DNA of 64,000 nt from Vicinamibacterales bacterium (GCA_965207665.1 CBDBMV010000002.1:3527335-3591334), one strand, 5' to 3'. Positions 1 to 64,000 are shown, numbered from the stretch's first letter. The notes: generated by a model from the letters alone, not told the origin. Program-made: numbers and translations.

Positions 1-2
1 GT

Positions 3-317
3 TACGCCCCGGTGGGCTGGCTGACAACCTGGACCCATGCCGACCTCCGGTTCCAGAGACTGGCCGTTAGCGACCGGTCGTACATTGTTGCCAACCAGAC
101 GTCGGTGGAAGCCTTGCGGGGTGTCTGGTTGAGAGTATCGCCGCAAGTGCGATGGACAGACAACGACCCTCGGGGAGAAGTGCGCCGCATGGTGTACGGG
201 CTGGACTTCTACCCGCGGACCCACTGGCACGTGAATCTCTCCTACTACCGGGACCACCACCGATTCGGTGACCTGCACACGCAGACTCTTCTGGCGCAGT
301 TGCACCTTTATCTGTAG
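3..317 (+). CDS. C-terminal part of a probable outer-membrane beta-barrel protein (5' end outside window)
   Basis: Frame open from the window start; alternating aromatic/hydrophobic beta-strand pattern ending in ...LLAQLHLYL (beta-signal-like). Confidence 0.6.
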   Translation, partial: YAPVGWLTTWTHADLRFQRLAVSDRSYIVANQTSVEALRGVWLRVSPQVRWTDNDPRGEVRRMVYGLDFYPRTHWHVNLSYYRDHHRFGDLHTQTLLAQLHLYL

Positions 318-381
318 GGCGGGCCGCCCGAGCGGAAGCCGTCAAGAAAGGCTTTCGTCTTTCGGGCTCGGCAGCCGCGGC

Positions 382-459
382 GACCGAGGGGGAGGGCGGT
401 TGGTCCGATTGCCGGCCGCGGGGTAGCCCGGTCGCCCGGCGGTCCAGCATTACAGCGCC
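382..459 (+). repeat. 78-bp perfect inverted repeat, left copy (partner 6286-6363)
   Basis: gaccgagggggagggcggttggtcc...ccagcattacagcgcc is the exact reverse complement of 6286-6363; extends to 369-459 / 6286-6376 with 2 mismatches. Confidence 0.97.
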
Positions 460-603
460 TGGCAGGATAGATACTTCTTCCGCAGTCCCCGTAGCGATTA
501 CCCCCGAGAAACAAGGGTGCACCTCGCAGCACCTCTCCGGTCCCCCCATCCCGCCCGACATTCCGATGCGGATTCGGCACTTGAGACGTGGACGATGGGG
601 AGG

Positions 604-635
604 CGATTCTGCGAGCGCGAGCGCTCGCAGAATCG
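604..635. terminator. 15-bp perfect hairpin downstream of the integrase
   Basis: cgattctgcgagcgc-ga-gcgctcgcagaatcg, about 40 nt past the integrase stop; no U-tract. Confidence 0.5.
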
Positions 636-673
636 AGCCGGCCTCGCGGCGGTTCTTGGAAGCGTCATGACCA

Positions 674-1891
674 TCACAGCGGGAGCGACTGCGCCTGGCC
701 GCCCTCCAGGTAGGCCGCCCACTCGTTCATGAGCCGGCGCCTCCGCTCGAACAGGTCCGACCGCGCATACGCCGCCTCGGTCCGGTTCGTCACCACGTGC
801 GCCAGGGCCGATTCGATCACCGCGCGCGGGTAGCTGGTCGTCTCCGCCGCCCAGTCGCGGAAGCTCGAGCGGAAGCCGTGCGGCACGCCGGCGACCTTGT
901 GGTTCTTCAGCAGTCGGGAAAGTCGCGTCACGCCGATCGGCCTGCCGCCCTGGCCGGGAAACACCAGTGGGCTGCTGCCATGGTCGAGCGCCCGCGCCGC
1001 ATCGAGGATCTGCACCGCGCGCCTCGAGAGCGGCACCCGGTGCTCGCGCAGCGCCTTCGTGCGCACAGGCGGAATCGTCCATACGCGGGAGGCCAGGTCG
1101 ACCTCCTCCCACCGCGCGCCGCGCACCTCGCCCGAGCGGGTGGCCGTCAGCACCAGAAACTCGAAGGCCAGCTTCACGGCCGGCGAGGCGCCCGAGGCCG
1201 ATATCGTCCGGATCGCCTCGGCCACTTCGGAGTGGTGCAGCGCCGGCATGTGCCGCACCAGGTCCTTCTGCGGTCCGAGGACCGGTCCGATGCGGTCGCA
1301 CGGGTTGTCGGCCCTCAGCTGCATGGCCACGGCCCACTCCATCACCGCGCTGACCCGCTGGCGCAGCCGCCGCGCGGTCTCGGGCCGGATGTGCCAGACC
1401 CTCCGCAGCGCGTCGAGCACGTCGGCGCTGGTGACCTCTGACACCGCCATGCGGCCGATGCGCGGGAAGGTCCAGCGCTCGAGGCTCGCCAGCCATTCTC
1501 TGGAGTGCCGGTCGTTGCGCCAGCCGAGATGCTTGTCGGCCCACACCCGCTCGGCGGCCTCGGCGAAGGTCGGCATGCCGTTGGCGCGGCGACGGTCGGC
1601 CAGGGGGTCGCCGCCGGCGCGGGCGGCCTTGCGGTTCGAGAATGCCTGCGCACGGGCTTCGTTGAGCGAGACGAGCGGGAAGCCCCCGAGTCCGAGCTCG
1701 CGGCGGCGGCCGCGGATGACGAGGCGCTGGACCCAGCTTCGTGCGCCGGAGGGCTTGACCTGCAGGTAGAGCGCATTGCCGTCGCTGTAGCGCCCGGCGC
1801 CGGCGACGTTGCGGGCGAAGGTGGTAGAGAGCGCGTCGACGGGATGCCGGCCCTTGGGCTTGCGCTTGTCAGGGGGGTTCCGGCGCGCCAC
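674..1891 (-). CDS. P4-like tyrosine recombinase/integrase with N-terminal arm-binding domain
   Basis: N-terminal GRYSDGNALYLQV...ELGLGGFPLVSLNEAR arm-binding signature; catalytic residues intact: LTATRSGEVR, TKA, HGFRSSFRDW, LAH, AYARSD; GAGGAG upstream of GTG. Confidence 0.95.
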   Translation of the reverse strand: MARRNPPDKRKPKGRHPVDALSTTFARNVAGAGRYSDGNALYLQVKPSGARSWVQRLVIRGRRRELGLGGFPLVSLNEARAQAFSNRKAARAGGDPLADRRRANGMPTFAEAAERVWADKHLGWRNDRHSREWLASLERWTFPRIGRMAVSEVTSADVLDALRRVWHIRPETARRLRQRVSAVMEWAVAMQLRADNPCDRIGPVLGPQKDLVRHMPALHHSEVAEAIRTISASGASPAVKLAFEFLVLTATRSGEVRGARWEEVDLASRVWTIPPVRTKALREHRVPLSRRAVQILDAARALDHGSSPLVFPGQGGRPIGVTRLSRLLKNHKVAGVPHGFRSSFRDWAAETTSYPRAVIESALAHVVTNRTEAAYARSDLFERRRRLMNEWAAYLEGGQAQSLPL

Positions 1892-2306
1892 GCGGTGTCG
1901 ATCTCCTCACGGTTGACTGCGACGCGGACCATCTCACGGTCCTTCCAGGCCCTCTCCGAGGCGATTGCCGCCGACTCGGCCGGCCGCAGACCACGCAGCA
2001 CGGACGAGCGGGGCGGGAAACCGGGGCTTTGTCAGCGGCGGAGAGTCTGTCCGATGGCCGCTGCCGGGGGGAAGTGTGATCCGTCACGCGCCGGCGCCGG
2101 CGGTAGGCGCGTTGACGGTCGCGGTGGTCGAGACGACCTTCGAGGCTGCGCTGGTGGCGTGCCCGGGCGGCGCGGACGGACCGCGTCCGGCTGACCGCGC
2201 GGCACCACTCCGAGCAGTAGGCGTGGCCGCGGTCGCACGACGCGCAGATGGCGAAGGGTTGGCGGCACTCGCGGCAGGTCCGCTGGCGGAGGGGCGGCGG
2301 GTCCAC
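1869..2306 (-). CDS. Cys/Arg-rich putative zinc-binding protein resembling IS21-associated accessory ORFs
   Basis: CREC...CASCDRGHAYCSEWC...GRLDHRDRQRAYR...CVVCGR pattern; 3' end overlaps the integrase start. Family link is from memory. Confidence 0.7.
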   Translation of the reverse strand: MDPPPLRQRTCRECRQPFAICASCDRGHAYCSEWCRAVSRTRSVRAARARHQRSLEGRLDHRDRQRAYRRRRRVTDHTSPRQRPSDRLSAADKAPVSRPARPCCVVCGRPSRRQSPRRGPGRTVRWSASQSTVRRSTPRGAPEPP

Positions 2307-2406
2307 GACATCGGAGCGCGCAGGGCAAGCTCCGACTGGACAACGAGCCGCGGCCGTGTCACAAAGGGACCGGCTGTCTCGGACTGTCGGAGCTCGAGGC
2401 GGTCAC

Positions 2407-2435
2407 GAGGGTCTGGTGGGTAAGACCAGACCCTC
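2407..2435. repeat. 11-bp stem hairpin upstream of the Cys-rich ORF
   Basis: gagggtctggt-gggtaag-accagaccctc. Confidence 0.6.
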
Positions 2436-2597
2436 ACCCCACGACTGAGTCCGATTTCCAAGCTATCCGAATGCGTCGCCGCTGGCCACAGTGGGTCTCG
2501 ACGCCGGCACCCCTTCAGCACCCTGCTCGACGACGTGTGCGCGGAGAGGCGCCGGGCTACCTCATTCGATCCGCCATTCGGAGAAAAAGAAACTCAG

Positions 2598-2626
2598 AAG
2601 TGTGCAGTTTTCAGTTGCCACTGGCA
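2598..2626 (-). mobile_element. Probable solitary IS21-family terminal inverted repeat
   Basis: Minus strand reads TGCCAGTGGCAACTGAAAACTGCACACTT: a TG terminus plus an A-rich motif resembling IS21-family ends. No istA/istB or partner end seen. Confidence 0.5.
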
Positions 2627-2916
2627 TGCGGCTGATGACCGGCGGCCGAGGCCAACTGGCAGATCGCCCGGAAGACACGCTGGCGGCGGGTGCAGACCGT
2701 CCACTGCCCGGTGGGGCTGCGCCGGTACCGCCAGGATCCGCGCGGCCGCCGCGGTTTGCCGTTGGGCGTGACAGGCGCCTGCACGTATACCGAGTTCCGG
2801 GGGGCGAGCTCGTAGCGGTCTTCTCCGATTCCCCGGCCCGACGCGCTCTGGACGACCCGGACGCAGGGAAACCGTTCCTTTACCTCGGCGCGCAGCAGCT
2901 CGAGATGTTGCCGTGA
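2626..2916 (+). pseudogene. Possible 3' fragment of a gene cut by the IS-like end
   Basis: Protein-like C-terminus (RLHVYRVPGGELVAVFSDS...PFLYLGAQQLEMLP) starting at the IS-like terminus; no RBS. Confidence 0.3.
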
Positions 2917-2963
2917 AGTCAATCCGTCCATGCCAGCAATGCGCCGAACCCGAGTTACGCCGC

Positions 2964-3004
2964 AAAAAGTAAAGGGACGCAGCGCATCGGCGCTGCGTCC
3001 CTTT
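2964..3004 (-). terminator. Rho-independent terminator of the surface-protein pair
   Basis: aaagggacgcagcgc-atcg-gcgctgcgtcccttt stem; minus strand continues TTTACTTTTT. Confidence 0.85.
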
Positions 3005-3041
3005 CCGAATGCCGTTCCCCCTGCACCCGTTGTCAGTGAAG

Positions 3042-4640
3042 CTACTGCCGGCGCCGCCGATACAGCCGCGCGCCGCCTGCCGTCAGGAGCAATGCCAGAA
3101 TCAACTGGCCGACCAGTGGCAGCACGGGAACCGCGGTGGAGCCGACCACGGTCACCGTTATCGAACGCGGGTCGCCGATGTTCGCGCCGCTGGCATCCGT
3201 GATGGTCACCGTGGCCGTCTTCTCCTCGCCATCTTCGAGTGACTCATCCCCAAGGGCCCTGATCGTCAGCTCGGCATTGGCGCTGCCGCCGAACTCCACC
3301 GAGCCTCCCGAGATCGCGCTGCCGTTCTGTTCCAGCGAGATGCGGGCACCGCCGCTCACCGACACCGTTGCCGAACCTACTTGACTACCCTGATCGGTGT
3401 CCGCGAGGAGGTGGACCGTTTCGCTGCCGCCCTCGTCGATGCTGACGCTCGCCTTCGAGAACGTGACAGTCGGCGTCTCCTCGCCGCTCAGGAGCCTGAC
3501 GGTGGCCGGATCCGCATCTTCTATGGCCCCGCCGTCACCACGTTTCTGCGCTTCGGTTCTCCCTTCCATCAGCGTGAACGTTATCTCCTCGTCCCTGAAC
3601 CCGGACACGTCTATCGCCTTGATAGTCAGATCGATACCGTCGTCGGTACCCGCTGCCGCGGCGACCGCGCCGGTTGCCGCGCCGCCCGTTGCGCTTGTAT
3701 CGATCCCGATAGTGCCGACAATGTACCTGCCCTCGCGGTCGGTCTCGAGGTCCGTCGCTGGTGCCTCATCAATCATGGTGGCGTCTCTGTAGATCTTGAT
3801 AAGGCTGCCAACGGCCTCGGGCGGGGAGATGGAAAGCAGGAGCTCGTCACTGCTACCACCGCGATCAGTTCCTTCACCATCAAGGCTAGTTAGCTTGCCC
3901 CGGATACCAGTTCTTGCGCTGCTGGTGCCACTGATGTTCACACTGACCGTCATGGTCTGCATGTTTCCCTCGGCCAGTTGGATGCTGGACGGAGCGAACG
4001 CGAGCTTCGGCGCCGGGTCGTCATCCGCGATCGTCAGCGTCCGTTTCTGCGGCGTCGCCGTATATGTATTCCCGTCAGCACCCGCAAAGTTCGCGTTCAA
4101 TTCCAGAGTCAGAACTACCGTCTCTTCGTTCCAGTCGTTCTCGTCACGCATGTCCGTAACGAGCAGTTCGATCGTCCTCTCTATGTCAGCGCCAGTACCC
4201 GTCGGGCCATCTGTAGCTGCAAAATCGAACGTGGCTGAGGCTGCGAGCAACTCAGTTGACGCCCCCTTTTCTCGAACGCGAATGTCACAGTCGTCACCGT
4301 CTGCGCTCGCCACGCCGTTGCAGGTAGCTGTGATTTTGAGGGTGGGTTTGTTGACGTTGTTGAAAACAGGGCGCCTGACATCGGGGGTCGCAGCGTTGTT
4401 ATCGTGATCAGTCAAATAGGTTGGATCTGACCGCGATATAGTTAGCGTAACTCTATCCGGCGTGGCGTTGGAGTCATTAGCGCCCTCTTCCAGCGTGCCT
4501 GAAGACGCTCCCATTGTCAGTGTGAAGCGCGTCGGCGTCTGCGCCCACGCCGTCCCGGAGGACGCACCCAGGAGCACAGCCACGGCCAGGGCTGTGAGCA
4601 GGTAGCCCCGTCGCACAAAGGTTGATCTCGCTACGTTCAT
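3042..4640 (-). CDS. Secreted surface protein A, Calx-beta/Ig-like repeats, IPTL-CTERM-like C-terminal sorting tail
   Basis: Start moved to ATG 4640 (AAAGGAG RBS). Signal peptide ending TAWA-Q; acidic Thr/Gly-rich beta repeats (TIADDD, VTFSKASVSIDEG); tail VPVLPLVGQLILALLLTAGGARLYRRRRQ. Confidence 0.85.
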   Translation of the reverse strand: MNVARSTFVRRGYLLTALAVAVLLGASSGTAWAQTPTRFTLTMGASSGTLEEGANDSNATPDRVTLTISRSDPTYLTDHDNNAATPDVRRPVFNNVNKPTLKITATCNGVASADGDDCDIRVREKGASTELLAASATFDFAATDGPTGTGADIERTIELLVTDMRDENDWNEETVVLTLELNANFAGADGNTYTATPQKRTLTIADDDPAPKLAFAPSSIQLAEGNMQTMTVSVNISGTSSARTGIRGKLTSLDGEGTDRGGSSDELLLSISPPEAVGSLIKIYRDATMIDEAPATDLETDREGRYIVGTIGIDTSATGGAATGAVAAAAGTDDGIDLTIKAIDVSGFRDEEITFTLMEGRTEAQKRGDGGAIEDADPATVRLLSGEETPTVTFSKASVSIDEGGSETVHLLADTDQGSQVGSATVSVSGGARISLEQNGSAISGGSVEFGGSANAELTIRALGDESLEDGEEKTATVTITDASGANIGDPRSITVTVVGSTAVPVLPLVGQLILALLLTAGGARLYRRRRQ

Positions 4641-4705
4641 GACTGTCGCTCCTTTGGAGACTTGCGCTGGATGCGGCCGGAAGCCGGCGGACTCCAGATA
4701 CATTT

Positions 4706-4745
4706 AAGGGGAGCACCCGGCGCGTTCGCGCCGGGTGCTCCCCTT
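4706..4745. terminator. 19-bp perfect hairpin between the two surface-protein genes
   Basis: aaggggagcacccggcgcg-tt-cgcgccgggtgctcccctt; weak U-tract on the minus strand, so may be leaky or mRNA-stabilising. Confidence 0.7.
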
Positions 4746-4784
4746 CTAATCAACCGTTCCCCCCTAGCGCCGTGGACGATGAAA

Positions 4785-6206
4785 CTATCCGCGATGCCGG
4801 CGATACAGCCGCGAGCCGCCGGCCATCAGGAACAGAGCCAGGAGAAGCTGCCCGACGAGCGGCAGCGCCGGAACCGCAGTGGAACCCTCCACTGTGACGG
4901 TCAGCCAGTAGGCATCCTGATCTACGTTGGCGCCGTCTGCCTCCATGATCTTCCAGGTCTTGGACTTCATTTCGCCGTCCATCAGCTCGGGATCGCTCAT
5001 GGACATGGCCGTCAGTCGCGCGCTGTTGGTGTTTCCGAGGTCGACCATGACGTAGCCGTCCATCTCCTCCAGCATCTCGCCGTCCTGGTAGAGACCAACC
5101 ATGGCGGCACCCTCGACCGAGAGCTTCACCATTTCTACCTCCGCGCCGAACTGCCCTGAAGCGAGCAGAGTCGACGTTACGGAGCCACCTTCCATGACGC
5201 TCACGTCGGTCGGCGAGAACGAAACGGTCGGCTTAGGCTCGTTGCTGAGGACATTGATCATGGCCATCCCGCTACTGATGCCGCCACCAGCGGTTGCCTG
5301 GCCACCGGGCGATCTCCCATCCGTCAGCGTGAGATTGATCACGGGATCCTGGAATCCGGCCCTGTCGGAATTCGCCTCGATACTCAGGACGATACTCTCC
5401 GCAGGACTAGTACCAGCGACGGCAGTGTTGATGTCTCCGATGTTGTACCGACCCCTGGCGTCGGGAGTCGGGAGCGCAGCAAGAGCACCACCCGACGGCC
5501 CGAACATAATGGAAATGGGTCCATTCGTCGCGACCGCGTTTGCAGGATCCACGGACAGCATGATGGCACCACCAGCAGCAAGGGCGTTCAACGCCGTCTC
5601 CAGGGCACCTTCACCAGGCGATCCTGCCGGGCCGACACCCACCGTCACGTTGACCGTCGTGGTGCTGGTTTCAGTCAAATCGATAGTGGTCCTGTCGAAC
5701 CTGAGTTCAGGCGTCGGCTCGTTGTCATCGATCATGATGGTGACTTGAGCGGGATCGGGAACCACTCCCGGCTCGGTCGTGCGCAACGTCAGGACCAACT
5801 CCTCATCATCCCAATCCGCTTGGTCTTGGGGAATGACGATAGTCAGCGTTATTTCGTTCACACCGGGCGTGAAGGTAAGGTTGGCGGGCGAGGCGCCAAG
5901 CGCTCCAGCGGGACCATTAATCACCAAACCGGCGTAAGCCCCTCCGTTATGTTGGACGGTGAGTTCACCAGCCGCCTCAAAAGCGTTTGGATTGGTACGA
6001 GTAACCGTCCGACTCACGGTCACCTGCACGGGGGGTATCCCGGTGCCAGTTTCGCCGGCACCCTCCATCGCCATGATGGTGGTGTCACCCACGAACCCGA
6101 CGGTTTGCGCCGACGCCGTCCCTGGGGATGCCGCCAGCAGCACAGCCGCGGCAAGGGCAGTGAGCAGATAGCCCCTCCGCATGAAAGTTGTTCTCGCTCC
6201 GTTCAT
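4785..6206 (-). CDS. Secreted surface protein B, paralog of 3042-4640
   Basis: Same signal peptide (RRGYLLTALA...TASA-Q) and tail VPALPLVGQLLLALFLMAGGSRLYRRHRG; same AAAGGAGCGACAGTCATGAACG leader. Confidence 0.88.
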   Translation of the reverse strand: MNGARTTFMRRGYLLTALAAAVLLAASPGTASAQTVGFVGDTTIMAMEGAGETGTGIPPVQVTVSRTVTRTNPNAFEAAGELTVQHNGGAYAGLVINGPAGALGASPANLTFTPGVNEITLTIVIPQDQADWDDEELVLTLRTTEPGVVPDPAQVTIMIDDNEPTPELRFDRTTIDLTETSTTTVNVTVGVGPAGSPGEGALETALNALAAGGAIMLSVDPANAVATNGPISIMFGPSGGALAALPTPDARGRYNIGDINTAVAGTSPAESIVLSIEANSDRAGFQDPVINLTLTDGRSPGGQATAGGGISSGMAMINVLSNEPKPTVSFSPTDVSVMEGGSVTSTLLASGQFGAEVEMVKLSVEGAAMVGLYQDGEMLEEMDGYVMVDLGNTNSARLTAMSMSDPELMDGEMKSKTWKIMEADGANVDQDAYWLTVTVEGSTAVPALPLVGQLLLALFLMAGGSRLYRRHRG

Positions 6207-6285
6207 GACTGTCGCTCCTTTGAGACTAGGGGGTAACGGTTACGTTCTCTACATCCCCTGCCTCTCGGGCTGAACCGCCTTGAAC

Positions 6286-6363
6286 GGCGCTGTAATGCTG
6301 GACCGCCGGGCGACCGGGCTACCCCGCGGCCGGCAATCGGACCAACCGCCCTCCCCCTCGGTC
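6286..6363 (-). repeat. 78-bp perfect inverted repeat, right copy (partner 382-459)
   Basis: Exact reverse complement of 382-459; lies 80 nt upstream of the surface protein B start codon. Confidence 0.97.
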
Positions 6364-6482
6364 CCGGCGGCTGCCGGGTCGACGACGATGGTCTCCTCTT
6401 CGCTGGACGTGTTGGCGCGCTAACTGACACACTAACGAGCGGACTCTTGCGGCAGATCTTGAAAGCCGGGAGGTAGGGGGCG

Positions 6483-8492
6483 GTGTCCATCCAACTTGGT
6501 CGTCTTGTCGCGGGAATCTGCCTTGTCCTGGCCGTCGGATTCGGCGCTGTACCGCCTGCTGCGGCGCAGCCAGGCACCTCCGGAGGGGAGTGGCGGTACT
6601 ACGGCGGCGATCTGGCGAGCACCAAGTACTCGCCGCTGGATCAGATCGACCGGGACAACGTCGATCAACTCGATATCGCCTGGCGGTGGCGAACGGACAA
6701 CTTCGGGCCGCGGCTGGATTTCTACTTCCAGGCGACGCCGCTGATGGTCGGCGGCGTGCTGTACACCACGGCGGGATGGAGCCGCAACGTGGTGGCCATC
6801 GATGCCGCCACCGGCGAGACGCTGTGGATGTACCGCCTGGACGAGGGGGAACGCGGCAGCCGGGCGCCGATTCGCGCGGCAGCCGGCCGGGGCGTGGCGT
6901 ACTGGAGCGACGGACAGGGTGACGATCGCATCATTCACGTCACCAGAGGCTACCGCCTCGTCGCGCTGGACGCGGCCACGGGACTGCCCGTGAGCGCGTT
7001 CGGCGACGACGGCATGGTGGACCTCTACGAGAACCTCAACACCGGCCTGGACCGCCCGCCGATCGAGCCTGGCCAGATCGGCGTGAACTCGCCGGCCACG
7101 ATCGTCGGCGACGTGATCGTCGTCGGTGCGGCGCTGCGCGCCACCGCGCCCGCGCCCGAGTTCCCGGCCGGCTTCGTCCGCGGGTTCGACGCGCGCACCG
7201 GCGAGCAGTTGTGGATCTTTCACACGATCCCGCAGCCCGGCGAGTTCGGGAACGACACCTGGGAGAACGACTCCTGGCGCTACTCCGGCAACACGGGCGT
7301 CTGGGCGCCGATGTCGGCGGACGAGGAGCTGGGCTACGTCTACCTGCCCGTCGAGACCCCGACGAACGACCTCTACGGCGGCCACCGCCCCGGCGACAAC
7401 CTGTTCGCGGAGAGCCTGGTCTGTCTCGACGCGAAGACGGGCGAGCGGGTCTGGCACTTCCAGTTCGTGCACCACGGCGTCTGGGACTACGACACGCCGA
7501 CCGCGCCGACGCTGCTCGACATCACGGTGGGCGGCCGGCGCATCAAGGCGGTCGCGCAGGTGACCAAGCAGGCCTTCACCTACGTCTTCGACCGCGTCAC
7601 CGGCGAGCCGGTGTGGCCGATCGAGGAACGCCCCGTTCCCCAATCCAACGTGCCCGGCGAGCAGACGGCGCCGACGCAGCCATTTCCGACACGGCCCGCG
7701 CCTTTCGACCGGCAGGGCGTCTCGGGCGACGACCTGCTCGACTTCACCGCGGAGCTGAACGCCGAAGCGCGGAGGATCGCGTCGGAGTACCGGATGGGTC
7801 CGCTCTACACCCCGCCGATCCTGGCGGGCGACGGCGGCCTGCGGGCGCTGCTGATGCTGCCGCACATGACCGGCGGGGCCAACTGGCAGGGCGGGGCCGT
7901 GGACCCGGAGACCGGCATCCTGTACGTGGCCTCGGTGACGAACCCGACGGTTGCCGGACTGGCCAGCAACCCCACCGTCTCGACGATGGACTACGTGATG
8001 GGACGGGGCCAGCGCCGACGCGGCCCGGCCGCATTGGAGCAGCCGCAGGGCTGCGGCGAGATCGGTCCGCTGGGACTCCCGCTGATCAAGCCGCCCTGGG
8101 GGCGGATCACGGCGATCGATCTGAACACCGGCGATCACCTCTGGATGGTGCCGAACGGCGATACGCCCGACTGCGTGAAGGACCATCCGGCGCTCAGCGG
8201 TGTCGAGATACCCAGGACCGGGAAACCCGAGCGCAGCGGCATCCTGGTCACCAGGACGCTGATGTTCGCCGGCGAAGGCGCGGGCGTCTTCGCCACGCCC
8301 ACATGGGCGGGAGGACCGATGTTCTACGCCTACGACAAGCGAACGGGCGACATCGTCTGGGAATTCGAGCTGCCCAAGAACCAGAGCGGCATTCCCATGA
8401 CCTACATGGTCGACGGTCGCCAATATATCGCCATGGCGGTCAGCGCTCGCGGTGAGCCGGCCGAGCTGGTGGCGCTTGCGTTACCGAGGTAA
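6483..8492 (+). CDS. PQQ-dependent dehydrogenase (quinoprotein glucose dehydrogenase-like), secreted
   Basis: Signal peptide; WRYYGGD...YSPLDQI, ATPLMVGG, WHFQFVHHGVWDYD, KPPWGRITAIDL, PMTYMVDGRQYI motifs. Confidence 0.92.
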   Translation: MSIQLGRLVAGICLVLAVGFGAVPPAAAQPGTSGGEWRYYGGDLASTKYSPLDQIDRDNVDQLDIAWRWRTDNFGPRLDFYFQATPLMVGGVLYTTAGWSRNVVAIDAATGETLWMYRLDEGERGSRAPIRAAAGRGVAYWSDGQGDDRIIHVTRGYRLVALDAATGLPVSAFGDDGMVDLYENLNTGLDRPPIEPGQIGVNSPATIVGDVIVVGAALRATAPAPEFPAGFVRGFDARTGEQLWIFHTIPQPGEFGNDTWENDSWRYSGNTGVWAPMSADEELGYVYLPVETPTNDLYGGHRPGDNLFAESLVCLDAKTGERVWHFQFVHHGVWDYDTPTAPTLLDITVGGRRIKAVAQVTKQAFTYVFDRVTGEPVWPIEERPVPQSNVPGEQTAPTQPFPTRPAPFDRQGVSGDDLLDFTAELNAEARRIASEYRMGPLYTPPILAGDGGLRALLMLPHMTGGANWQGGAVDPETGILYVASVTNPTVAGLASNPTVSTMDYVMGRGQRRRGPAALEQPQGCGEIGPLGLPLIKPPWGRITAIDLNTGDHLWMVPNGDTPDCVKDHPALSGVEIPRTGKPERSGILVTRTLMFAGEGAGVFATPTWAGGPMFYAYDKRTGDIVWEFELPKNQSGIPMTYMVDGRQYIAMAVSARGEPAELVALALPR

Positions 8493-8542
8493 GGCAGGCT
8501 GCGTGCGCGTCGTCCACTTGTCATTCGGGGGATAATGAAGCG

Positions 8543-8971
8543 ATGTCCGACGAAATACGTGCATCACTGCCGATCCGGCTGTCGCGGGTCCGCGATTTCG
8601 CGGAAGAAGTGGAGGCGTTCGGGGAAGCCGCCGGCCTGCCGGATACGAAAATTTACATCGTCAACCTCACGCTGGATGAATTGATCGCCAACGTCGTCAT
8701 GTACGGCTTCGAAGGCGTGAAGGACCCCAAGATCGACGTCGAGCTGGTGCTGTCCGGCAACAGGCTGGTACTGACGCTGGAGGACAACGGACGGCCGTTC
8801 GATCCGACACAGGACGTGGCTGCCGACATCACGTCGCCGCTGATGGATCGGCCGGTGGGCGGCCTCGGCCGTTACTTCGTGAAGCGTCTTGCCGACCGGT
8901 TTTCCTACGAGCTCGTGAACGGCCGCAACCGCGTGACCGTCGAGTACGACGTGACGCCGGACGGGAAGTGA
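8543..8971 (+). CDS. RsbW-like anti-sigma factor / HATPase_c protein kinase
   Basis: LDELIANVVMYG, EDNGRPFDP, GGLG boxes; overlaps a STAS gene. Confidence 0.88.
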   Translation: MSDEIRASLPIRLSRVRDFAEEVEAFGEAAGLPDTKIYIVNLTLDELIANVVMYGFEGVKDPKIDVELVLSGNRLVLTLEDNGRPFDPTQDVAADITSPLMDRPVGGLGRYFVKRLADRFSYELVNGRNRVTVEYDVTPDGK

Positions 8972-9348
8972 CGTTCTGGCGCACCGCCGGCAGGGACCGT
9001 GAATTGACGGATATCGCAGTCACGGAAGAGCGGCATCACGACGCGCTGGTGCTGCTGCCAGCGGGCTCGCTGGACGGCGGGAACGTCCACAATTTCGAAT
9101 CGCTCGTCATGGGGCACGTCAACAACGGCGAGCGGCGTCTGATCGTGGACTTCAGCGGCCTCAATTTCGTCAGCAGCGCCGGCCTGCGAGTGTTCGTCAT
9201 CGCCGCCAGGGCGCTGCGGGCGGGCAACGGTCGGATCATCCTCTGCGGCATGAAGCATCATGTGGAGGACGTCTTCCGGGTCAGCGGCATCTATCGGGTC
9301 ATCGAGATCAAGGCGTCGCGCGCGGAGGCGCTCGAAGCCCTCTCCTGA
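8968..9348 (+). CDS. STAS-domain anti-sigma factor antagonist
   Basis: GSLD and DFSGLNFVSSAGLR phospho-Ser motif; start uncertain (TTG 9004 possible). Confidence 0.88.
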   Translation: MTFWRTAGRDRELTDIAVTEERHHDALVLLPAGSLDGGNVHNFESLVMGHVNNGERRLIVDFSGLNFVSSAGLRVFVIAARALRAGNGRIILCGMKHHVEDVFRVSGIYRVIEIKASRAEALEALS

Positions 9349-9371
9349 CGCACCGGCCGTGCGCGGGTGCG

Positions 9372-10019
9372 TCAGCTCAGGTAGGCCCGCATCATCTCCG
9401 ACAGCGCCGCCTCTTCGGCCGCCCAGGCGGCCCGTACCTTTTGCAGCGCCGCTTCCGCGGTAGGGGCCTGGAGCGCCAGCGCGCGGTTCTTCGCCCTCAG
9501 CAGTCCCTTCGCCGCCGCGTGGTCCAGGAAACGGAACAGGTCGTCGTAGTAGCCGTCGACGTTCAGGAAGACGCACGGTTTGTCGAGCACCTCGAGCTGC
9601 GCCCAGGTGAGCGCCTCGAAGATCTCCTCCAGCGTGCCGAAGCCGCCGGGCATGGCGATGCAGGCGTGCGCCGTCTGCTGCATGCGGTGCTTGCGCTCGT
9701 GCATGGTGTCGACCACGTGCAGATGGGTGAGACCCTCGTGGGCCACCTCCTGGTACTGCAGGTGCCGGGGTATCACGCCGACAACGACGCCGCCGTAGTC
9801 CAGCACGGTATCGGCCAGGACGCCCATCAACCCGACGCGGGCGCCGCCGTACACCAGGCCGATCCCCTCCTGCGCCATCAGACGGCCGAGGGTCCTGGTC
9901 TGTTCGACGATCCGCTCGTCGCGGCCCATGTTGCCGCCCAGGTAGACGCAGATGTACTTCGTCTCGGTGAACGCGTCGATTCCAGCGCGCTCCTTGTCGT
10001 CTCCGGCCGGCCTGTTCAC
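9372..10019 (-). CDS. LOG family nucleotide phosphoribohydrolase
   Basis: LVYGGARVGLMG, MHERK, PGGFGTLEE motifs. Confidence 0.92.
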   Translation of the reverse strand: MNRPAGDDKERAGIDAFTETKYICVYLGGNMGRDERIVEQTRTLGRLMAQEGIGLVYGGARVGLMGVLADTVLDYGGVVVGVIPRHLQYQEVAHEGLTHLHVVDTMHERKHRMQQTAHACIAMPGGFGTLEEIFEALTWAQLEVLDKPCVFLNVDGYYDDLFRFLDHAAAKGLLRAKNRALALQAPTAEAALQKVRAAWAAEEAALSEMMRAYLS

Positions 10020-10089
10020 AGTGAAACCGTCCGCGCTGTGCGGTACCCTCTACGTCTTATCGTCCCGACTGCCTGTTTCGTGCATCATC

Positions 10090-13000
10090 CTAATGGAAAT
10101 CGCGGCTGCCGGCAGTCGGGGGCGCCAGCGGCAGCGCGGGAAGCCAAAGCGTTTCGGCCACGAGATGGACGACGCCGGCTTCCGACTGCAGCGTGCCGCT
10201 CACGCCGAGCAGCGATGCGGTCCGCGCGAGCACCGCGTGGTCGTCGAACACCCGTTTCCAGAGCACCACGTTCACGAATCCGGTCTCGTCATCGAGGGTC
10301 ATGAAGGTGGTGCCCGAGGCGGTGGCGGGCCGCTGCCGGCAGATCACGATGCCGGCGTAGCGCACGCGACGGCCGTGGGGCAGCGCCGCGACGGTCCGGG
10401 CGTCCGGCAGTCGCTGCGCGGCCAGCGCCTCGCGGTGGGGTGCGAGCGGATGGCCGTGCGTGCTGTGCCCGCTGAAGCGGTAGTCCCACTCGATGGTCTC
10501 GAATGCGCCGAGCGGGGCGAAGTCGGGGCGGCGCTCGCGCGGGTCGAGCGGCAGCGCGGCGGGGGAAGCGGCGGCGGCGCCCCGCACCTGCCATAACGCG
10601 CTGCGGCGTTTCCCTTCGAAGCAGGCCAGCGCTCCGGCCTCGGCGAGGCGCCGCAGCACGCGGCCGTCCAGGCCGGTGCGGCGGGCGGCGTCCTCCATCG
10701 ATGCGAACGGCCGCGCGGCGCGCGCAGCCGCAATCGGCTGCCAGTCGCGCGCCTCCGAGAGCCCCTTCACGTACCGCAGCCCCATCCGCACGGCATGTCC
10801 CCCGCCGCCGTCCGCGCGGGGCTCCAGCGTGCAGTCCCACGCGCTGGCGGCAATGTCGATGGGACGCACCTCCACGTCGTGCCGCAGCGCGTCGTCGACA
10901 ATCGTCGCCGGCGTGTAGAACCCCATCGGCTGCGCGTTGAGCAGCGCGCAGGTGAACACGTCCGGGTACTGGTGGCGCAGCCAGGCGGTGGCGTAGGCGA
11001 TCAGGGCGAAGCTGGCCGCGTGGCTCTCGGGGAAGCCGTAATCCCCGAACCCGCGGATCTGGTCGAAGACCCGCTCGGCGAACTCGCGGGCGATGCCCTT
11101 CGCCTCCATGCGGGTCACGAGTCGCTCATGGTGCCTCTCGATGCACCCGGTGCGGTGCCACGCCGCCATGTCGCGGCGTAGCTGGTCCGCCTCGCCCGGC
11201 GTGTAGTCGGCCGCCACCATCGCCAGCCGTATCACCTGCTCCTGGAAGAGCGGCACGCCGAGCGTCTTGTGCAGCACGGGCTCCAGGCAGGGGTGCGGGT
11301 AGACCACCGGCTCCTCGCCGTTCCGCCGCCGCAGGTAGGGATGCACCATCCCGCCGGTGATCGGGCCGGGCCGCACGATGCTCACCTCGATCACCAGGTC
11401 GTAGTAGTGGCGCGGCCGCAACCGCGGCAGCATCGCCATCTGCGCGCGGCTTTCGATCTGGAAGACGCCGACCGTATCCGAGCGGCAGATCAGGTCGTAG
11501 GTGCCCGGATCGTCGGCCGGTATCCGGTCGAGCGACAACTGCCGGCCGTAGTGCCGGTCGATCAGGTGAAAGGCGCTGTCGAGTTGTGTGAGCGCGCCGA
11601 GTCCCAGCAGGTCGACCTTGAACAGGCCGAGGTCCTCCAGGTCGTGCTTGTCCCACTGGATCACCGTGCGGTCGGGCATGGCCGCGTTCTCGATCGGCAC
11701 CAGGTCGTGGACCGGCTCGTGGCCGAGCAGGAAGCCGCCCGGATGGATGGACAGGTGCCGGGGAAAGTCCTGGATCTCCGCGGCCAGCCGGCGCAGGTGC
11801 GCGTGGGCCGGCGCTTCCGGATCGATCCCCGCGTGGGCCAGACCGGCCGCGTCCAGCCCGTAGTGATGCGACAGCAGCTTCGCGGCGCGATCCACCGTGG
11901 TCTCGGACAGGCCGAGCGCCTTGCCCACCTCGCGGACGGCGGACCGCCCGCGGTAGCGGATGACGTTGGCCACCATCGCGGCGCGGTCGCGGCCGTACTT
12001 GCGGTAGACGTGCTGGATCACCTCCTCGCGCCGCGCGTGCATGATGTCGAGGTCGATGTCGGGCGGCTCGCTGCGCTCGCGCGACAGGAACCGCTCGAAC
12101 AGCAGCGCCACCCGCGTCGGATCGACCGCTGTAATCCCCAGGCAGTAGCAGACCACCGAGTTGGCCGCCGAGCCGCGCCCCTGGCAGAGGATGCCCTGCT
12201 GCCGGCAGTACTGGACGATCTCCCGCATCGTCAGGAAGTAGCCGCCGTAGTCGAGCTCCTCGATCAGCGCCAGCTCCTTGCCGATCTGCTCGCTGACGGC
12301 CGGCGGGACGCCGCCGGGAAAACGCGCGCGCGCGCCGGCGAGGGTGAGCTCGCGGAGCCAGTCGGACGACGTCCGGCCGTCGGGCAACTGCTCGGCGGGA
12401 TAGCGGTAGCGGATCTCGGAAAGCGTGAAGGCGCAGCGGGCCGCCACCTCGCGCGTCCGCGCGACGAGCGCCGGCTCGTCGGCAAACAACCGCGCCATCG
12501 ACGGCGGCGCCTTGAGAGCGTGCCCGGCGTTCGGCTTGAGCAGGCGCCCGGCCGCGGCCAGCGTGACGCCGTGCCGGATGCAGGTGACGACGTCCTGGAC
12601 GTCGCGGCGGGCCGACGTGTGGTAGAGCACCTCGGTGGCGGCCACCAGCGGCAGGCCGGCGCGGGCGGCATGCTCGCGCAGGCAGGCTTCCTGGCGGCCT
12701 TCCTCCGCCCGCCGGTGCCGGCTCACGAGCGCGTACAGCCGGTCGCCGAAAGCCTCCCGCATCCGTGCGACGGCCGCGGGCGGCGTGTCGGCATGGACCA
12801 GCGCGCTCCGGTCGCCGCCCCACAGTGCGATGAGCCCTTCGGCGCGCCCGCACAGCTCCGGCCAGGTGACGCGCGACTCCCCCTTCGGCCGCCGCCGCCG
12901 GCCGGCGGTGATCAGCCGGCAGAGATTGGCGTATCCCTCCCGGCTTGCCGCGAGCAGGACGCAGGTGGACTCGGTATCGGCGTCACTTACGGTCACCTCG

Positions 13001-13191
13001 GAGCCGACGATGAGCTGCACGCCTAACTCCCGCGCCTTCACGTGCGCGCGCACCATGCCGTGGACGCCGTCGCGGTCGGTCAGCGCCAGCGCCGGCAGTC
13101 CGTATGCGTGCGCCTGCTCGACCAGTTCCTCGGGGTGGCTGGCCCCCTCGAGAAACGAGAAGTTGCTCTTGCACCAGAGCGGAACGTGCAT
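10090..13191 (-). CDS. dnaE2: Error-prone DNA polymerase III alpha-like subunit (DnaE2/ImuC)
   Basis: [18 protein letters not shown] start, [24 protein letters not shown]-terminal SRDFH. Confidence 0.97.
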
Positions 13192-13199
13192 TTCTACAT

Positions 13200-13285
13200 G
13201 GGGCTGCGCCCCAAACCCCCGGCAAGCCCTAGCGGGGGCCCCTAGCCCCGCGCCGGGCTTGCCGAGCCGCGCCGTGCGCGGCTTG
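13200..13285 (+). repeat. 86-bp REP-like palindromic element, copy 1
   Basis: ggggctgcgccccaaacccccggcaagccc...gcgcggcttg; reverse complement at 16132-16217 with 3 mismatches; fills the imuB-dnaE2 spacer. Confidence 0.9.
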
Positions 13286-13287
13286 CC

Positions 13288-14775
13288 TTATTCGACCTGT
13301 CCCTGCAGGCGCCAGCGCTGCCGCGGGCGGTCGTAGTAGATCCACGACGTGCCGCCGTCGCGCTGCGCGGTGAAGTAGTACTCGCGGTGGGCCGCCGCCG
13401 CCCACCAGCCTCCGGACACCACGTGTGGCCCGGACAGCGGCGCCAGCGGCCCGCCGGGAGCGGGCAGCGGCTCGCCGGCCGGCGGGCGGGACGGCGGCGG
13501 AAACGGCAGCGGGCGGGTATGGAGCCGGCGCACCAGCGGCCGGCGGGCGACGGCGCGCGGTACGGCGCGGTCCACCGTCGTGACCGGCTCCCAGGCGAAC
13601 CGCGCCTCCGGCAGGTGCGCATCGGCGAGGCGCGCCCGCACCACCGCGCCGTCGCCGAACTGCGCGCGCACGCGGGCGAGCGCGCGGTTCGCCAGCGCCG
13701 GGTCGCGGCGCGGCCGCTCGGCGAACAGCGCCGACTGCCGCAACGCGGGCCGCACGGCGCGGGCGGAAAGCCGCACGCCCGTGACGCCGGCCTGCAGCGC
13801 CAGCGCCTCCAGGCGCAGCCGCACCAGGTTCAGCAACTGGCCGACATCCAGGGTCGGTGCGGCGGGGCGGATCCGCTCGGTGCAGGCGGCGCCGCGGTCG
13901 AGCCGCAGGTGGAGCGTCAGGCCGGCCAGCGCCTCGTGGCGCGCGGCGGCGGCGGCCAGCAGTCGATCCAGCAGGCGCTTGACGGCGAACAGCAGCCGGG
14001 AGGCGTCGGTCTCGGGATGATCGAGGTCGAGGCGCGCCACCAGCGGATCGACCGTCCGCAGCGGCTGAACCGGCGCCTGCAGGGCGCCGGCGGCGCGCTG
14101 GTGCAGATCATGCGCGGCCCGGCCGAAGCGGCGGCGGACACCTGCGGGCGGCAGCGCCAGCAGGGCGCGCACCGTCCGGACACCGAGCTTCTCCAGGCTG
14201 TCCTGCAGCTCCGGGTCGACGCCCAGCCGCTCCAGCGGCGCCTCCCCCGCCAGGATCCGCTCGGCGGCGCGATCCCGGACGATCGCCGCCGGCCCGCCGG
14301 CCGCCGCGGTCCTGGCGATGGCATGGGTACCGAAGCGCGTGAAGCCGCAGGCGATCGCCGCCTGGAAGCCGGCTGTCCGGAGCGCGGCCTCGATTGCGCC
14401 GGCCCACTCGCGGAGCGACGCATGCAGATGCGACAGGCCGGAGGCGTCCAGCCAGAACACCCCCGGCTGGTCGCGACACGGCTCGACCCCGGGCGTGAAC
14501 CGGCGCAACTGCTCCGCAACCGCCGCCACCGTCCGGTCGACGTCCGCGGGCGCCACTTCTCCGGCGCGCAGTGCGGGCGCCAGCACCGCCCCGGCGCCGT
14601 AGCGCATCCCGGGCCGCACGCCGCGTGCGCGGGCCGGTTCGTTCACCCACCGGATCACCCCGCGCGGCGTGTCGCGGTCGACCACCGCCGCCGGCGCGGT
14701 GCGCCAGTCGGGACGCCGTCCCAGGAGGATCTGCAGCGGGAACGCCGGCAGGTCAACACAGGCCATCCGGTCCAC
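13288..14775 (-). CDS. imuB: ImuB, Y-family polymerase-like accessory protein
   Basis: ACVDLPAF, VNEPARARGVRPGM, FWLDASG; C-terminal GGWW...HREYY; lies between imuA and dnaE2. Start GTG 14775 (GAGGAG RBS) or ATG 14766. Confidence 0.9.
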   Translation of the reverse strand: MDRMACVDLPAFPLQILLGRRPDWRTAPAAVVDRDTPRGVIRWVNEPARARGVRPGMRYGAGAVLAPALRAGEVAPADVDRTVAAVAEQLRRFTPGVEPCRDQPGVFWLDASGLSHLHASLREWAGAIEAALRTAGFQAAIACGFTRFGTHAIARTAAAGGPAAIVRDRAAERILAGEAPLERLGVDPELQDSLEKLGVRTVRALLALPPAGVRRRFGRAAHDLHQRAAGALQAPVQPLRTVDPLVARLDLDHPETDASRLLFAVKRLLDRLLAAAAARHEALAGLTLHLRLDRGAACTERIRPAAPTLDVGQLLNLVRLRLEALALQAGVTGVRLSARAVRPALRQSALFAERPRRDPALANRALARVRAQFGDGAVVRARLADAHLPEARFAWEPVTTVDRAVPRAVARRPLVRRLHTRPLPFPPPSRPPAGEPLPAPGGPLAPLSGPHVVSGGWWAAAAHREYYFTAQRDGGTSWIYYDRPRQRWRLQGQVE

Positions 14776-15400
14776 GACACCACTCCTCGTCGGTCCAGCC
14801 GGGACCGCGCCGCTTGTCCTTGAGCGCCTGCACCCGGCAGGCGAAACCGCCCTTTCCGCGACGGATCCGCCGCGCGTGGCCACGGACGGCGACGAGCGAC
14901 CCGAGCGACGGCTGGTGCTCGGTCTTGGCCGTCAGGCACAGGATGAGCGTGCCGTGGGCCAGCGCCTGGTCGGCCAGCCGTGTCTGCGCGGCGAGCGGCA
15001 GATCGAGGCACGCGCCCAGGTCGATCACCAGCAGCCCGAAGGCGCCGGCGCGCGCGAGCTGCTCGGCCGCCTGCAGGCGCTGCCGCAGGCCGGCCAGCCG
15101 GATCACCGGCAGCGCAGCCAGGTCGACGCCGCCTTCCGCCGCGTCGGGCGGATAGAACGTGCTGTCGGTGCGCGCCAGCCAGGCCACCGGCTCGCCCTGC
15201 TGCTGCACCTGCCGCACCAGGCCGAACGCGAGCGTGAGGGAAGGTGCGCCGGGCTCGCCCGACAGCTCCGCCAGGCAGCCGCCGAGCGCGGCGCTGGTCC
15301 AGGCCGGCGGGGGCGGCGCGCACAGGCTGCGCCGCAGCCAAGCGCCGGTTGTCAACCCGCGCACGGCGTCGGTCCCGGTGCGCTGCAACTGGACGGTCAT
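14753..15400 (-). CDS. imuA: ImuA, RecA-like mutasome protein
   Basis: LAELSG, FYPPDAAEGGVDL, AAEQLARAGAFGLLVIDL; ATGA overlap with the lexA stop. Confidence 0.85.
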   Translation of the reverse strand: MTVQLQRTGTDAVRGLTTGAWLRRSLCAPPPPAWTSAALGGCLAELSGEPGAPSLTLAFGLVRQVQQQGEPVAWLARTDSTFYPPDAAEGGVDLAALPVIRLAGLRQRLQAAEQLARAGAFGLLVIDLGACLDLPLAAQTRLADQALAHGTLILCLTAKTEHQPSLGSLVAVRGHARRIRRGKGGFACRVQALKDKRRGPGWTDEEWCRGPDGLC

Positions 15401-16005
15401 GGCAGGAACCGCCGGACCTCGACCACTTTTCCGAGCAGGACGACCGCGGCGGCGTCCAGGAGGAGCGGCTCGAACGCCGGATTCTCCGGGTGCAGCTCGA
15501 CCTGCCGGCCGCGTGGCCTGAAGGTCTTGACCGTGGCCTCGTCCCCCACTTGCGCCACGACGATGTCGCCGCTGGCGGCGGTCGGCTGGCGGCGCACGAT
15601 CACGAGATCGCCGGGCAGGATGCCGGCGCCGGTCATGCTCTCGCCGCGCACACGGAGGGCGAACAGATCGTCCACCGGCCCCCTGGCGTCCACCGGCAGG
15701 TAGCCGTCGGGATCCTCGACCGCCTCGTCGAGCGCGCCGGCCGGCACGCGGCCGAGCAGCGGCACGAGCGCGGCAGCCGGCGCGGCGGCCGAGGCCGGCA
15801 GCCGGTATCCGCGCGCCTTGTGGCGGTCGACCGCCAGCCGGCCCTGGGCAACCAGTTGCTCCAGGTGCTGGCGCGCCGTGCCGACCGCCCGGAAGCCGAA
15901 CGCCTCCTGCACCTCGCGCACCGTGGGCGGCTGCCCCGCGAGCAGCCGGGTCCGCACGAACGCAAGCACCCGGTTGCGCGTCTCCCCTGCCGGTGTTCGT
16001 CCCAT
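15397..16005 (-). CDS. lexA: LexA repressor
   Basis: PPTVREV wHTH, LGRVPAG cleavage site, GESM Ser, EATVK Lys; start ATG 16005 with GGGGAG RBS. Confidence 0.95.
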   Translation of the reverse strand: MGRTPAGETRNRVLAFVRTRLLAGQPPTVREVQEAFGFRAVGTARQHLEQLVAQGRLAVDRHKARGYRLPASAAAPAAALVPLLGRVPAGALDEAVEDPDGYLPVDARGPVDDLFALRVRGESMTGAGILPGDLVIVRRQPTAASGDIVVAQVGDEATVKTFRPRGRQVELHPENPAFEPLLLDAAAVVLLGKVVEVRRFLP

Positions 16006-16032
16006 TGCTCCCCCGCCGTGTGCCGGCGACGG

Positions 16033-16061
16033 AGTATACCATACATTTGTATGTAATACAT
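16033..16061 (-). promoter_or_regulatory. lexA promoter (extended -10 TGgTATACT) with overlapping palindrome CATACA-AA-TGTATG, candidate SOS box
   Basis: AT-rich island; TATACT at 16038-16033; palindrome at 16040-16053. Confidence 0.75.
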
Positions 16062-16131
16062 CGCAGACGCGGCGCAGCCACACCTAACGGTGGAATATGG
16101 AGGGGACGGCAAGCATGAACGCTGCCGTTCC

Positions 16132-16217
16132 CAAGCCGCGCACGGCGCGGCTCGGCAAGCCCGGCGCGGGGCGAGGGGGCCCCGCTAGGGCTTGCCGGGG
16201 GTTCGGGGCGCAGCCCC
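16132..16217 (-). repeat. 86-bp REP-like palindromic element, copy 2
   Basis: Reverse complement of 13200-13285 with 3 mismatches. Confidence 0.9.
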
Positions 16218-16235
16218 GAGTGGTAATGCCGGCCG

Positions 16236-17180
16236 CTACTGGCCGTCGTAGATGGCCTGCATGTTGGCGTGCACCCGCTGGGGATCGATGGTGAATCCCG
16301 GATGGTCGCGGGCCAGGAACGCGTCCGCCGCGGTGTCCACGGCGGTGCCGGCCTCCATCCCCTCGCGGGCCGCGTCGAGGAAGCCGTTCATGAAGCCGGT
16401 GAAGGTCGTGAAGTCTTCCCACGACAGCAGGGTGTTGGAATGGCCGGCGATGATCGCGTCGACGCCGCTGACGCCGGCGACCGCCTTCGAGAGCGTCCGG
16501 GCGAACTCGGAGGCGCTGCCACCGCTGTTGGCGAAGTCGATGAACGGCATGTTCATGGTCTGGAACATGTCGCCGGTGTGCATCATGCGCGCCGCGCGGA
16601 AGACGACGAACGTGTCGCCGCTGGTGTGCCCGGGGCCGAAGTGGTACAGGTCGATCTGCTCCGGGCCGCTGAAGAGCGACATCCGCTCGGTATACGTCCG
16701 TTTCGGCAGGTACTTCGCATTCTCACCCTGGAACGCCTCGCAGTTGGTGACCGGATTGCACTCGGCCCGCGCCATGTTGGCCCGCGTGTTCTCGTGCGCC
16801 ACCACCGTGATCGTGTCCGGGAGCTCGTTGTTGCTGCCGGAATGGTCGAAGTGGGTGTGCGTATTGATGACCATCGTGATCGGCCTGTCGGTGACTTCCC
16901 GGACCCGCTCGATGAAGTCCTGGCCGTAGCCGGGGAGCTTGGTGTCGACCAGGACGACGCCCGCCTCCGTCACGAACACGGCCGTGTTGCCGCCGGTCCA
17001 GCTTGCGCGATCCGCGGAATCGGATGCCGCCAGCAGGTACAGGTTCTCCGCGATCTCCTCGATGGGCGGCATGGCCGCCCGCTCCTGCTGCGAGGCGGCG
17101 GCCGTCAACGACAACCCGACGAGCATGATGGCGGCCGACACGCTGCCGCGGCGCCGGCTACCGGCTTTCCAATTCCGCAT
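16236..17180 (-). CDS. Secreted MBL-fold metallo-hydrolase
   Basis: NTHTHFDHSGSN, GHTSGD, HTGD, AGH; signal peptide. Confidence 0.9.
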   Translation of the reverse strand: MRNWKAGSRRRGSVSAAIMLVGLSLTAAASQQERAAMPPIEEIAENLYLLAASDSADRASWTGGNTAVFVTEAGVVLVDTKLPGYGQDFIERVREVTDRPITMVINTHTHFDHSGSNNELPDTITVVAHENTRANMARAECNPVTNCEAFQGENAKYLPKRTYTERMSLFSGPEQIDLYHFGPGHTSGDTFVVFRAARMMHTGDMFQTMNMPFIDFANSGGSASEFARTLSKAVAGVSGVDAIIAGHSNTLLSWEDFTTFTGFMNGFLDAAREGMEAGTAVDTAADAFLARDHPGFTIDPQRVHANMQAIYDGQ

Positions 17181-17277
17181 GGGTAAAGGTCCTCCTGGGA
17201 CGAGGTCGCCCTACCCTAACGGAGATTCAGAAGCGCCGCAAGACCGGTTCGGCGCACTCGGCTATCATGCGCCGGGG

Positions 17278-18669
17278 ATGCGAACGCTCTCACGGCGCGC
17301 GATGCTGCAGGCGCTGGCGGCGCAGGCGTTGATCGTGCGGTCCGCTGGCGGCCAGACCCGCCGGCACGGTGCGCCCCGGCCGCTGTCGGCTGCCGCAGAG
17401 ACGCACGACTGGACCGACTTCCTCGGCCCCTCGCACAACGGCGTGTCGACCGAGACGCACCTCAGCCGGGTGCTGCCGCCGCCGCTGGTGTGGGAGTTGC
17501 CCAAGGGGACCGGCTACACCTCCCCGGCGATTGCGGGCGACCGGCTGGTCTTCATGCACCGGCTGGGTGACGAGGAAATCGTCGAGTGCCTGCACCCGGA
17601 GACCGGGGCGCCCCGCTGGCAGTTCCGCTACGGCACGGTCTACGAGGACCGCTACGGCTACAACAACGGCCCGCGGTCCAGCCCGGTCATCGACGCCGGC
17701 CGCGTCTACACGGTCAGCGCCGAAGGCATGATCCACTGCCTGGCGCTCGACACCGGAGACGTCGTCTGGCGGCGCGACCTGCGCGCGGAGTACCGCGTGC
17801 CGCAGGACTTCTTCGGCACTTCCTCGACGCCGCTGGTCGAAGGCGGCCTGCTGGTGGTGAACGTGGGCGCGCCGGGCGGGCCGTGCGTCGCGGCGTTCGA
17901 CACGGCTACGGGTAGCGAGGCATGGCGCGCGGGCACGGAGTGGGGTCCGAGCTATGCATCGCCCGTGCCCGCCGACATCCACGGCCGGCGGCGGGTGCTC
18001 GTATTCGCCGGCGGCGATTCACAGCCGCCCACGGGCGGCCTGCTGTCGATCGACCCGGCCAGCGGCGCCGTCGACTTCCGCTTTCCGTTCCGCGGCCGCG
18101 TCTACGAATCGGCCAACGCCGCCAGCCCGGTCGTGTTCGACAACAAGGTGTTCCTCACGTCCAGCTACCGCACGGGCAGCGTGCTGGTCGAGATCCTGCC
18201 GGACTTCACGCATCGCGTCGCATGGCAGACCGCAGAGGTCGGCATCCACTTCAACACTGCCATCCACCGCGACGGCTACCTGTACGCCTTCGACGGCCGC
18301 AATCCGGGCGACGCCTCGCTGGTGTGCATCGACGCGGCAACCGGCGCCGTCGCGTGGCGCGCCGAACCGGAGTGGCAGGAGGTGCTCGAGCGCAACGGCC
18401 GCCCGCAGGCGCAGCTCATGAGTACCTACCGCGGATCGCTGCTCGCCGCCGACGGCCAGTTCCTGTGCCTGGGCGAGCTGGGGCACCTGCTCTGGCTCGA
18501 TCTGACGCCGGAAGGCTACACCGAGATCGCGCGCGCCTGGCTGTTCGCGAGCCGCGAGTCGTGGGGCCTGCCCGTGCTGTCGCGCGGCCTGCTCTACGTC
18601 ACGCAGAACACCCGCGACCTGCTGACCGGCGCCGGCCCGCGGCTGTGCTGCTACGACCTGCGGGTGTGA
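17278..18669 (+). CDS. PQQ-binding-like beta-propeller protein with Tat-like signal
   Basis: MRTLSRRAML N-terminus; DWTDFLGP, repeated SSP/ASP...W propeller motifs; start moved to ATG 17278. Confidence 0.85.
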   Translation: MRTLSRRAMLQALAAQALIVRSAGGQTRRHGAPRPLSAAAETHDWTDFLGPSHNGVSTETHLSRVLPPPLVWELPKGTGYTSPAIAGDRLVFMHRLGDEEIVECLHPETGAPRWQFRYGTVYEDRYGYNNGPRSSPVIDAGRVYTVSAEGMIHCLALDTGDVVWRRDLRAEYRVPQDFFGTSSTPLVEGGLLVVNVGAPGGPCVAAFDTATGSEAWRAGTEWGPSYASPVPADIHGRRRVLVFAGGDSQPPTGGLLSIDPASGAVDFRFPFRGRVYESANAASPVVFDNKVFLTSSYRTGSVLVEILPDFTHRVAWQTAEVGIHFNTAIHRDGYLYAFDGRNPGDASLVCIDAATGAVAWRAEPEWQEVLERNGRPQAQLMSTYRGSLLAADGQFLCLGELGHLLWLDLTPEGYTEIARAWLFASRESWGLPVLSRGLLYVTQNTRDLLTGAGPRLCCYDLRV

Positions 18670-18715
18670 CCGCCTGAACGGTGCGTTGACAAGCACAGCA
18701 AGGTAGCATCGACAC

Positions 18716-18913
18716 GTGCGAATCACGCTTGATCTGCCAGCGGAGCTGCTCGACGAGGCGCAACGGCTGCTCGGTTTCAAGTCGAAGACCGATACGGTCG
18801 TCCTCTCCCTGCGCGAGCTGATACGCCGGAACCGGATCGATGAACTGCGCGAACTGCTGGGATCTGTAACCCTCGACGTGGAGGTCGCCAAGTCCCGACG
18901 CCGTCCTCGGTGA
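18716..18913 (+). CDS. VapB-type antitoxin (orphan)
   Basis: MRITLDLPAELLDEAQRLLGFKSKTDTV..SLRELIRR ribbon-helix-helix pattern. Confidence 0.8.
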   Translation: MRITLDLPAELLDEAQRLLGFKSKTDTVVLSLRELIRRNRIDELRELLGSVTLDVEVAKSRRRPR

Positions 18914-18936
18914 TGATCTGCGTCGAAAGGTCAGTC
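18910..18936 (+). pseudogene. Possible relic of the first codons of the cognate vapC
   Basis: GTGATG overlaps the vapB stop and reads MICVERSV, similar to the PIN start M-I-x-V-D-T-S-V. Confidence 0.4.
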
Positions 18937-19323
18937 GGTCAGGTTGACGACAGGTATCCCCATCGCCTCGGCGGCCGCGCGCATGCGCCGGTCGTAGGTC
19001 GCGAGCTCCACGGCCTGTCCCTGCTGACGCAGGTAATCGATCGACGCCAGGTGCAGTGCATCCAGCGTGCGGACAGGCACGGGAAACGCCTCCAACGCGC
19101 GCGTGATGACCGGCGGCGCCAGTTCCAGCAGGGTAATCCGTGCGAGTAGTGCCCCCGCTGCATCGCCGTGGGATTGCGCGAACGCACGGGCGTGCAGAAC
19201 GGTCCAGATTTCGTACTCGAGCAGGCGGCTGGAAACCAGCGTGTTACCCCAGAACTCGTGGCGCGGGCGCCGACCTTCCAGGAAGAGGTGCGCAAGCGCG
19301 ACAGAGGCGTCGATGTAGATCAC
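18931..19323 (-). CDS. PIN-domain toxin (VapC-like)
   Basis: MIYIDASV, SSRLLEYE, RTLDALHLAS, TYDRRM. Confidence 0.9.
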   Translation of the reverse strand: MIYIDASVALAHLFLEGRRPRHEFWGNTLVSSRLLEYEIWTVLHARAFAQSHGDAAGALLARITLLELAPPVITRALEAFPVPVRTLDALHLASIDYLRQQGQAVELATYDRRMRAAAEAMGIPVVNLTD

Positions 19324-19613
19324 CGGTCGCTGCGAGCCTCGTCCAACATGTCGAGCAGTTCTTCCATCGTCATGACGGGCGGCGGCTTCGGCGGCGGTCC
19401 GGCGCCAGGCATGGCCGCCGGCGTCAGCCAGCCCTTGCGCACGGCATCGGCGAGCAAGGCATCCGCCAGTATGGGGCTGCGCTCTGCCCTGGGCGGAACG
19501 ATTTCCGCGACGACCCGGTCACGGTCCGTCACCAGCACGGTCTCGCCGGCGGCGGCCAGGCGCACGTATTCGCTCAATTTGTTGTTGAGTACCTTCAAGC
19601 CAACGGATCTCAT
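19320..19613 (-). CDS. Phd/YefM-family antitoxin
   Basis: VGLKVLNNKLSEYVR...GETVLVTDRDRVVAEIVP; 4-nt overlap with the PIN gene. Confidence 0.88.
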   Translation of the reverse strand: MRSVGLKVLNNKLSEYVRLAAAGETVLVTDRDRVVAEIVPPRAERSPILADALLADAVRKGWLTPAAMPGAGPPPKPPPVMTMEELLDMLDEARSDR

Positions 19614-19673
19614 GACTACAAAGGTAGCTTCCGGTAGCCACCTCCGTCAAGATTGGCTGGAAGGCGCGAATCC

Positions 19674-20642
19674 TCAGCGCACCTCGCGCTCCTCCGCGCG
19701 GGCGCCGGCCAGGATGTTCGCCAGGCCGTAGTTGCCCTCGTGGCAGGCGAACTCGAAGATCGGCCCGTCCGAAGGCACCATGTCGGTCGTCGCCGTGAAG
19801 GGCCGCGAGAAGGTTGTCGGATCGGTGACCGTGAACTCGTAGCGCAGGTTCCCTTCGTCGGTGCGCGAGAACCGCTCCACCAGCGTGAGGTTGGCGCCGT
19901 TGCCGATCGCCACCGCGATGTACGGGCTGAAGCTCGAGGTCTTGTCCGTGAAGTTCGTGGTCTCGACCACCAGCGTGTCGCCGTCCCAATGCCCCCGCGA
20001 GTCGCCCATCCACTGGCGCATGCCGCCGGGCAGATGGTCGCGTCCATCGAGGGGGACGATGCGCGCGTCGTGGACCATCTCGTTCAGGATGACCACGTAA
20101 TCCTCGGTCTGGAACAGTTGCATGTTGTTGTTGTAGCCGATGGCAACCATCGGCGGCCCCGAGTTGAAGCCGACGATGCACCGCACGGCCACTCCCCTAT
20201 CCTCCGGACCGTCGGTGCCGATGCCGCCGCTACGGTAGCGCACCGGGCGGGCGCCCGCAAAGTCGGCCCATACGGATCCGACCTGAATCTCCACGCCGGG
20301 CAGGATCTCCGGAATGCGGCCGTCCGGCGGATCGATGATCTGCGACGTCCGTTGCCCGCTGTCGGCCGCTATGTCTACCCAGAACGCGTTGTAGGCCCCG
20401 GTAGTCTGCTCCGGAGGAGCATCCGGCGCCCGCCAGTGCCGCGGGCTGCTACTCATGATCGCCTCGGCCTCGGAGGCTGTCGGGGGATTTTCGAGCGGAA
20501 CGTTCGTGTGGAAGTACCACACGCCCTGCAGGTCGGGAGCTCCCCAGGCGGTGCGAGCGCCTACCGCGGACGATGACTGGCCCCATACCGCGGACGGGAT
20601 CAGCAGGACGAGACCTATCGCAAGCAGGCGACATGCAGCCAT
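19674..20642 (-). CDS. Conserved secreted hypothetical protein
   Basis: Signal peptide; GAPDLQGVW, DPPDGRIP, GDSRGHWDGDTLVVETTNF, EFACHEGN; start ATG 20642 with AAGGA RBS. Confidence 0.8.
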   Translation of the reverse strand: MAACRLLAIGLVLLIPSAVWGQSSSAVGARTAWGAPDLQGVWYFHTNVPLENPPTASEAEAIMSSSPRHWRAPDAPPEQTTGAYNAFWVDIAADSGQRTSQIIDPPDGRIPEILPGVEIQVGSVWADFAGARPVRYRSGGIGTDGPEDRGVAVRCIVGFNSGPPMVAIGYNNNMQLFQTEDYVVILNEMVHDARIVPLDGRDHLPGGMRQWMGDSRGHWDGDTLVVETTNFTDKTSSFSPYIAVAIGNGANLTLVERFSRTDEGNLRYEFTVTDPTTFSRPFTATTDMVPSDGPIFEFACHEGNYGLANILAGARAEEREVR

Positions 20643-20697
20643 CACAGGAGTCCTTTCGGTCATCACAATTCGTGGCGGGTTTCGTACGCCTGCGAGT

Positions 20698-21522
20698 CTA
20701 GCAGCCGTGAAAGGCGATCCACCAGCCGAGGGCGCCGACGAGCACGCCCGACAGCGTGTCGACCGCATAGTGGTAGCGGCCGAGCACCGTCCCGATGCTG
20801 ATGCCCGCCGCCACGCCGAGCAACACGGCGCCGGCCGCCGGGGAAACCGACCACACTGCCAGGCCAACCGCCACGGAGGTCGCGGCGTGGCCGCTCGGCA
20901 ACGTGTTCACCTGCACGCTCAGGCGGTGCAGGACTACCCGGTTCAGCCGGCGCAGCACCGGGTACGGCGAGCAGAGCGGTTCCTGCATCGCCAGCGCGCG
21001 CGGCGGCCGTGTCTGAATCCACGGCAGCATGCCGTAGCAGCCGAACGCCGCGATTAGCGCGGCCGTCCAGAATGCATCGGCGCGGGCGCCCTGTCCCAGC
21101 ACCAGGAAGGCCGCGAAGCCGAACGGTACCAGCGGGTAGGCCAGCAGGTAGGCCAGCTCGAAGCCGGAGCAGACGATGCGCGGCGTGCGCGCCACGAGGC
21201 GCCCCAGCGCACGCGGCCCGAACAGCCACCCGTCGATGGCCAGCAGGCGCTGCTCAACGCCCTGCATGGGGCGGCGGAAAAAGACGCCGCACATCCAGTA
21301 CCCCTGCAGCAGGTAGACCGCGGGCAGCCACTCGCGCAGGACCTCGAGGGTGGGTGATGGTCGCAAACGCGCGAGCAGGAGTATGAGCGCAATGCAGACG
21401 AGGCCCACCAGCGCCACCCGGCGGCGTGCGACGGCGGCCAGCGGCTGGACGCGCGACAGCACCACCAGGTAGGTGAAGAAACCGCAGACGACCCACTCGC
21501 TCGTCCAGAGATCGAGCTGCAT
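20698..21522 (-). CDS. PAP2-superfamily membrane phosphatase/phosphotransferase
   Basis: Multiple TM segments; PSGH and RYHYAVD motifs. Confidence 0.8.
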   Translation of the reverse strand: MQLDLWTSEWVVCGFFTYLVVLSRVQPLAAVARRRVALVGLVCIALILLLARLRPSPTLEVLREWLPAVYLLQGYWMCGVFFRRPMQGVEQRLLAIDGWLFGPRALGRLVARTPRIVCSGFELAYLLAYPLVPFGFAAFLVLGQGARADAFWTAALIAAFGCYGMLPWIQTRPPRALAMQEPLCSPYPVLRRLNRVVLHRLSVQVNTLPSGHAATSVAVGLAVWSVSPAAGAVLLGVAAGISIGTVLGRYHYAVDTLSGVLVGALGWWIAFHGC

Positions 21523-21616
21523 TTCGGGCGCCTCGTCGAATGCCGCAAAGGTATGCAGCGCTGGTGCGCGGTGTCAACAGTGCTCGCGCACCGTGCGCGC
21601 GCCGCTCCGGGCGCGC

Positions 21617-22306
21617 CTAGCGGAACAGGTTGTACTTGACGATGCACCAGACCGCGTGGAGGCCGTCGCGCCAGTCGATCTTCTTGCCGTCCTCGAACGT
21701 GCGCCCGGCGTAGGACACGCCCACTTCGTAGACCCGGATGCCGCGCAGCTTGACGAGTTTGGCGGTTATCTCGGGCTCGAAGCCGAAGCGGTCCTCCTCG
21801 ATGCGGATCTGCTGGATCACCTCGCGGCGGAACACCTTGTAACCGGTCTCCATGTCCGTGAGGTTGAGGTTCGTGAACAGGTTGCTCAGGAACGTCACGC
21901 AGCGGTTACCCAGCGCGTGCCAGAAATACAGCATGCGGTGGGAATGGCCGCCCACAAAGCGGGAGCCGTAGACGACGTCCGCCCGGCCCTCGAGAATCGG
22001 CTCGACCAGTTGGGCGTAGTCCCGCGGGTCGTACTCCAGGTCGGCATCCTGCACGAGGACGATGTCCTGGCGCGCCAGCGGGAAGCCGCTGCGCAGCGCA
22101 GCGCCCTTGCCCTGGTTGCGCTCGTGGCGGACGACCCGGATGTCCTCGTTTTGTTCGAGCCGCTCCAGCTTCTCGCGCGTGCCGTCGGTCGACCCGTCGT
22201 CGACGATGATGATCTCCTTGTCGTACGGCGCGGCCCGCACGCGCTCGACGATGGTCTCGATCGTCGACGCTTCGTTGTAGGTGGGAATGACTATCGACAG
22301 GCCCAT
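21617..22306 (-). CDS. GT2 glycosyltransferase (polyprenol-phosphate type)
   Basis: SIVIPTYNE, VDDGSTDGT, QDADLEYDP, DMETGYK. Confidence 0.92.
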   Translation of the reverse strand: MGLSIVIPTYNEASTIETIVERVRAAPYDKEIIIVDDGSTDGTREKLERLEQNEDIRVVRHERNQGKGAALRSGFPLARQDIVLVQDADLEYDPRDYAQLVEPILEGRADVVYGSRFVGGHSHRMLYFWHALGNRCVTFLSNLFTNLNLTDMETGYKVFRREVIQQIRIEEDRFGFEPEITAKLVKLRGIRVYEVGVSYAGRTFEDGKKIDWRDGLHAVWCIVKYNLFR

Positions 22307-22372
22307 GAGATGCTTCTATGCAGAACCCAATACGGTACCACGCAGGCGCTATGATTCGCACGGGAGACGGTC

Positions 22373-23401
22373 ATGAAGACAGCGCAGGAGATCGCGGAGT
22401 TCGTGGGCGGCACGCTCAGGGGCGACGCACAGCAGGAGATTCACGGCGTCGGCAGCCTGGACCATGCCGGCCCCGGCATGCTGGCATACGCCGAGTCCGC
22501 CTACGTGGATCGCGTACCGGCCACCGGCGCGTCATGCGTGCTGGTGCCGGCGGGCGACTATCCGGACCGCACGGTCATCCTGGTCGACAACCCGCGGCTG
22601 GCGTTCGCCCGCGCGGCGCAGTGGCTGGCGCCGGCCGAGAGCCCGCAGCCCGGCGTGCATCCGGAGGCGCTGGTTCACGAGGGCGCCGTGGTCGCGCCGG
22701 ACGCCGCCGTCGGGGCCTGGACGCTGATCGAGCACGGCGCGCGCGTGGGGGCGCGCACGGTCGTCTACCCGGGCTGCTACGTCGGCGCCGGCAGCCGCAT
22801 CGGTGACGACTGCGTCGTCTTTCCGCACGTGGTCATCTATCCGGGCGTGACCGTCGGGGACCGGAGCGTCCTGCACGCCGGGGTGGTACTCGGCGCCGAC
22901 GGCTTCGGCTTCGTCTCCGACGGGGCACGGCACGTCAAGGTGCCGCAGGTCGGCCGTGTGGAGATCGGCTCCGATGTCGAGATCGGCTCGAACAGTTGCG
23001 TGGATCGGGCGGCGCTGGACGAGACGGCGATCGGGGACGGCGTGAAGATCGACAACCTCTGCCAGATCGGACACAACGTCCGGGTCGGCGCGCACGCCAT
23101 CATTTCCGCACAGACCGGTGTCGCCGGCAGCACCCGCATCGGCGGCCGTTCCACCATCGGCGGGCAGGTCGGCATCGGCGACCACTGCCGCATCGACGAG
23201 GGGGCGATCGTCGGCTCGGGCGGCGGCATCCCCAGCCGCAAGCGCGTGCCCGGCGGCGTCGTGTACTGGGGCACGCCCGCACGGCCGCTCAGCGACGTCA
23301 AGCTGCAGCAGGCGCACCTGTCGCGCCTGCCGAAGATGGCGGAGGAGCTGAAGCAGTTGCGCGAAGAAGTGCAGGCCCTGAGGGAGCGGATGGCCGGCTG
23401 A
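22373..23401 (+). CDS. lpxD: UDP-3-O-acylglucosamine N-acyltransferase
   Basis: Hexapeptide repeats, [19 protein letters not shown]. Confidence 0.95.
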
Positions 23402-23412
23402 TACGGCGCGGG

Positions 23413-24477
23413 TCAGGCGTTCTCCAACAAGCGGTCCACCTGCTCGGCCACGGCCTCCACCGGCACCTGGTCGAGGCACGGCGGCCGGCCGTCGGCGGTC
23501 GGCGGCGAAGGGCACTCGTCGAAGAAGCGCTCCCGGCAGGGAGAGCACGGAAAACGGGCCGTTACCGCGTGGTGCGCGGCGCCCGGACCGCCCCGCGGCG
23601 ACGTGTGGTCCGGGGTCGACGGCCCGTAGATGCCGATTGTCGGCAATCCGAGCGCGGCGGCGATGTGCAGCGGCCCGCTGTCGTTCCCCACGTACAGCCG
23701 GCAGCGTTCGATGACCGCGCCAAGCTGGATCAGCGTGAGCCCGCCGACCAGGTGAATCGCCGGGTGCGCCGGCCAGCCTGCCGGCGGATCGAACGGCGCG
23801 CGGTGATGGACGAGCACCGGCACCCCGGCTGCGCGATCCGCAATCGTCTCGGCCAGACGGCAGAACCGCTCGGCCGACCAGGACCGGGGCGTCTTGGCCG
23901 CGGCGGGGTTGACCAGCACGGGCCGGTCTTCCGCGGCAATCCCTGTCCGCCGCAACAAGTCGTCCGCAAACTCGCGCTCGGGCGGCTGCAGGCTGAGCGC
24001 CGCGGAGTCGGCCGCCGGCGCCGCGCCGATCGCGGCCGCCAGATCGAGGAATCCGTCAGTCCGATGCTTGCCGGGGTCGGGCGCCACGGGATGCGTCAGC
24101 AGCAGCTCCCGGCGGTCGGTTGCGTGTCCGACGCGCACCGGAATTCCGGCCGCCCGCGCGGTCAACGCGCTCTCGAACGACGGCGCAAACAGCACCGCCG
24201 CCTGCAACCGCTCGGCGCGCAGGGCCGCCACCGCGGCCTGCCAGGCGCGCAGACGGCCGCGGCCGGCCGGCGGCGGGGCCGGCATGACGTCGTCGAACAC
24301 CGTGATCCGGCTCGCCAGCTCCGCGTGATCGGTCCGCGCCATGGCGACGAAGCGCGCCGCCGGCAGGTGGCTGCGCAGCGCGTGGACGGCCGGCAGCGCC
24401 ATCACGATGTCGCCCACCCAGTTCGGGAGGCGGATAAGCAGGCGCTCGACCGGGGGCGGGATGCCGGCGCTGTCCAT
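23413..24477 (-). CDS. waaF: Lipopolysaccharide heptosyltransferase II (GT9)
   Basis: PNWVGDIVMALP, VGNDSGPLHIAAALG, GPS motifs. Confidence 0.85.
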   Translation of the reverse strand: MDSAGIPPPVERLLIRLPNWVGDIVMALPAVHALRSHLPAARFVAMARTDHAELASRITVFDDVMPAPPPAGRGRLRAWQAAVAALRAERLQAAVLFAPSFESALTARAAGIPVRVGHATDRRELLLTHPVAPDPGKHRTDGFLDLAAAIGAAPAADSAALSLQPPEREFADDLLRRTGIAAEDRPVLVNPAAAKTPRSWSAERFCRLAETIADRAAGVPVLVHHRAPFDPPAGWPAHPAIHLVGGLTLIQLGAVIERCRLYVGNDSGPLHIAAALGLPTIGIYGPSTPDHTSPRGGPGAAHHAVTARFPCSPCRERFFDECPSPPTADGRPPCLDQVPVEAVAEQVDRLLENA

Positions 24478-24563
24478 ACCGGCATTCTACCGGCTGCCGC
24501 GCGGCCGGCCGGTCTTGGCGTCCCATAGGGCGACCCGCGGCGCCGTCTGTACAATGGCGCGCG

Positions 24564-25409
<846 letters not shown>

Positions 25410-25421
<12 letters not shown>

Positions 25422-26534
25422 CGGAATGCCGGTCCTGAAGTCTTGTACGAGAGACTCCATGACGGCGGTGAACCGGCCGGTTTCCTCGTACAGCCGGCGC
25501 TGGCGCACGTAGCTCGGCCCGTCGCGCATGATCGTGCCGATGCGCGCGAGATCGTCGCTTGCACCGAGCCGCGCCGCAACCGGATCGAGCGCCTCTAGCA
25601 GACGAGCGATCTCATCGCGCAGCCGTTCCAGCTTGCCGTCTTCGTCGACGATCAGGTCGGCGTCCAGCGCCCAGCGCGCCGCGCGCCACTTGTTCTCGCG
25701 CACGATCCAGTAGCGCTGGAGCGGGAGATAATTCCCCTCGTCGTACTGATCGCCCAGCCAGACCACCAGCGCCTGGATCAATGCGGTCATGGCGACGATG
25801 TCGTCCAGCGTCGGCAGGCCGTCGCAGATGCGCACCTCGACCGTGCCGAATTCCGGGTGCGGGCGCACGTCCCACCAGACCTCCCGGATGGACTCGATCG
25901 CCCTGGCGTTCACCAGCGTCGTCATCAGCCGCTGGAACTCCCCCCAGTTCAGCAGGCGGTACGGCAGCCCCGCCGTCGGCAGGCTCTCGAACACCTTGAC
26001 GCGGCAGGACGTGAGGCCGGTGTCGAGGCTGTTGAAGTACGGCGAGCTGGCGGAGAGCGCCAGCAGATGCGGGAGGTACGTGGTCAGTGAATTGAAAACG
26101 GCTATCGCCTTCTCGCCGCTCTCGATGCCGACGTGCACGTGCAGCCCGAAGATCATCAGGCGGCGGGCCGGCCACTGGCAGCGGTCGACCAGCACGTTGT
26201 AGCGCTCCTTCGCCGTGACGCGCTGCTCGGACCACTCCGCGAACGGGTGGGTGCCGGCGGACGCCACCTCGTACCCCAGCTCGTCGCAGACCGCCAGCAA
26301 CTGTCCGATCCGCTGTTCCAGGTCGCGGCGCACCTCCGCAACGTCGCGGCAGACGTCGGTGTTCAGCTCGATGGTCGACTCGATCAGCTCCGGCTTGATG
26401 TGCGCGTCGCCGGGCCGGCTCTCGATGATGCGGGGCGCGCCCGACACGAGATTCTTCGTTTCCGGATCGAGAATCTGCAGCTCCACCTCGACGCCCAGCG
26501 TGGGAGCCGGCGAGCCGTTGAAGGCGATCTTCAT
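25410..26534 (-). CDS. YbdK-family carboxylate-amine ligase (glutamate-cysteine ligase 2)
   Basis: TLGVEVELQ, FGLHVHVG, WWDVRPHP..GTVEVR, ENKWRAAR; start moved to ATG 26534. Confidence 0.92.
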
Positions 26535-26614
26535 TGCTGTATAGTCTCCCAGATTGGCGCGCGCGGTGCGAAACCGCCCGCAGAGTCCCCCCGCCGAACA
26601 GCCGATCGAGGGCC

Positions 26615-27073
26615 ATGCGGACCAACCCGCACTTCTCTCCAGCCTTCTGGCGCTATACGGCATTCCAGATACCAGGCTGGCTGCTGGCGTCCGCCGGCGC
26701 CTACTGGCTGTACAGCGCCATCGGCGTGCCGGCGTGGGTCGCCGCCGGTCTGCCGCTGGCCTGGGTGATCAAGGACTACGCGCTCTACCCGTTCCTGCGG
26801 TTCGCGTACGAAGCGGATCAACGGCGACCGATCGAACGCCTGGTCGGCGTCGAGGGCGCCGCGGTCGAGCCGCTGGCGCCGGACGGCTACGTGCGCGTGC
26901 GTGGCGAGTTGTGGCGTGCGCGCGGCATTCCGGCGGACGACGCCGTCGGCGCCGGCGACGCCGTGGAGGTCGTCGGCATCGACGGCGCGACGTTGCTCGT
27001 CAGCTCGGCGGGAAAAGGGAGCGGTCGATACCCGGAATCACCTCGAGCGCGTTCCGGTAGTACAGCTTCCTGA
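26615..27073 (+). CDS. NfeD-like membrane protein
   Basis: Two TM helices followed by PDGYVRVRGELWRA OB-fold motif. Confidence 0.8.
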   Translation: MRTNPHFSPAFWRYTAFQIPGWLLASAGAYWLYSAIGVPAWVAAGLPLAWVIKDYALYPFLRFAYEADQRRPIERLVGVEGAAVEPLAPDGYVRVRGELWRARGIPADDAVGAGDAVEVVGIDGATLLVSSAGKGSGRYPESPRARSGSTAS

Positions 27074-28163
27074 GCACCTCGTCCGGCAGATCCATGCCGT
27101 ACATCTTCCAGAAGGCGTGGTAGCGCCGGTAATAGTCGAAGTACTCGTCCGCCGTCTCGAACGTGCGCCAGTAGTACGGGAACTCCTCCGGCGCGTAGCG
27201 GTCCTTGCCGAACAGCACGCGGTCCTGGTACTCGGTGAAGAAATTCCGCGCGGCGCGCGGCTGCCGGCCCAGCTCGTAGAGGATCGCTCCCGTCTCGGCA
27301 TAGACGTTTGGCAGCCGGTCGAGCACCCGGCCGAGACGGCCCAGGTCGTTGGCGTGCCAGCCCATGTGGGCCGCGATGAACCGCGTGCCGGGATGGCGCG
27401 CGAAAAGCCGATCGCGCTCCTCGATCATGGTGTCGAAGCTCGGGTAGCGGTCGGCCGGCAGGCGCCGGCGCGGCAGCAGCGTCAGCTCCAGCCAGCGCTC
27501 GTTGTAGCGATCGACCGGCTCGTAGAACGACAGCGGCTCGCCGACGTGCATCAGCACCGGGATGTCCAGCCGCCCCGCGGTCTCGAACACCGGATCGAGC
27601 TCCGGATGGTCCACGGGCACGCGCGCGCCGCTCTGATCGCGCACGCTGATGCCGAAGTCCTTGAAGAACTTCAGGCCGACGGCGCCGGCCGCCACGTCGC
27701 GCTCGAGCTGCTCCGCGGCGCGCGCCCCGAAGCCCGGCCCCACGCCGCCGCTGAAGTTGAGGTTGGCGAAGAAGACCATCCGCCCCGGATGGTCGCTGCC
27801 GGCGATCGTCTCGACGCCGCGCTGCAGCATCGCGCCCGATCCACCGCTCAGATTCACCAGCACGCGCAGGTTGAGCGCATCCATCTCGCTTACGACGCCG
27901 TGCCAGCGGTCGACGGAGAAACCGGGCCGGTGATGGCTGTGGACATCGACGGTCGGGTACCTGGCGCGGGCCACGGGGTGCTCGTCCACCACCAGCGTGG
28001 AACGCGGCTCGTACTCTTCGACGGTAAGCGCCGTCTCGTCCCGCGACTGCGCCGCGGTAGGCTGCGGCTGCGGGACCGGAGACAGGTCGGGGGATGCGGG
28101 CAGCAGCGACCAGGCGACCGCGGCAAGCGCCGCCAGACCGACCGCTATCGCGAGACGCCGCAT
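27000..28163 (-). CDS. Amidohydrolase family protein, secreted
   Basis: Signal peptide; DVHSH, GLK, MHVGEP, AAHMG, LFGKD; start moved to ATG 28163. Confidence 0.9.
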   Translation of the reverse strand: MRRLAIAVGLAALAAVAWSLLPASPDLSPVPQPQPTAAQSRDETALTVEEYEPRSTLVVDEHPVARARYPTVDVHSHHRPGFSVDRWHGVVSEMDALNLRVLVNLSGGSGAMLQRGVETIAGSDHPGRMVFFANLNFSGGVGPGFGARAAEQLERDVAAGAVGLKFFKDFGISVRDQSGARVPVDHPELDPVFETAGRLDIPVLMHVGEPLSFYEPVDRYNERWLELTLLPRRRLPADRYPSFDTMIEERDRLFARHPGTRFIAAHMGWHANDLGRLGRVLDRLPNVYAETGAILYELGRQPRAARNFFTEYQDRVLFGKDRYAPEEFPYYWRTFETADEYFDYYRRYHAFWKMYGMDLPDEVLRKLYYRNALEVIPGIDRSLFPPS

Positions 28164-28184
28164 CGCACTACCCCTCCGTTCAGG

Positions 28185-28599
28185 ATTCCGCCGCAGCGCG
28201 GCCATAAGCCGAATTCTGTGCCGGCGCGCCGCGGTTGCCCGCGAACGCGCCGGTGACGACCATTCCTCTAGCCCCGCCGTCTCCGGCGGGATCAAGCGAC
28301 CTACCCGGAAGCTTCGGGCGGACCACCCTCAAGCGCTCCCCTATTTGGTCTTGCTCCGTGCGGGGTTTAGCCTGCCACCCGCCTTGCAGCGGGCGCGGTG
28401 CGCTCTTACCGCACCTTTTCACCCTTACCTGCCCCGCCCATGCGGGCGCGGCCGGCGGTATGTTTTCTGTGCCACTTTCCTTCAGGTCACCCTGACCGGG
28501 CGTTACCCGGCGCACTGCCCTCTGGAGTTCGGACTTTCCTCCCCGCGCCCGCGCCGGGGCGCGTGCGCGCGGCGGTCGTCCGGCCGGCTGCGGCGGAAT
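28185..28599 (-). ncRNA. rnpB: RNase P RNA (type A)
   Basis: Minus strand contains GAGGAAAGTCCGAACTCC, GGAAAGTGGCACAGAAAA, GGGTGAAAAGGTGCGGTAAGAGCGCACC, ACAGAATTCGGCTTA; ends pair as a P1 helix. Confidence 0.97.
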
Positions 28600-28631
28600 G
28601 TCAAAGAGCTCGGATTCTCGGCAACGGCTCG

Positions 28632-29999
28632 TCAGCCGTCCGCCTCCTGGCGAATATTGTACTGCTCGAGCTTCTTGTACAGGTTGCTGCGCGGGGTGTC
28701 TATCTCCTCGGCGGTCTTCGAGATGTTCCACTCGAACTCGCGCAGCTTGCGCACCAGGAAGGCGCGCTCGCTGGTCTCCTTGAACTCGCGCAGCGTGCGG
28801 CCGGTCTGGTCCGGCACGGCGCCCGCGGGCCGCGCGCCGCTGCCGAGCACCGCCCGCACGTCCCCGCCGTCGATCTCGTCGCCCGAGGTCATGACGATCA
28901 GCCGCTCGACGGAGTTGCGCAACTCGCGCACGTTGCCGCGCCAGTGCTGCCCGCTGAGCGCGTCGAGGGCGTCTGCGGTGAACGTCTTGGGGTGGAAGTT
29001 GTTCTCGCGCGCGAACAGCACGGCAAAGTGCTCGACGAGCGGCGGCACGTCCTCCGGCCGCTCGCGGAGCGGCGGCACGCCGATGGGAATGACGCTGAGC
29101 CGGAAGAACAGATCCTCCCGAAACTCGCCGGTGTCGATGGCCTGGGCGAGGTCCTTGTTCGTGGCGGCCAGCACCCGCACGTCCACCTTGATGGTGCGCG
29201 CGGAGCCGAGCCGCTCCACCTCGCCCTCCTGCAGCACGCGCAGCACCTTCGCCTGGGTCTTGAGGCTCATGTCGCCCACCTCGTCCAGGAATATGGTGCC
29301 CCGGTCCGCCTGCTCGAACTTGCCGATCTGCTTTTGCGTCGCGCCGGTGAACGACCCCTTCTCGTGGCCGAACAGCTCCGACTCGATCAGATCGTCGGGT
29401 ATCGCCGCGCAGTTGACCTGTACGAACGCCTCCCGGCTGCGTGGGCTGGCGCGATAGATGGCGCGCGCCACCAGTTCCTTGCCGACGCCGCTCTCCCCCT
29501 GGATGAGCACCGCACTGCGCACCGGCGCGGCGCGCTGGATCGCCTCGTTCACCCCGCCGAGCGCCCGGCTCTCGCCGATCATCCGGTAGCGCTCCTCGGC
29601 CTTCTGCAGCAAGGTGCGGTTCTCGTGCCGCAGGCGCCGCTGGTCGAGCGCGTTGCGGATGGTGACCTTGACGCGCTCGGTGGAGAGCGGCTTCTCCAGG
29701 AAGTCGAAGGCCCCGAGGCGGGTGGCTTCCACCGCCGTGCTGACCGTGCCGTGACCGGAAATCATCACCACCGGCAACGTCTCGTCGAGGTGGCGGATCC
29801 GGCGCAGCACCTCCAGGCCGTCCATGCCCGGCATCTTGACGTCGAGGAACACCATGTCCGGCGCGTCGGCCGCAACGCGCGCCAGTCCCTCTTCGCCGCC
29901 CGGCGCCGGCAGGCATTCGTAGCCGTCGTACTCCAGGATCATCCGCAGCGAATCGCGGATGGCCGCCTCGTCGTCGATCACCAGGATGCGGTGCTTCAT
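28632..29999 (-). CDS. Sigma-54-dependent response regulator (NtrC/NtrX-like)
   Basis: Receiver LDVKMPGMDG; GESGVGKE, GSFTGA, FLDEVG, WRGNVREL; C-terminal HTH. Confidence 0.95.
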   Translation of the reverse strand: MKHRILVIDDEAAIRDSLRMILEYDGYECLPAPGGEEGLARVAADAPDMVFLDVKMPGMDGLEVLRRIRHLDETLPVVMISGHGTVSTAVEATRLGAFDFLEKPLSTERVKVTIRNALDQRRLRHENRTLLQKAEERYRMIGESRALGGVNEAIQRAAPVRSAVLIQGESGVGKELVARAIYRASPRSREAFVQVNCAAIPDDLIESELFGHEKGSFTGATQKQIGKFEQADRGTIFLDEVGDMSLKTQAKVLRVLQEGEVERLGSARTIKVDVRVLAATNKDLAQAIDTGEFREDLFFRLSVIPIGVPPLRERPEDVPPLVEHFAVLFARENNFHPKTFTADALDALSGQHWRGNVRELRNSVERLIVMTSGDEIDGGDVRAVLGSGARPAGAVPDQTGRTLREFKETSERAFLVRKLREFEWNISKTAEEIDTPRSNLYKKLEQYNIRQEADG

Positions 30000-30044
30000 G
30001 TCGGTTCTTCCGAGAGGTCGCGCGGTCTCACGGCGCGGGTTCGG

Positions 30045-31250
30045 TCACGGCTCGACGACCGCGATCCCCTCGATCTCCAGCAGCGCGCCGTCCGCGAACA
30101 GCGACTGGATGCCGAGCAGCGTCGCCGCCGGCGCAGGCTCGTCCGGGAAGCCGTTCGCCTGGCGCGCCGCGTCGATAACGGCGAAGTCGCCCCGCGCGTA
30201 CTCCGGCATGTAGATGACCACCTTCAGCAGGTCCCCGGGGCCGGCCCCGGCCGCCTCGAGGCGCCGCAGCAGGCTCGCGTACACCTGGTCGGCCTGGTCC
30301 TCCAGCGAATCGCCCGGCCGTCCCACCTGCCCCGACACCTGCACAACCTTGGGGCCCGTGCCGCGCGCCGTCACCGCCTGCGTGAAGCCGGCGGCCGGAT
30401 CGATGAACTCGCGCTCCACGGCGTTGCCCTCCACGCCCACCACCGCGATGCCGTCGATCTCGATGAGGAACTGCTCCGCGGCCAGCGCCGGGATGCCCAG
30501 GAGTGTGCTCGCCGGCATGTCGTCGAGGGCCAGCGCCTGCTCGCGGCCCGCGCGGTACGCCGCCAGGTCCGTCTCCGGGTCGAAGTCGACGATGTAGGTG
30601 GTGGCCTTCACCAGGTCCGCAAGCGACGCGCCCGCCGCGTCCAGGCGCTGGGCCACGCGCTCCCACACCGCCGCCGTCTGCTCCGCAAGCGAGTCGCCGG
30701 TTGCTATCTGCCCGGCGACGTAGACCGTCTTCACGCCGTGCGCCGTCACCGCCACCGCGCCGCTGAAGCCGTTGGACGGCGCGAAGCGCTCGATCTCCAG
30801 GTCGACACCCGGCTCGGCGACGACCGCGATCGCCTCGACCTCGACGCGCAGCGACTCGGCGGCCAGCGCCCGCACGCCGATCATCGTGCTGGCCGGCCAC
30901 TGGTCTTCCTCGGGAAAGGTCGCCAGCCGGACCTCCGCTACGGTCTGGTACTGCGCCGGCTCGAAGTCCTTGACGAAGATGCGGATCTGGACGACGTCGG
31001 AGCGCGTGGCGCCCGCCTGCTCCAGGCGCTGCACGACCCCCGCGAACGCCGCTTCGGCATGCTCGCGCAGCGTGTCTCCCCGGCCCACCTGTCCGGAGAC
31101 GAAGATGGTCTTCACGCCGTCGTTGGTCGTGGTGACCACCTGCGTGAAGCCGGGGCCAGGATCGATGTACTCGACCTGCGCCGCCGCGTTGACGGATATC
31201 GCCCACGCCAACACGCTGACGAGAATGGTGAACCGCATTCTGCGTGCCAT
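30045..31250 (-). CDS. Secreted protein with three tandem Rid (YjgF/YER057c/UK114) domains
   Basis: Signal peptide, then three repeats each with VSGQ/VAGQ, L..AGA...DLVK, PA(S/A)T..G, (V/I)E(V/I)(E/D); start moved to ATG 31250. Confidence 0.85.
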   Translation of the reverse strand: MARRMRFTILVSVLAWAISVNAAAQVEYIDPGPGFTQVVTTTNDGVKTIFVSGQVGRGDTLREHAEAAFAGVVQRLEQAGATRSDVVQIRIFVKDFEPAQYQTVAEVRLATFPEEDQWPASTMIGVRALAAESLRVEVEAIAVVAEPGVDLEIERFAPSNGFSGAVAVTAHGVKTVYVAGQIATGDSLAEQTAAVWERVAQRLDAAGASLADLVKATTYIVDFDPETDLAAYRAGREQALALDDMPASTLLGIPALAAEQFLIEIDGIAVVGVEGNAVEREFIDPAAGFTQAVTARGTGPKVVQVSGQVGRPGDSLEDQADQVYASLLRRLEAAGAGPGDLLKVVIYMPEYARGDFAVIDAARQANGFPDEPAPAATLLGIQSLFADGALLEIEGIAVVEP

Positions 31251-31440
31251 GGAATCACCTCCATTGGCTGGTGAAGTCATCCGGTCGCAGCACAGTGTAA
31301 CCGCGTCCGGCACATGTGCGACCCTGCCGGTAGTCATGGTGATGCCATCACTGCGCGATAAGGTGCCCATTTGTCTCCGGCGTCGTCTCACGATAGACTT
31401 GCCACTGGATTTCTGACAGTTTGAGTTGGAGATACGAAAC

Positions 31441-32037
31441 ATGCGCGGCCTTTCACAGCGCATCATGGAACATGCCGAGGCCCATCCGGAGGCGACGCCG
31501 CTGTGTCCGGCCGCCCTGCTGCACCTCGGAAACCGTGCGGCGGTCGACCAGGCGTTGTCGCGCCTCGCACGCTCGGGCCGCCTCATGCGCATCTGCCAGG
31601 GCGTCTACATGCGCCCGATCGAGACCCGCTTCGGGATTCGGGCGCCCAGGGTCGCCAAGGCGACCGCCGCGCTGTCGCAACTGTGGAGCGAAACGATTGT
31701 GCCCTGCGGCGGCGCCGCGGCCAACTGGTTAGGTCTGACCACGCAGAATCCGGTACGCATGGTCTACCTGACTTCCGGTCCCAGCCGCCGGCTGCATTTC
31801 GGCAGGTCCGTCGTCGAGCTGCGTCACGCGCCACGCTGGCAACTGGTGGCGCCGTACCGAAAGGCGGGCGAGGTCATCCGCGCCCTTTCCTGGCTCGGTC
31901 CCGAAGAGATCGAGGACGGCCTCGACGCGGTCCTGCCGACGCTCTCCGAGGCGGATCGGGAGGAGCTTGCGGCTGCACGCGCGGTCATGCCCACCTGGAT
32001 GGCGGAACCGCTGAGCGCACGCCTTGCCCATGGCTGA
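31441..32037 (+). CDS. AbiEi-like type IV antitoxin / wHTH regulator (DUF6088-like)
   Basis: AVDQALSRL...RICQGVY, LGLTTQNP, YLTSG; overlaps the AbiEii gene. Confidence 0.85.
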   Translation: MRGLSQRIMEHAEAHPEATPLCPAALLHLGNRAAVDQALSRLARSGRLMRICQGVYMRPIETRFGIRAPRVAKATAALSQLWSETIVPCGGAAANWLGLTTQNPVRMVYLTSGPSRRLHFGRSVVELRHAPRWQLVAPYRKAGEVIRALSWLGPEEIEDGLDAVLPTLSEADREELAAARAVMPTWMAEPLSARLAHG

Positions 32038-33061
32038 GACGCATTTCCAGAACCTCTCGCCCGACGATAGGCGCGACGCTCTGGATAAGGCCGAGCGCAG
32101 CGGCAGCCACAAGGCGCATCTCCTGGAGAAGGACATCTGGGTCGTCGCCACCCTCGGGGTGCTGTTCGAGGCACCGTTCGCCGAACACCTCACCTTCAAG
32201 GGCGGCACGTCGCTGTCGAAGGTGTGGCGGGCGATCCTTCGGTTCTCCGAAGACGTCGACATCACCTACGATATCCGAGCGTTCGCGCCAGACCTGGTTT
32301 CCGGCGCCGGCGACGAAGCGCTTCCGCCCACGCGCAGCCAGGAAAAGCGGTGGACCCGAGCCATCCGCGCCCGTCTCGCCGAATGGGTCCGGGACCGGGC
32401 CTGTCCGGTTGTCGAAGACGGGCTATCCGGCTCCGGATTCGTAGCACGGGTCCGCGCGGAAGCGGAGCGTCTCTACGTCGCGTACGAACCGCTGTTCGAG
32501 GCAAGCGGTTTCGTTCGCCCGGAAGTCATGGTCGAATTCGGCGCCCGATCGACCGGCGAACCACACGCGAACCGGCCCGTCGTGTGCGATGCGGCGGCCT
32601 GTCTTCCGGATCTCGCGTTCCCCGAAGCGCACCCCACCGCCATGCTGGCAGAGCGAACGTTCTGGGAAAAGGCGACCGCCATCCATGTCTTCTGCCGCCA
32701 GGAGCGCCGCCGCCACGCACGCTTGTCGCGGCACTGGCACGATCTCGCGCGCCTCGACGAAGCCGGCATTGCGGCGAACGCTCTCGCCGATCGCGCGCTC
32801 GCCCTTTCCGTCGCCCGCCACAAGGCCATGTTCTTCACCGAGAACAACGCCCGCGGCGAACGGATCGACTATGCGGCAGCGGTCTCCGGCGACCTGCAAC
32901 TCGTCCCCTCCGGCGCCGCGTATGGGGTGCTCGCCGACGACTACGCGAAAATGCTGGCGGACGGCATGCTGCTCGACGAGAGCGAGCCATTCGACGCGCT
33001 ACTGGAGCGGTGCGCCGCAATCGAGGCACGCGCCAACGCGGTCCGGCCGAGAGACCACTGA
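32030..33061 (+). CDS. AbiEii/AbiGii-family nucleotidyltransferase toxin
   Basis: EKDIWV, FKGGTSLSK, RFSEDVD, ERTFWEK, RHWHDL. Confidence 0.92.
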   Translation: MAETHFQNLSPDDRRDALDKAERSGSHKAHLLEKDIWVVATLGVLFEAPFAEHLTFKGGTSLSKVWRAILRFSEDVDITYDIRAFAPDLVSGAGDEALPPTRSQEKRWTRAIRARLAEWVRDRACPVVEDGLSGSGFVARVRAEAERLYVAYEPLFEASGFVRPEVMVEFGARSTGEPHANRPVVCDAAACLPDLAFPEAHPTAMLAERTFWEKATAIHVFCRQERRRHARLSRHWHDLARLDEAGIAANALADRALALSVARHKAMFFTENNARGERIDYAAAVSGDLQLVPSGAAYGVLADDYAKMLADGMLLDESEPFDALLERCAAIEARANAVRPRDH

Positions 33062-33144
33062 TGGACGTATTCGCCGACTTGCGAGGCGATTCCGGATAGC
33101 GGCGCCAAAGGAGGCCGGGACACGGGGTTCAGTATGGCCGGCTC

Positions 33145-35238
<2,094 letters not shown>

Positions 35239-35252
35239 TCAACACGGGGCCG

Positions 35253-36107
35253 TCAGGGCCGGTCCAGAGCCTGAAACCCCCAGGTGACGCCCGCGGTCAC
35301 GCCGAGATCGGCATCGCGCGACGTCACCCCCGCCAGCAGCGCGGCGTCGAACCGGAAGGTCCCCCGGGTGAGCCGTCCGCCGGCGCGGAACTGACCGGCG
35401 CTGTCGGTCCCGGGCGGCGCGGCGGCGCGGCGCGTATTGGCCCGGCCGGCCCATTCGCCGACCACCTCCACCCCGTTGCCGATCGGGACCACGGCCGACA
35501 TCCCGTAGGTCAGCACATCGTTCTGGCGATCTCCGCGCGTGGGATCACTCAGGATGCCCAGCCCGACGTTGCCGGCAACGCGGACCGACCGGATCGTCTT
35601 GCCGAGCAGCAGCGACTGGTAGAAGTCGACCGTGTCGAGGCCGAGACCTTCCTCGTTGCTCGCGTTGGGCAGCTTGGTGGCGAACCGCAGGCCGATCGCC
35701 GGCAGCCACGCCCGCTCCTCCACCAACCTTGTCTTGGCGCCGATCGAGACGTCGGACCAGCTTCCCGTCGTGTCGCCCGACAACCTGAGCATATGGGACA
35801 ACGGCGCCGGCTCCCGCCCGGTGATGCCGAGACGGTCGAACGACACGTTGTCTATCTGCACTTCCGCCCGGTCGCCGACGCCGATGCTGATGCCCAGCGT
35901 GGGCACGCTCCAGAAGCGCCCGGTCAGTCCGGAAACGGGAAACGGCTGGTCGCGGAGCACGGTGAGGCCGGCCTCGAGCAGGACGAAGCCGTTGTCGACG
36001 GTCGACGGATCCTCGGTGACGAGCGGGCGCTGCTGCGCGGCGCCGGGATCGGCGGCAAGCACAAGGCAAGCGCCAAGCGCGGCGGAGAGCAACGGACTGC
36101 GCGGCAT
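35253..36107 (-). CDS. Putative outer-membrane beta-barrel protein, paralog 1
   Basis: Signal peptide; QQRPLVTEDP; amphipathic strands; clear paralog at 43046-43897. Confidence 0.75.
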   Translation of the reverse strand: MPRSPLLSAALGACLVLAADPGAAQQRPLVTEDPSTVDNGFVLLEAGLTVLRDQPFPVSGLTGRFWSVPTLGISIGVGDRAEVQIDNVSFDRLGITGREPAPLSHMLRLSGDTTGSWSDVSIGAKTRLVEERAWLPAIGLRFATKLPNASNEEGLGLDTVDFYQSLLLGKTIRSVRVAGNVGLGILSDPTRGDRQNDVLTYGMSAVVPIGNGVEVVGEWAGRANTRRAAAPPGTDSAGQFRAGGRLTRGTFRFDAALLAGVTSRDADLGVTAGVTWGFQALDRP

Positions 36108-36156
36108 GCGCCAATTGTACCCGCCGGCGGATTGCCGGCGCATGGCGGCGGGGGCT

Positions 36157-37260
36157 TCAGCGATCGCGGGCGAGCACGTAGTCGGGCAGCGCGGCCAGGG
36201 CCGTGCGCTCGGGTGACGGCGGGAACACGTCCAGGCACTGCTTGGCGGCCGTCACATACTCCTCCGCCGCGTCGTAGGCGTACTGGATGGCGCGCCGCTC
36301 GCGCAGCAGCCCGACCAGCTCGCTCCACTCCTCGGCCCCGATATCCCCGGTCTCCACCACCGACCGGATGATGTCACGCGCCCGGCTCTCCGGACCGTCC
36401 AGGCGCAGGAGATGAATGGCCGCCAGCGTCACCTTCCCCTCGCGCAGGTCGCCGCCCACGGGCTTGCCGAGCGCCGCGCGGTCCGCGGTGAAATCGAGCA
36501 GGTCATCGACGAGCTGGAACGCGACGCCGAGGTTGAAGCCGTAGCGCCGCAGCGCAAGCCGCCGCTCTTCGTCGACGTGGCCCAGCAGGCCCCCGATCTC
36601 CGCTGCGCCGCTGAACAGGTAGGCCGTCTTGCGGCGAATGATCTCGAAATATTCTTCCTCGGCGATGTCGGCCGCGCCCACCTTGGTCAACTGGTAGATC
36701 TCGCCCTCGATCATCCGCCGCGTGACGTCGCACAGCAGCCGCACGATGGCGATGGCGTCGTCGTAGGTGAGCGCCACCTCCATCGCGCGGATGTACAGGT
36801 AGTCGCCCAGCAGCACCGTCATGTTGTTGCCCCAGCGCGAATGCATCGCGAGGCGGCCGCGCCGGAGCTCCGAGTCGTCGATGACGTCGTCATGGACGAG
36901 CGTGGCGGTGTGGATGAACTCCACCGCGGAGGCGAAGACCACCGGGCGCTCGCCGCGGTAGCCGCACATGCGGGCGGCCATCAGCAGCACCGCCGGCCGC
37001 ACCCGCTTGCCGCCGCTCGCCTGGATGTAGCGCGCCATCCGTGGAATCACTTCGTCCACGGCATGCCGCTGCACCTCCGCCGCCCTGCCGTCAGCGGGCT
37101 CCACGCCGGTCTGGATGTGGGTGGTGTAGGCGTCCTCGACCGCCTCGAGCTCGGCCCGGATCGGCTCGAAGAGTTGCGTGAGCTCGGCCAGTGCAGGGGA
37201 TTCGAGTTGTGATGGCACGGGGCGGTTTGAATCAGACCACACTCGCCGAACGGGTGTCAA
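36157..37260 (-). CDS. Polyprenyl diphosphate synthase
   Basis: GGKRVRP, LVHDDVID...RRG, FQLVDDLLD, GKPVGGDLREGK; start uncertain. Confidence 0.93.
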   Translation of the reverse strand: MTPVRRVWSDSNRPVPSQLESPALAELTQLFEPIRAELEAVEDAYTTHIQTGVEPADGRAAEVQRHAVDEVIPRMARYIQASGGKRVRPAVLLMAARMCGYRGERPVVFASAVEFIHTATLVHDDVIDDSELRRGRLAMHSRWGNNMTVLLGDYLYIRAMEVALTYDDAIAIVRLLCDVTRRMIEGEIYQLTKVGAADIAEEEYFEIIRRKTAYLFSGAAEIGGLLGHVDEERRLALRRYGFNLGVAFQLVDDLLDFTADRAALGKPVGGDLREGKVTLAAIHLLRLDGPESRARDIIRSVVETGDIGAEEWSELVGLLRERRAIQYAYDAAEEYVTAAKQCLDVFPPSPERTALAALPDYVLARDR

Positions 37261-37290
37261 CGCGGCGGTTGAGCGGCGGCGTGCAGCGCA

Positions 37291-38076
37291 TCAGACCTCA
37301 CTCCTGAATAGCGCGGCGAAGGCAGCGGAGCTCTCCGCGGCCACCTCCGTGGGCGGCTGCCCGCGGACCGCCGCCAGCACGTCGACGACGTGAGCCACCC
37401 AGGCCGGCTCGTTGCGCCGGCCGCGGTGCGGGACCGGCGCGAGATACGGAGCGTCGGTCTCGACCAGCAGCCGATCGGCCGGGACGATGGCCGCCGCCGC
37501 CCGGATGTCGTCCGCCCGCCTGAACGTGGCGATGCCGGAGAACGACACGTGAAAACCGATGTCGAGCGCCCGGCCGGCCGCCGCGGCGTCGCCGGTGAAA
37601 CAATGGAACACGCCGGTCACCTCTCCCTCACCCTCGGCGCGGATGGCGGCGAACGTGTCGTCGTCAGCTTCCCGCGTGTGGATGACAATCGGCCGGCCGA
37701 TCTCGCGCGCCAACGCGATCTGGCGGCGGAACACCTCGATCTGCACCTTGCGCGGCGCGAAGTCGTAGTGGTAGTCCAGCCCGATCTCGCCGACGGCGCA
37801 GACGCCCGGGCGGGCAGCGAGCACCTGACGGACCGCTTCCACCGCCGCGTCGGGGTCGCCGGCGAACGGCGCGGCCTGGTGCGGATGGACCCCCGCCGCG
37901 AAGACGGCCGCGGGCCACGAGGCAGCGACCCGATCGGCGCGCTGCGCCTCTTCGTCGCTGGTGACGTCGAGGATGCACAACGCCCGCTCCACACCCGCTG
38001 CGCGCGCACGCCCGACAACCGCGTCCAGGTCTTCAGCGAAGGTGGCGTCGGCGAGATGGCAGTGTGAATCGATCAT
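37291..38076 (-). CDS. TatD-family metal-dependent DNase
   Basis: MIDSHCHL, GVHPH, GEIGLDY, IHTRE, VETDAPY; real start at ATG 38076. Confidence 0.93.
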   Translation of the reverse strand: MIDSHCHLADATFAEDLDAVVGRARAAGVERALCILDVTSDEEAQRADRVAASWPAAVFAAGVHPHQAAPFAGDPDAAVEAVRQVLAARPGVCAVGEIGLDYHYDFAPRKVQIEVFRRQIALAREIGRPIVIHTREADDDTFAAIRAEGEGEVTGVFHCFTGDAAAAGRALDIGFHVSFSGIATFRRADDIRAAAAIVPADRLLVETDAPYLAPVPHRGRRNEPAWVAHVVDVLAAVRGQPPTEVAAESSAAFAALFRSEV

Positions 38077-38080
38077 CAGA

Positions 38081-38125
38081 CGGGGCTTCGCCCCGAACCC
38101 CCGGCGTCCGTTTGCGGGGACCCCA
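38081..38125 (+). repeat. Degenerate third copy of the REP-like element
   Basis: cggggcttcgccccgaacccccggc...gcggggacccc matches the head of 13200-13285. Confidence 0.7.
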
Positions 38126-38147
38126 CAGCCTTGTGCGGTGCAGACTC

Positions 38148-40124
38148 CTACGAGATCTGCGAGCCGGGGGGTACCTGGTCCGGCAGATCCACGGTCAGGA
38201 GCACCGGCGTGCCGTCCGCGGCGGCGGCGGCCAGCACCATGCCGTTCGACTCGAGGCCAGCGAGCTTCGCCGGCTTGAGATTCGCGATGAACACCACCCG
38301 GCGGCCGACGAGCGTCTCCGGCGGATGCGATTTCAGGAGACCGGCAATGATCTGCCGCACGCCGGCGCCGTCCTCCACTTCGAGCCGCAACAGCTTGCGC
38401 GACTTCGGCACCGCCTCCGCGGCTACCACGCGGCCGACGCGCAACTCGATCTTCGCGAACTCGTCGATGGAAATCCGGGGACCCTCCGTCTCCACCGGCG
38501 GGTCCCCGGATGTATCCGCTGCGTTCATTCCTGACTGCTCCTTTCCGGCCGGCGGCGCGGCCGCAACGGGCTGCGCGACGGCGGCGGACGCCGGCGCCTT
38601 GCCGGGCTCGAGCCGCGGCCAGAGGGGCGGCGCCTTTACCAGCCTCCGCTCGGTGCCCGGCGGCGCCTGCCAGACGCCGTCGCGGTCGAGGCGCAGCCCG
38701 CCGGACGCGGCCGGCGCGCCGATGCGTTCCAGCACCTCCGCGCACGAACGCGGCATCACCGGCGCGAGCAGCACGGCGGCCATGCGCACCGCCTCGCTCA
38801 CGTCGAAAAGCTGGCGGTCGAGCTCCGCCGCGCGCCCGGGATCCCTGGCCACCACCCACGGCTCCACGCTGGCGATGTACTCGTTGGCCGCGTCCACGAT
38901 GCGGAACGCCGCCGCCACGCCCTGGTGCAGGGCGAAGCGGTCCATCGCCTGACGGTAGTCCGCGACCGCGCGCGCCGCGGTCTCGGCGAGCGGGCCGGCC
39001 GGCAGCGCGGGCGCCACCAGCCGCCCCTGCCGGTAGCGGTCGGCCATCGCCGCGATCCGCGAGACCAGGTTGCCGAAGTTGTTCGCCAGATCGACGTTGT
39101 AGCGGTCCTCGAAGCGGTCCCAGGTGAAGTCGCCGTCCTGCCCGAACGCTATCTCCTTGGCCAGGTACAACCGGAGCGGATCGGGTCCGAGGCGCTCCGC
39201 CGCTTCCAGCGGGTCCACCACCGTGCCGAGCGACTTGCTCATCTTCTGGCCCTGCCAGTGCACCCATCCATGCCCGAACACCTGCCGCGGCAGCGGGACG
39301 CCGGCGCTCATCAGCATGGCGGGCCAGACGACGCAGTGGAACCGGGTGATGTCCTTGCCGATGACGTGCAGGTCCGCGGGCCACCAGGTCTCGAACAACG
39401 CCTCGTCGGTCCCGTACCCCACGCCCGACGCGTAGTTGATGAGCGCGTCCATCCACACGTAGACGACGCTGTCCGGATCCGACGGGACCGGGATGCCCCA
39501 CGCCTGGCCGGTGCGGCTCATGGAGATGTCCTCGAGGCCGGCCTCGAGCAGCCGCAGGATCTCGTTGCGGCGGATCTCCGGCTCCAGCGCTTCCGGGTGC
39601 GCCGCGTAGTGGTCCAGCAGCCGCTGCCGGTAGCTCGACAGGCGGAAGAAGTGGTTCTTCTCCCGGATCCACTGCGGCGGCCGCTGGTGCACCGGACAGG
39701 CGCCATCCACGAGGTCCTTCTCCTGCTTGAACGCCTCGCACGAGACGCAGTACCACCCCTCGTAGAATCCCTCGTAAACGTCGCCCGACTCGATGAGGCG
39801 CGACACCAGCGCCGTGACCCCCGCGCGGTGGCGCGGCTCCGTCGTGCGGATGAAGTCGTCGAACGAGACGTCGAGACGGCCCCAGACCTCCCGGAACACC
39901 ATCTCCATCTCGTCGCAGAACGCCAGCGGCTCGACACCCAGCTCGCGCGCTTTGGCGTAGACGTTCTGCGAGTGCTCGTCGTTGCCCATCAGAAAGCGGG
40001 TCTCGACGCCGCACAGCCGCTTGTAGCGCGCAATGACGTCGGCCGCGATCTTCTCGTAGGCCGTGCCCAGATGCGGGCGGCTGTTGACGTAGTCGATTGC
40101 CGTCGTCAGGTAGAACTTCGCCAT
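38148..40124 (-). CDS. metG: Methionine--tRNA ligase with C-terminal tRNA-binding domain
   Basis: FYLTTAIDYVNSRPHLG, GKDITRFH, KMSKS, C-terminal OB-fold. Confidence 0.97.
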   Translation of the reverse strand: MAKFYLTTAIDYVNSRPHLGTAYEKIAADVIARYKRLCGVETRFLMGNDEHSQNVYAKARELGVEPLAFCDEMEMVFREVWGRLDVSFDDFIRTTEPRHRAGVTALVSRLIESGDVYEGFYEGWYCVSCEAFKQEKDLVDGACPVHQRPPQWIREKNHFFRLSSYRQRLLDHYAAHPEALEPEIRRNEILRLLEAGLEDISMSRTGQAWGIPVPSDPDSVVYVWMDALINYASGVGYGTDEALFETWWPADLHVIGKDITRFHCVVWPAMLMSAGVPLPRQVFGHGWVHWQGQKMSKSLGTVVDPLEAAERLGPDPLRLYLAKEIAFGQDGDFTWDRFEDRYNVDLANNFGNLVSRIAAMADRYRQGRLVAPALPAGPLAETAARAVADYRQAMDRFALHQGVAAAFRIVDAANEYIASVEPWVVARDPGRAAELDRQLFDVSEAVRMAAVLLAPVMPRSCAEVLERIGAPAASGGLRLDRDGVWQAPPGTERRLVKAPPLWPRLEPGKAPASAAVAQPVAAAPPAGKEQSGMNAADTSGDPPVETEGPRISIDEFAKIELRVGRVVAAEAVPKSRKLLRLEVEDGAGVRQIIAGLLKSHPPETLVGRRVVFIANLKPAKLAGLESNGMVLAAAAADGTPVLLTVDLPDQVPPGSQIS

Positions 40125-40128
40125 TGAG

Positions 40129-41367
40129 CTACTTGTTTGCATCCAGCCAGGCCCGCACGGCGAGCGCCTGCGCCGCCTTCACCGGCAGGCCCTGCTCGGC
40201 CGCCAGCCGCGCGCAGTCCTCGAACTCCGGCGCGGCGTTCACGACGACGCCGTCGCGCCGGGCCACCTTGATGCGCACCGGCCCGATCGGGCTCTCGACG
40301 GTCACCACCTCCCGGTCGAGCCGTTCGCGGGCCGTCTCGGTGACCCGCACGCCGATCGTGGTCGACTCGGCGAACAACAGCCCGGCCAGCGCTTCGCGCT
40401 GCTCCGGCGGGGCGACCACCGTCACCAGCGTTCCCGGCCGGTTCTTCTTCATCTGGATCGGGGCATAGAAAACGTCGAACGCGCCAGCCTCGGTCAGCCG
40501 CTCCATGAGGACGCCGTACAATTGCGGGTTCATGTCGTCTATCTCGCATTCGAGCACGACGACCCGCTCCGCGGCGCCGGCTTCCTCCCGCGCCTCATCC
40601 GCCTCGCCGACCAGCGCGCGCAGCACGTTGGGGCGCGCCGGCAGGTCCCGGTCGCCGGCGCCGTAGCCGATCTGCTCGACCCGCATCGGCGGCAGCGGGC
40701 CGTAGCCGTCGGCGTACGCCGTCACCAGCAGCGCGCCGGTCGGCGTCACCAGCTCCACCGGCGGCCCCTGCGCGTAGACGGGCGCGCCGGCAAGCAGCTC
40801 GACGGTGGCCGGCGCCGGCACCGGCAGCTCGCCGTGCTCGCAGGTGACGGTGCCCGAGCCGACGTTGAGCGGTGACGCGACGACGCGCCCGGGCGCCAGC
40901 CACTCCATCGCCGCCACCGCCAGGGTGATGTCGACGATCGAGTCGATCGCCCCCACCTCGTGCAGGTGCACCTCCTCCACGGGCACGCCGTGAATGCCCG
41001 CCTCCACCTCGGCAAGGCGCCGGAACAGCCCCGCCGCGCGTGTCCGGGCCGCCGCCGGCAGCGCCGCCCGCTCGACGATGGCGGTTATCTCGGACAGACC
41101 GCGGTGGTGATGGCCGTGGTGGTGGTGGTCGTGCTTGTGGCCCTCGTGATCGTGGTGATGATCGTGACCGCCTTCCGCCACGCGAAACTTGGTCGCGCCG
41201 ATGCCGGTGCGGTCCACGCGCTCGCGCGCGATCGACACCCCGTCGAGGCCGAGCGATGCAACCACGCGCTCCAGCTCGTCGAACGGCGCGCCCGCGTCGA
41301 GCAGCGCTCCCAGCAGCATGTCGCCGGAAATGCCCGAGAAGCAGTCGAGGTACAGGATCTTCGCCAT
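40129..41367 (-). CDS. larC: Nickel insertion protein LarC
   Basis: DCFSGISGDM, His-rich tract, HLHEVGAIDSIVD, MKKNRPG, PEFEDC. Confidence 0.93.
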   Translation of the reverse strand: MAKILYLDCFSGISGDMLLGALLDAGAPFDELERVVASLGLDGVSIARERVDRTGIGATKFRVAEGGHDHHHDHEGHKHDHHHHGHHHRGLSEITAIVERAALPAAARTRAAGLFRRLAEVEAGIHGVPVEEVHLHEVGAIDSIVDITLAVAAMEWLAPGRVVASPLNVGSGTVTCEHGELPVPAPATVELLAGAPVYAQGPPVELVTPTGALLVTAYADGYGPLPPMRVEQIGYGAGDRDLPARPNVLRALVGEADEAREEAGAAERVVVLECEIDDMNPQLYGVLMERLTEAGAFDVFYAPIQMKKNRPGTLVTVVAPPEQREALAGLLFAESTTIGVRVTETARERLDREVVTVESPIGPVRIKVARRDGVVVNAAPEFEDCARLAAEQGLPVKAAQALAVRAWLDANK

Positions 41368-41377
41368 CGGGAAAGAC

Positions 41378-42046
41378 CTACAGGCGCCCGCTTTCCTTGA
41401 AGCTGAAATAGCGCACGTCCGCGAGCACGACGTGGTCGAGCACTTCGATTCCCATGATCGCTCCCGCGTGCACCATGCGCTCCGTCAACGCCACGTCATC
41501 CACGCTCGGCGTCGGGTCGCCGGACGGGTGGTTGTGGAACAGCACCACGGCCGCCGCGCCACCCGCGGTCGCCGCCCGAAACACCTCGCGCGGATGCACG
41601 AGGCTGGCGTCCAGCGTGCCGACCGACAGCACGGTGGCGCGCACCACGCGGTGCTTCGTGTCGAGCATCACGATGCCGAACTGCTCGACCGCACCCGCGC
41701 CGTAACGCGGAAGCAGGTACGCCGCCACGTCCCGCGGGCTCCGCAGCAGCGCCCGTTCCGCCGGCGACCGCGACAGCGTGCGCCGCCCCAATTCGACCGC
41801 GGCCAGGATCTGCGCCGCCTTCGCCGGGCCGACGCCCGGCACCCTTCTCAACTGCCCCTTTCCCAGGCGGGTCAGGCCGTGGAGCCCCCCGACCGCCCCG
41901 AGCACCCGGTTCGCGATGTCGAGCGCGTTCGCCCGGCGATACCCGTGGCCCAGAATGACTGCCAGCAGCTCGTTGTCGCCGAGGACGCTCGAACCGAGCA
42001 GGTCGAGTTTCTCGCGGGGGCGGTCGTGCGGCGCCAGCGCTTCCAT
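41378..42046 (-). CDS. radC: RadC/JAB-domain protein
   Basis: RPREKL, VHPREVF, HNHPSGDPTPS..D, LDHVV. Confidence 0.95.
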   Translation of the reverse strand: MEALAPHDRPREKLDLLGSSVLGDNELLAVILGHGYRRANALDIANRVLGAVGGLHGLTRLGKGQLRRVPGVGPAKAAQILAAVELGRRTLSRSPAERALLRSPRDVAAYLLPRYGAGAVEQFGIVMLDTKHRVVRATVLSVGTLDASLVHPREVFRAATAGGAAAVVLFHNHPSGDPTPSVDDVALTERMVHAGAIMGIEVLDHVVLADVRYFSFKESGRL

Positions 42047-42215
42047 GCACTGTGCACCTTCAAGTCGTGTGCCGCCGCGCCATCGTACTACAGCAGCCGC
42101 CCGGGCACCGAAATCCGGTGCGCGGCGGCGGGCTCACGCACGGAGTGCGCCGCCGTGCGGCAGCCACGATGACGCGCATACGCCGCCGGGTACGCGAAAG
42201 CTACATCATGCGGGA

Positions 42216-43046
42216 TCACCCCGCCGGCTCCTCCGACACGCCCAGCCAGGTGCCGCGGCAGACGATCTCCGCCCAGCCGGTGAGACGGATGCCGTCCGGC
42301 GCCCATTCGACCCGCTGCGATCCGCCCGGCGAAATCACGTCCACGGCCCTGGCCGCACCGCCGAACGCGGCCGCGGCCACCGCCGCCGCGCACGCCCCGG
42401 TGCCCGATGCGGCGGTCGGCCCCACGCCCCGTTCCCAGATCAGCATGCGCAGCCGGTCGGGCCGCTCCACCGCGACCAACTCCACGTTGGTCCCCGCGGG
42501 AAACCGCTCGTGCGTCGCGAGACGCGGGCCCAGGTGCTCGAAGCGCCGCTCCGCGTCCGCAAACGAATCGACCAGCACGATGCACTGCGGGTTGCCGACC
42601 GACAGGACGACCACCGGGACCCGCTCGCCGTCCACTGCAACCGCTTCCTGCCGCAATCCCTGGGGTTCTCCCATGTGGGCACGAAACGTGTAGCGAGAGG
42701 CGCCGGCAGCGAGCAGGGTCAGCGTCTTGACGCCCCCCTCCGTATCGACCACGACGTCTTCGCCGGCGGGCGAACCGTCCGTCGCGGCCATCCACGCGGC
42801 GAGGCAGCGCACGCCGTTGCCCGACACCTCGGCCCGGCTGCCGTCGGCGTTGCGGAGCAGCATCGACGCGCCGGCCGCCGTGCGGCGGTACGCTATCAGC
42901 CCGTCGGCGCCGACGCCGTGGTGACGGTGGCACATGGCGCGCGCCAGCGGACCCAGCGCCTCCTCCGGCAGATCTTCGCCGGAGGTCAGCAGGAAATCGT
43001 TGCCGTAGGCGTGCCCCTTGACGAAATCGAGGCCGCCGGCTCCCAT
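42216..43046 (-). CDS. dapF: Diaminopimelate epimerase-family protein (Ser/Ser active site)
   Basis: KGHAYGNDF, GVGADG, NADGS.AEVSGNG, GNPQC, TNVE, WERGVG.TAASGTG; start ATG 43046. Confidence 0.85.
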   Translation of the reverse strand: MGAGGLDFVKGHAYGNDFLLTSGEDLPEEALGPLARAMCHRHHGVGADGLIAYRRTAAGASMLLRNADGSRAEVSGNGVRCLAAWMAATDGSPAGEDVVVDTEGGVKTLTLLAAGASRYTFRAHMGEPQGLRQEAVAVDGERVPVVVLSVGNPQCIVLVDSFADAERRFEHLGPRLATHERFPAGTNVELVAVERPDRLRMLIWERGVGPTAASGTGACAAAVAAAAFGGAARAVDVISPGGSQRVEWAPDGIRLTGWAEIVCRGTWLGVSEEPAG

Positions 43047-43897
43047 CACGGGGCGTTGAACGCGCGAAAGGCCCATGTGAAGCCGGCGGTAAACCCGAGG
43101 TCCGGGTCGGTCGGCCTGAGTCCGACGACGACGGCGCCGTCGAGCCGCATCGCCCCCCACGTCGCGCGCGCGCCGAGCCTGGCGATTTGGGAGCTCTCCG
43201 TCCCGGCCGGCACGTTCTCCGTGCGCGTGTTCAGTCGGCCGGCCAGCTCGGCGACGACCTCGGTGGTATGCGTCATGGCGCGGGCGATCGACACCCCGTA
43301 GGTCATCACGTCGTTCTGACGGTCGCCCCGCGTCGGATCTCCCAGGATGCCGAACCCCGCGTTCCCCACCACGCGGACCGTGTCCATCGTCTTGCCGACC
43401 AGCAGCGAGGCGTAGAAGTCCATCGCGTCGGTCCCCAGCCCCGCCTCGTTGCTTGCATTCGGCAGCTTCGTCGCGAGATGGAGTCCGAAGCCGGGGGCGG
43501 CGGCGCCCTCGTCGATCAACCGCACCTTGGTGGCGATCACCAGGTCGGCGATGCTCGACGTGGTGTCCCCGCTGAAATCCAGATGACTCGAGAGCGGGCC
43601 CGGCTCCCGCGCGGTCACCCGGTGGCGGCTGAAGGACAGCCCGTCGACCTGCAGCTCGGCGATGTCGCTCAGCCCGAAGCTCAGTCCCAGCAACGGCCCG
43701 CGCACCAGGTTACCCGTGAGGCCGGACACCGGGAACCGCTGCTTTTGCACGTAGTCGAAGCCGGCCTCTATCAACATCACGCCGCCGCCCACCGGTTCCG
43801 GATCCTCGGTGACGAACGGCCGCTGCTGCGCGCTGACCGCCGCCGGCACGGCAAGCGCTAGCAATACCCAGGCCGCCATGGCCGCTCGTACATGCAT
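43046..43897 (-). CDS. Putative outer-membrane beta-barrel protein, paralog 2
   Basis: QQRPFVTEDP, ATKLPNASNE, DPTRGDRQNDV shared with 35253-36107. Confidence 0.75.
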   Translation of the reverse strand: MHVRAAMAAWVLLALAVPAAVSAQQRPFVTEDPEPVGGGVMLIEAGFDYVQKQRFPVSGLTGNLVRGPLLGLSFGLSDIAELQVDGLSFSRHRVTAREPGPLSSHLDFSGDTTSSIADLVIATKVRLIDEGAAAPGFGLHLATKLPNASNEAGLGTDAMDFYASLLVGKTMDTVRVVGNAGFGILGDPTRGDRQNDVMTYGVSIARAMTHTTEVVAELAGRLNTRTENVPAGTESSQIARLGARATWGAMRLDGAVVVGLRPTDPDLGFTAGFTWAFRAFNAP

Positions 43898-43921
43898 CGC
43901 CTGATGGTACCAGCTTTGTTC

Positions 43922-44371
43922 CTAGAAGCCCCGTCCGCTGTCGATGAGCAGCGTCACCGGGCCGTCGTTGACCAGCTCCACCTGCATCATCGCCTGGAAG
44001 CGGCCCGTCCGCACCGTCAGGCCGCTCGCGCGCAACGCGGCGACCAGGTCTTCGTAGATGCCGAGCGCCGCGGCGGGCGGCGCCGCCTTGTCGAACGATG
44101 GCCGCCGGCCGCGGCGACAGTCGCCGTACAGCGTGAACTGCGAAACGACGAGCAGTTCCCCGCCCACGTCCGCGAGCGAGCGGTTCAGCCGGCCGCCGTC
44201 ATCCTCGAACAACCGCAGGTTGCGGATCTTGCCGGCGGCGTACTGCACGTCGTCCGGCCCGTCGTCGCGCCCCACGCCGACCAGCGCGACCAAGCCGCGA
44301 CCGATCCGGGCGCATTCGCTGCCGTCGACGCTCACGCGCGCGGAGCCGACGCGCTGCAGCACGACTCGCAT
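43922..44371 (-). CDS. dtd: D-aminoacyl-tRNA deacylase
   Basis: MRVVLQRV, SQFTL, NDGPVT. Confidence 0.96.
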   Translation of the reverse strand: MRVVLQRVGSARVSVDGSECARIGRGLVALVGVGRDDGPDDVQYAAGKIRNLRLFEDDGGRLNRSLADVGGELLVVSQFTLYGDCRRGRRPSFDKAAPPAAALGIYEDLVAALRASGLTVRTGRFQAMMQVELVNDGPVTLLIDSGRGF

Positions 44372-44408
44372 GGATTGGATGGCACTCCCGCCACCTGCGG
44401 CCTGGCGG

Positions 44409-45200
44409 TCACGACGCGACCGCGGCCGCGGCGCGGAGCGCGGCGGGCGGATTGAGTCGGGTGTCGAGCAGATGCCGGGGCGCGACGTTGCCCAGCGCCT
44501 TGAGCATCGACTGCTTCAGCCCGGGATGCTCCCGATCGAGATCGATCAGCAGGCGCTTGATTCGCTGCCGCTTCAGGCTGAGGTCGCCGCACACCGGGCA
44601 GCAACAGCCGATGACCGGCAGCTCGCAATCCCGTGTATACGCACGCGCCTCGTCCTCGGCCACGTACACCAGGGGCCGGATCACCACGTGCCGGCGATCA
44701 TCCGAAACCAGGCGGGCCGGCATCGCCTTCAGGCTGCCCGCGAAGAACAGGTTGAGCAGCAGCGTCTCGACGAAGTCGTCCGCGTGATGGCCGAGCGCGA
44801 TCTTCGTGGCGCCCACGTCGGCGGCCAGCCGGTAGAGCACGCCGCGGCGCAGCCGCGCGCACAGCGAGCAGGGCGTCGCGTCGGCGTCGAGCACGTCATC
44901 CATGATCTCGCCGATGGCGGTGTGCTCGATGCGGTACTCCCACCCCCGCTGATCGCAGGCCCCGGCGATCGCGTCGTGCCGGTAGCCGTCGTAGCCCGAA
45001 TCGACGTTGACGGCGATCAGCGAGAAGCGTACCGGCGAGCGCCGGCGCAGCACGTCCAGGATCTGCATGAGCGCCCAACTGTCCTTGCCCCCGGACAGCC
45101 CGACCATCACGCGGTCGCCCTCCTCGATCAGATCGAAGGTGGTTATCGCCCGGGTGACCTTGCGCGCCAGCTTTGCTTCCAGATCGCTACCGTAGCCCAT
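44409..45200 (-). CDS. ttcA: tRNA 2-thiocytidine biosynthesis protein
   Basis: SGGKDS PP-loop, CSLCARLRRG, GHHADD, CPVC; start ATG 45200. Confidence 0.92.
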   Translation of the reverse strand: MGYGSDLEAKLARKVTRAITTFDLIEEGDRVMVGLSGGKDSWALMQILDVLRRRSPVRFSLIAVNVDSGYDGYRHDAIAGACDQRGWEYRIEHTAIGEIMDDVLDADATPCSLCARLRRGVLYRLAADVGATKIALGHHADDFVETLLLNLFFAGSLKAMPARLVSDDRRHVVIRPLVYVAEDEARAYTRDCELPVIGCCCPVCGDLSLKRQRIKRLLIDLDREHPGLKQSMLKALGNVAPRHLLDTRLNPPAALRAAAAVAS

Positions 45201-45275
45201 GCCCGCGGGAAGTTTACCAGCCTCCGCCGACAGGTACAATGACGGGAGCGCGCAGGCAGCACCACCCCGCCGCGC

Positions 45276-46409
45276 GTGGCGAACCCCGCGTCCCGGAATG
45301 ACACCGTGATCCCACTGGTCGACCTGCAGGCGCAGCACGAACGCATCCGCGACGAGGTGGAGGCGGCTGCCCTGCGCGTGCTGCGCAGCGGGCGCTACGC
45401 CTCCGGCCCCGAGGTGGCGGCATTCGAGCAGCAGTTCGCCGAGTACTGCGGAACGGCCTGCGCCGTGGGCGTCAACTCCGGGACGAGCGCCCTGCACGTC
45501 GCGCTGGTTGCAGCCGGGATCGGCGCCGGCGACGAGGTCATCACCGTCCCCTTCACCTTCGTGGCCACGGTCGACGCGATTCGCCGCACCGGCGCCGACG
45601 TGCGGTTCGTCGACGTGGACCCCGGCTCGCTCACGATGGACCCGGCTGCGCTGGAAGCCGCGGTCAGCAGTCGCACGCGCGCCCTCGTCCCGGTCCACCT
45701 GTACGGGCAGCCGGCCGACATGGATCCAATCCTGGAGCTGGCGCGCCGCCACGGGCTCGCCGTCGTTGAGGACGCGGCGCAGGCGCATGGCGCACGCTAC
45801 AAGGGGCGGCGCACCGGCAGCATGGGCGACGCGGGGTGCTTCAGCTTCTACCCCACCAAGAACCTCAGCGCGGCGGGAGAGGGCGGCATTATCGTCACCG
45901 ACGATCCCGAGCAGGCGCGCGCCGCCCGCAGCCTGCGCAGTTGGGGACCGACCGATGCCGGCGGCCGCACGGAAGGCGGCGGAAACTTCCGCATGGACGA
46001 GATGCAAGCCGCCGTGCTGCGCGTCAAGCTGCGGCATCTCGACGAGTGGATACGCGAACGGCGGGCTGTTGCGGATCGCTACGACGCCCTGTTGGGTACC
46101 GCGGTGACAACGCCGTCGCGCGTGCCCGGCGCGGAGCATGTCTGCAACGTCTACGCGATCCGCTCGCCGCGCCGGGACGCCATCCGGGCGGCGCTGCTGG
46201 CGGCGCAGGTGGAGTGCGTCGTCCACTATCCGGCGCCGGTCCATCTGCAGGCGCCGTACGCCGACCTCGGCTACCGCGCCGGCGCATTCCCGCACGCCGA
46301 GCAGGCGGCGCGCGAGGTGCTGTCGCTGCCGATGTATCCCGAGCTGTCCGAGCAGCGCCAGTTGGCGGTCGTCAAGGCCGTGCGGCAGGCTGTCGGGGCA
46401 GGATCATGA
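45276..46409 (+). CDS. DegT/DnrJ/EryC1/StrS sugar aminotransferase
   Basis: NSGTSAL, PVHLYG, EDAAQAHG, SFYPTKNL; start may be GTG 45306. Confidence 0.93.
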   Translation: MANPASRNDTVIPLVDLQAQHERIRDEVEAAALRVLRSGRYASGPEVAAFEQQFAEYCGTACAVGVNSGTSALHVALVAAGIGAGDEVITVPFTFVATVDAIRRTGADVRFVDVDPGSLTMDPAALEAAVSSRTRALVPVHLYGQPADMDPILELARRHGLAVVEDAAQAHGARYKGRRTGSMGDAGCFSFYPTKNLSAAGEGGIIVTDDPEQARAARSLRSWGPTDAGGRTEGGGNFRMDEMQAAVLRVKLRHLDEWIRERRAVADRYDALLGTAVTTPSRVPGAEHVCNVYAIRSPRRDAIRAALLAAQVECVVHYPAPVHLQAPYADLGYRAGAFPHAEQAAREVLSLPMYPELSEQRQLAVVKAVRQAVGAGS

Positions 46410-47369
46410 AGCGGGTTCGCTCCGGCTCTCGAGCACCTCGCGCACGGCGTACGGCGGATTCCCCCCGGTGCCGCGCACGGTGCGAATCTGCAGTTCCGCC
46501 AGCAGGCCGAGCCCTACGAGCTGGATGCCGAGCATGAGCAGCAGCATGCCCAGCGGCAGCAGCACCGCGCCGCCGAGCGGCTGTGCGCCGCGGAGGCAGG
46601 CTGCGGCAACATAGCCGGAGACCCCGAATCCAGCCGCACCCAGCAGCAGCCCCGGTGGCCCGAACATCCGCAGCGGGCGCGTCGCGTAGCTGACCAGGCA
46701 CTTCACCAGCAGCAGGTCCAGCAACACGCGGCCGATTCTGGAAAGGCCGTACTTGGAAGCGCCGGAGCGGCGCGGCCGGTGGCTCACCACCATCTCGGCA
46801 ACCCGCGCGCCGCGCGCCGCGGCCAATGCCGGAATGAACCGGTGCAGCTCGCCGAACAGCGCCACCGGCTTGATCGCCTCGGCCCGGTACGCCTTGAGCG
46901 AGCAGCCGTAATCGTGCAGCTTCACCCCCGTCACCAGCGAGATCAGCCAGTTGGCGCACTGCGAGGGGACGCGGCGCGTCAGCCAGCGGTCGGCCCGCTC
47001 GCGGCGCCAGCCGCTGACGAGGTCGAACCCCTCCTCGAGGCGGGCGACCAGCGCCGGAATATCGCGCGGATCGTTCTGCAGATCGCCGTCCAGCGTCACG
47101 ATGATGCGCCCGCGCGCGCGGTCGAATCCGGCGGCGAACGCGGCCGTCTGTCCGAAGTTGCGCCGGAAGCGGATGACGACAAGCCGCGGATCGCGCCTGT
47201 GCAACCCTGCCAGCGCTTCGAACGTGCCGTCCGTGCTGCCGTCGTCGACCAGAATCAGCTCGTACGGCCCGCCGAGCCCGCGCAGCACCGCCGTCAGCTC
47301 CTCGTGCAGCGCGCCGACGTTGGAGGCTTCGTTGTACAGCGGGACGACGACCGAGAGTTCCGGAGACAT
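46404..47369 (-). CDS. GT2 glycosyltransferase, ArnC-like
   Basis: VDDGSTD, RNFGQTAA, DGDLQNDP, GELHRFIP; two C-terminal TM helices. Confidence 0.9.
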   Translation of the reverse strand: MSPELSVVVPLYNEASNVGALHEELTAVLRGLGGPYELILVDDGSTDGTFEALAGLHRRDPRLVVIRFRRNFGQTAAFAAGFDRARGRIIVTLDGDLQNDPRDIPALVARLEEGFDLVSGWRRERADRWLTRRVPSQCANWLISLVTGVKLHDYGCSLKAYRAEAIKPVALFGELHRFIPALAAARGARVAEMVVSHRPRRSGASKYGLSRIGRVLLDLLLVKCLVSYATRPLRMFGPPGLLLGAAGFGVSGYVAAACLRGAQPLGGAVLLPLGMLLLMLGIQLVGLGLLAELQIRTVRGTGGNPPYAVREVLESRSEPAS

Positions 47370-47389
47370 GGATGGCGGGTCGGGACCCC

Positions 47390-47995
47390 TCAGGTCTCCT
47401 CTGGAGACTCACGGTGGCGGCCGCGCCGCATCAACCACACCGCAACCCCGCCGATGACGACCACCGCGATCGCGATCGTGATGGCCCGGCCATGCTCCTC
47501 CAACAGCGCGATGGCCTGATCGCCGTAGCGCACGGAGAGCCACGCCGTGAACGTGTATCGGAAGCCGCGCGCCATGGCGATGACCGCGGCGAACTGCAGC
47601 ACCGGCACGCCGGCGATGCCGGCGAGCAGCACGAACACCTTGAACGGCGACGGCGGCGGCAGGACAGCCGGAATGGCGATGGCCATCGCGCCGTAGCGCG
47701 CGTAGAGCGACAGCGCCTGCTCCATCCGCCGCCCCCCGAACCGGCGCTTTGCCAGCGCCGTGCCGCCCTTGCGGCCGATGTAGTACAGCACCAGGCAGCC
47801 GAGGAGCGACCCGAGGGTCGCCATCATCGCGTAGTACAGCATCCGTTCCTTGTGCTGAATCACCAGGAGCACGACCAACAGGTCGTTGATCTCCGGCAGC
47901 GACAGGAACGAGGAGTCCAGAAATGCGATGAAGAACAACCCGGGCCCGCCTATCGACAGCGCGATGGACTGGGCCCAGGCGACCATGCGGGCCAT
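47390..47995 (-). CDS. YqaA/DedA (VTT-domain) membrane protein
   Basis: FLDSSF, ATLGSLLG, PPPSPFKVF...AG, RGFRY. Confidence 0.85.
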   Translation of the reverse strand: MARMVAWAQSIALSIGGPGLFFIAFLDSSFLSLPEINDLLVVLLVIQHKERMLYYAMMATLGSLLGCLVLYYIGRKGGTALAKRRFGGRRMEQALSLYARYGAMAIAIPAVLPPPSPFKVFVLLAGIAGVPVLQFAAVIAMARGFRYTFTAWLSVRYGDQAIALLEEHGRAITIAIAVVVIGGVAVWLMRRGRHRESPEET

Positions 47996-48040
47996 CGGAT
48001 GGCCGCATTATAGCCAACGGGGACACCGCGGACCCCCGCG

Positions 48041-48742
48041 TCAGAAGCGGAACTGGATCGAGTAGCGGGTGGAGAATCCGCCGAGATCGATCCGTTCCGC
48101 CAGAAATCCCTGGTCGATGCCTACCGTGCCCGCGGCGTGCTGGTAGCGGGCCTCGAAGCCGGCCGCAAACCACGTTCCGATGGGAATGCGGACGCCGCCG
48201 AGGATCACGGTGCCCACATCGGTCCCCGTCGCCACGAACCGGTCGTTGAACACCTCGAAGGTCGTGAAATCGATGAAGTCCCCGACCTCGCTGTAGCGCC
48301 AGTTGAACACGCCCACGCCGCCGCCGACGTACGGCTGGAACGGCGCATTCGTGCCGAATGGATTGACGCGCAGCGTGAACGTGACCGGTGTTATCCGTAG
48401 CCGGAAATCCTGATATATCTCGGAACCGTCGAAGTCGACGTAATCGAGGTATACGCTGGGCACCGTGCTCCGGTAATAGTCCAGCCCCACGCCGAACTCG
48501 AAATGGCGGCCGATGCCGGCCTGCCACTCACCGCCGAACGTCACGTTCGAGAAGTCACTGGGAAAGATGTCGAAGACGGTGCTGTTCTCCAGCAGGACAT
48601 CGTCGTGAATCCGGCCGTCCAGCCCGCGCAGGGAGAATTCGCCGACGTTGAATGCAAGCCACTGCTGGGCCTGGGCCGGTTGACTCCACAGCAGGCCGGC
48701 GGCGAGCACGGCGGCCATGAGCGACATACGGTGTGCTGGCAT
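48041..48742 (-). CDS. Outer-membrane beta-barrel protein
   Basis: Signal peptide (AQAQ), PYVGGGVG, terminal YSIQFRF; start ATG 48742 with GGAGGA RBS. Confidence 0.85.
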   Translation of the reverse strand: MPAHRMSLMAAVLAAGLLWSQPAQAQQWLAFNVGEFSLRGLDGRIHDDVLLENSTVFDIFPSDFSNVTFGGEWQAGIGRHFEFGVGLDYYRSTVPSVYLDYVDFDGSEIYQDFRLRITPVTFTLRVNPFGTNAPFQPYVGGGVGVFNWRYSEVGDFIDFTTFEVFNDRFVATGTDVGTVILGGVRIPIGTWFAAGFEARYQHAAGTVGIDQGFLAERIDLGGFSTRYSIQFRF

Positions 48743-48822
48743 GATCCTCCTCCGGTAATGACCGGCCCGGCGCGCCCGCACCCGATGGCGGACGTTCCCA
48801 ACCGGCGTTCAGAAGAGGTGAG

Positions 48823-48838
48823 TGCACAATCGGTGCCA
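48823..48838 (-). promoter_or_regulatory. Sigma-54 (-24/-12) promoter
   Basis: Minus strand TGGCACCGATTGTGCA with exact GG-N10-GC spacing, about 80 nt upstream of the barrel gene. Confidence 0.7.
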
Positions 48839-48894
48839 ACCCCGGAGGGCAGCCACGGAAGGGAAATTCCGGCGCAACGTGTCCCCGGTGGGTG

Positions 48895-49716
48895 TCAGTC
48901 CGTCCGGTCTGGTGAACGCTGCGCGGCGAACTGGCGGACGACGGCGAGCATCTGTTCGTGCAGGCTGCCGTTGGACGCGAGGACGTCGCCGTCGAAAGGC
49001 GTGAACGGCCGGCCGGCCAGGTCCGTCACGTGTCCGCCGGCCTCCTCCACGATCAGCGCCGCGGCGGCCGTGTCCCACGGGTGCAGGCGCTGCTCCCAGA
49101 ACCCGTCCAACCGTCCCGCGGCCAGGTAGCACAGGTCCAGCGCGGCCGAGCCGAGGCGCCGGACCGCGCGCGCGCGGCGCACGAACGCGCCGAACAGCCC
49201 GACCACCTCGTCGACGGTCTCGTGCACGTCATACGGGAAGCCGGTGCACAGCATGGCGTCGAGCAGGCCCGCTGCCGACGACACCGACAGCGGCGCGCCA
49301 TTCAGGCGGGCGCCGGCGCCGCGCTCCCCGACGAACAGCTCCTCGCGCGACGGGTCGTAGACAGCCCCGACCTCCATCCGCCCGTCGACTTCCAGCGCCA
49401 GCGATGCGCAGAATACCGGCAGTCCGTGCGCGTAGTTCACCGTGCCATCGATTGGATCGAAGATCCAGCGGTGCCGCCCGGCGGCGGCGGCGCCAGCGGC
49501 GTTCGGCAACTCCTCGGCGAGAACGGTGTGATCCGGATAGCGCGCGGCGATCGTTTCGCGGCACATCCGCTCGATCTCCACGTCCACCGGCGTCACGAGA
49601 TCGATCGGCCCCTTCTTCCCGATCTCGAGCGCGTGGCCGCGGCGCGCCACCTGGATCGCGCCGGCGCGCAGGACGATCTCGATGGCCGTCTGCAGCAGGC
49701 CCGGCGCGACCGCCAT
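48895..49716 (-). CDS. suhB: Inositol monophosphatase family protein
   Basis: WIFDPIDGTVNY, GSAALD, PWDTAA; start ATG 49716. Confidence 0.9.
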   Translation of the reverse strand: MAVAPGLLQTAIEIVLRAGAIQVARRGHALEIGKKGPIDLVTPVDVEIERMCRETIAARYPDHTVLAEELPNAAGAAAAGRHRWIFDPIDGTVNYAHGLPVFCASLALEVDGRMEVGAVYDPSREELFVGERGAGARLNGAPLSVSSAAGLLDAMLCTGFPYDVHETVDEVVGLFGAFVRRARAVRRLGSAALDLCYLAAGRLDGFWEQRLHPWDTAAAALIVEEAGGHVTDLAGRPFTPFDGDVLASNGSLHEQMLAVVRQFAAQRSPDRTD

Positions 49717-50150
49717 CAACCGATCTTCTTGACCATCCGGACTTCGGTCCCGCCGCCGGGAACGCGCCGGCAGGTCAGGCTGTCCATGAACTTCCGCATG
49801 AAGAAGAGGCCGCGGCCGCACGACTTGAGGAGGTTCTCGGGCGCCGCCGGATCGGGGACGTCCACCACGTCGAATCCCGCGCCCTGATCCAGGACGCGCA
49901 CGACGACCCGCGCCGGCGCGTCGGCCGGCTCCAACTCGAATTCGACGACGACCCGCTTGGACTCGTCGCCGGTGTTGCCGTGCTTGATCGCGTTCACCAC
50001 CGACTCGCGCACGGAAAGGCTCATCTGGTGCGCCGCGTCGTCGTCGAGGTTGCCCGCCCGGCCCGCGTGGTCGCTGAGGAGCTGGACGAAGTCCAGCATG
50101 TCGAGATGGCTGGGAAACGCCAGGCGCACGGTGTGGCTGGTGTCGGACAT
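49716..50150 (-). CDS. RsbW-like anti-sigma factor kinase
   Basis: ESVVNAIKHGN, DQGAGFD, GRGLF. Confidence 0.88.
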   Translation of the reverse strand: MSDTSHTVRLAFPSHLDMLDFVQLLSDHAGRAGNLDDDAAHQMSLSVRESVVNAIKHGNTGDESKRVVVEFELEPADAPARVVVRVLDQGAGFDVVDVPDPAAPENLLKSCGRGLFFMRKFMDSLTCRRVPGGGTEVRMVKKIG

Positions 50151-50184
50151 GCTTGCGTCGGCGCCTCAGGGTACCATACCTGCC

Positions 50185-51486
50185 GTGATCATCACGCCCG
50201 GCGGGCGGGTCCGCGGCCGGCTGCGAGTTCCCGGTGACAAGTCGATCTCACACCGCTACGCGCTGCTGGCGGCGCTGGCCGACGGCACGTCCACCATACG
50301 CAACTATGCGCCCGGCGCCGACTGCGCATCCACCCTGCGCTGTCTCCGGACGCTCGGCGTCGATGTCCGCACCGCACCGGACGGCGCGGAAGAAGCCGGC
50401 TCCACGGTAGTCGTAGCCGGGCGCGGAACGGGCGAGTTGGGTCCGGCGCACGAGCGGCTGGACGCCGGCAATTCCGGCACCACCATGCGCCTGCTGGCCG
50501 GCATCCTGGCGGCCCGCCCGTTCGAAACCACGATCACCGGCGACGCTTCGCTGCAGCGCCGGCCGATGCAGCGCATCGTCGACCCGCTCGAGAGGATGGG
50601 CGCAAGCATCCGGACCGCCGGCGGCCGGCCGCCGCTCGTCATCCGCGGCGCCGCGTTGCGCGGCGCGACGTACGAGCCGCCGGTGGCCAGCGCCCAGGTC
50701 AAGAGCGCGGTCCTGCTGGCCGGGCTGCACGCCGCGGGCACGACGCAGGTGATCGAGCCGGTCCCGACCCGGGACCACACCGAGCGGGCGCTGCCCGCGT
50801 TCGGCATCGACATCGACCGCGCGAACGGCCGGGTCGCGGTGAGCGGCGGCCAGCACCTCGCCCCGGCGCAACTGCGCGTGCCGGGCGACCTGTCGTCGGC
50901 GGCGTTCTGGGCGTCGGCGGCCACTGCGCTTCCGGGATCCGCGGTGGAGATTGCCGACGTCGGCCTGAATCCGACCCGCACCGCGTTTCTCGACCTGTTG
51001 CAGGCGATGGGCGCGGACGTGGCCGTCGAGCAGACCGGCGTCGCGGCTGGCGAGCCGTTCGGCGCCGTCCGCGTGCGGTACGGCGCGCGGCGGCCGCTGC
51101 GCATCGGCCCGGACCAGGTGCCCGGAGTGATCGACGAGCTGCCGGCGCTGGCCGCGGCGGCCTGCGCCGGCGGCGCACTGGAGGTCCATGGCGCCGCGGA
51201 GCTCCGGGCGAAGGAGAGCGACCGCATCGCGGTGCTGGCGGGCGGACTGCGCGCGCTGGGCGCGGACGTCGACGAGCGTCCCGACGGCTTCGCGATACGC
51301 CCCGCCGCGCTGACCGGCGGGGTCGTGGACGCGGCCGGCGATCACCGCATGGCCATGGCCTTCGCCGTTGCCGCGCTGGCCGCGGCCGGACCGACGACGA
51401 TTACGGGACACGCGGCGGTGGACGTATCCTATCCCGGCTTCTTCGAGGCGCTTGCGGCGATCCGCGAGCTCCCGCGTCCAGCGTGA
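50185..51486 (+). CDS. aroA: 3-phosphoshikimate 1-carboxyvinyltransferase
   Basis: PGDKSISHR, GNSGTT, ASAQVKSA, RDHTE, KESDR, DHRMAM; start GTG 50185. Confidence 0.96.
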   Translation: MIITPGGRVRGRLRVPGDKSISHRYALLAALADGTSTIRNYAPGADCASTLRCLRTLGVDVRTAPDGAEEAGSTVVVAGRGTGELGPAHERLDAGNSGTTMRLLAGILAARPFETTITGDASLQRRPMQRIVDPLERMGASIRTAGGRPPLVIRGAALRGATYEPPVASAQVKSAVLLAGLHAAGTTQVIEPVPTRDHTERALPAFGIDIDRANGRVAVSGGQHLAPAQLRVPGDLSSAAFWASAATALPGSAVEIADVGLNPTRTAFLDLLQAMGADVAVEQTGVAAGEPFGAVRVRYGARRPLRIGPDQVPGVIDELPALAAAACAGGALEVHGAAELRAKESDRIAVLAGGLRALGADVDERPDGFAIRPAALTGGVVDAAGDHRMAMAFAVAALAAAGPTTITGHAAVDVSYPGFFEALAAIRELPRPA

Positions 51487-51983
51487 AGACGGACAAGATC
51501 TACCTGGTCGGATTCATGGGGGCCGGCAAGTCGACGGTGGCCCGCGCGCTCGGCGCGAGCCTCGGCTGGCAGGTCGAGGACATCGACGATGCGATCGTCG
51601 CCCGCGAGCGGCAATCCGTAGCCGACATCTTCGCGCGGCGCGGCGAGGCGTACTTCCGGGAGCTCGAGAGTACGGTGCTGTTGTCCCTCCTGCCGTTGCG
51701 CCACGCGATCGTCGCCACGGGCGGCGGCACGTTCGTGGAACCGGAAAACCGCCGCGTCATCAACGACGACGGCGCGTCGATCTGGCTGGATCTTTCTTTC
51801 GAGCAGGTGGTCGCGCGCATCCCCTCCGACGGCCGGCGGCCGCTGGCCGCCGACCGCGGCACGCTGCTGGCGCTATATCACGCCCGTCGTGCGGCCTATC
51901 AGCATGCCCACCTGCGCCTCGACGCCGGAGAGATCCCCCCCGGCGAGCTCGTCGAACGCATTCGCGACTGGCTCGGCTGCTGA
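51483..51983 (+). CDS. aroK: Shikimate kinase
   Basis: GFMGAGKST, GEAYFRELE, ATGGG, RPL. Confidence 0.95.
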   Translation: MKTDKIYLVGFMGAGKSTVARALGASLGWQVEDIDDAIVARERQSVADIFARRGEAYFRELESTVLLSLLPLRHAIVATGGGTFVEPENRRVINDDGASIWLDLSFEQVVARIPSDGRRPLAADRGTLLALYHARRAAYQHAHLRLDAGEIPPGELVERIRDWLGC

Positions 51984-52205
51984 CCGCATGCCGCACCGTG
52001 CATGGAACTGGGACCGACCCGGGGCGCGCCCGCCCAACAGGGGTCACGACCGGCGCGACGAGCCATGATCGTCACGCCGGCCATCGCCCGGTGTGCTTCT
52101 CCCCGGATCAAGCCCCGACTTACGGTGACTCGCTGGAATGGAAACGACAAGGTAGCGCCAAGGCAATTACCGGTAGCCGGTGCGCCAGGCGGCGCTACGC
52201 GCGCG

Positions 52206-52367
52206 CTACCGCCCCCCGGGCCGCGCAGCGCGCGCCTCGCGGCGCTTCAACTCGGCGGCGTAGGCGTCGGCGGCGGCGCGGGAACCGAGAATCCAGCCGA
52301 TGACGACGCCGACGAGCAGCACGGACGGGATGAAGATGAAGTGCCCCGCCGTCATCCCGTCGAACAT
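52206..52367 (-). CDS. 53-aa single-TM protein at the end of the ccm operon (not in ORF track)
   Basis: Hand translation MFDGMTAGHFIFIPSVLLVGVVIGWILGSRAAADAYAAELKRREARAARPGGR; ATG directly follows the upstream TAG. Confidence 0.75.
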   Translation of the reverse strand: MFDGMTAGHFIFIPSVLLVGVVIGWILGSRAAADAYAAELKRREARAARPGGR

Positions 52368-52670
52368 CTAGGATCCCTCTTCCCCGGCGTCCGCCCGCCG
52401 CGCCAGCTCCTGCATCTCCCGCTCCACGGTCGACAGGCGCCGCCAGATGGACCACAGGTAGACGAACACCACGGCCCACACGATTGCGTAGGCGGCGATC
52501 AGCAGGGGCGCGGCCGGCATCTGGTCGCCGGGCGGCAACTCGTCGATCGGGATGAACTCCTCCTGCGGCGGCTGCGGCTGCTCGCCGTGCGCCACCGCCG
52601 CGGCGGTGGCGGGGGCCAGCATGACCAGTACCAGAAAGAGGATTGTCGCTGCCCGCATCACGCCGTTCAT
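52368..52670 (-). CDS. ccmD: CcmD-like protein with N-terminal extension
   Basis: LIAAYAIVWAVVFVYLWSIWRRL then charged tail; directly after ccmC; start ATG 52670. Confidence 0.7.
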   Translation of the reverse strand: MNGVMRAATILFLVLVMLAPATAAAVAHGEQPQPPQEEFIPIDELPPGDQMPAAPLLIAAYAIVWAVVFVYLWSIWRRLSTVEREMQELARRADAGEEGS

Positions 52671-53353
52671 CGTTCCTCCAGCTCCAGGTGCAGCCGCTCG
52701 ACTTCCGCGCGCTGCGTCTCGAGCCGCGTCCGCGCCGCCATCATCACGGTGAACAGGACCAGGAAGGCCACCGAGCACCACACGAACGGGCCGAACATGC
52801 CCGGCGCCGAGCCTGCCAGTTGCGGCACCACGCTGGTCGCCGGATGGATGGTGCGCCAGATGTTGACCGAGAGGTAGACGAACGGCACGTTTGCCATCGC
52901 AAATATCGCGAGCCCCGCCGCCAGCTTGTCCGAGCCGGGGCCGCCGTAGCGCCGCAACAGCAGGTACGCGCACATGATCAGCTCGAGAATCAGCGACATC
53001 GTGAGGCGCGGCTCCCACTGCCACCAGACGCCCCATGCCTTGCGCGCCCACAGCGGCCCGGTCACCAGGCCGATGAGGCCGAACAGGACCGCCAGCTCGG
53101 CCGCCGCCAGCGCCAGCCGGTCGGCCGCCGGCTTGTTCCGGAAAAGGTGGATGGCGCTCGCGATGCCGGCAATGAACACCGCCAGGAACATCACGATCCA
53201 GCCAGGTACGTGGAAATAGAAGATCTTCTGGATCAGACCCATCGTCGATTCGAACGGCGCCTGCGCGATCAGCAGCGGGGCGGCCGCGAACATCACCAGC
53301 CCCGACACGCACAGTGCAGCAAACACGCGCTGACTCTGCATCATGGGCCTCAT
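52667..53353 (-). CDS. ccmC: Heme exporter protein C
   Basis: FYFHVP, WARKAWGVWWQWEPRLT (WWD-type domain), RTIHP. Confidence 0.92.
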   Translation of the reverse strand: MRPMMQSQRVFAALCVSGLVMFAAAPLLIAQAPFESTMGLIQKIFYFHVPGWIVMFLAVFIAGIASAIHLFRNKPAADRLALAAAELAVLFGLIGLVTGPLWARKAWGVWWQWEPRLTMSLILELIMCAYLLLRRYGGPGSDKLAAGLAIFAMANVPFVYLSVNIWRTIHPATSVVPQLAGSAPGMFGPFVWCSVAFLVLFTVMMAARTRLETQRAEVERLHLELEER

Positions 53354-54036
53354 TCTGTCATGACCGGCTCGAATGTCCATAACGCGAGGGTCGTGAACAC
53401 GGCGTCGAAACACAGCAGCATCGCGGCCCACAGGCGCGCGAGATCGAGGTTCGGCTCGGCCTGCAGCAACGCCGCCGTGCCCATCACGCCGGCGATCAGG
53501 GCCGGCAGCGTGATCGGATACAGCAGGATGGGCAGCAGGACGCTGCGGCTCCGCGTTCGCACCAGCATCGCCGCGAACAGCGTCCCGACGGCCGCGAACC
53601 CGATGTTGCCGAGCATCAACAGCGCGGCGATCCACCAGGCGTGCGCGGCCAGCGGCGCCTGGAACAGCAGCGCCACCAGTACGGCCACCACCAGCTCCAC
53701 CGCGGTCATCAGCAACACCACGCCCAGGAACTTGCCGAGGAAGATGGCGGAGCGCTCCACCGGCGCCAGCAGCAGGCCGCGCAGCGCGTCGTGGTGCCGC
53801 TCGCGATCGAACGTGGGTCCGAGCGCGAGCGTGCCGGAGAACGCGACCGCAATCCACAGGATGCCTGCCGCCGCCCCTTCGATCGGCTGCCCGGCGCGCA
53901 CGAACGCGAACGAGAAGACGAGCACGCACGAGACGGCGAAGAACAGCGTGGTCGAGACCATCTCCCAACTGCGCGATTCGACCGTGAGGTCCTTGCGCAT
54001 CACGAGCCAGGCCACGCGGAAGAAGTCGGTGGTCAA
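53350..54036 (-). CDS. ccmB: Heme exporter protein B
   Basis: RKDL..E.R, GILW, LLPILLYP; multiple TM helices. Confidence 0.92.
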   Translation of the reverse strand: MTTDFFRVAWLVMRKDLTVESRSWEMVSTTLFFAVSCVLVFSFAFVRAGQPIEGAAAGILWIAVAFSGTLALGPTFDRERHHDALRGLLLAPVERSAIFLGKFLGVVLLMTAVELVVAVLVALLFQAPLAAHAWWIAALLMLGNIGFAAVGTLFAAMLVRTRSRSVLLPILLYPITLPALIAGVMGTAALLQAEPNLDLARLWAAMLLCFDAVFTTLALWTFEPVMTE

Positions 54037-54040
54037 GTGA

Positions 54041-54763
54041 TCAACCTGCCAATGCCGCCCGGTAGCGTTCCCGGAGTGAGGGCTCCTGTTCCGACAACTC
54101 GATGAGGCGCCCCTCGCGGAGCATCAGGACACGGTCGAGCAACCCCTCGACCGCCTCCAGATCGTGCGTCGCCAGGAGCACGATCCGCTGCGCCCGGCCC
54201 AGCGCCTGCAGCCGCGCGGCCAGGGCACGCCCGGAGGCCTCGTCCAGACCGGTGAACGGCTCGTCGAGCAGCACCAGCCGCGGGTCGTGCAACAGCGTAC
54301 GTTCCAGCGCCAGGCGCTGCCGCATGCCGCGGGAGAACCCCTGGACCGGATCGTCCGCGCGGCTGGCGAGGCCGGCCCGTTCGAGGGCTGCCGCGGCGCG
54401 CCCGGCGCAATCCCGATAACCGTGGAGACCGCCGAAGAACTCCAGGTTCTCGCGCGCTGTCAGCTCCCCGTACAGTTGCAGCTCGTGCGACAGAAACCCC
54501 AGTCTGGCGCGCAACTCCACGCCCGCCGCGGCGGCTTGCCGGTCGCCGTACAGCACCGTGCCGCCCGACGGTTGAATCAGGGTGGCGAGCACGCCGAGCA
54601 GCGTCGACTTGCCCGCGCCGTTGGGGCCCAGCAGGCCTACCAGCTCGCCGGCCCGCAGGGTCAGCGATACGCCGGAGAGCGCCCGCCGCCGGCCGTAGTG
54701 CCGCGAAACGCCGGACACGGTGACGTGGTCGAAGTCGAACGAGGCTGCGGCGGACGCCGGCAT
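54041..54763 (-). CDS. ccmA: Heme exporter ATPase
   Basis: GPNGAGKST, FSRGMRQR, LLDEPFTGLD; precedes ccmB. Confidence 0.88.
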   Translation of the reverse strand: MPASAAASFDFDHVTVSGVSRHYGRRRALSGVSLTLRAGELVGLLGPNGAGKSTLLGVLATLIQPSGGTVLYGDRQAAAAGVELRARLGFLSHELQLYGELTARENLEFFGGLHGYRDCAGRAAAALERAGLASRADDPVQGFSRGMRQRLALERTLLHDPRLVLLDEPFTGLDEASGRALAARLQALGRAQRIVLLATHDLEAVEGLLDRVLMLREGRLIELSEQEPSLRERYRAALAG

Positions 54764-54784
54764 GCGTGCTCCGTTAACGGACCG

Positions 54785-55993
54785 TTACCCTTCGGCGGCG
54801 CCGGCCCCGGTCGGGACCGCCGGTGCGGCATCTTCTTCCAGCCGCTGATACACGCGCTCCAGCGCGCGGAACAGCTCCGCACGGCGCGACTTGTGCTTCG
54901 TCGCGCCGATCCTGCCGGCGCGGTGCTGCCGCTCCACCTTGACCAGGTCCATGAACAGCACCTCGCGGCGGGCCAGGAGCCGGTCGCGCCCCTTGTCGCC
55001 GGCGGACGGGCCGGGCGCGGCGGCCGCCCCCCAACCGCCAATGCCGAGGATGGCCAGCGCGATCGCCAGCGCGATGTTGCTCGGCATGCGGCTGTGGTGC
55101 GGCAGTCCGGCCAGCTCGAGGGTGAACGGCGTGCCCGCCGCCACCCGCGGGCCGGAGCCGAGCATGTAGTCCGTACCGCCGCGCGTCTCGGACGGCACCT
55201 CCACGCGCCGGTTGACCTGCCGCGACACGTAGTCGACCGCGCCCAGCTTCTCGACCGAGAGCAGCACCGAGTCCCAGTCGACCGGGAACGCCTGCTCGAT
55301 GACGAGGCTGTCACCCGAGTACGGCAGGATGTACGCGATGCGCAGCGGCGTCGCGCCCGGATCGAACGGGCCGGACAGCTCCACGCTGCGGCCATCGACG
55401 GAGGTCCGGGGTGAGGAGCCGGGCAGCACCGTCACGCCCTGCGCCCCGGGCGGCAGCTCCATCACCACCGGCTCGGACGGCTCCACGGCCACCTGGGCGG
55501 GGTTGTTGACGTCGAAGACGTAGTACACCTCGACGCTTTCCTCGACGATCTCCACCTGGACGAACGACTCGCCGCCGAACGTCACCAGCCCCGGCGGGGC
55601 CGGCTCGACGGGGCGATCGGGATCGGCGCCCACCAGCATCAGCCGCACGCCGCCGCGGCCGGGCGCGGCGAACGGCAGCGATTCGATGCGCACGCCGTCG
55701 AGCTCCGTGGCGGCCTGCACCTGCTGTCCCGGATTCAGCGTCACGAACGTGGCGCGCCCCGCGGCGTCGGTCGTCGCTTCCTCCACTATGTCCCCGTGGC
55801 GCAACTCCACCAACTGGTTCGGGACGTTGTTCGAGAGCTGCCCGCGGATGATGCGGACCGATACGGTCCCGTCGTTCAGCTCGGCGTCGGGCAGCGGGAT
55901 ACCCGACATCTGACTTGGATCGGGCTGCGCCCCCGCGCCGCCCGCGGCGGCCAGCAGCCCAAGCAACGCCAGGAAACCGGCGCGAGCCGTCAT
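54785..55993 (-). CDS. Periplasmic membrane-anchored hypothetical protein in ccm operon
   Basis: Signal peptide, beta-rich body, C-terminal TM and helical tail; start ATG 55993 overlaps the upstream stop. Confidence 0.75.
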   Translation of the reverse strand: MTARAGFLALLGLLAAAGGAGAQPDPSQMSGIPLPDAELNDGTVSVRIIRGQLSNNVPNQLVELRHGDIVEEATTDAAGRATFVTLNPGQQVQAATELDGVRIESLPFAAPGRGGVRLMLVGADPDRPVEPAPPGLVTFGGESFVQVEIVEESVEVYYVFDVNNPAQVAVEPSEPVVMELPPGAQGVTVLPGSSPRTSVDGRSVELSGPFDPGATPLRIAYILPYSGDSLVIEQAFPVDWDSVLLSVEKLGAVDYVSRQVNRRVEVPSETRGGTDYMLGSGPRVAAGTPFTLELAGLPHHSRMPSNIALAIALAILGIGGWGAAAAPGPSAGDKGRDRLLARREVLFMDLVKVERQHRAGRIGATKHKSRRAELFRALERVYQRLEEDAAPAVPTGAGAAEG

Positions 55994-56580
55994 GCCGGCG
56001 CCTCCATCTGCGCCCCGCAACCCTTGCAGAACCTGGCGTCCTGATCGTTCGCCGTGCCGCAGCCGGCGCACACCCGGTGCGCCGCAGCGCGGGCGGGACC
56101 GGCCGCCGGGGCTGCTTCTCCCAGGGCGGCGAGCCGCCTGGCCAGCTCCTGCTCGATCTCCTCGCTGTAGCCCGGCAGGGCGACGTCGAGCTGCTGCATC
56201 AGCGCGAGGGCGCGCGCGCGCAGCCGTCCGCTCACCTCCTGGAAGTCGGCCGGCGCCACCTTTCCCATCGCGCGGTCGAACTCGAGCTCCTTGATCGCCC
56301 GCAGCACGAGCGTCTTTTCCCGCTCCAGGGCGGCGCGCGTCCGGCCGGCGATGATCTCCGTGCGGTCCTGGAACTCGGATGCCGCCAGCGGCCACAGCGT
56401 GCGGTACAGCATGAAGCCGACCCAGGCAGACGAGCCGATGGCCGCCACCAGCAGCACCAGCACGACGGGATCGTCCGGCCGGACCACGAGCACGGCGACC
56501 GTGGACGCCAGCAGGCCGACCAGAACGAAGAGATGCCAGGGACGGAAGGTGCGCGCGTCAGTCGAGGTTTCGGAGCTCAT
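55990..56580 (-). CDS. Membrane protein with C-terminal zinc ribbon in ccm operon
   Basis: Two TM helices, LRAIKELEFDRAMGK, CAGC...CKGC; start ATG 56580. Confidence 0.8.
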   Translation of the reverse strand: MSSETSTDARTFRPWHLFVLVGLLASTVAVLVVRPDDPVVLVLLVAAIGSSAWVGFMLYRTLWPLAASEFQDRTEIIAGRTRAALEREKTLVLRAIKELEFDRAMGKVAPADFQEVSGRLRARALALMQQLDVALPGYSEEIEQELARRLAALGEAAPAAGPARAAAHRVCAGCGTANDQDARFCKGCGAQMEAPA

Positions 56581-59032
56581 CGTCCAGGCGGGCCTCGAGC
56601 CGCTCATCCGCAGGCTCGGCAGCGGGCGCCACGTTGGAGTGGGCAGCGCGTCTCGACCAGCGCACCGCCACGACGCCGATTCCGGCGAGGAAGGTGCCGC
56701 CGATGAGGAGGGGAAAAATCCACACAAGCTGGTTGAAGGCGCCGATCGGTGTCCCGAGCGGCTCCTGGCTGCCGTAGGCGGCAATGAAGTGCTGGTACAC
56801 GCCGTCGCGGTCCTTGCCGGCAGCCACCTGTCCGTTCAGCTCGCGCCGCATCTCGTCGGCCGTTGAGCAGGTGCAGACCGACAGCTGCAGGCGGGAACAC
56901 GAGCCGCAGAGGCAGACCAGCTCCGACTGCAGCTCGGCTTCGAGCGCCTGCTGGTCCGGCGTCAGGTCGGCGCCGCCCGCGACGGCAATCTGCGCCCGGG
57001 CGGGCGCGGCCATCCCGCCCAGGAGGAGCGAGAGCAGCAGCAGCGACGTCGTGGCGGCGCCGGCCGGCACCTTCGCGGTCACGAAGGCGAAGCTGCTCTC
57101 CGGCAGCAGCGCAATGCCGGTGCCGAACGCCAGCAGCGCGAACCCGAGCCAGATCCAGTTGACCAGCGGATTGACCGTGACCTGGAACGCGGCGGACTGG
57201 TCGCCGATGTCGTACGTCGCCAGCGTCACGTACAGGTCTTCCGATATGGACCGCCGCATGGCGACCTCGGTGGTCGGCTCGGTCTCGTGCTTGCGGTAGA
57301 ACCAGCGCGCAGGATAGAGCGAGCCCGCTTCCTCGCCGTCGCGGAGGACGGTCATGTGCGCGGTGATCATCTGCTTCTGGCCGTCGTCCGACTCGCTCAG
57401 GCGGTTGTGCCGCACCTCGAAGCGTCCGATCTCCACCGACTCGCCGGGGTTCAGCAGCACCTGCTGCTCCTGCTTGTAGCCGGAGCCGGCGAAGCCGAGG
57501 AACATCAGCACGATGCCGGCGTGCACGATGTAGCCGCCGTAGCGGCGGCGCGAGCGCATCACGAGCCCCACCATGGCCGTCAGCAGGTCGGTCCCGGTGG
57601 CCTCGCGCCGCACCAGGCCGCCGCGCACGAACTCCTGGCCGAGCGTGCCCAGGACGAACGCACAGAGCGCGAAGCAGAGCCCGGACACCCAGACGCGGAA
57701 GCCGATGAGATACAGTCCGGCGGCGGTGGCCACGGCCAAGCCGACCGGCCACGCGAACTGGTAGACGAGCGAAGACGTGCTCGTCTTGCGCCACGCCAGC
57801 AGCGGTCCAATGCCGGTCAGCAGCAGCAGCGTCAGGCCGATCGGCACCATCCAGGTGTTGAAGAACGGCGGCCCGACGGTGATCCGCTGTCCCGTCACGG
57901 CCTCGCTGAGGGTCGGGAACAGCGTGGCGAACAGGATGAAGAACGCCGAGAACAGCAGGATCCAGTTGTTGACGAGGAACGCCGCCTCGCGCGACATCCA
58001 GGACTCGAGCTCGTTGCGGGCCTGCAGCAGCGGCATGCGGTAGATGACCCAGCCGAAGCTGAAGACGATGATGACGGCCATGAAACCCAGGAACAGCCCC
58101 CCGAGCTGCGGGTCCTCGCCGAACGCGTGCACGGACTGCACGATGCCGCTGCGCGTCAGGTATGTGCCGATGATCGTCAGCAGGAACGTCAGTATGACGA
58201 GCGTCACGTTCCAGACGCGCAGCATGCTGCGGCGCTCCTGGACCATCACGGAATGCAGGAACGCGGTGGCGGTGAACCACGGCAGCGCCCCGGCGTTCTC
58301 CACCGGGTCCCAGCCCCAGAAGCCGCCCCACCCCAACTCCTCGTACGCCCAGATCATGCCGAGCGTCAGGCCGAGCGTGAGGAACAGCCAGGAGAACATC
58401 GTCCAGCGCCGCACGGCCCGCAGCCACGAATCGTCCAGGTAGCCGGTGATCAGCGCCGCCAGGCCGAAGGCGAACGGGATGGTCATGCCGACGAACCCGG
58501 TGTAGAGCGACGGCGGGTGGATCGCCATGTACGGGTTCTGCAGCAGCGGGTTGAGGCCCCGCCCGTCCGCCGGCGTCTCCGCCAGGTAGGTGGCGAACGG
58601 ATCCTTGAGGACGATCATCACGAACAGGAAGAAGAGCTGCACGGCGGCGATGATCGCGACGACGTACGGGATCAGCTCCCGCTGGCGTTCGCGGTTGCTG
58701 CGGACGGCGAGCGCGCCGAACACCGACAGCAGGAACACCCAGAACATGATGGAGCCGTCGAGCCCGCCCCAGTACGACGTCAGCTTGTAGAACAGCGGCT
58801 GGACGGAGTCCGAATAGCGGTCGACGTAGCGGATGCTGTAGTTCTGGGTGACGAACGCGTGGACGATGATCGCCGACGCCAGGGTCATCAGCGCCGTGAC
58901 GAGGTAGAAGGCGCCCACGCCGCTCTGCACCATGCGGGGCGAGCGCCGGCGGGCGCCCGCCACCGACGCCGCTATGGCGTACGCGCAGGCGACGAACGCG
59001 GCGAGCAATGTCCAGGAACCGAGTGTGGCCAT
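56558..59032 (-). CDS. ccmF: Cytochrome c synthetase CcmF fused to a CcmH-like domain
   Basis: HPP, WAYEELGWGGFWGWDPVEN, SVHAF, GGYIVH; C-terminal LVCLCGSC...CTC...MR...YG domain. Confidence 0.93.
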   Translation of the reverse strand: MATLGSWTLLAAFVACAYAIAASVAGARRRSPRMVQSGVGAFYLVTALMTLASAIIVHAFVTQNYSIRYVDRYSDSVQPLFYKLTSYWGGLDGSIMFWVFLLSVFGALAVRSNRERQRELIPYVVAIIAAVQLFFLFVMIVLKDPFATYLAETPADGRGLNPLLQNPYMAIHPPSLYTGFVGMTIPFAFGLAALITGYLDDSWLRAVRRWTMFSWLFLTLGLTLGMIWAYEELGWGGFWGWDPVENAGALPWFTATAFLHSVMVQERRSMLRVWNVTLVILTFLLTIIGTYLTRSGIVQSVHAFGEDPQLGGLFLGFMAVIIVFSFGWVIYRMPLLQARNELESWMSREAAFLVNNWILLFSAFFILFATLFPTLSEAVTGQRITVGPPFFNTWMVPIGLTLLLLTGIGPLLAWRKTSTSSLVYQFAWPVGLAVATAAGLYLIGFRVWVSGLCFALCAFVLGTLGQEFVRGGLVRREATGTDLLTAMVGLVMRSRRRYGGYIVHAGIVLMFLGFAGSGYKQEQQVLLNPGESVEIGRFEVRHNRLSESDDGQKQMITAHMTVLRDGEEAGSLYPARWFYRKHETEPTTEVAMRRSISEDLYVTLATYDIGDQSAAFQVTVNPLVNWIWLGFALLAFGTGIALLPESSFAFVTAKVPAGAATTSLLLLSLLLGGMAAPARAQIAVAGGADLTPDQQALEAELQSELVCLCGSCSRLQLSVCTCSTADEMRRELNGQVAAGKDRDGVYQHFIAAYGSQEPLGTPIGAFNQLVWIFPLLIGGTFLAGIGVVAVRWSRRAAHSNVAPAAEPADERLEARLDDELRNLD

Positions 59033-59106
59033 GCTGGAGACCTCTTGACCCGGGCTGCCGGCTGGGCCCGCCGCGCGCTCACGTCACGCGCGGGTCAGGA
59101 ACACGT

Positions 59107-59541
59107 TCAATTGACGCCGGACGCCAACTCCGCGGGAGCGGCGCCCCCGACCGTCGGCTTCGGCTCGTATTTCGACGGGCACTTGGCCATGATCCCGTCC
59201 GGCTCCACGTGGAACGTGTCCCCGTCGAGACGCCCGGTCACGACGACTTCGGATTCGTTCTGGAAGGTGTCCGGCACGATGCCGGTGTATTCGGCGTTTA
59301 CGGCGTAGCCCTTGTTGCGAATCTCGAAGCGGTACTCCATGCTCCTCGGACGCACCCTGATGTCGTGCGCGAAGCCATGCACCTGCAGCCGCTTGCCGTA
59401 CATCTCTTCCGGCTCGGCCATCACCTCGTCGACATGCAGGTAGTAGGCGGCGCCGTCCGCCATGGTCGTCCACAGCAGCGCCGCGAACGCTGTCCCGAGG
59501 ACAGCCGTCGTCAGACCGATCTTGAGCGCCTTGCCTTGCAT
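59107..59541 (-). CDS. ccmE: Heme chaperone CcmE, CxxxY variant
   Basis: N-terminal anchor, YTGIVPDTF, AKCPSKY. Confidence 0.9.
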   Translation of the reverse strand: MQGKALKIGLTTAVLGTAFAALLWTTMADGAAYYLHVDEVMAEPEEMYGKRLQVHGFAHDIRVRPRSMEYRFEIRNKGYAVNAEYTGIVPDTFQNESEVVVTGRLDGDTFHVEPDGIMAKCPSKYEPKPTVGGAAPAELASGVN

Positions 59542-59590
59542 GTACGGAACCTCCCGCACCCGTAAGAATATCGCCCGCGCAAGCGGACAG

Positions 59591-60184
59591 TCAACGCGGG
59601 GCCGCGCCCGCCGCCGCGCCCAGTTGCGCCAGCAGGCGCTCCAGGCGGTCCAGCGGTAATCCCACCACGTTGGAGCGCGAGCCGTCGACGCGCGTGACGA
59701 ACCGGCCGCCGTCGCCCTGCAGACCGTACGCGCCGGCCTTGTCCGCCGGCTCCCCGGTGCCGACGTACCATGCTATCTGCCCGGCGTCCAACACGGCGAA
59801 GTGCACGACGCTCGTCTCCACCGCGCCTGCGCAGCGCGCGCCGCGGCGCACCGCCACCCCGGTGAGCACCTGGTGCGTCCGCCCGGACAGCAGGCGCAGC
59901 ATGCGCGCCGCGTCGTCCGTGTCGCGCGGCTTGCCCAGCACTGCCCCGTCGACGACCACGGCCGTGTCCGCGCCGATCACGAAGCGCTCCGGGTAGCGGC
60001 CGGCCACCGCGGCCGCCTTGTCGCGGGCCAGCCGCGCGACGTATGCGGCCGCCGCCTCGGACGGCCGCCGGCTCTCGTCGACGTTCGCCGGCACGACGTC
60101 GAACGCATATCCCGCGCGCGCCAGCAGCGCGGCGCGCCGCGGCGAGGCCGACGCGAGAACCAGCCTCTCGTCCCGGTGATACAC
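59591..60184 (-). CDS. Maf-family nucleoside triphosphate pyrophosphatase
   Basis: [29 protein letters not shown]; start GTG 60184. Confidence 0.93.
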
Positions 60185-60195
60185 TCCGAGATCAT

Positions 60196-60480
60196 ATGAT
60201 TCCCGTGCGCGACGTCGCGCCGCGCGCCGTCCTGAATCTGTTGCGCGGCCAGCCGCTGACGGCGGCCAAGGTCCGCTTCGCCTGGCGCACGTCGGTAGGC
60301 CCCGCAATGGCCAGGGCCACGTCGGTCGAGCTGGCCGCCGACGGCACGCTCCACGTCGCCGCCGCGGGTGAGCACTGGCGCGCGGAGACGGCGCGCTCGG
60401 TCGCCGTCATCCGGCCGCGCCTCCGCGAGCTGCTCGGGCGCGGCGCCGTCAAGCGGATAGCCGTGAAAGGATTGGGCTGA
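60196..60480 (+). CDS. DUF721/DciA-like protein
   Basis: W..SVG..MARAT...GTLHV....W pattern; about 94 aa, precedes the thiolase. Confidence 0.7.
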
Positions 60481-60483
60481 TCA

Positions 60484-61668
60484 ATGCGTGAAGCTGTCAT
60501 CGCCAGCGCGGCGCGGCTGCCGACCGGCCGCTTTCTGGGGGCGCTCAAGAGCCTGCCGGCCACCGATCTCGGGGCCCGCGTGGTCCGCGAGGCCGTCGCG
60601 CGGGCCGGCATCGATCCCGCCGCCGTGGACGAATGCATCATGGGCAACGTCGTGGCGGCCGGGCTCGGCCAGGCGCCGGCGCGCCAGGCGGCGCTGCACG
60701 GCGGGCTGCCGGATCACGTCGCCGCGCTGACCATCAACAAGGTGTGCGGGTCCGGACTCAAGTCGGTGATGCTGGCGGCGCAGGGCATCGCCACCGGCGA
60801 CATCGACGTCGCGGTCGCGGGCGGCATGGAATCGTTGAGCAACGCGCCGTATCTCCTGCCCAAGGCGCGCGAGGGTGCGCGCATGGGCCACGTCGATGCG
60901 CACGACGCGATGATGCACGACGGCCTCTGGTGCTCGCTCGAGAACTGGTCGATGGGGCTGGCGGCCGAGGCGGTCGCCGAGCGTTACGGCGTGAGCCGGG
61001 AGGACCAGGACGCGTTCGCCGCCGAGAGCCACCGCCGCGCGGCGGCCGCCATCCGGGACTGCCACTTCAAGGACGAGATCCTCCCGGTCGAAATCCCGCG
61101 CCGCAAGGGCGACCCGATCCGTCTGGAATACGACGAGCCGGTGCGCCCGGATTCGACGGCCGAGGCGCTGTCCCGCCTCAAGCCGGCCTTCAAGGCGGGC
61201 GGCTCCGTCACGGCCGGCAACGCGCCCGGCGTCAACGACGGCGCGGCGGCCGTGGTGGTCATGGGCGCCGACCGGGCGGAAGCACTCGGCGTCACGCCGC
61301 TGGCCCGCATCGTCGGCCAGGCCGTCTGCGGGCTGCCGCCCAAGTGGCTGCTGATGACGCCGGTGGACGCGGTCACGAAGCTGTTGCGGAAGACAGGCTG
61401 GAGCCTGGAAGACGTGGACCTGATCGAGCTCAACGAGGCGTTCTCGGCCCAGGCGCTTGCGGTCGTCCGCGAGCTGGGCGCCGACCCCGACAGGGTCAAC
61501 GTCAACGGCGGCGCGGTAGCCCTCGGTCACCCGCTCGGTGCGAGCGGCGCCCGGATCCTGACCACGCTGCTGTACGCGCTCCGCAACCGCAACCTGCGGC
61601 GCGGCATCGCCACTCTCTGCCTGGGCGGCGGCAACGGCGTGGCCCTGGCGGTCGAGCGTACGGCATAG
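60484..61668 (+). CDS. Acetyl-CoA C-acetyltransferase (thiolase)
   Basis: [24 protein letters not shown]. Confidence 0.96.
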
Positions 61669-61690
61669 CCGCCGGCGCGGCGGGCGGCTC

Positions 61691-62758
61691 CTATTCGTCC
61701 CTGACGGTCCAGAAGGCGATGCCGCTGGCCTGCTTGCCGATGTCCACCGCCCCCAGCCGCGCGGCCGTGCGCACGTCGTACACCTCGACGGTTCCCGGCT
61801 CGCTGCCGACCCCCTCGACGGTGACGAAGGCATAGGCCCCGTCCGGCGTCACGACCACGCCATGCGGAATGGTGCGCGTCGTGGGCACGCGCGCGCGTTC
61901 CGTCCCGGTTTCGAGGTCCCAGAAACCGACCGCGTCGCCGCTCTTGTAGGTGGCGACGAGCGTCGCGCCGTCGGGGGTGACCGCCAGGTTGTACGGACCG
62001 GCGCCGGTCTCGAAAGTGCGCCTGACGCGCCACGCGCCGAGGTCGACCTCGAACACCGACGCCACGTTGTTGCCGGTGACGTAGACCACCCCGTCCCGCG
62101 TCGGCGCGGTGACCCACGTCGACTGGACGCCGTCGCCGAGCTGCAGGCGCCGGACGACCTCGAAACCGAGGGCGTCCAGCTCGACCAGCTCGCCGCCCAT
62201 CATGGTGACCGAGTAGTGGCGCGTCCCGTCCCGGCTTAGCCGCGACCCGTGCGGCATCACCCCCGTCTCCACGCGCGCCACCTCCTCCATCGTGTCGATC
62301 TCGACGGCGGAGACGGTGCCCGGCGCCGGCGGTCCGTGCAGGTCGAAGTTGGCGGCGAACAGCAGGCGCGTCGATGCCGCGATGTCCAGCGTCGCCGGAT
62401 ACATCCCGAGCGTGACGCCGGCCACCCACCCGTCGCTGCCCGTCGCGTACTTGTGCACGCTGCCGAACGGCGCGCCGTGCGCGATCGACACGTACCAATG
62501 GCGGCCGTCCGGGCCGACCGCGATGCCGTGCGGCCCTTCCGTCTCGGCCGGCAGGCGTCCCACGGCCACGCGGCGAACCACCTCCAGGCCGCGGGGACCG
62601 TAGCGCACGAGCGCCACCTCGTCTTCCGATTCCGCGCAGACGTAGACGTAGTAGCTGCGGGCGGGCGGGTCCGGACGCGCGCCGGCGGGCAGGGCGGCCA
62701 GCGCCGCAAGTCCGGCCGCGAGCGCGGCCGCACCGCGGAGGGCACCCCGGACGCGCAT
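61691..62758 (-). CDS. Secreted YncE/YVTN-type beta-propeller protein
   Basis: Signal peptide; repeated PHG/PYN...TPDG motifs; start ATG 62758. Confidence 0.82.
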   Translation of the reverse strand: MRVRGALRGAAALAAGLAALAALPAGARPDPPARSYYVYVCAESEDEVALVRYGPRGLEVVRRVAVGRLPAETEGPHGIAVGPDGRHWYVSIAHGAPFGSVHKYATGSDGWVAGVTLGMYPATLDIAASTRLLFAANFDLHGPPAPGTVSAVEIDTMEEVARVETGVMPHGSRLSRDGTRHYSVTMMGGELVELDALGFEVVRRLQLGDGVQSTWVTAPTRDGVVYVTGNNVASVFEVDLGAWRVRRTFETGAGPYNLAVTPDGATLVATYKSGDAVGFWDLETGTERARVPTTRTIPHGVVVTPDGAYAFVTVEGVGSEPGTVEVYDVRTAARLGAVDIGKQASGIAFWTVRDE

Positions 62759-62760
62759 CG

Positions 62761-64000
62761 CTATTGCGGCTCCCCGATAATCCGGCCGGGACCGTTCCGC
62801 GGCGCGAGGCGCACCGCCCACAGGCCGCTGTTCCAGTCCGTGAAGAATATGTGCCCCTTGTAGGGCTGCGCGCCCCATACGAACGGGGCGTTGGCCGTGA
62901 AGCCCTCCGGGTCGAACGGCAGGAAGCGGGCTATTTCGCGGCCCTGCGCGTACAGGTCGCCGAGCAGCTCGCCCGACACGTCGACGACGCGCAACCCGCC
63001 GTTGTAGTAGCCGACGTACAGCGTGTCGTCCTCGACCCAGAGATTGTGCGAGCCGGCCTCGGGCACCTGGTAGCGCGCCACCTCCCGGGGGTTGGCCCAG
63101 TCGGTCCAGTCGATGACGTGAATCCAGCCGGCGGCGACTATCGGCGTCCCGCCGCGGCCGCGGCTCAGGCCCGTGTACGGAAACGCCTCGTCGCCGGCGA
63201 ACAGGTAGCGCTTGCCTGTGGACGGGCTCGTGTACGGGAACGCCGCGTGGTTCCAGCCGCTGGGATAGGCGTAGCGCCCGAGCTCCACCGGCCGCTCGGG
63301 CGTTCCGCCGCGGCCGCCGCCGCCGACGTCGACCGCGACCACGCCGTCGGTCCAGTTGGACGAGAAGGCGATGCCGTCGCTGACCCAGACGTCGTGAATG
63401 CTGTGCCCGAGCGTATCCATCTCGAACTGACCGACGCGCCGCGGGTTGCTCGGATCCTCGATGTTGATGACGTCGTAGCGCCGCCCGGCGCTCAGCGCGT
63501 ACACGTGGCCCTCGGAAATGAACAGGTTGTGGACGCCGCCGGTCAGCGACTCCGTGTACTCAGCCAGCACCGGGACGCCCTCGCGCGGGTTGCCCACGCC
63601 GAGGATGACGATGCCGTTGCGGCGGTCGGACGCCCCTTCGCGGCTGATGACGGCAATGTCTCCTTCCTCCGAGACCTTGACGTCGTTCACGGTCCGGGCG
63701 TCGACCTGCACCTCGCGCACCTTGCGGATGTCGGACGGGTCGGTCACGTCCCAGATGTAGCTGGAGCCGTCCGAGCCCCACGTCCCCGTGATCGCGTAGT
63801 CGCGCCCGTCCGTGCCCTCCCAGACCCACAGGTCCGACGTGCGGCGGTCACGGACGGGGGCCCGGCCAACCAGCTCCACCTCCCGGCGGACATCCCGGCG
63901 GCGGACGCTGACGGTCCGCCGCGCAACGTGCGCCCCGGCGGTCGCCACCACGGTGAAGGTCCCGGAACGCTCCGCCACGAAGCGCCCCTCGCTGGTGATC
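62761..64000 (-). CDS. LVIVD-repeat-like beta-propeller protein (5' end outside window)
   Basis: Repeats IWDVTDP, VINIEDP, VIDWTDW, LRVVDVS with HNL/HDV motifs. Confidence 0.75.
   Translation of the reverse strand, partial: ITSEGRFVAERSGTFTVVATAGAHVARRTVSVRRRDVRREVELVGRAPVRDRRTSDLWVWEGTDGRDYAITGTWGSDGSSYIWDVTDPSDIRKVREVQVDARTVNDVKVSEEGDIAVISREGASDRRNGIVILGVGNPREGVPVLAEYTESLTGGVHNLFISEGHVYALSAGRRYDVINIEDPSNPRRVGQFEMDTLGHSIHDVWVSDGIAFSSNWTDGVVAVDVGGGGRGGTPERPVELGRYAYPSGWNHAAFPYTSPSTGKRYLFAGDEAFPYTGLSRGRGGTPIVAAGWIHVIDWTDWANPREVARYQVPEAGSHNLWVEDDTLYVGYYNGGLRVVDVSGELLGDLYAQGREIARFLPFDPEGFTANAPFVWGAQPYKGHIFFTDWNSGLWAVRLAPRNGPGRIIGEPQ

Follow-up and report, generated by a model that had tools for sequence, protein, structure and literature searches.

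The DNA analyzed here (64,000 nt from a Vicinamibacterales genome, referred to as the window) contains, close to its left end, a group of genes enclosed by a long inverted repeat. An ORF of 385 aa, which encodes a signal peptide and has high GC3 in frame, forms the left flank; it starts 840 nt before the window, has its 3' end at 3-317 on the plus strand and has no match in Pfam, NCBIfam or PHROGs. Convergent with this ORF is the gene for an apparently intact tyrosine integrase of 405 aa (674-1891, minus strand). The arm-binding, central and catalytic domains characteristic of the P4/CP4-57 type were all identified above their cut-offs of about 27 bits each: Arm-DNA-bind_3 (PF13356, 61 bits), Phage_int_M (PF22022, 88.4 bits) and Phage_integrase (PF00589, 52.9 bits). 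The protein also matched phrog_1 integrase (5e-57), NCBIfam NF007246 (158 bits, below the cut-off) and the arm domain of a CP4-like integrase, PDB 3jtz (E 6e-8); the structure search matched the N-terminal and central domains only. In the translation, the stretches TRSGE, HGFRSSFRDW and AAYARSD were read by eye, and they may hold the R...HxxR...Y motifs of tyrosine recombinases. A perfect palindrome at 603-637 (self reverse match at 604-635), located between the integrase stop codon and the island end and found also in the sister genome G001, is possibly a terminator or a binding site.

Two small ORFs, both on the minus strand and delimited by their GC3 frames, follow: the Cys- and Arg-rich ORF Y (1869-2306, up to 145 aa), which has no family match in Pfam, NCBIfam or PHROGs, and ORF X (2611-2931, 106 aa), likewise without a family. 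Both are kept in sister islands, ORF Y beside the integrase (86% amino acid identity in the paralogous island described below) and ORF X at 81%. The remaining cargo consists of two genes for cell-surface proteins, also on the minus strand. Surface protein 1 (4785-6206, 473 aa) and surface protein 2 (3042-4703, a 553-aa ORF) are 35% identical overall, and have nearly identical signal peptides and the same type of hydrophobic, Arg-rich C-terminal tail. Alignment with protein 1 places the true start of protein 2 most likely at Met22, near 4640. Family matches were weak and below cut-off, namely Calx-beta for protein 1 (21.7 bits) and the sorting signal NF033207 for protein 2 (24.8 bits vs 45). 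Since NF033207 stays below its cut-off and the exosortase family PF09721 has no match in the window's own genome (G000, 96.9% complete), the two proteins were rejected as exosortase (PEP-CTERM) substrates. The terminator scan detected an intrinsic-terminator-like hairpin (2971-3004, minus strand; 15 pairs followed by a T run) just 3' of the second surface gene. On the other side, a PQQ-dependent dehydrogenase gene (6483-8492, plus strand; PF01011, 672.5 bits) is divergent from the surface operon. The inventory agrees with the initial annotation, which had described an intact tyrosine recombinase and two paralogous surface genes within the repeat.

The inverted repeat consists of a left arm at 369-459 and a right arm at 6286-6376, each of 91 nt, 98% complementary and 5826 nt apart, and is the only pair given by the repeat search. 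Arm positions 11 and 13 (window 379 and 381) are the two mismatches; the 78 nt at 382-459 are perfectly complementary to 6286-6363, as had been noted before. The right arm begins 79 nt upstream of the ATG of the first surface gene (6206), close to the 80 nt stated earlier. BLAST located the 91-mer at exactly two places in its own genome (4,293,067 bases, 2 contigs), and the arms are therefore neither a generic dispersed repeat, as would have been the case for a 78-mer recurring at many loci, nor a chance match. Among 60 other genomes of the family no match of arm length was obtained, the matches found spanning 23-51 nt (E >= 3.4e-4). One exact 22-mer of the arm had no match in metagenome_contigs and two in genome_contigs, which were the orthologous contig of G001 and a chance 24-nt match in a Pirellulaceae MAG. 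In G001 the right arm occupies the same place, its inner 67 nt being 87% identical. In Logan, contigs of three runs (X20, X21 and X1) reach 30 nt into the arms, breaking off at 430 on the left and at 6334 or 6347 on the right; this is expected for a real collapsed repeat at k=31, and the repeat is thus not an assembly artefact.

Comparison of junctions in related loci allowed us to locate the island ends inside the arms. They form a short direct repeat with the core TAC at 472-474 and 6241-6243, 12 and 42 nt inside the arms, and represent the two halves of a conserved site, ...GAAGAAGTA|ACCGTTACCCCC... The integrase-side half-site (472-485, ...GCGGAAGAAGTA on the minus strand) is separated from the left arm by a 12-nt spacer (460-471) that is weakly symmetric with part of the right spacer. 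The surface-side half-site belongs to an invariant 29-mer, GTAACCGTTACCCCCTAGTCTCAAAGGAG (6215-6243, minus strand), which also contains the ribosome-binding site; the 42-nt spacer between it and the right arm (6244-6285) resembles the integrase-side half-site in its last ~10 nt, giving an imperfect direct repeat AGAA(C)GTA. Of 104 family genomes, 4 contain the 29-mer, at 18 loci in total and exactly at 17 of them. At 13 of the 18 loci it is preceded by ...GAAGAAGTA, that is, the site is intact; at the other five (the window, the paralogous island in the same genome, and G001 contigs C10, C37 and C74) arm sequence precedes it and the site is split, always at GTA|ACC. The missing half, ...GGAAGAAGTA, lies ~200 nt beyond the integrase stop codon and is followed by arm sequence at all seven integrase-side junctions printed; G001 contig C60 terminates exactly at the core. 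At three loci, designated T-class, the intact site coincides with the 3' end of an AdoMet-decarboxylase-like gene (PF02675, 54.6 bits), with the stop codon within the site. The 3' end of a host gene is a typical position for attB.

On these grounds, the likely sites of the integrase are GAAGAAGTA|ACCGTTACC. Both half-sites lie on the same strand, and the core GTA with its partial flanks AGAA(C)GTA (472-485 and 6241-6252) constitutes an attL/attR-like direct repeat, albeit a short and imperfect one; sites in direct orientation would lead to excision and integration rather than inversion. A role of the arms as recombination sites of the integrase is not supported, its likely sites being the direct core inside them. 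In front of the surface genes, the core is only 38 nt from the ATG, so the operon depends on its upstream context and, judging from its layout, has no room for a promoter of its own. A scan of positions 1-7000 gave no sigma-70-like promoter (0.7 expected from shuffles), the promoter types of Acidobacteriota lying outside the scan.

The same geometry recurs in sister islands, and all split islands seen possess long inverted arms. The paralogous island (G000:C2:1591832-1599417) begins with an arm and ~215 nt, continues with the integrase, Y, X and the surface genes, and closes with ~50 nt and the second arm. These two arms, of 332 nt, are 91% identical to each other and unrelated in sequence to those of the window. 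At least five G001 contigs have one or both ends in this geometry, and the arms of contig C10 are 75-87% identical. Arm lengths differ among sister islands (91, 332 and ~230-440 nt) while their integrases are 77-80% identical, and the inner motif GG(A)GCAGGGG occurs in all three unrelated arm families. In the paralogous arm, the outer 258 nt consist of a dispersed, MITE-like repeat that has 45-nt terminal repeats of its own; in G001, the arms carry REP-like multi-copy modules in their outer parts. The inner parts of the arms are not dispersed. Three of four G001 islands of this type lie behind a co-directional gene and one beside a divergent gene. For both testable islands a sister genome has a clean empty site, with arms and island missing together and no target-site duplication where the arms end on the outside. 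The window's own locus can be judged from distant relatives only: in G003 the distance from tRNA-Lys(CTT) to the PQQ-dehydrogenase gene is ~95 nt, as compared with 8.4 kb in the window. A composite or MITE-type transposon was rejected, given the lack of target-site duplication in these two islands and of a transposase gene in Pfam, NCBIfam and PHROGs searches of the island.

Both orientations of the island relative to the PQQ-dehydrogenase gene occur in nature. A 677-nt contig of run X23 (depth 10.8, 0 mismatches) joins the reverse of 6286-6652 directly to 460-769 and thereby links the dehydrogenase flank via the arm to the integrase end. This run derives from a different sample (S20) of the same study; X20 and X21 belong to sample S19. 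Of the two junctions that inversion would create, one is therefore present in X23 and the reciprocal one is absent among the pieces listed; the locus is not confined to a single orientation. The flipped junction is carried by a single k=31 contig of a single run; contigs of X20, X21 and X1 are uninformative on orientation because they end in the arms. In X23, the junction of left flank and arm seems to lack cover; left-flank cover, as inferred from bin depths, appears to stop near 320-325, and the X23 strain may carry only one arm. No circular junction 472-6243 was present among 15 joints listed of 59 (contigs drop rare forms), and searches of G000, G001, G003, G012 and G038 gave no arm-core-arm site that is unoccupied.

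Our preferred explanation, held with belief and doubt in roughly equal measure, is a mobile island that carries its integrase, is bordered by long terminal inverted repeats, exists in both orientations and can be flipped by recombination between the arms, most simply by RecA. The segment ~472-6243 would be a 5.8-kb integrative island composed of the integrase, ORFs Y and X and the promoterless two-gene surface operon, and would have entered by site-specific recombination at the conserved site, whose halves now form the imperfect direct repeat with core GTA. The integrase would be expected to excise and re-insert the island, not to invert it. The 91-nt arms just outside the ends would be long terminal inverted repeats that arrive with split-type islands, either as halves of a palindromic landing site or as element-borne repeats. 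A flip of the whole island by RecA-dependent exchange is possible because the arms are identical over 78 nt. The inversion interpretation of the initial annotation is thus partly supported, and its caveat, that a P4-type integrase integrates and excises whereas RecA may use the 78-nt homology, fits the data best. Against the island reading stand, besides the missing circular junction, the lack of an unoccupied site, the short and imperfect direct repeat and the single flipped contig, the intact sites inside the chromosome at 13 of 18 loci, which a simple attP does not explain, and the occurrence of a candidate arm-type motif, TGGGGGGA, next to only 2 of 13 integrase genes.

According to an unlikely alternative, the locus is a static relic: a single event would have produced the second arm and an inversion, possibly as an inverted duplication, for instance by intramolecular replicative transposition of a MITE-like arm; X23 would then retain the ancestral single-arm form, and the arms would be functionless, with no ongoing flipping. 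The X23 contig crosses the arm without branching at k=31, which requires an arm that is not repeated there; this and the apparent end of left-flank cover are consistent with this scenario, as are the MITE-like and REP-like outer arm parts and the single arm copy assembled at the orthologous G001 locus. One-off accidents, however, do not explain long arms of three unrelated sequences at every split-type island seen, and the non-dispersed inner arm parts, the lack of target-site duplications and the joint absence of arms and island at two empty sites also argue against a relic.

A programmed invertible switch is possible but unlikely. Here the arms would be the working sites, and the integrase they enclose, or some other recombinase, would invert the 5.9-kb segment appreciably often within a population. 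The promoterless operon would thereby come under either the promoter region of the divergent PQQ-dehydrogenase gene or read-through from the operon of the 385-aa gene. The near-perfect repeat unique to the locus, the recombinase and surface genes inside it, the flipped junction, the reliance of the operon on upstream context and the inner motif common to unrelated arms all speak for a switch, and the 98-100% likeness of the window's arms, set against 87% between G000 and G001 in this region, would fit ongoing exchange. On the other hand, the conserved integrase-type sites are direct; arm sequence and length differ wholly between islands whose integrases are 77-80% identical; the more divergent arms of the paralogous island and of G001 C10 show no homogenization there; and no single sample yielded both orientations. 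Furthermore, leader, spacer and arm, which make up the 170 nt directly in front of the surface gene, are identical before and after a flip.

It is also conceivable, though improbable, that the loci constitute a surface-protein cassette system of Vicinamibacteria, integron- or shufflon-like, in which arm-domain integrases recombine an invariant ~45-nt site 38 nt before promoterless operons and so place them behind different drivers. If so, the operons would encode proteins with conserved signal-peptide and anchor ends and variable middles; the drivers would be the integrase gene, the AdoMet-decarboxylase gene or a palindromic landing pad, whose arms would let an inserted array flip, and two inverted intact sites elsewhere could swap arrays. 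An assembly mis-join of one arm copy or orientation is highly improbable: repeats do invite mis-joins in a two-contig assembly, but three independent runs break at both arms as a true repeat dictates, the right arm lies in the same place in G001, and the window's genome contains another island built in the same way.

Among known systems, tyrosine-recombinase elements with terminal inverted repeats (RIT, SEs, Tn554) are similar as inverted-repeat-bounded mobile units without a DDE transposase, according to PMC10214605. That source gives two or three recombinases and short repeats for them (13-19 bp in the strand-biased circularizing elements, SEs; 34 bp in RITs), whereas here there is a single arm-domain integrase, and arm lengths are 91-440 nt. 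Transposon-like restriction-modification units, as described in PMC2853133, are likewise inserted with long imperfect inverted repeats relative to a clean empty site; they have short target duplications and no integrase, while in the island type the duplication is absent (two islands with empty sites) and an integrase is present.

Integrons (IntI, attI and promoterless cassettes) are resembled in the tyrosine recombinase beside one conserved site followed by promoterless, co-oriented genes, and in the same cassette array being found behind varying partners, namely the integrase end, the AdoMet_dc gene or an arm. However, the recombinase is P4-type in its arm and central domains rather than IntI and is co-directional with the cassettes; its match to the NCBIfam XerA/integron-integrase family is 21.4 bits against a cut-off of 220; and the repeat search revealed no attC-like palindromic site between the surface genes, only the N-terminal coding region and a 16-nt leader being repeated. 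The locus was consequently rejected as an integron.

Invertible surface switches include the fim switch, Bacteroides invertons, C. difficile cwpV, Campylobacter fetus sap and Lactobacillus slp; site-specific invertons have repeats of ~10-40 nt and usually flip a promoter. The window resembles them in the inverted repeat bounding a segment linked to a tyrosine recombinase and surface genes, and in the two orientations seen; as in C. fetus sap, the long homology could serve RecA. It differs in its 78-91 nt repeats, in the flipping of whole genes with the recombinase, and in the direct orientation of the recombinase's conserved sites.

P4/CP4-57-type integrase islands insert at the 3' ends of tRNA or protein genes, as do SGI1 at trmE and the dusA-specific islands. 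In contrast to them, the window shows no attachment at a tRNA (a search for a second copy of the 3' end of the tRNA-Lys nearby gave nothing), inverted repeats of 91-440 nt lie just outside both ends in this island type, copies are many per genome, and the site is mostly intact between integrase and cargo. The features in common are an island integrase with arm-binding, central and catalytic domains, an AlpA-type gene (PF05930, 68.1 bits) adjoining the integrase in related loci, a site at a host gene 3' end (AdoMet_dc) in some loci, short direct repeats at the ends, and empty sites in relatives.

We regard the locus at the left end of the window as an integrase island that has integrated and can probably still move; it has long inverted repeats (arms) at its termini and would be able to flip by arm-arm recombination. 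On the correctness of this reading our confidence is evenly divided. The anatomy was read from open reading frames (ORFs), the GC content at third codon positions and family scans. At the left, a plus-strand gene that begins 840 nt before the window, and whose 385-aa secreted product belongs to no recognised family, runs into it with its 3' end; then come the left arm of the inverted repeat (369-459), a 12-nt spacer and the island itself (472-6243). A perfect palindrome (603-637) lies within about 200 nt beyond this spacer, and the following genes are located on the minus strand: an integrase of 405 aa with arm-binding, central and catalytic domains (674-1891), ORF Y (1869-2306), ORF X (2611-2931), and surface proteins 2 (3042-4703) and 1 (4785-6206), with a strong minus-strand terminator hairpin at 3004-2971. 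Upstream of surface protein 1, a leader of 38 nt and then a spacer of 42 nt separate it from the right arm (6286-6376), so that the arms stand off from the island by 12 nt on the left and 42 nt on the right; a plus-strand gene for a PQQ-dependent dehydrogenase (6483-8492) starts 106 nt beyond the right arm. The integrase is assigned by its sequence to the P4/CP4-57 type, and no Pfam, NCBIfam or PHROGs family was found for ORFs X and Y or the 385-aa flank protein. The G+C content of the cargo (0.58-0.62) is lower than that of the integrase and flanks (0.68-0.73).

The inverted repeat claimed in the initial annotation is real: the arms form a pair of 91 nt, 98% complementary, with mismatches at positions 379 and 381 that leave 78 nt perfect. 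The 91-mer is present at exactly two places in its own genome (4.29 Mb, 2 contigs), with no arm-length match in 60 other genomes of the family, which rules out a generic dispersed repeat found at many unrelated loci. An exact 22-mer of the arm had no matches in metagenome_contigs, and in genome_contigs it identified the orthologous contig of the sister genome (G001) and one 24-nt chance match.

The interval between tRNA-Lys(CTT), which sits 2 kb left of the window, and the dehydrogenase gene is a variable spot. The distance from this tRNA to the orthologous dehydrogenase gene is about 95 nt in one relative (G003) and about 0.8 kb in another (G012), so about 8.4 kb has been added at the window locus. 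A repeat of the tRNA-Lys 3' end was not found anywhere from -2200 (negative positions lie left of the window) to 6600; tRNA attachment in the usual way is therefore ruled out. The 2.35 kb from the tRNA to the left arm (-1983 to 368; positions 10017-12368 of the extracted locus L019) contain a lipoprotein-like ORF, a YceI-like ORF (PF04264, 44.9 bits) and the 385-aa ORF, and no DNA match to this segment was found in G001, G003 or G012. Elsewhere in the window, an ordinary bacterial RNase P RNA of class A is encoded at 28189-28591 on the minus strand (263 bits).

In total, 13 full-length integrase paralogues, including that of the window, are present in the genome. A paralogous island (C2:1591832-1599417, C2 being a contig of the window's genome) is built to the same plan: between two arms it has about 215 nt, the integrase, Y and X, three surface genes and about 50 nt, in this order. 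These arms, of 332 nt and 91% identical to each other, are unrelated in sequence to those of the window. The genes flanking it (SGL-like and uvrA) are 3-63 nt apart in G001, G003 and G012, where island and arm are both missing. A third arm family, whose members are 75-91% alike, was found in the sister genome at five or more islands or island ends, and for the sole one with both flanks assembled, on contig C10, the window's genome holds a matching empty site without arms. Since the empty sites lack island and arms alike, arms and island form one insert in both testable cases; no target duplication was seen at the outer arm ends of these two islands. Other inverted repeats near integrase paralogues, at loci of G005, G038 and G018, are REP-like palindromic or dispersed and unrelated to the 91-mer, and were excluded for this reason.

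Divergent pairs of integrase paralogues were observed in 7 of the 22 loci scanned (L017, L018 and L030-L049), namely L030, L032, L033, L034, L035, L039 and L044 from G012, G003, G001 and G022; one member of each pair is 52-66% and the other 66-79% identical to the window's integrase, and their starts are 131-176 nt apart.

The 29 nt preceding the start codon of the first surface gene are invariant, being found at 18 places (17 of them exact) confined to 4 of 104 family genomes (G000, the window's own, and G001, G003 and G012); two further variants were seen when upstream contexts were compared. These contexts form two classes that part sharply at one and the same point. In the intact class (13 of 18) the sequence reads ...GAAGAAGTA|ACCGTTACCCCC..., and in the split class (5 of 18: the window, the paralogous island and G001 contigs C10, C37 and C74) the part left of the GTA core is replaced by arm sequence. 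Split islands have the missing half, ...GGAAGAAGTA, at their opposite end, some 200 nt beyond the integrase stop codon, where the other arm comes next at all seven junctions inspected; in the window it reads TACTTCTTCCGCAG (472-485, plus-strand notation). Both half-sites are on the same strand, so that island 472-6243 has at its two ends a direct repeat, short and imperfect, around the core GTA. A split island is thus a circular permutation of the intact arrangement of integrase, site and surface genes, the pattern that integration of a circle carrying an intact site would be expected to produce. Derivation of the split from the intact arrangement by inversion was ruled out on paper, since it would leave integrase and surface genes divergent, and they are co-directional.

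At three loci, termed T class, an AdoMet-decarboxylase-like gene takes its final codons and stop from the intact site; such a 3' end would by analogy be the kind of place where P4-type islands attach. This gene (C2:4056807-4057310, minus strand, also in L032 and L036; PF02675, 54.6 bits) has its TAG stop within the site, and a surface-gene array begins 19 nt past its end with no integrase nearby; the island family may have its primary attachment site here. In related intact loci, an AlpA gene lies between integrase and site. A candidate arm-type binding motif, TGGGGGGA, was found in the 3' flank of only 2 of the 13 integrase genes of the genome and was dropped.

The three arm families have only the inner motif GG(A)GCAGGGG in common. 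The outer parts of two of them are dispersed MITE- or REP-like modules, and the inner parts are found solely together with islands. When the two flanks of the window island are joined in silico, they fold into a long hairpin that has the crossover close to the tip (-159 kcal/mol versus -67 +/- 4 for shuffled sequence), a trivial result given the repeat. An unoccupied palindromic site of the form GGAGCAGGGG...CCCCTGCTCC was not found in the window's genome at spacings of 5-70 nt, nor in G001, G003, G012 or G038 at 5-35 nt. The arms may be either halves of a mobile palindromic landing pad or part of the element. The outer part of the paralogous island's arms is a MITE-like repeat of 258 nt, bounded by terminal inverted repeats of 45 nt, which also occurs within C2:1197549-1201757, 1504954-1509996 and 1917487-1920681. 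Each full copy has a 40-50-nt copy of its own 3' end 2-5 kb downstream in direct orientation, a pattern resembling that of islands attached at the repeat's 3' end; no integrase of the window's family lies between these repeats and their downstream copies.

Surface proteins 1 and 2 are 35% identical overall, and their signal peptides and last ~45 residues are nearly identical. Between islands of different species, the first ~160 nt (leader and signal peptide; window 6088-6248 and 4537-4656) are 90-96% identical and the protein bodies about 35-60%; such constant ends with a variable middle would be typical of diversified surface families. An ESM Atlas query with surface protein 1 gave no usable match, and the PEP-CTERM label, implying exosortase sorting, was dropped because exosortase (PF09721) is missing from the genome. 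No sigma-70-like promoter was detected in 1-7000, by a scan that does not cover promoters of Acidobacteriota; given a core-to-ATG gap of only 38 nt, a dedicated promoter between the site and the surface operon is improbable. What stands upstream of the operon varies by locus, being an integrase end, an AdoMet-decarboxylase-like gene or an arm.

We consider it unlikely that the island is a programmed switch of surface-protein expression. On a flip, the tail of the 385-aa gene takes the place of the divergent dehydrogenase intergenic region, and the nearest 170 nt upstream of the operon stay the same. Three of the four G001 islands of this type stand directly behind a co-directional gene and one beside a divergent gene, so either context seems to be tolerated. 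A better candidate for site-specific inversion swapping arrays lies outside the window at C2:3938300-3955485, where two intact, inverted site copies 11.2 kb apart (3940963, plus; 3952172, minus) each head a surface-gene array; the arrays face each other, with two tandem integrase genes per side and inverted repeats of 150 nt (94%), 901 nt (83%) and 398 nt (81%) between the two.

Flipping itself was examined in Logan contigs of four sequencing runs (X20, X21, X23 and X1) compared with the window. A 677-nt contig of X23 (depth 10.8, no mismatches) joins 6286-6652, in reverse, straight to 460-769, leading from the dehydrogenase flank through the arm and the 12-nt left spacer to the integrase end. 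Its arm bears the two variant letters of the right arm, the exchange point lies within the 78-nt identity, and the contig looks decisive as a flipped junction. The orientation in G001 is that of the reference, so the island occurs in nature both ways round relative to the dehydrogenase gene. The initial annotation is confirmed in its observation and partly supported in its interpretation: the flipped junction that it predicted was seen once, and the reciprocal one was absent among the X23 pieces listed. A k=31 contig crosses an arm only where that arm is unrepeated in the graph, and bin depths suggest that the left-flank cover of X23 stops near 320-325; the X23 strain may therefore lack a second arm, or have one that has diverged. 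In the 385-aa gene, two linked base variants (window 41 and 68) occur in different shares in X20 and X21, which represent one sample, and not at all in X23; several strains seem to coexist in these samples. Coverage of the left flank exceeds that of the island 2-5 times.

The window orthologue on G001 contig C60 (L015; MEGAHIT) breaks off with its last base right at the TAC core of the half-site on the integrase side, which fits an assembly-graph branch or population heterogeneity at the crossover point and may be coincidence, and hence is only a hint; no joint of 472 and 6243 (the circle junction, ...GGAAGAAGTA + ACCGTTACC...) was seen among the 15 listed of 59 joints in the Logan contigs, which drop rare forms. 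A static relic, in which no flipping goes on and the arms have no function, is also improbable in our estimate. An assembly artefact is very improbable, since contigs of X20, X21 and X1, although silent on orientation, stop within both arms after 30 nt, which is what a genuine repeat exceeding k=31 must produce.

Little work has been done on mobile elements and surface variation in Acidobacteriota, an abundant phylum. Three features of the clade are unusual: its small integrase islands form a family in which a single invariant recombination site precedes diversified surface proteins, the same cassette array is found joined to upstream partners of three kinds, and long inverted repeats accompany every split insertion. 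Should the arms prove to be landing pads or ends carried by the element, this would be a new way of building a tyrosine-recombinase island. If flipping or site exchange alters which surface proteins are made, it would constitute a surface-variation mechanism, and near-identical sequence to the window locus turned up in host-associated metagenomes; if there is no such effect, it would be an ordinary integrated island with an odd repeat.

To our knowledge, long inverted repeats at each insertion are not shown by known P4-type islands, and a full-text literature search found no description of this arrangement. Among tyrosine-recombinase elements with terminal inverted repeats (RIT, SE, Tn554), the account consulted gives repeats of 13-34 bp and several recombinases (PMC10214605); for restriction-modification genes, units with long inverted repeats, inserted against an empty site, appear in the corresponding account (PMC2853133). 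Invertons and the Campylobacter fetus sap system resemble the window island in outline only. With integrons it shares the logic of one conserved site followed by promoterless genes, but lacks their defining features. The window island works like small islands inserting at gene 3' ends, and differs from them by its long inverted arms, many copies per genome and many intact-site loci.
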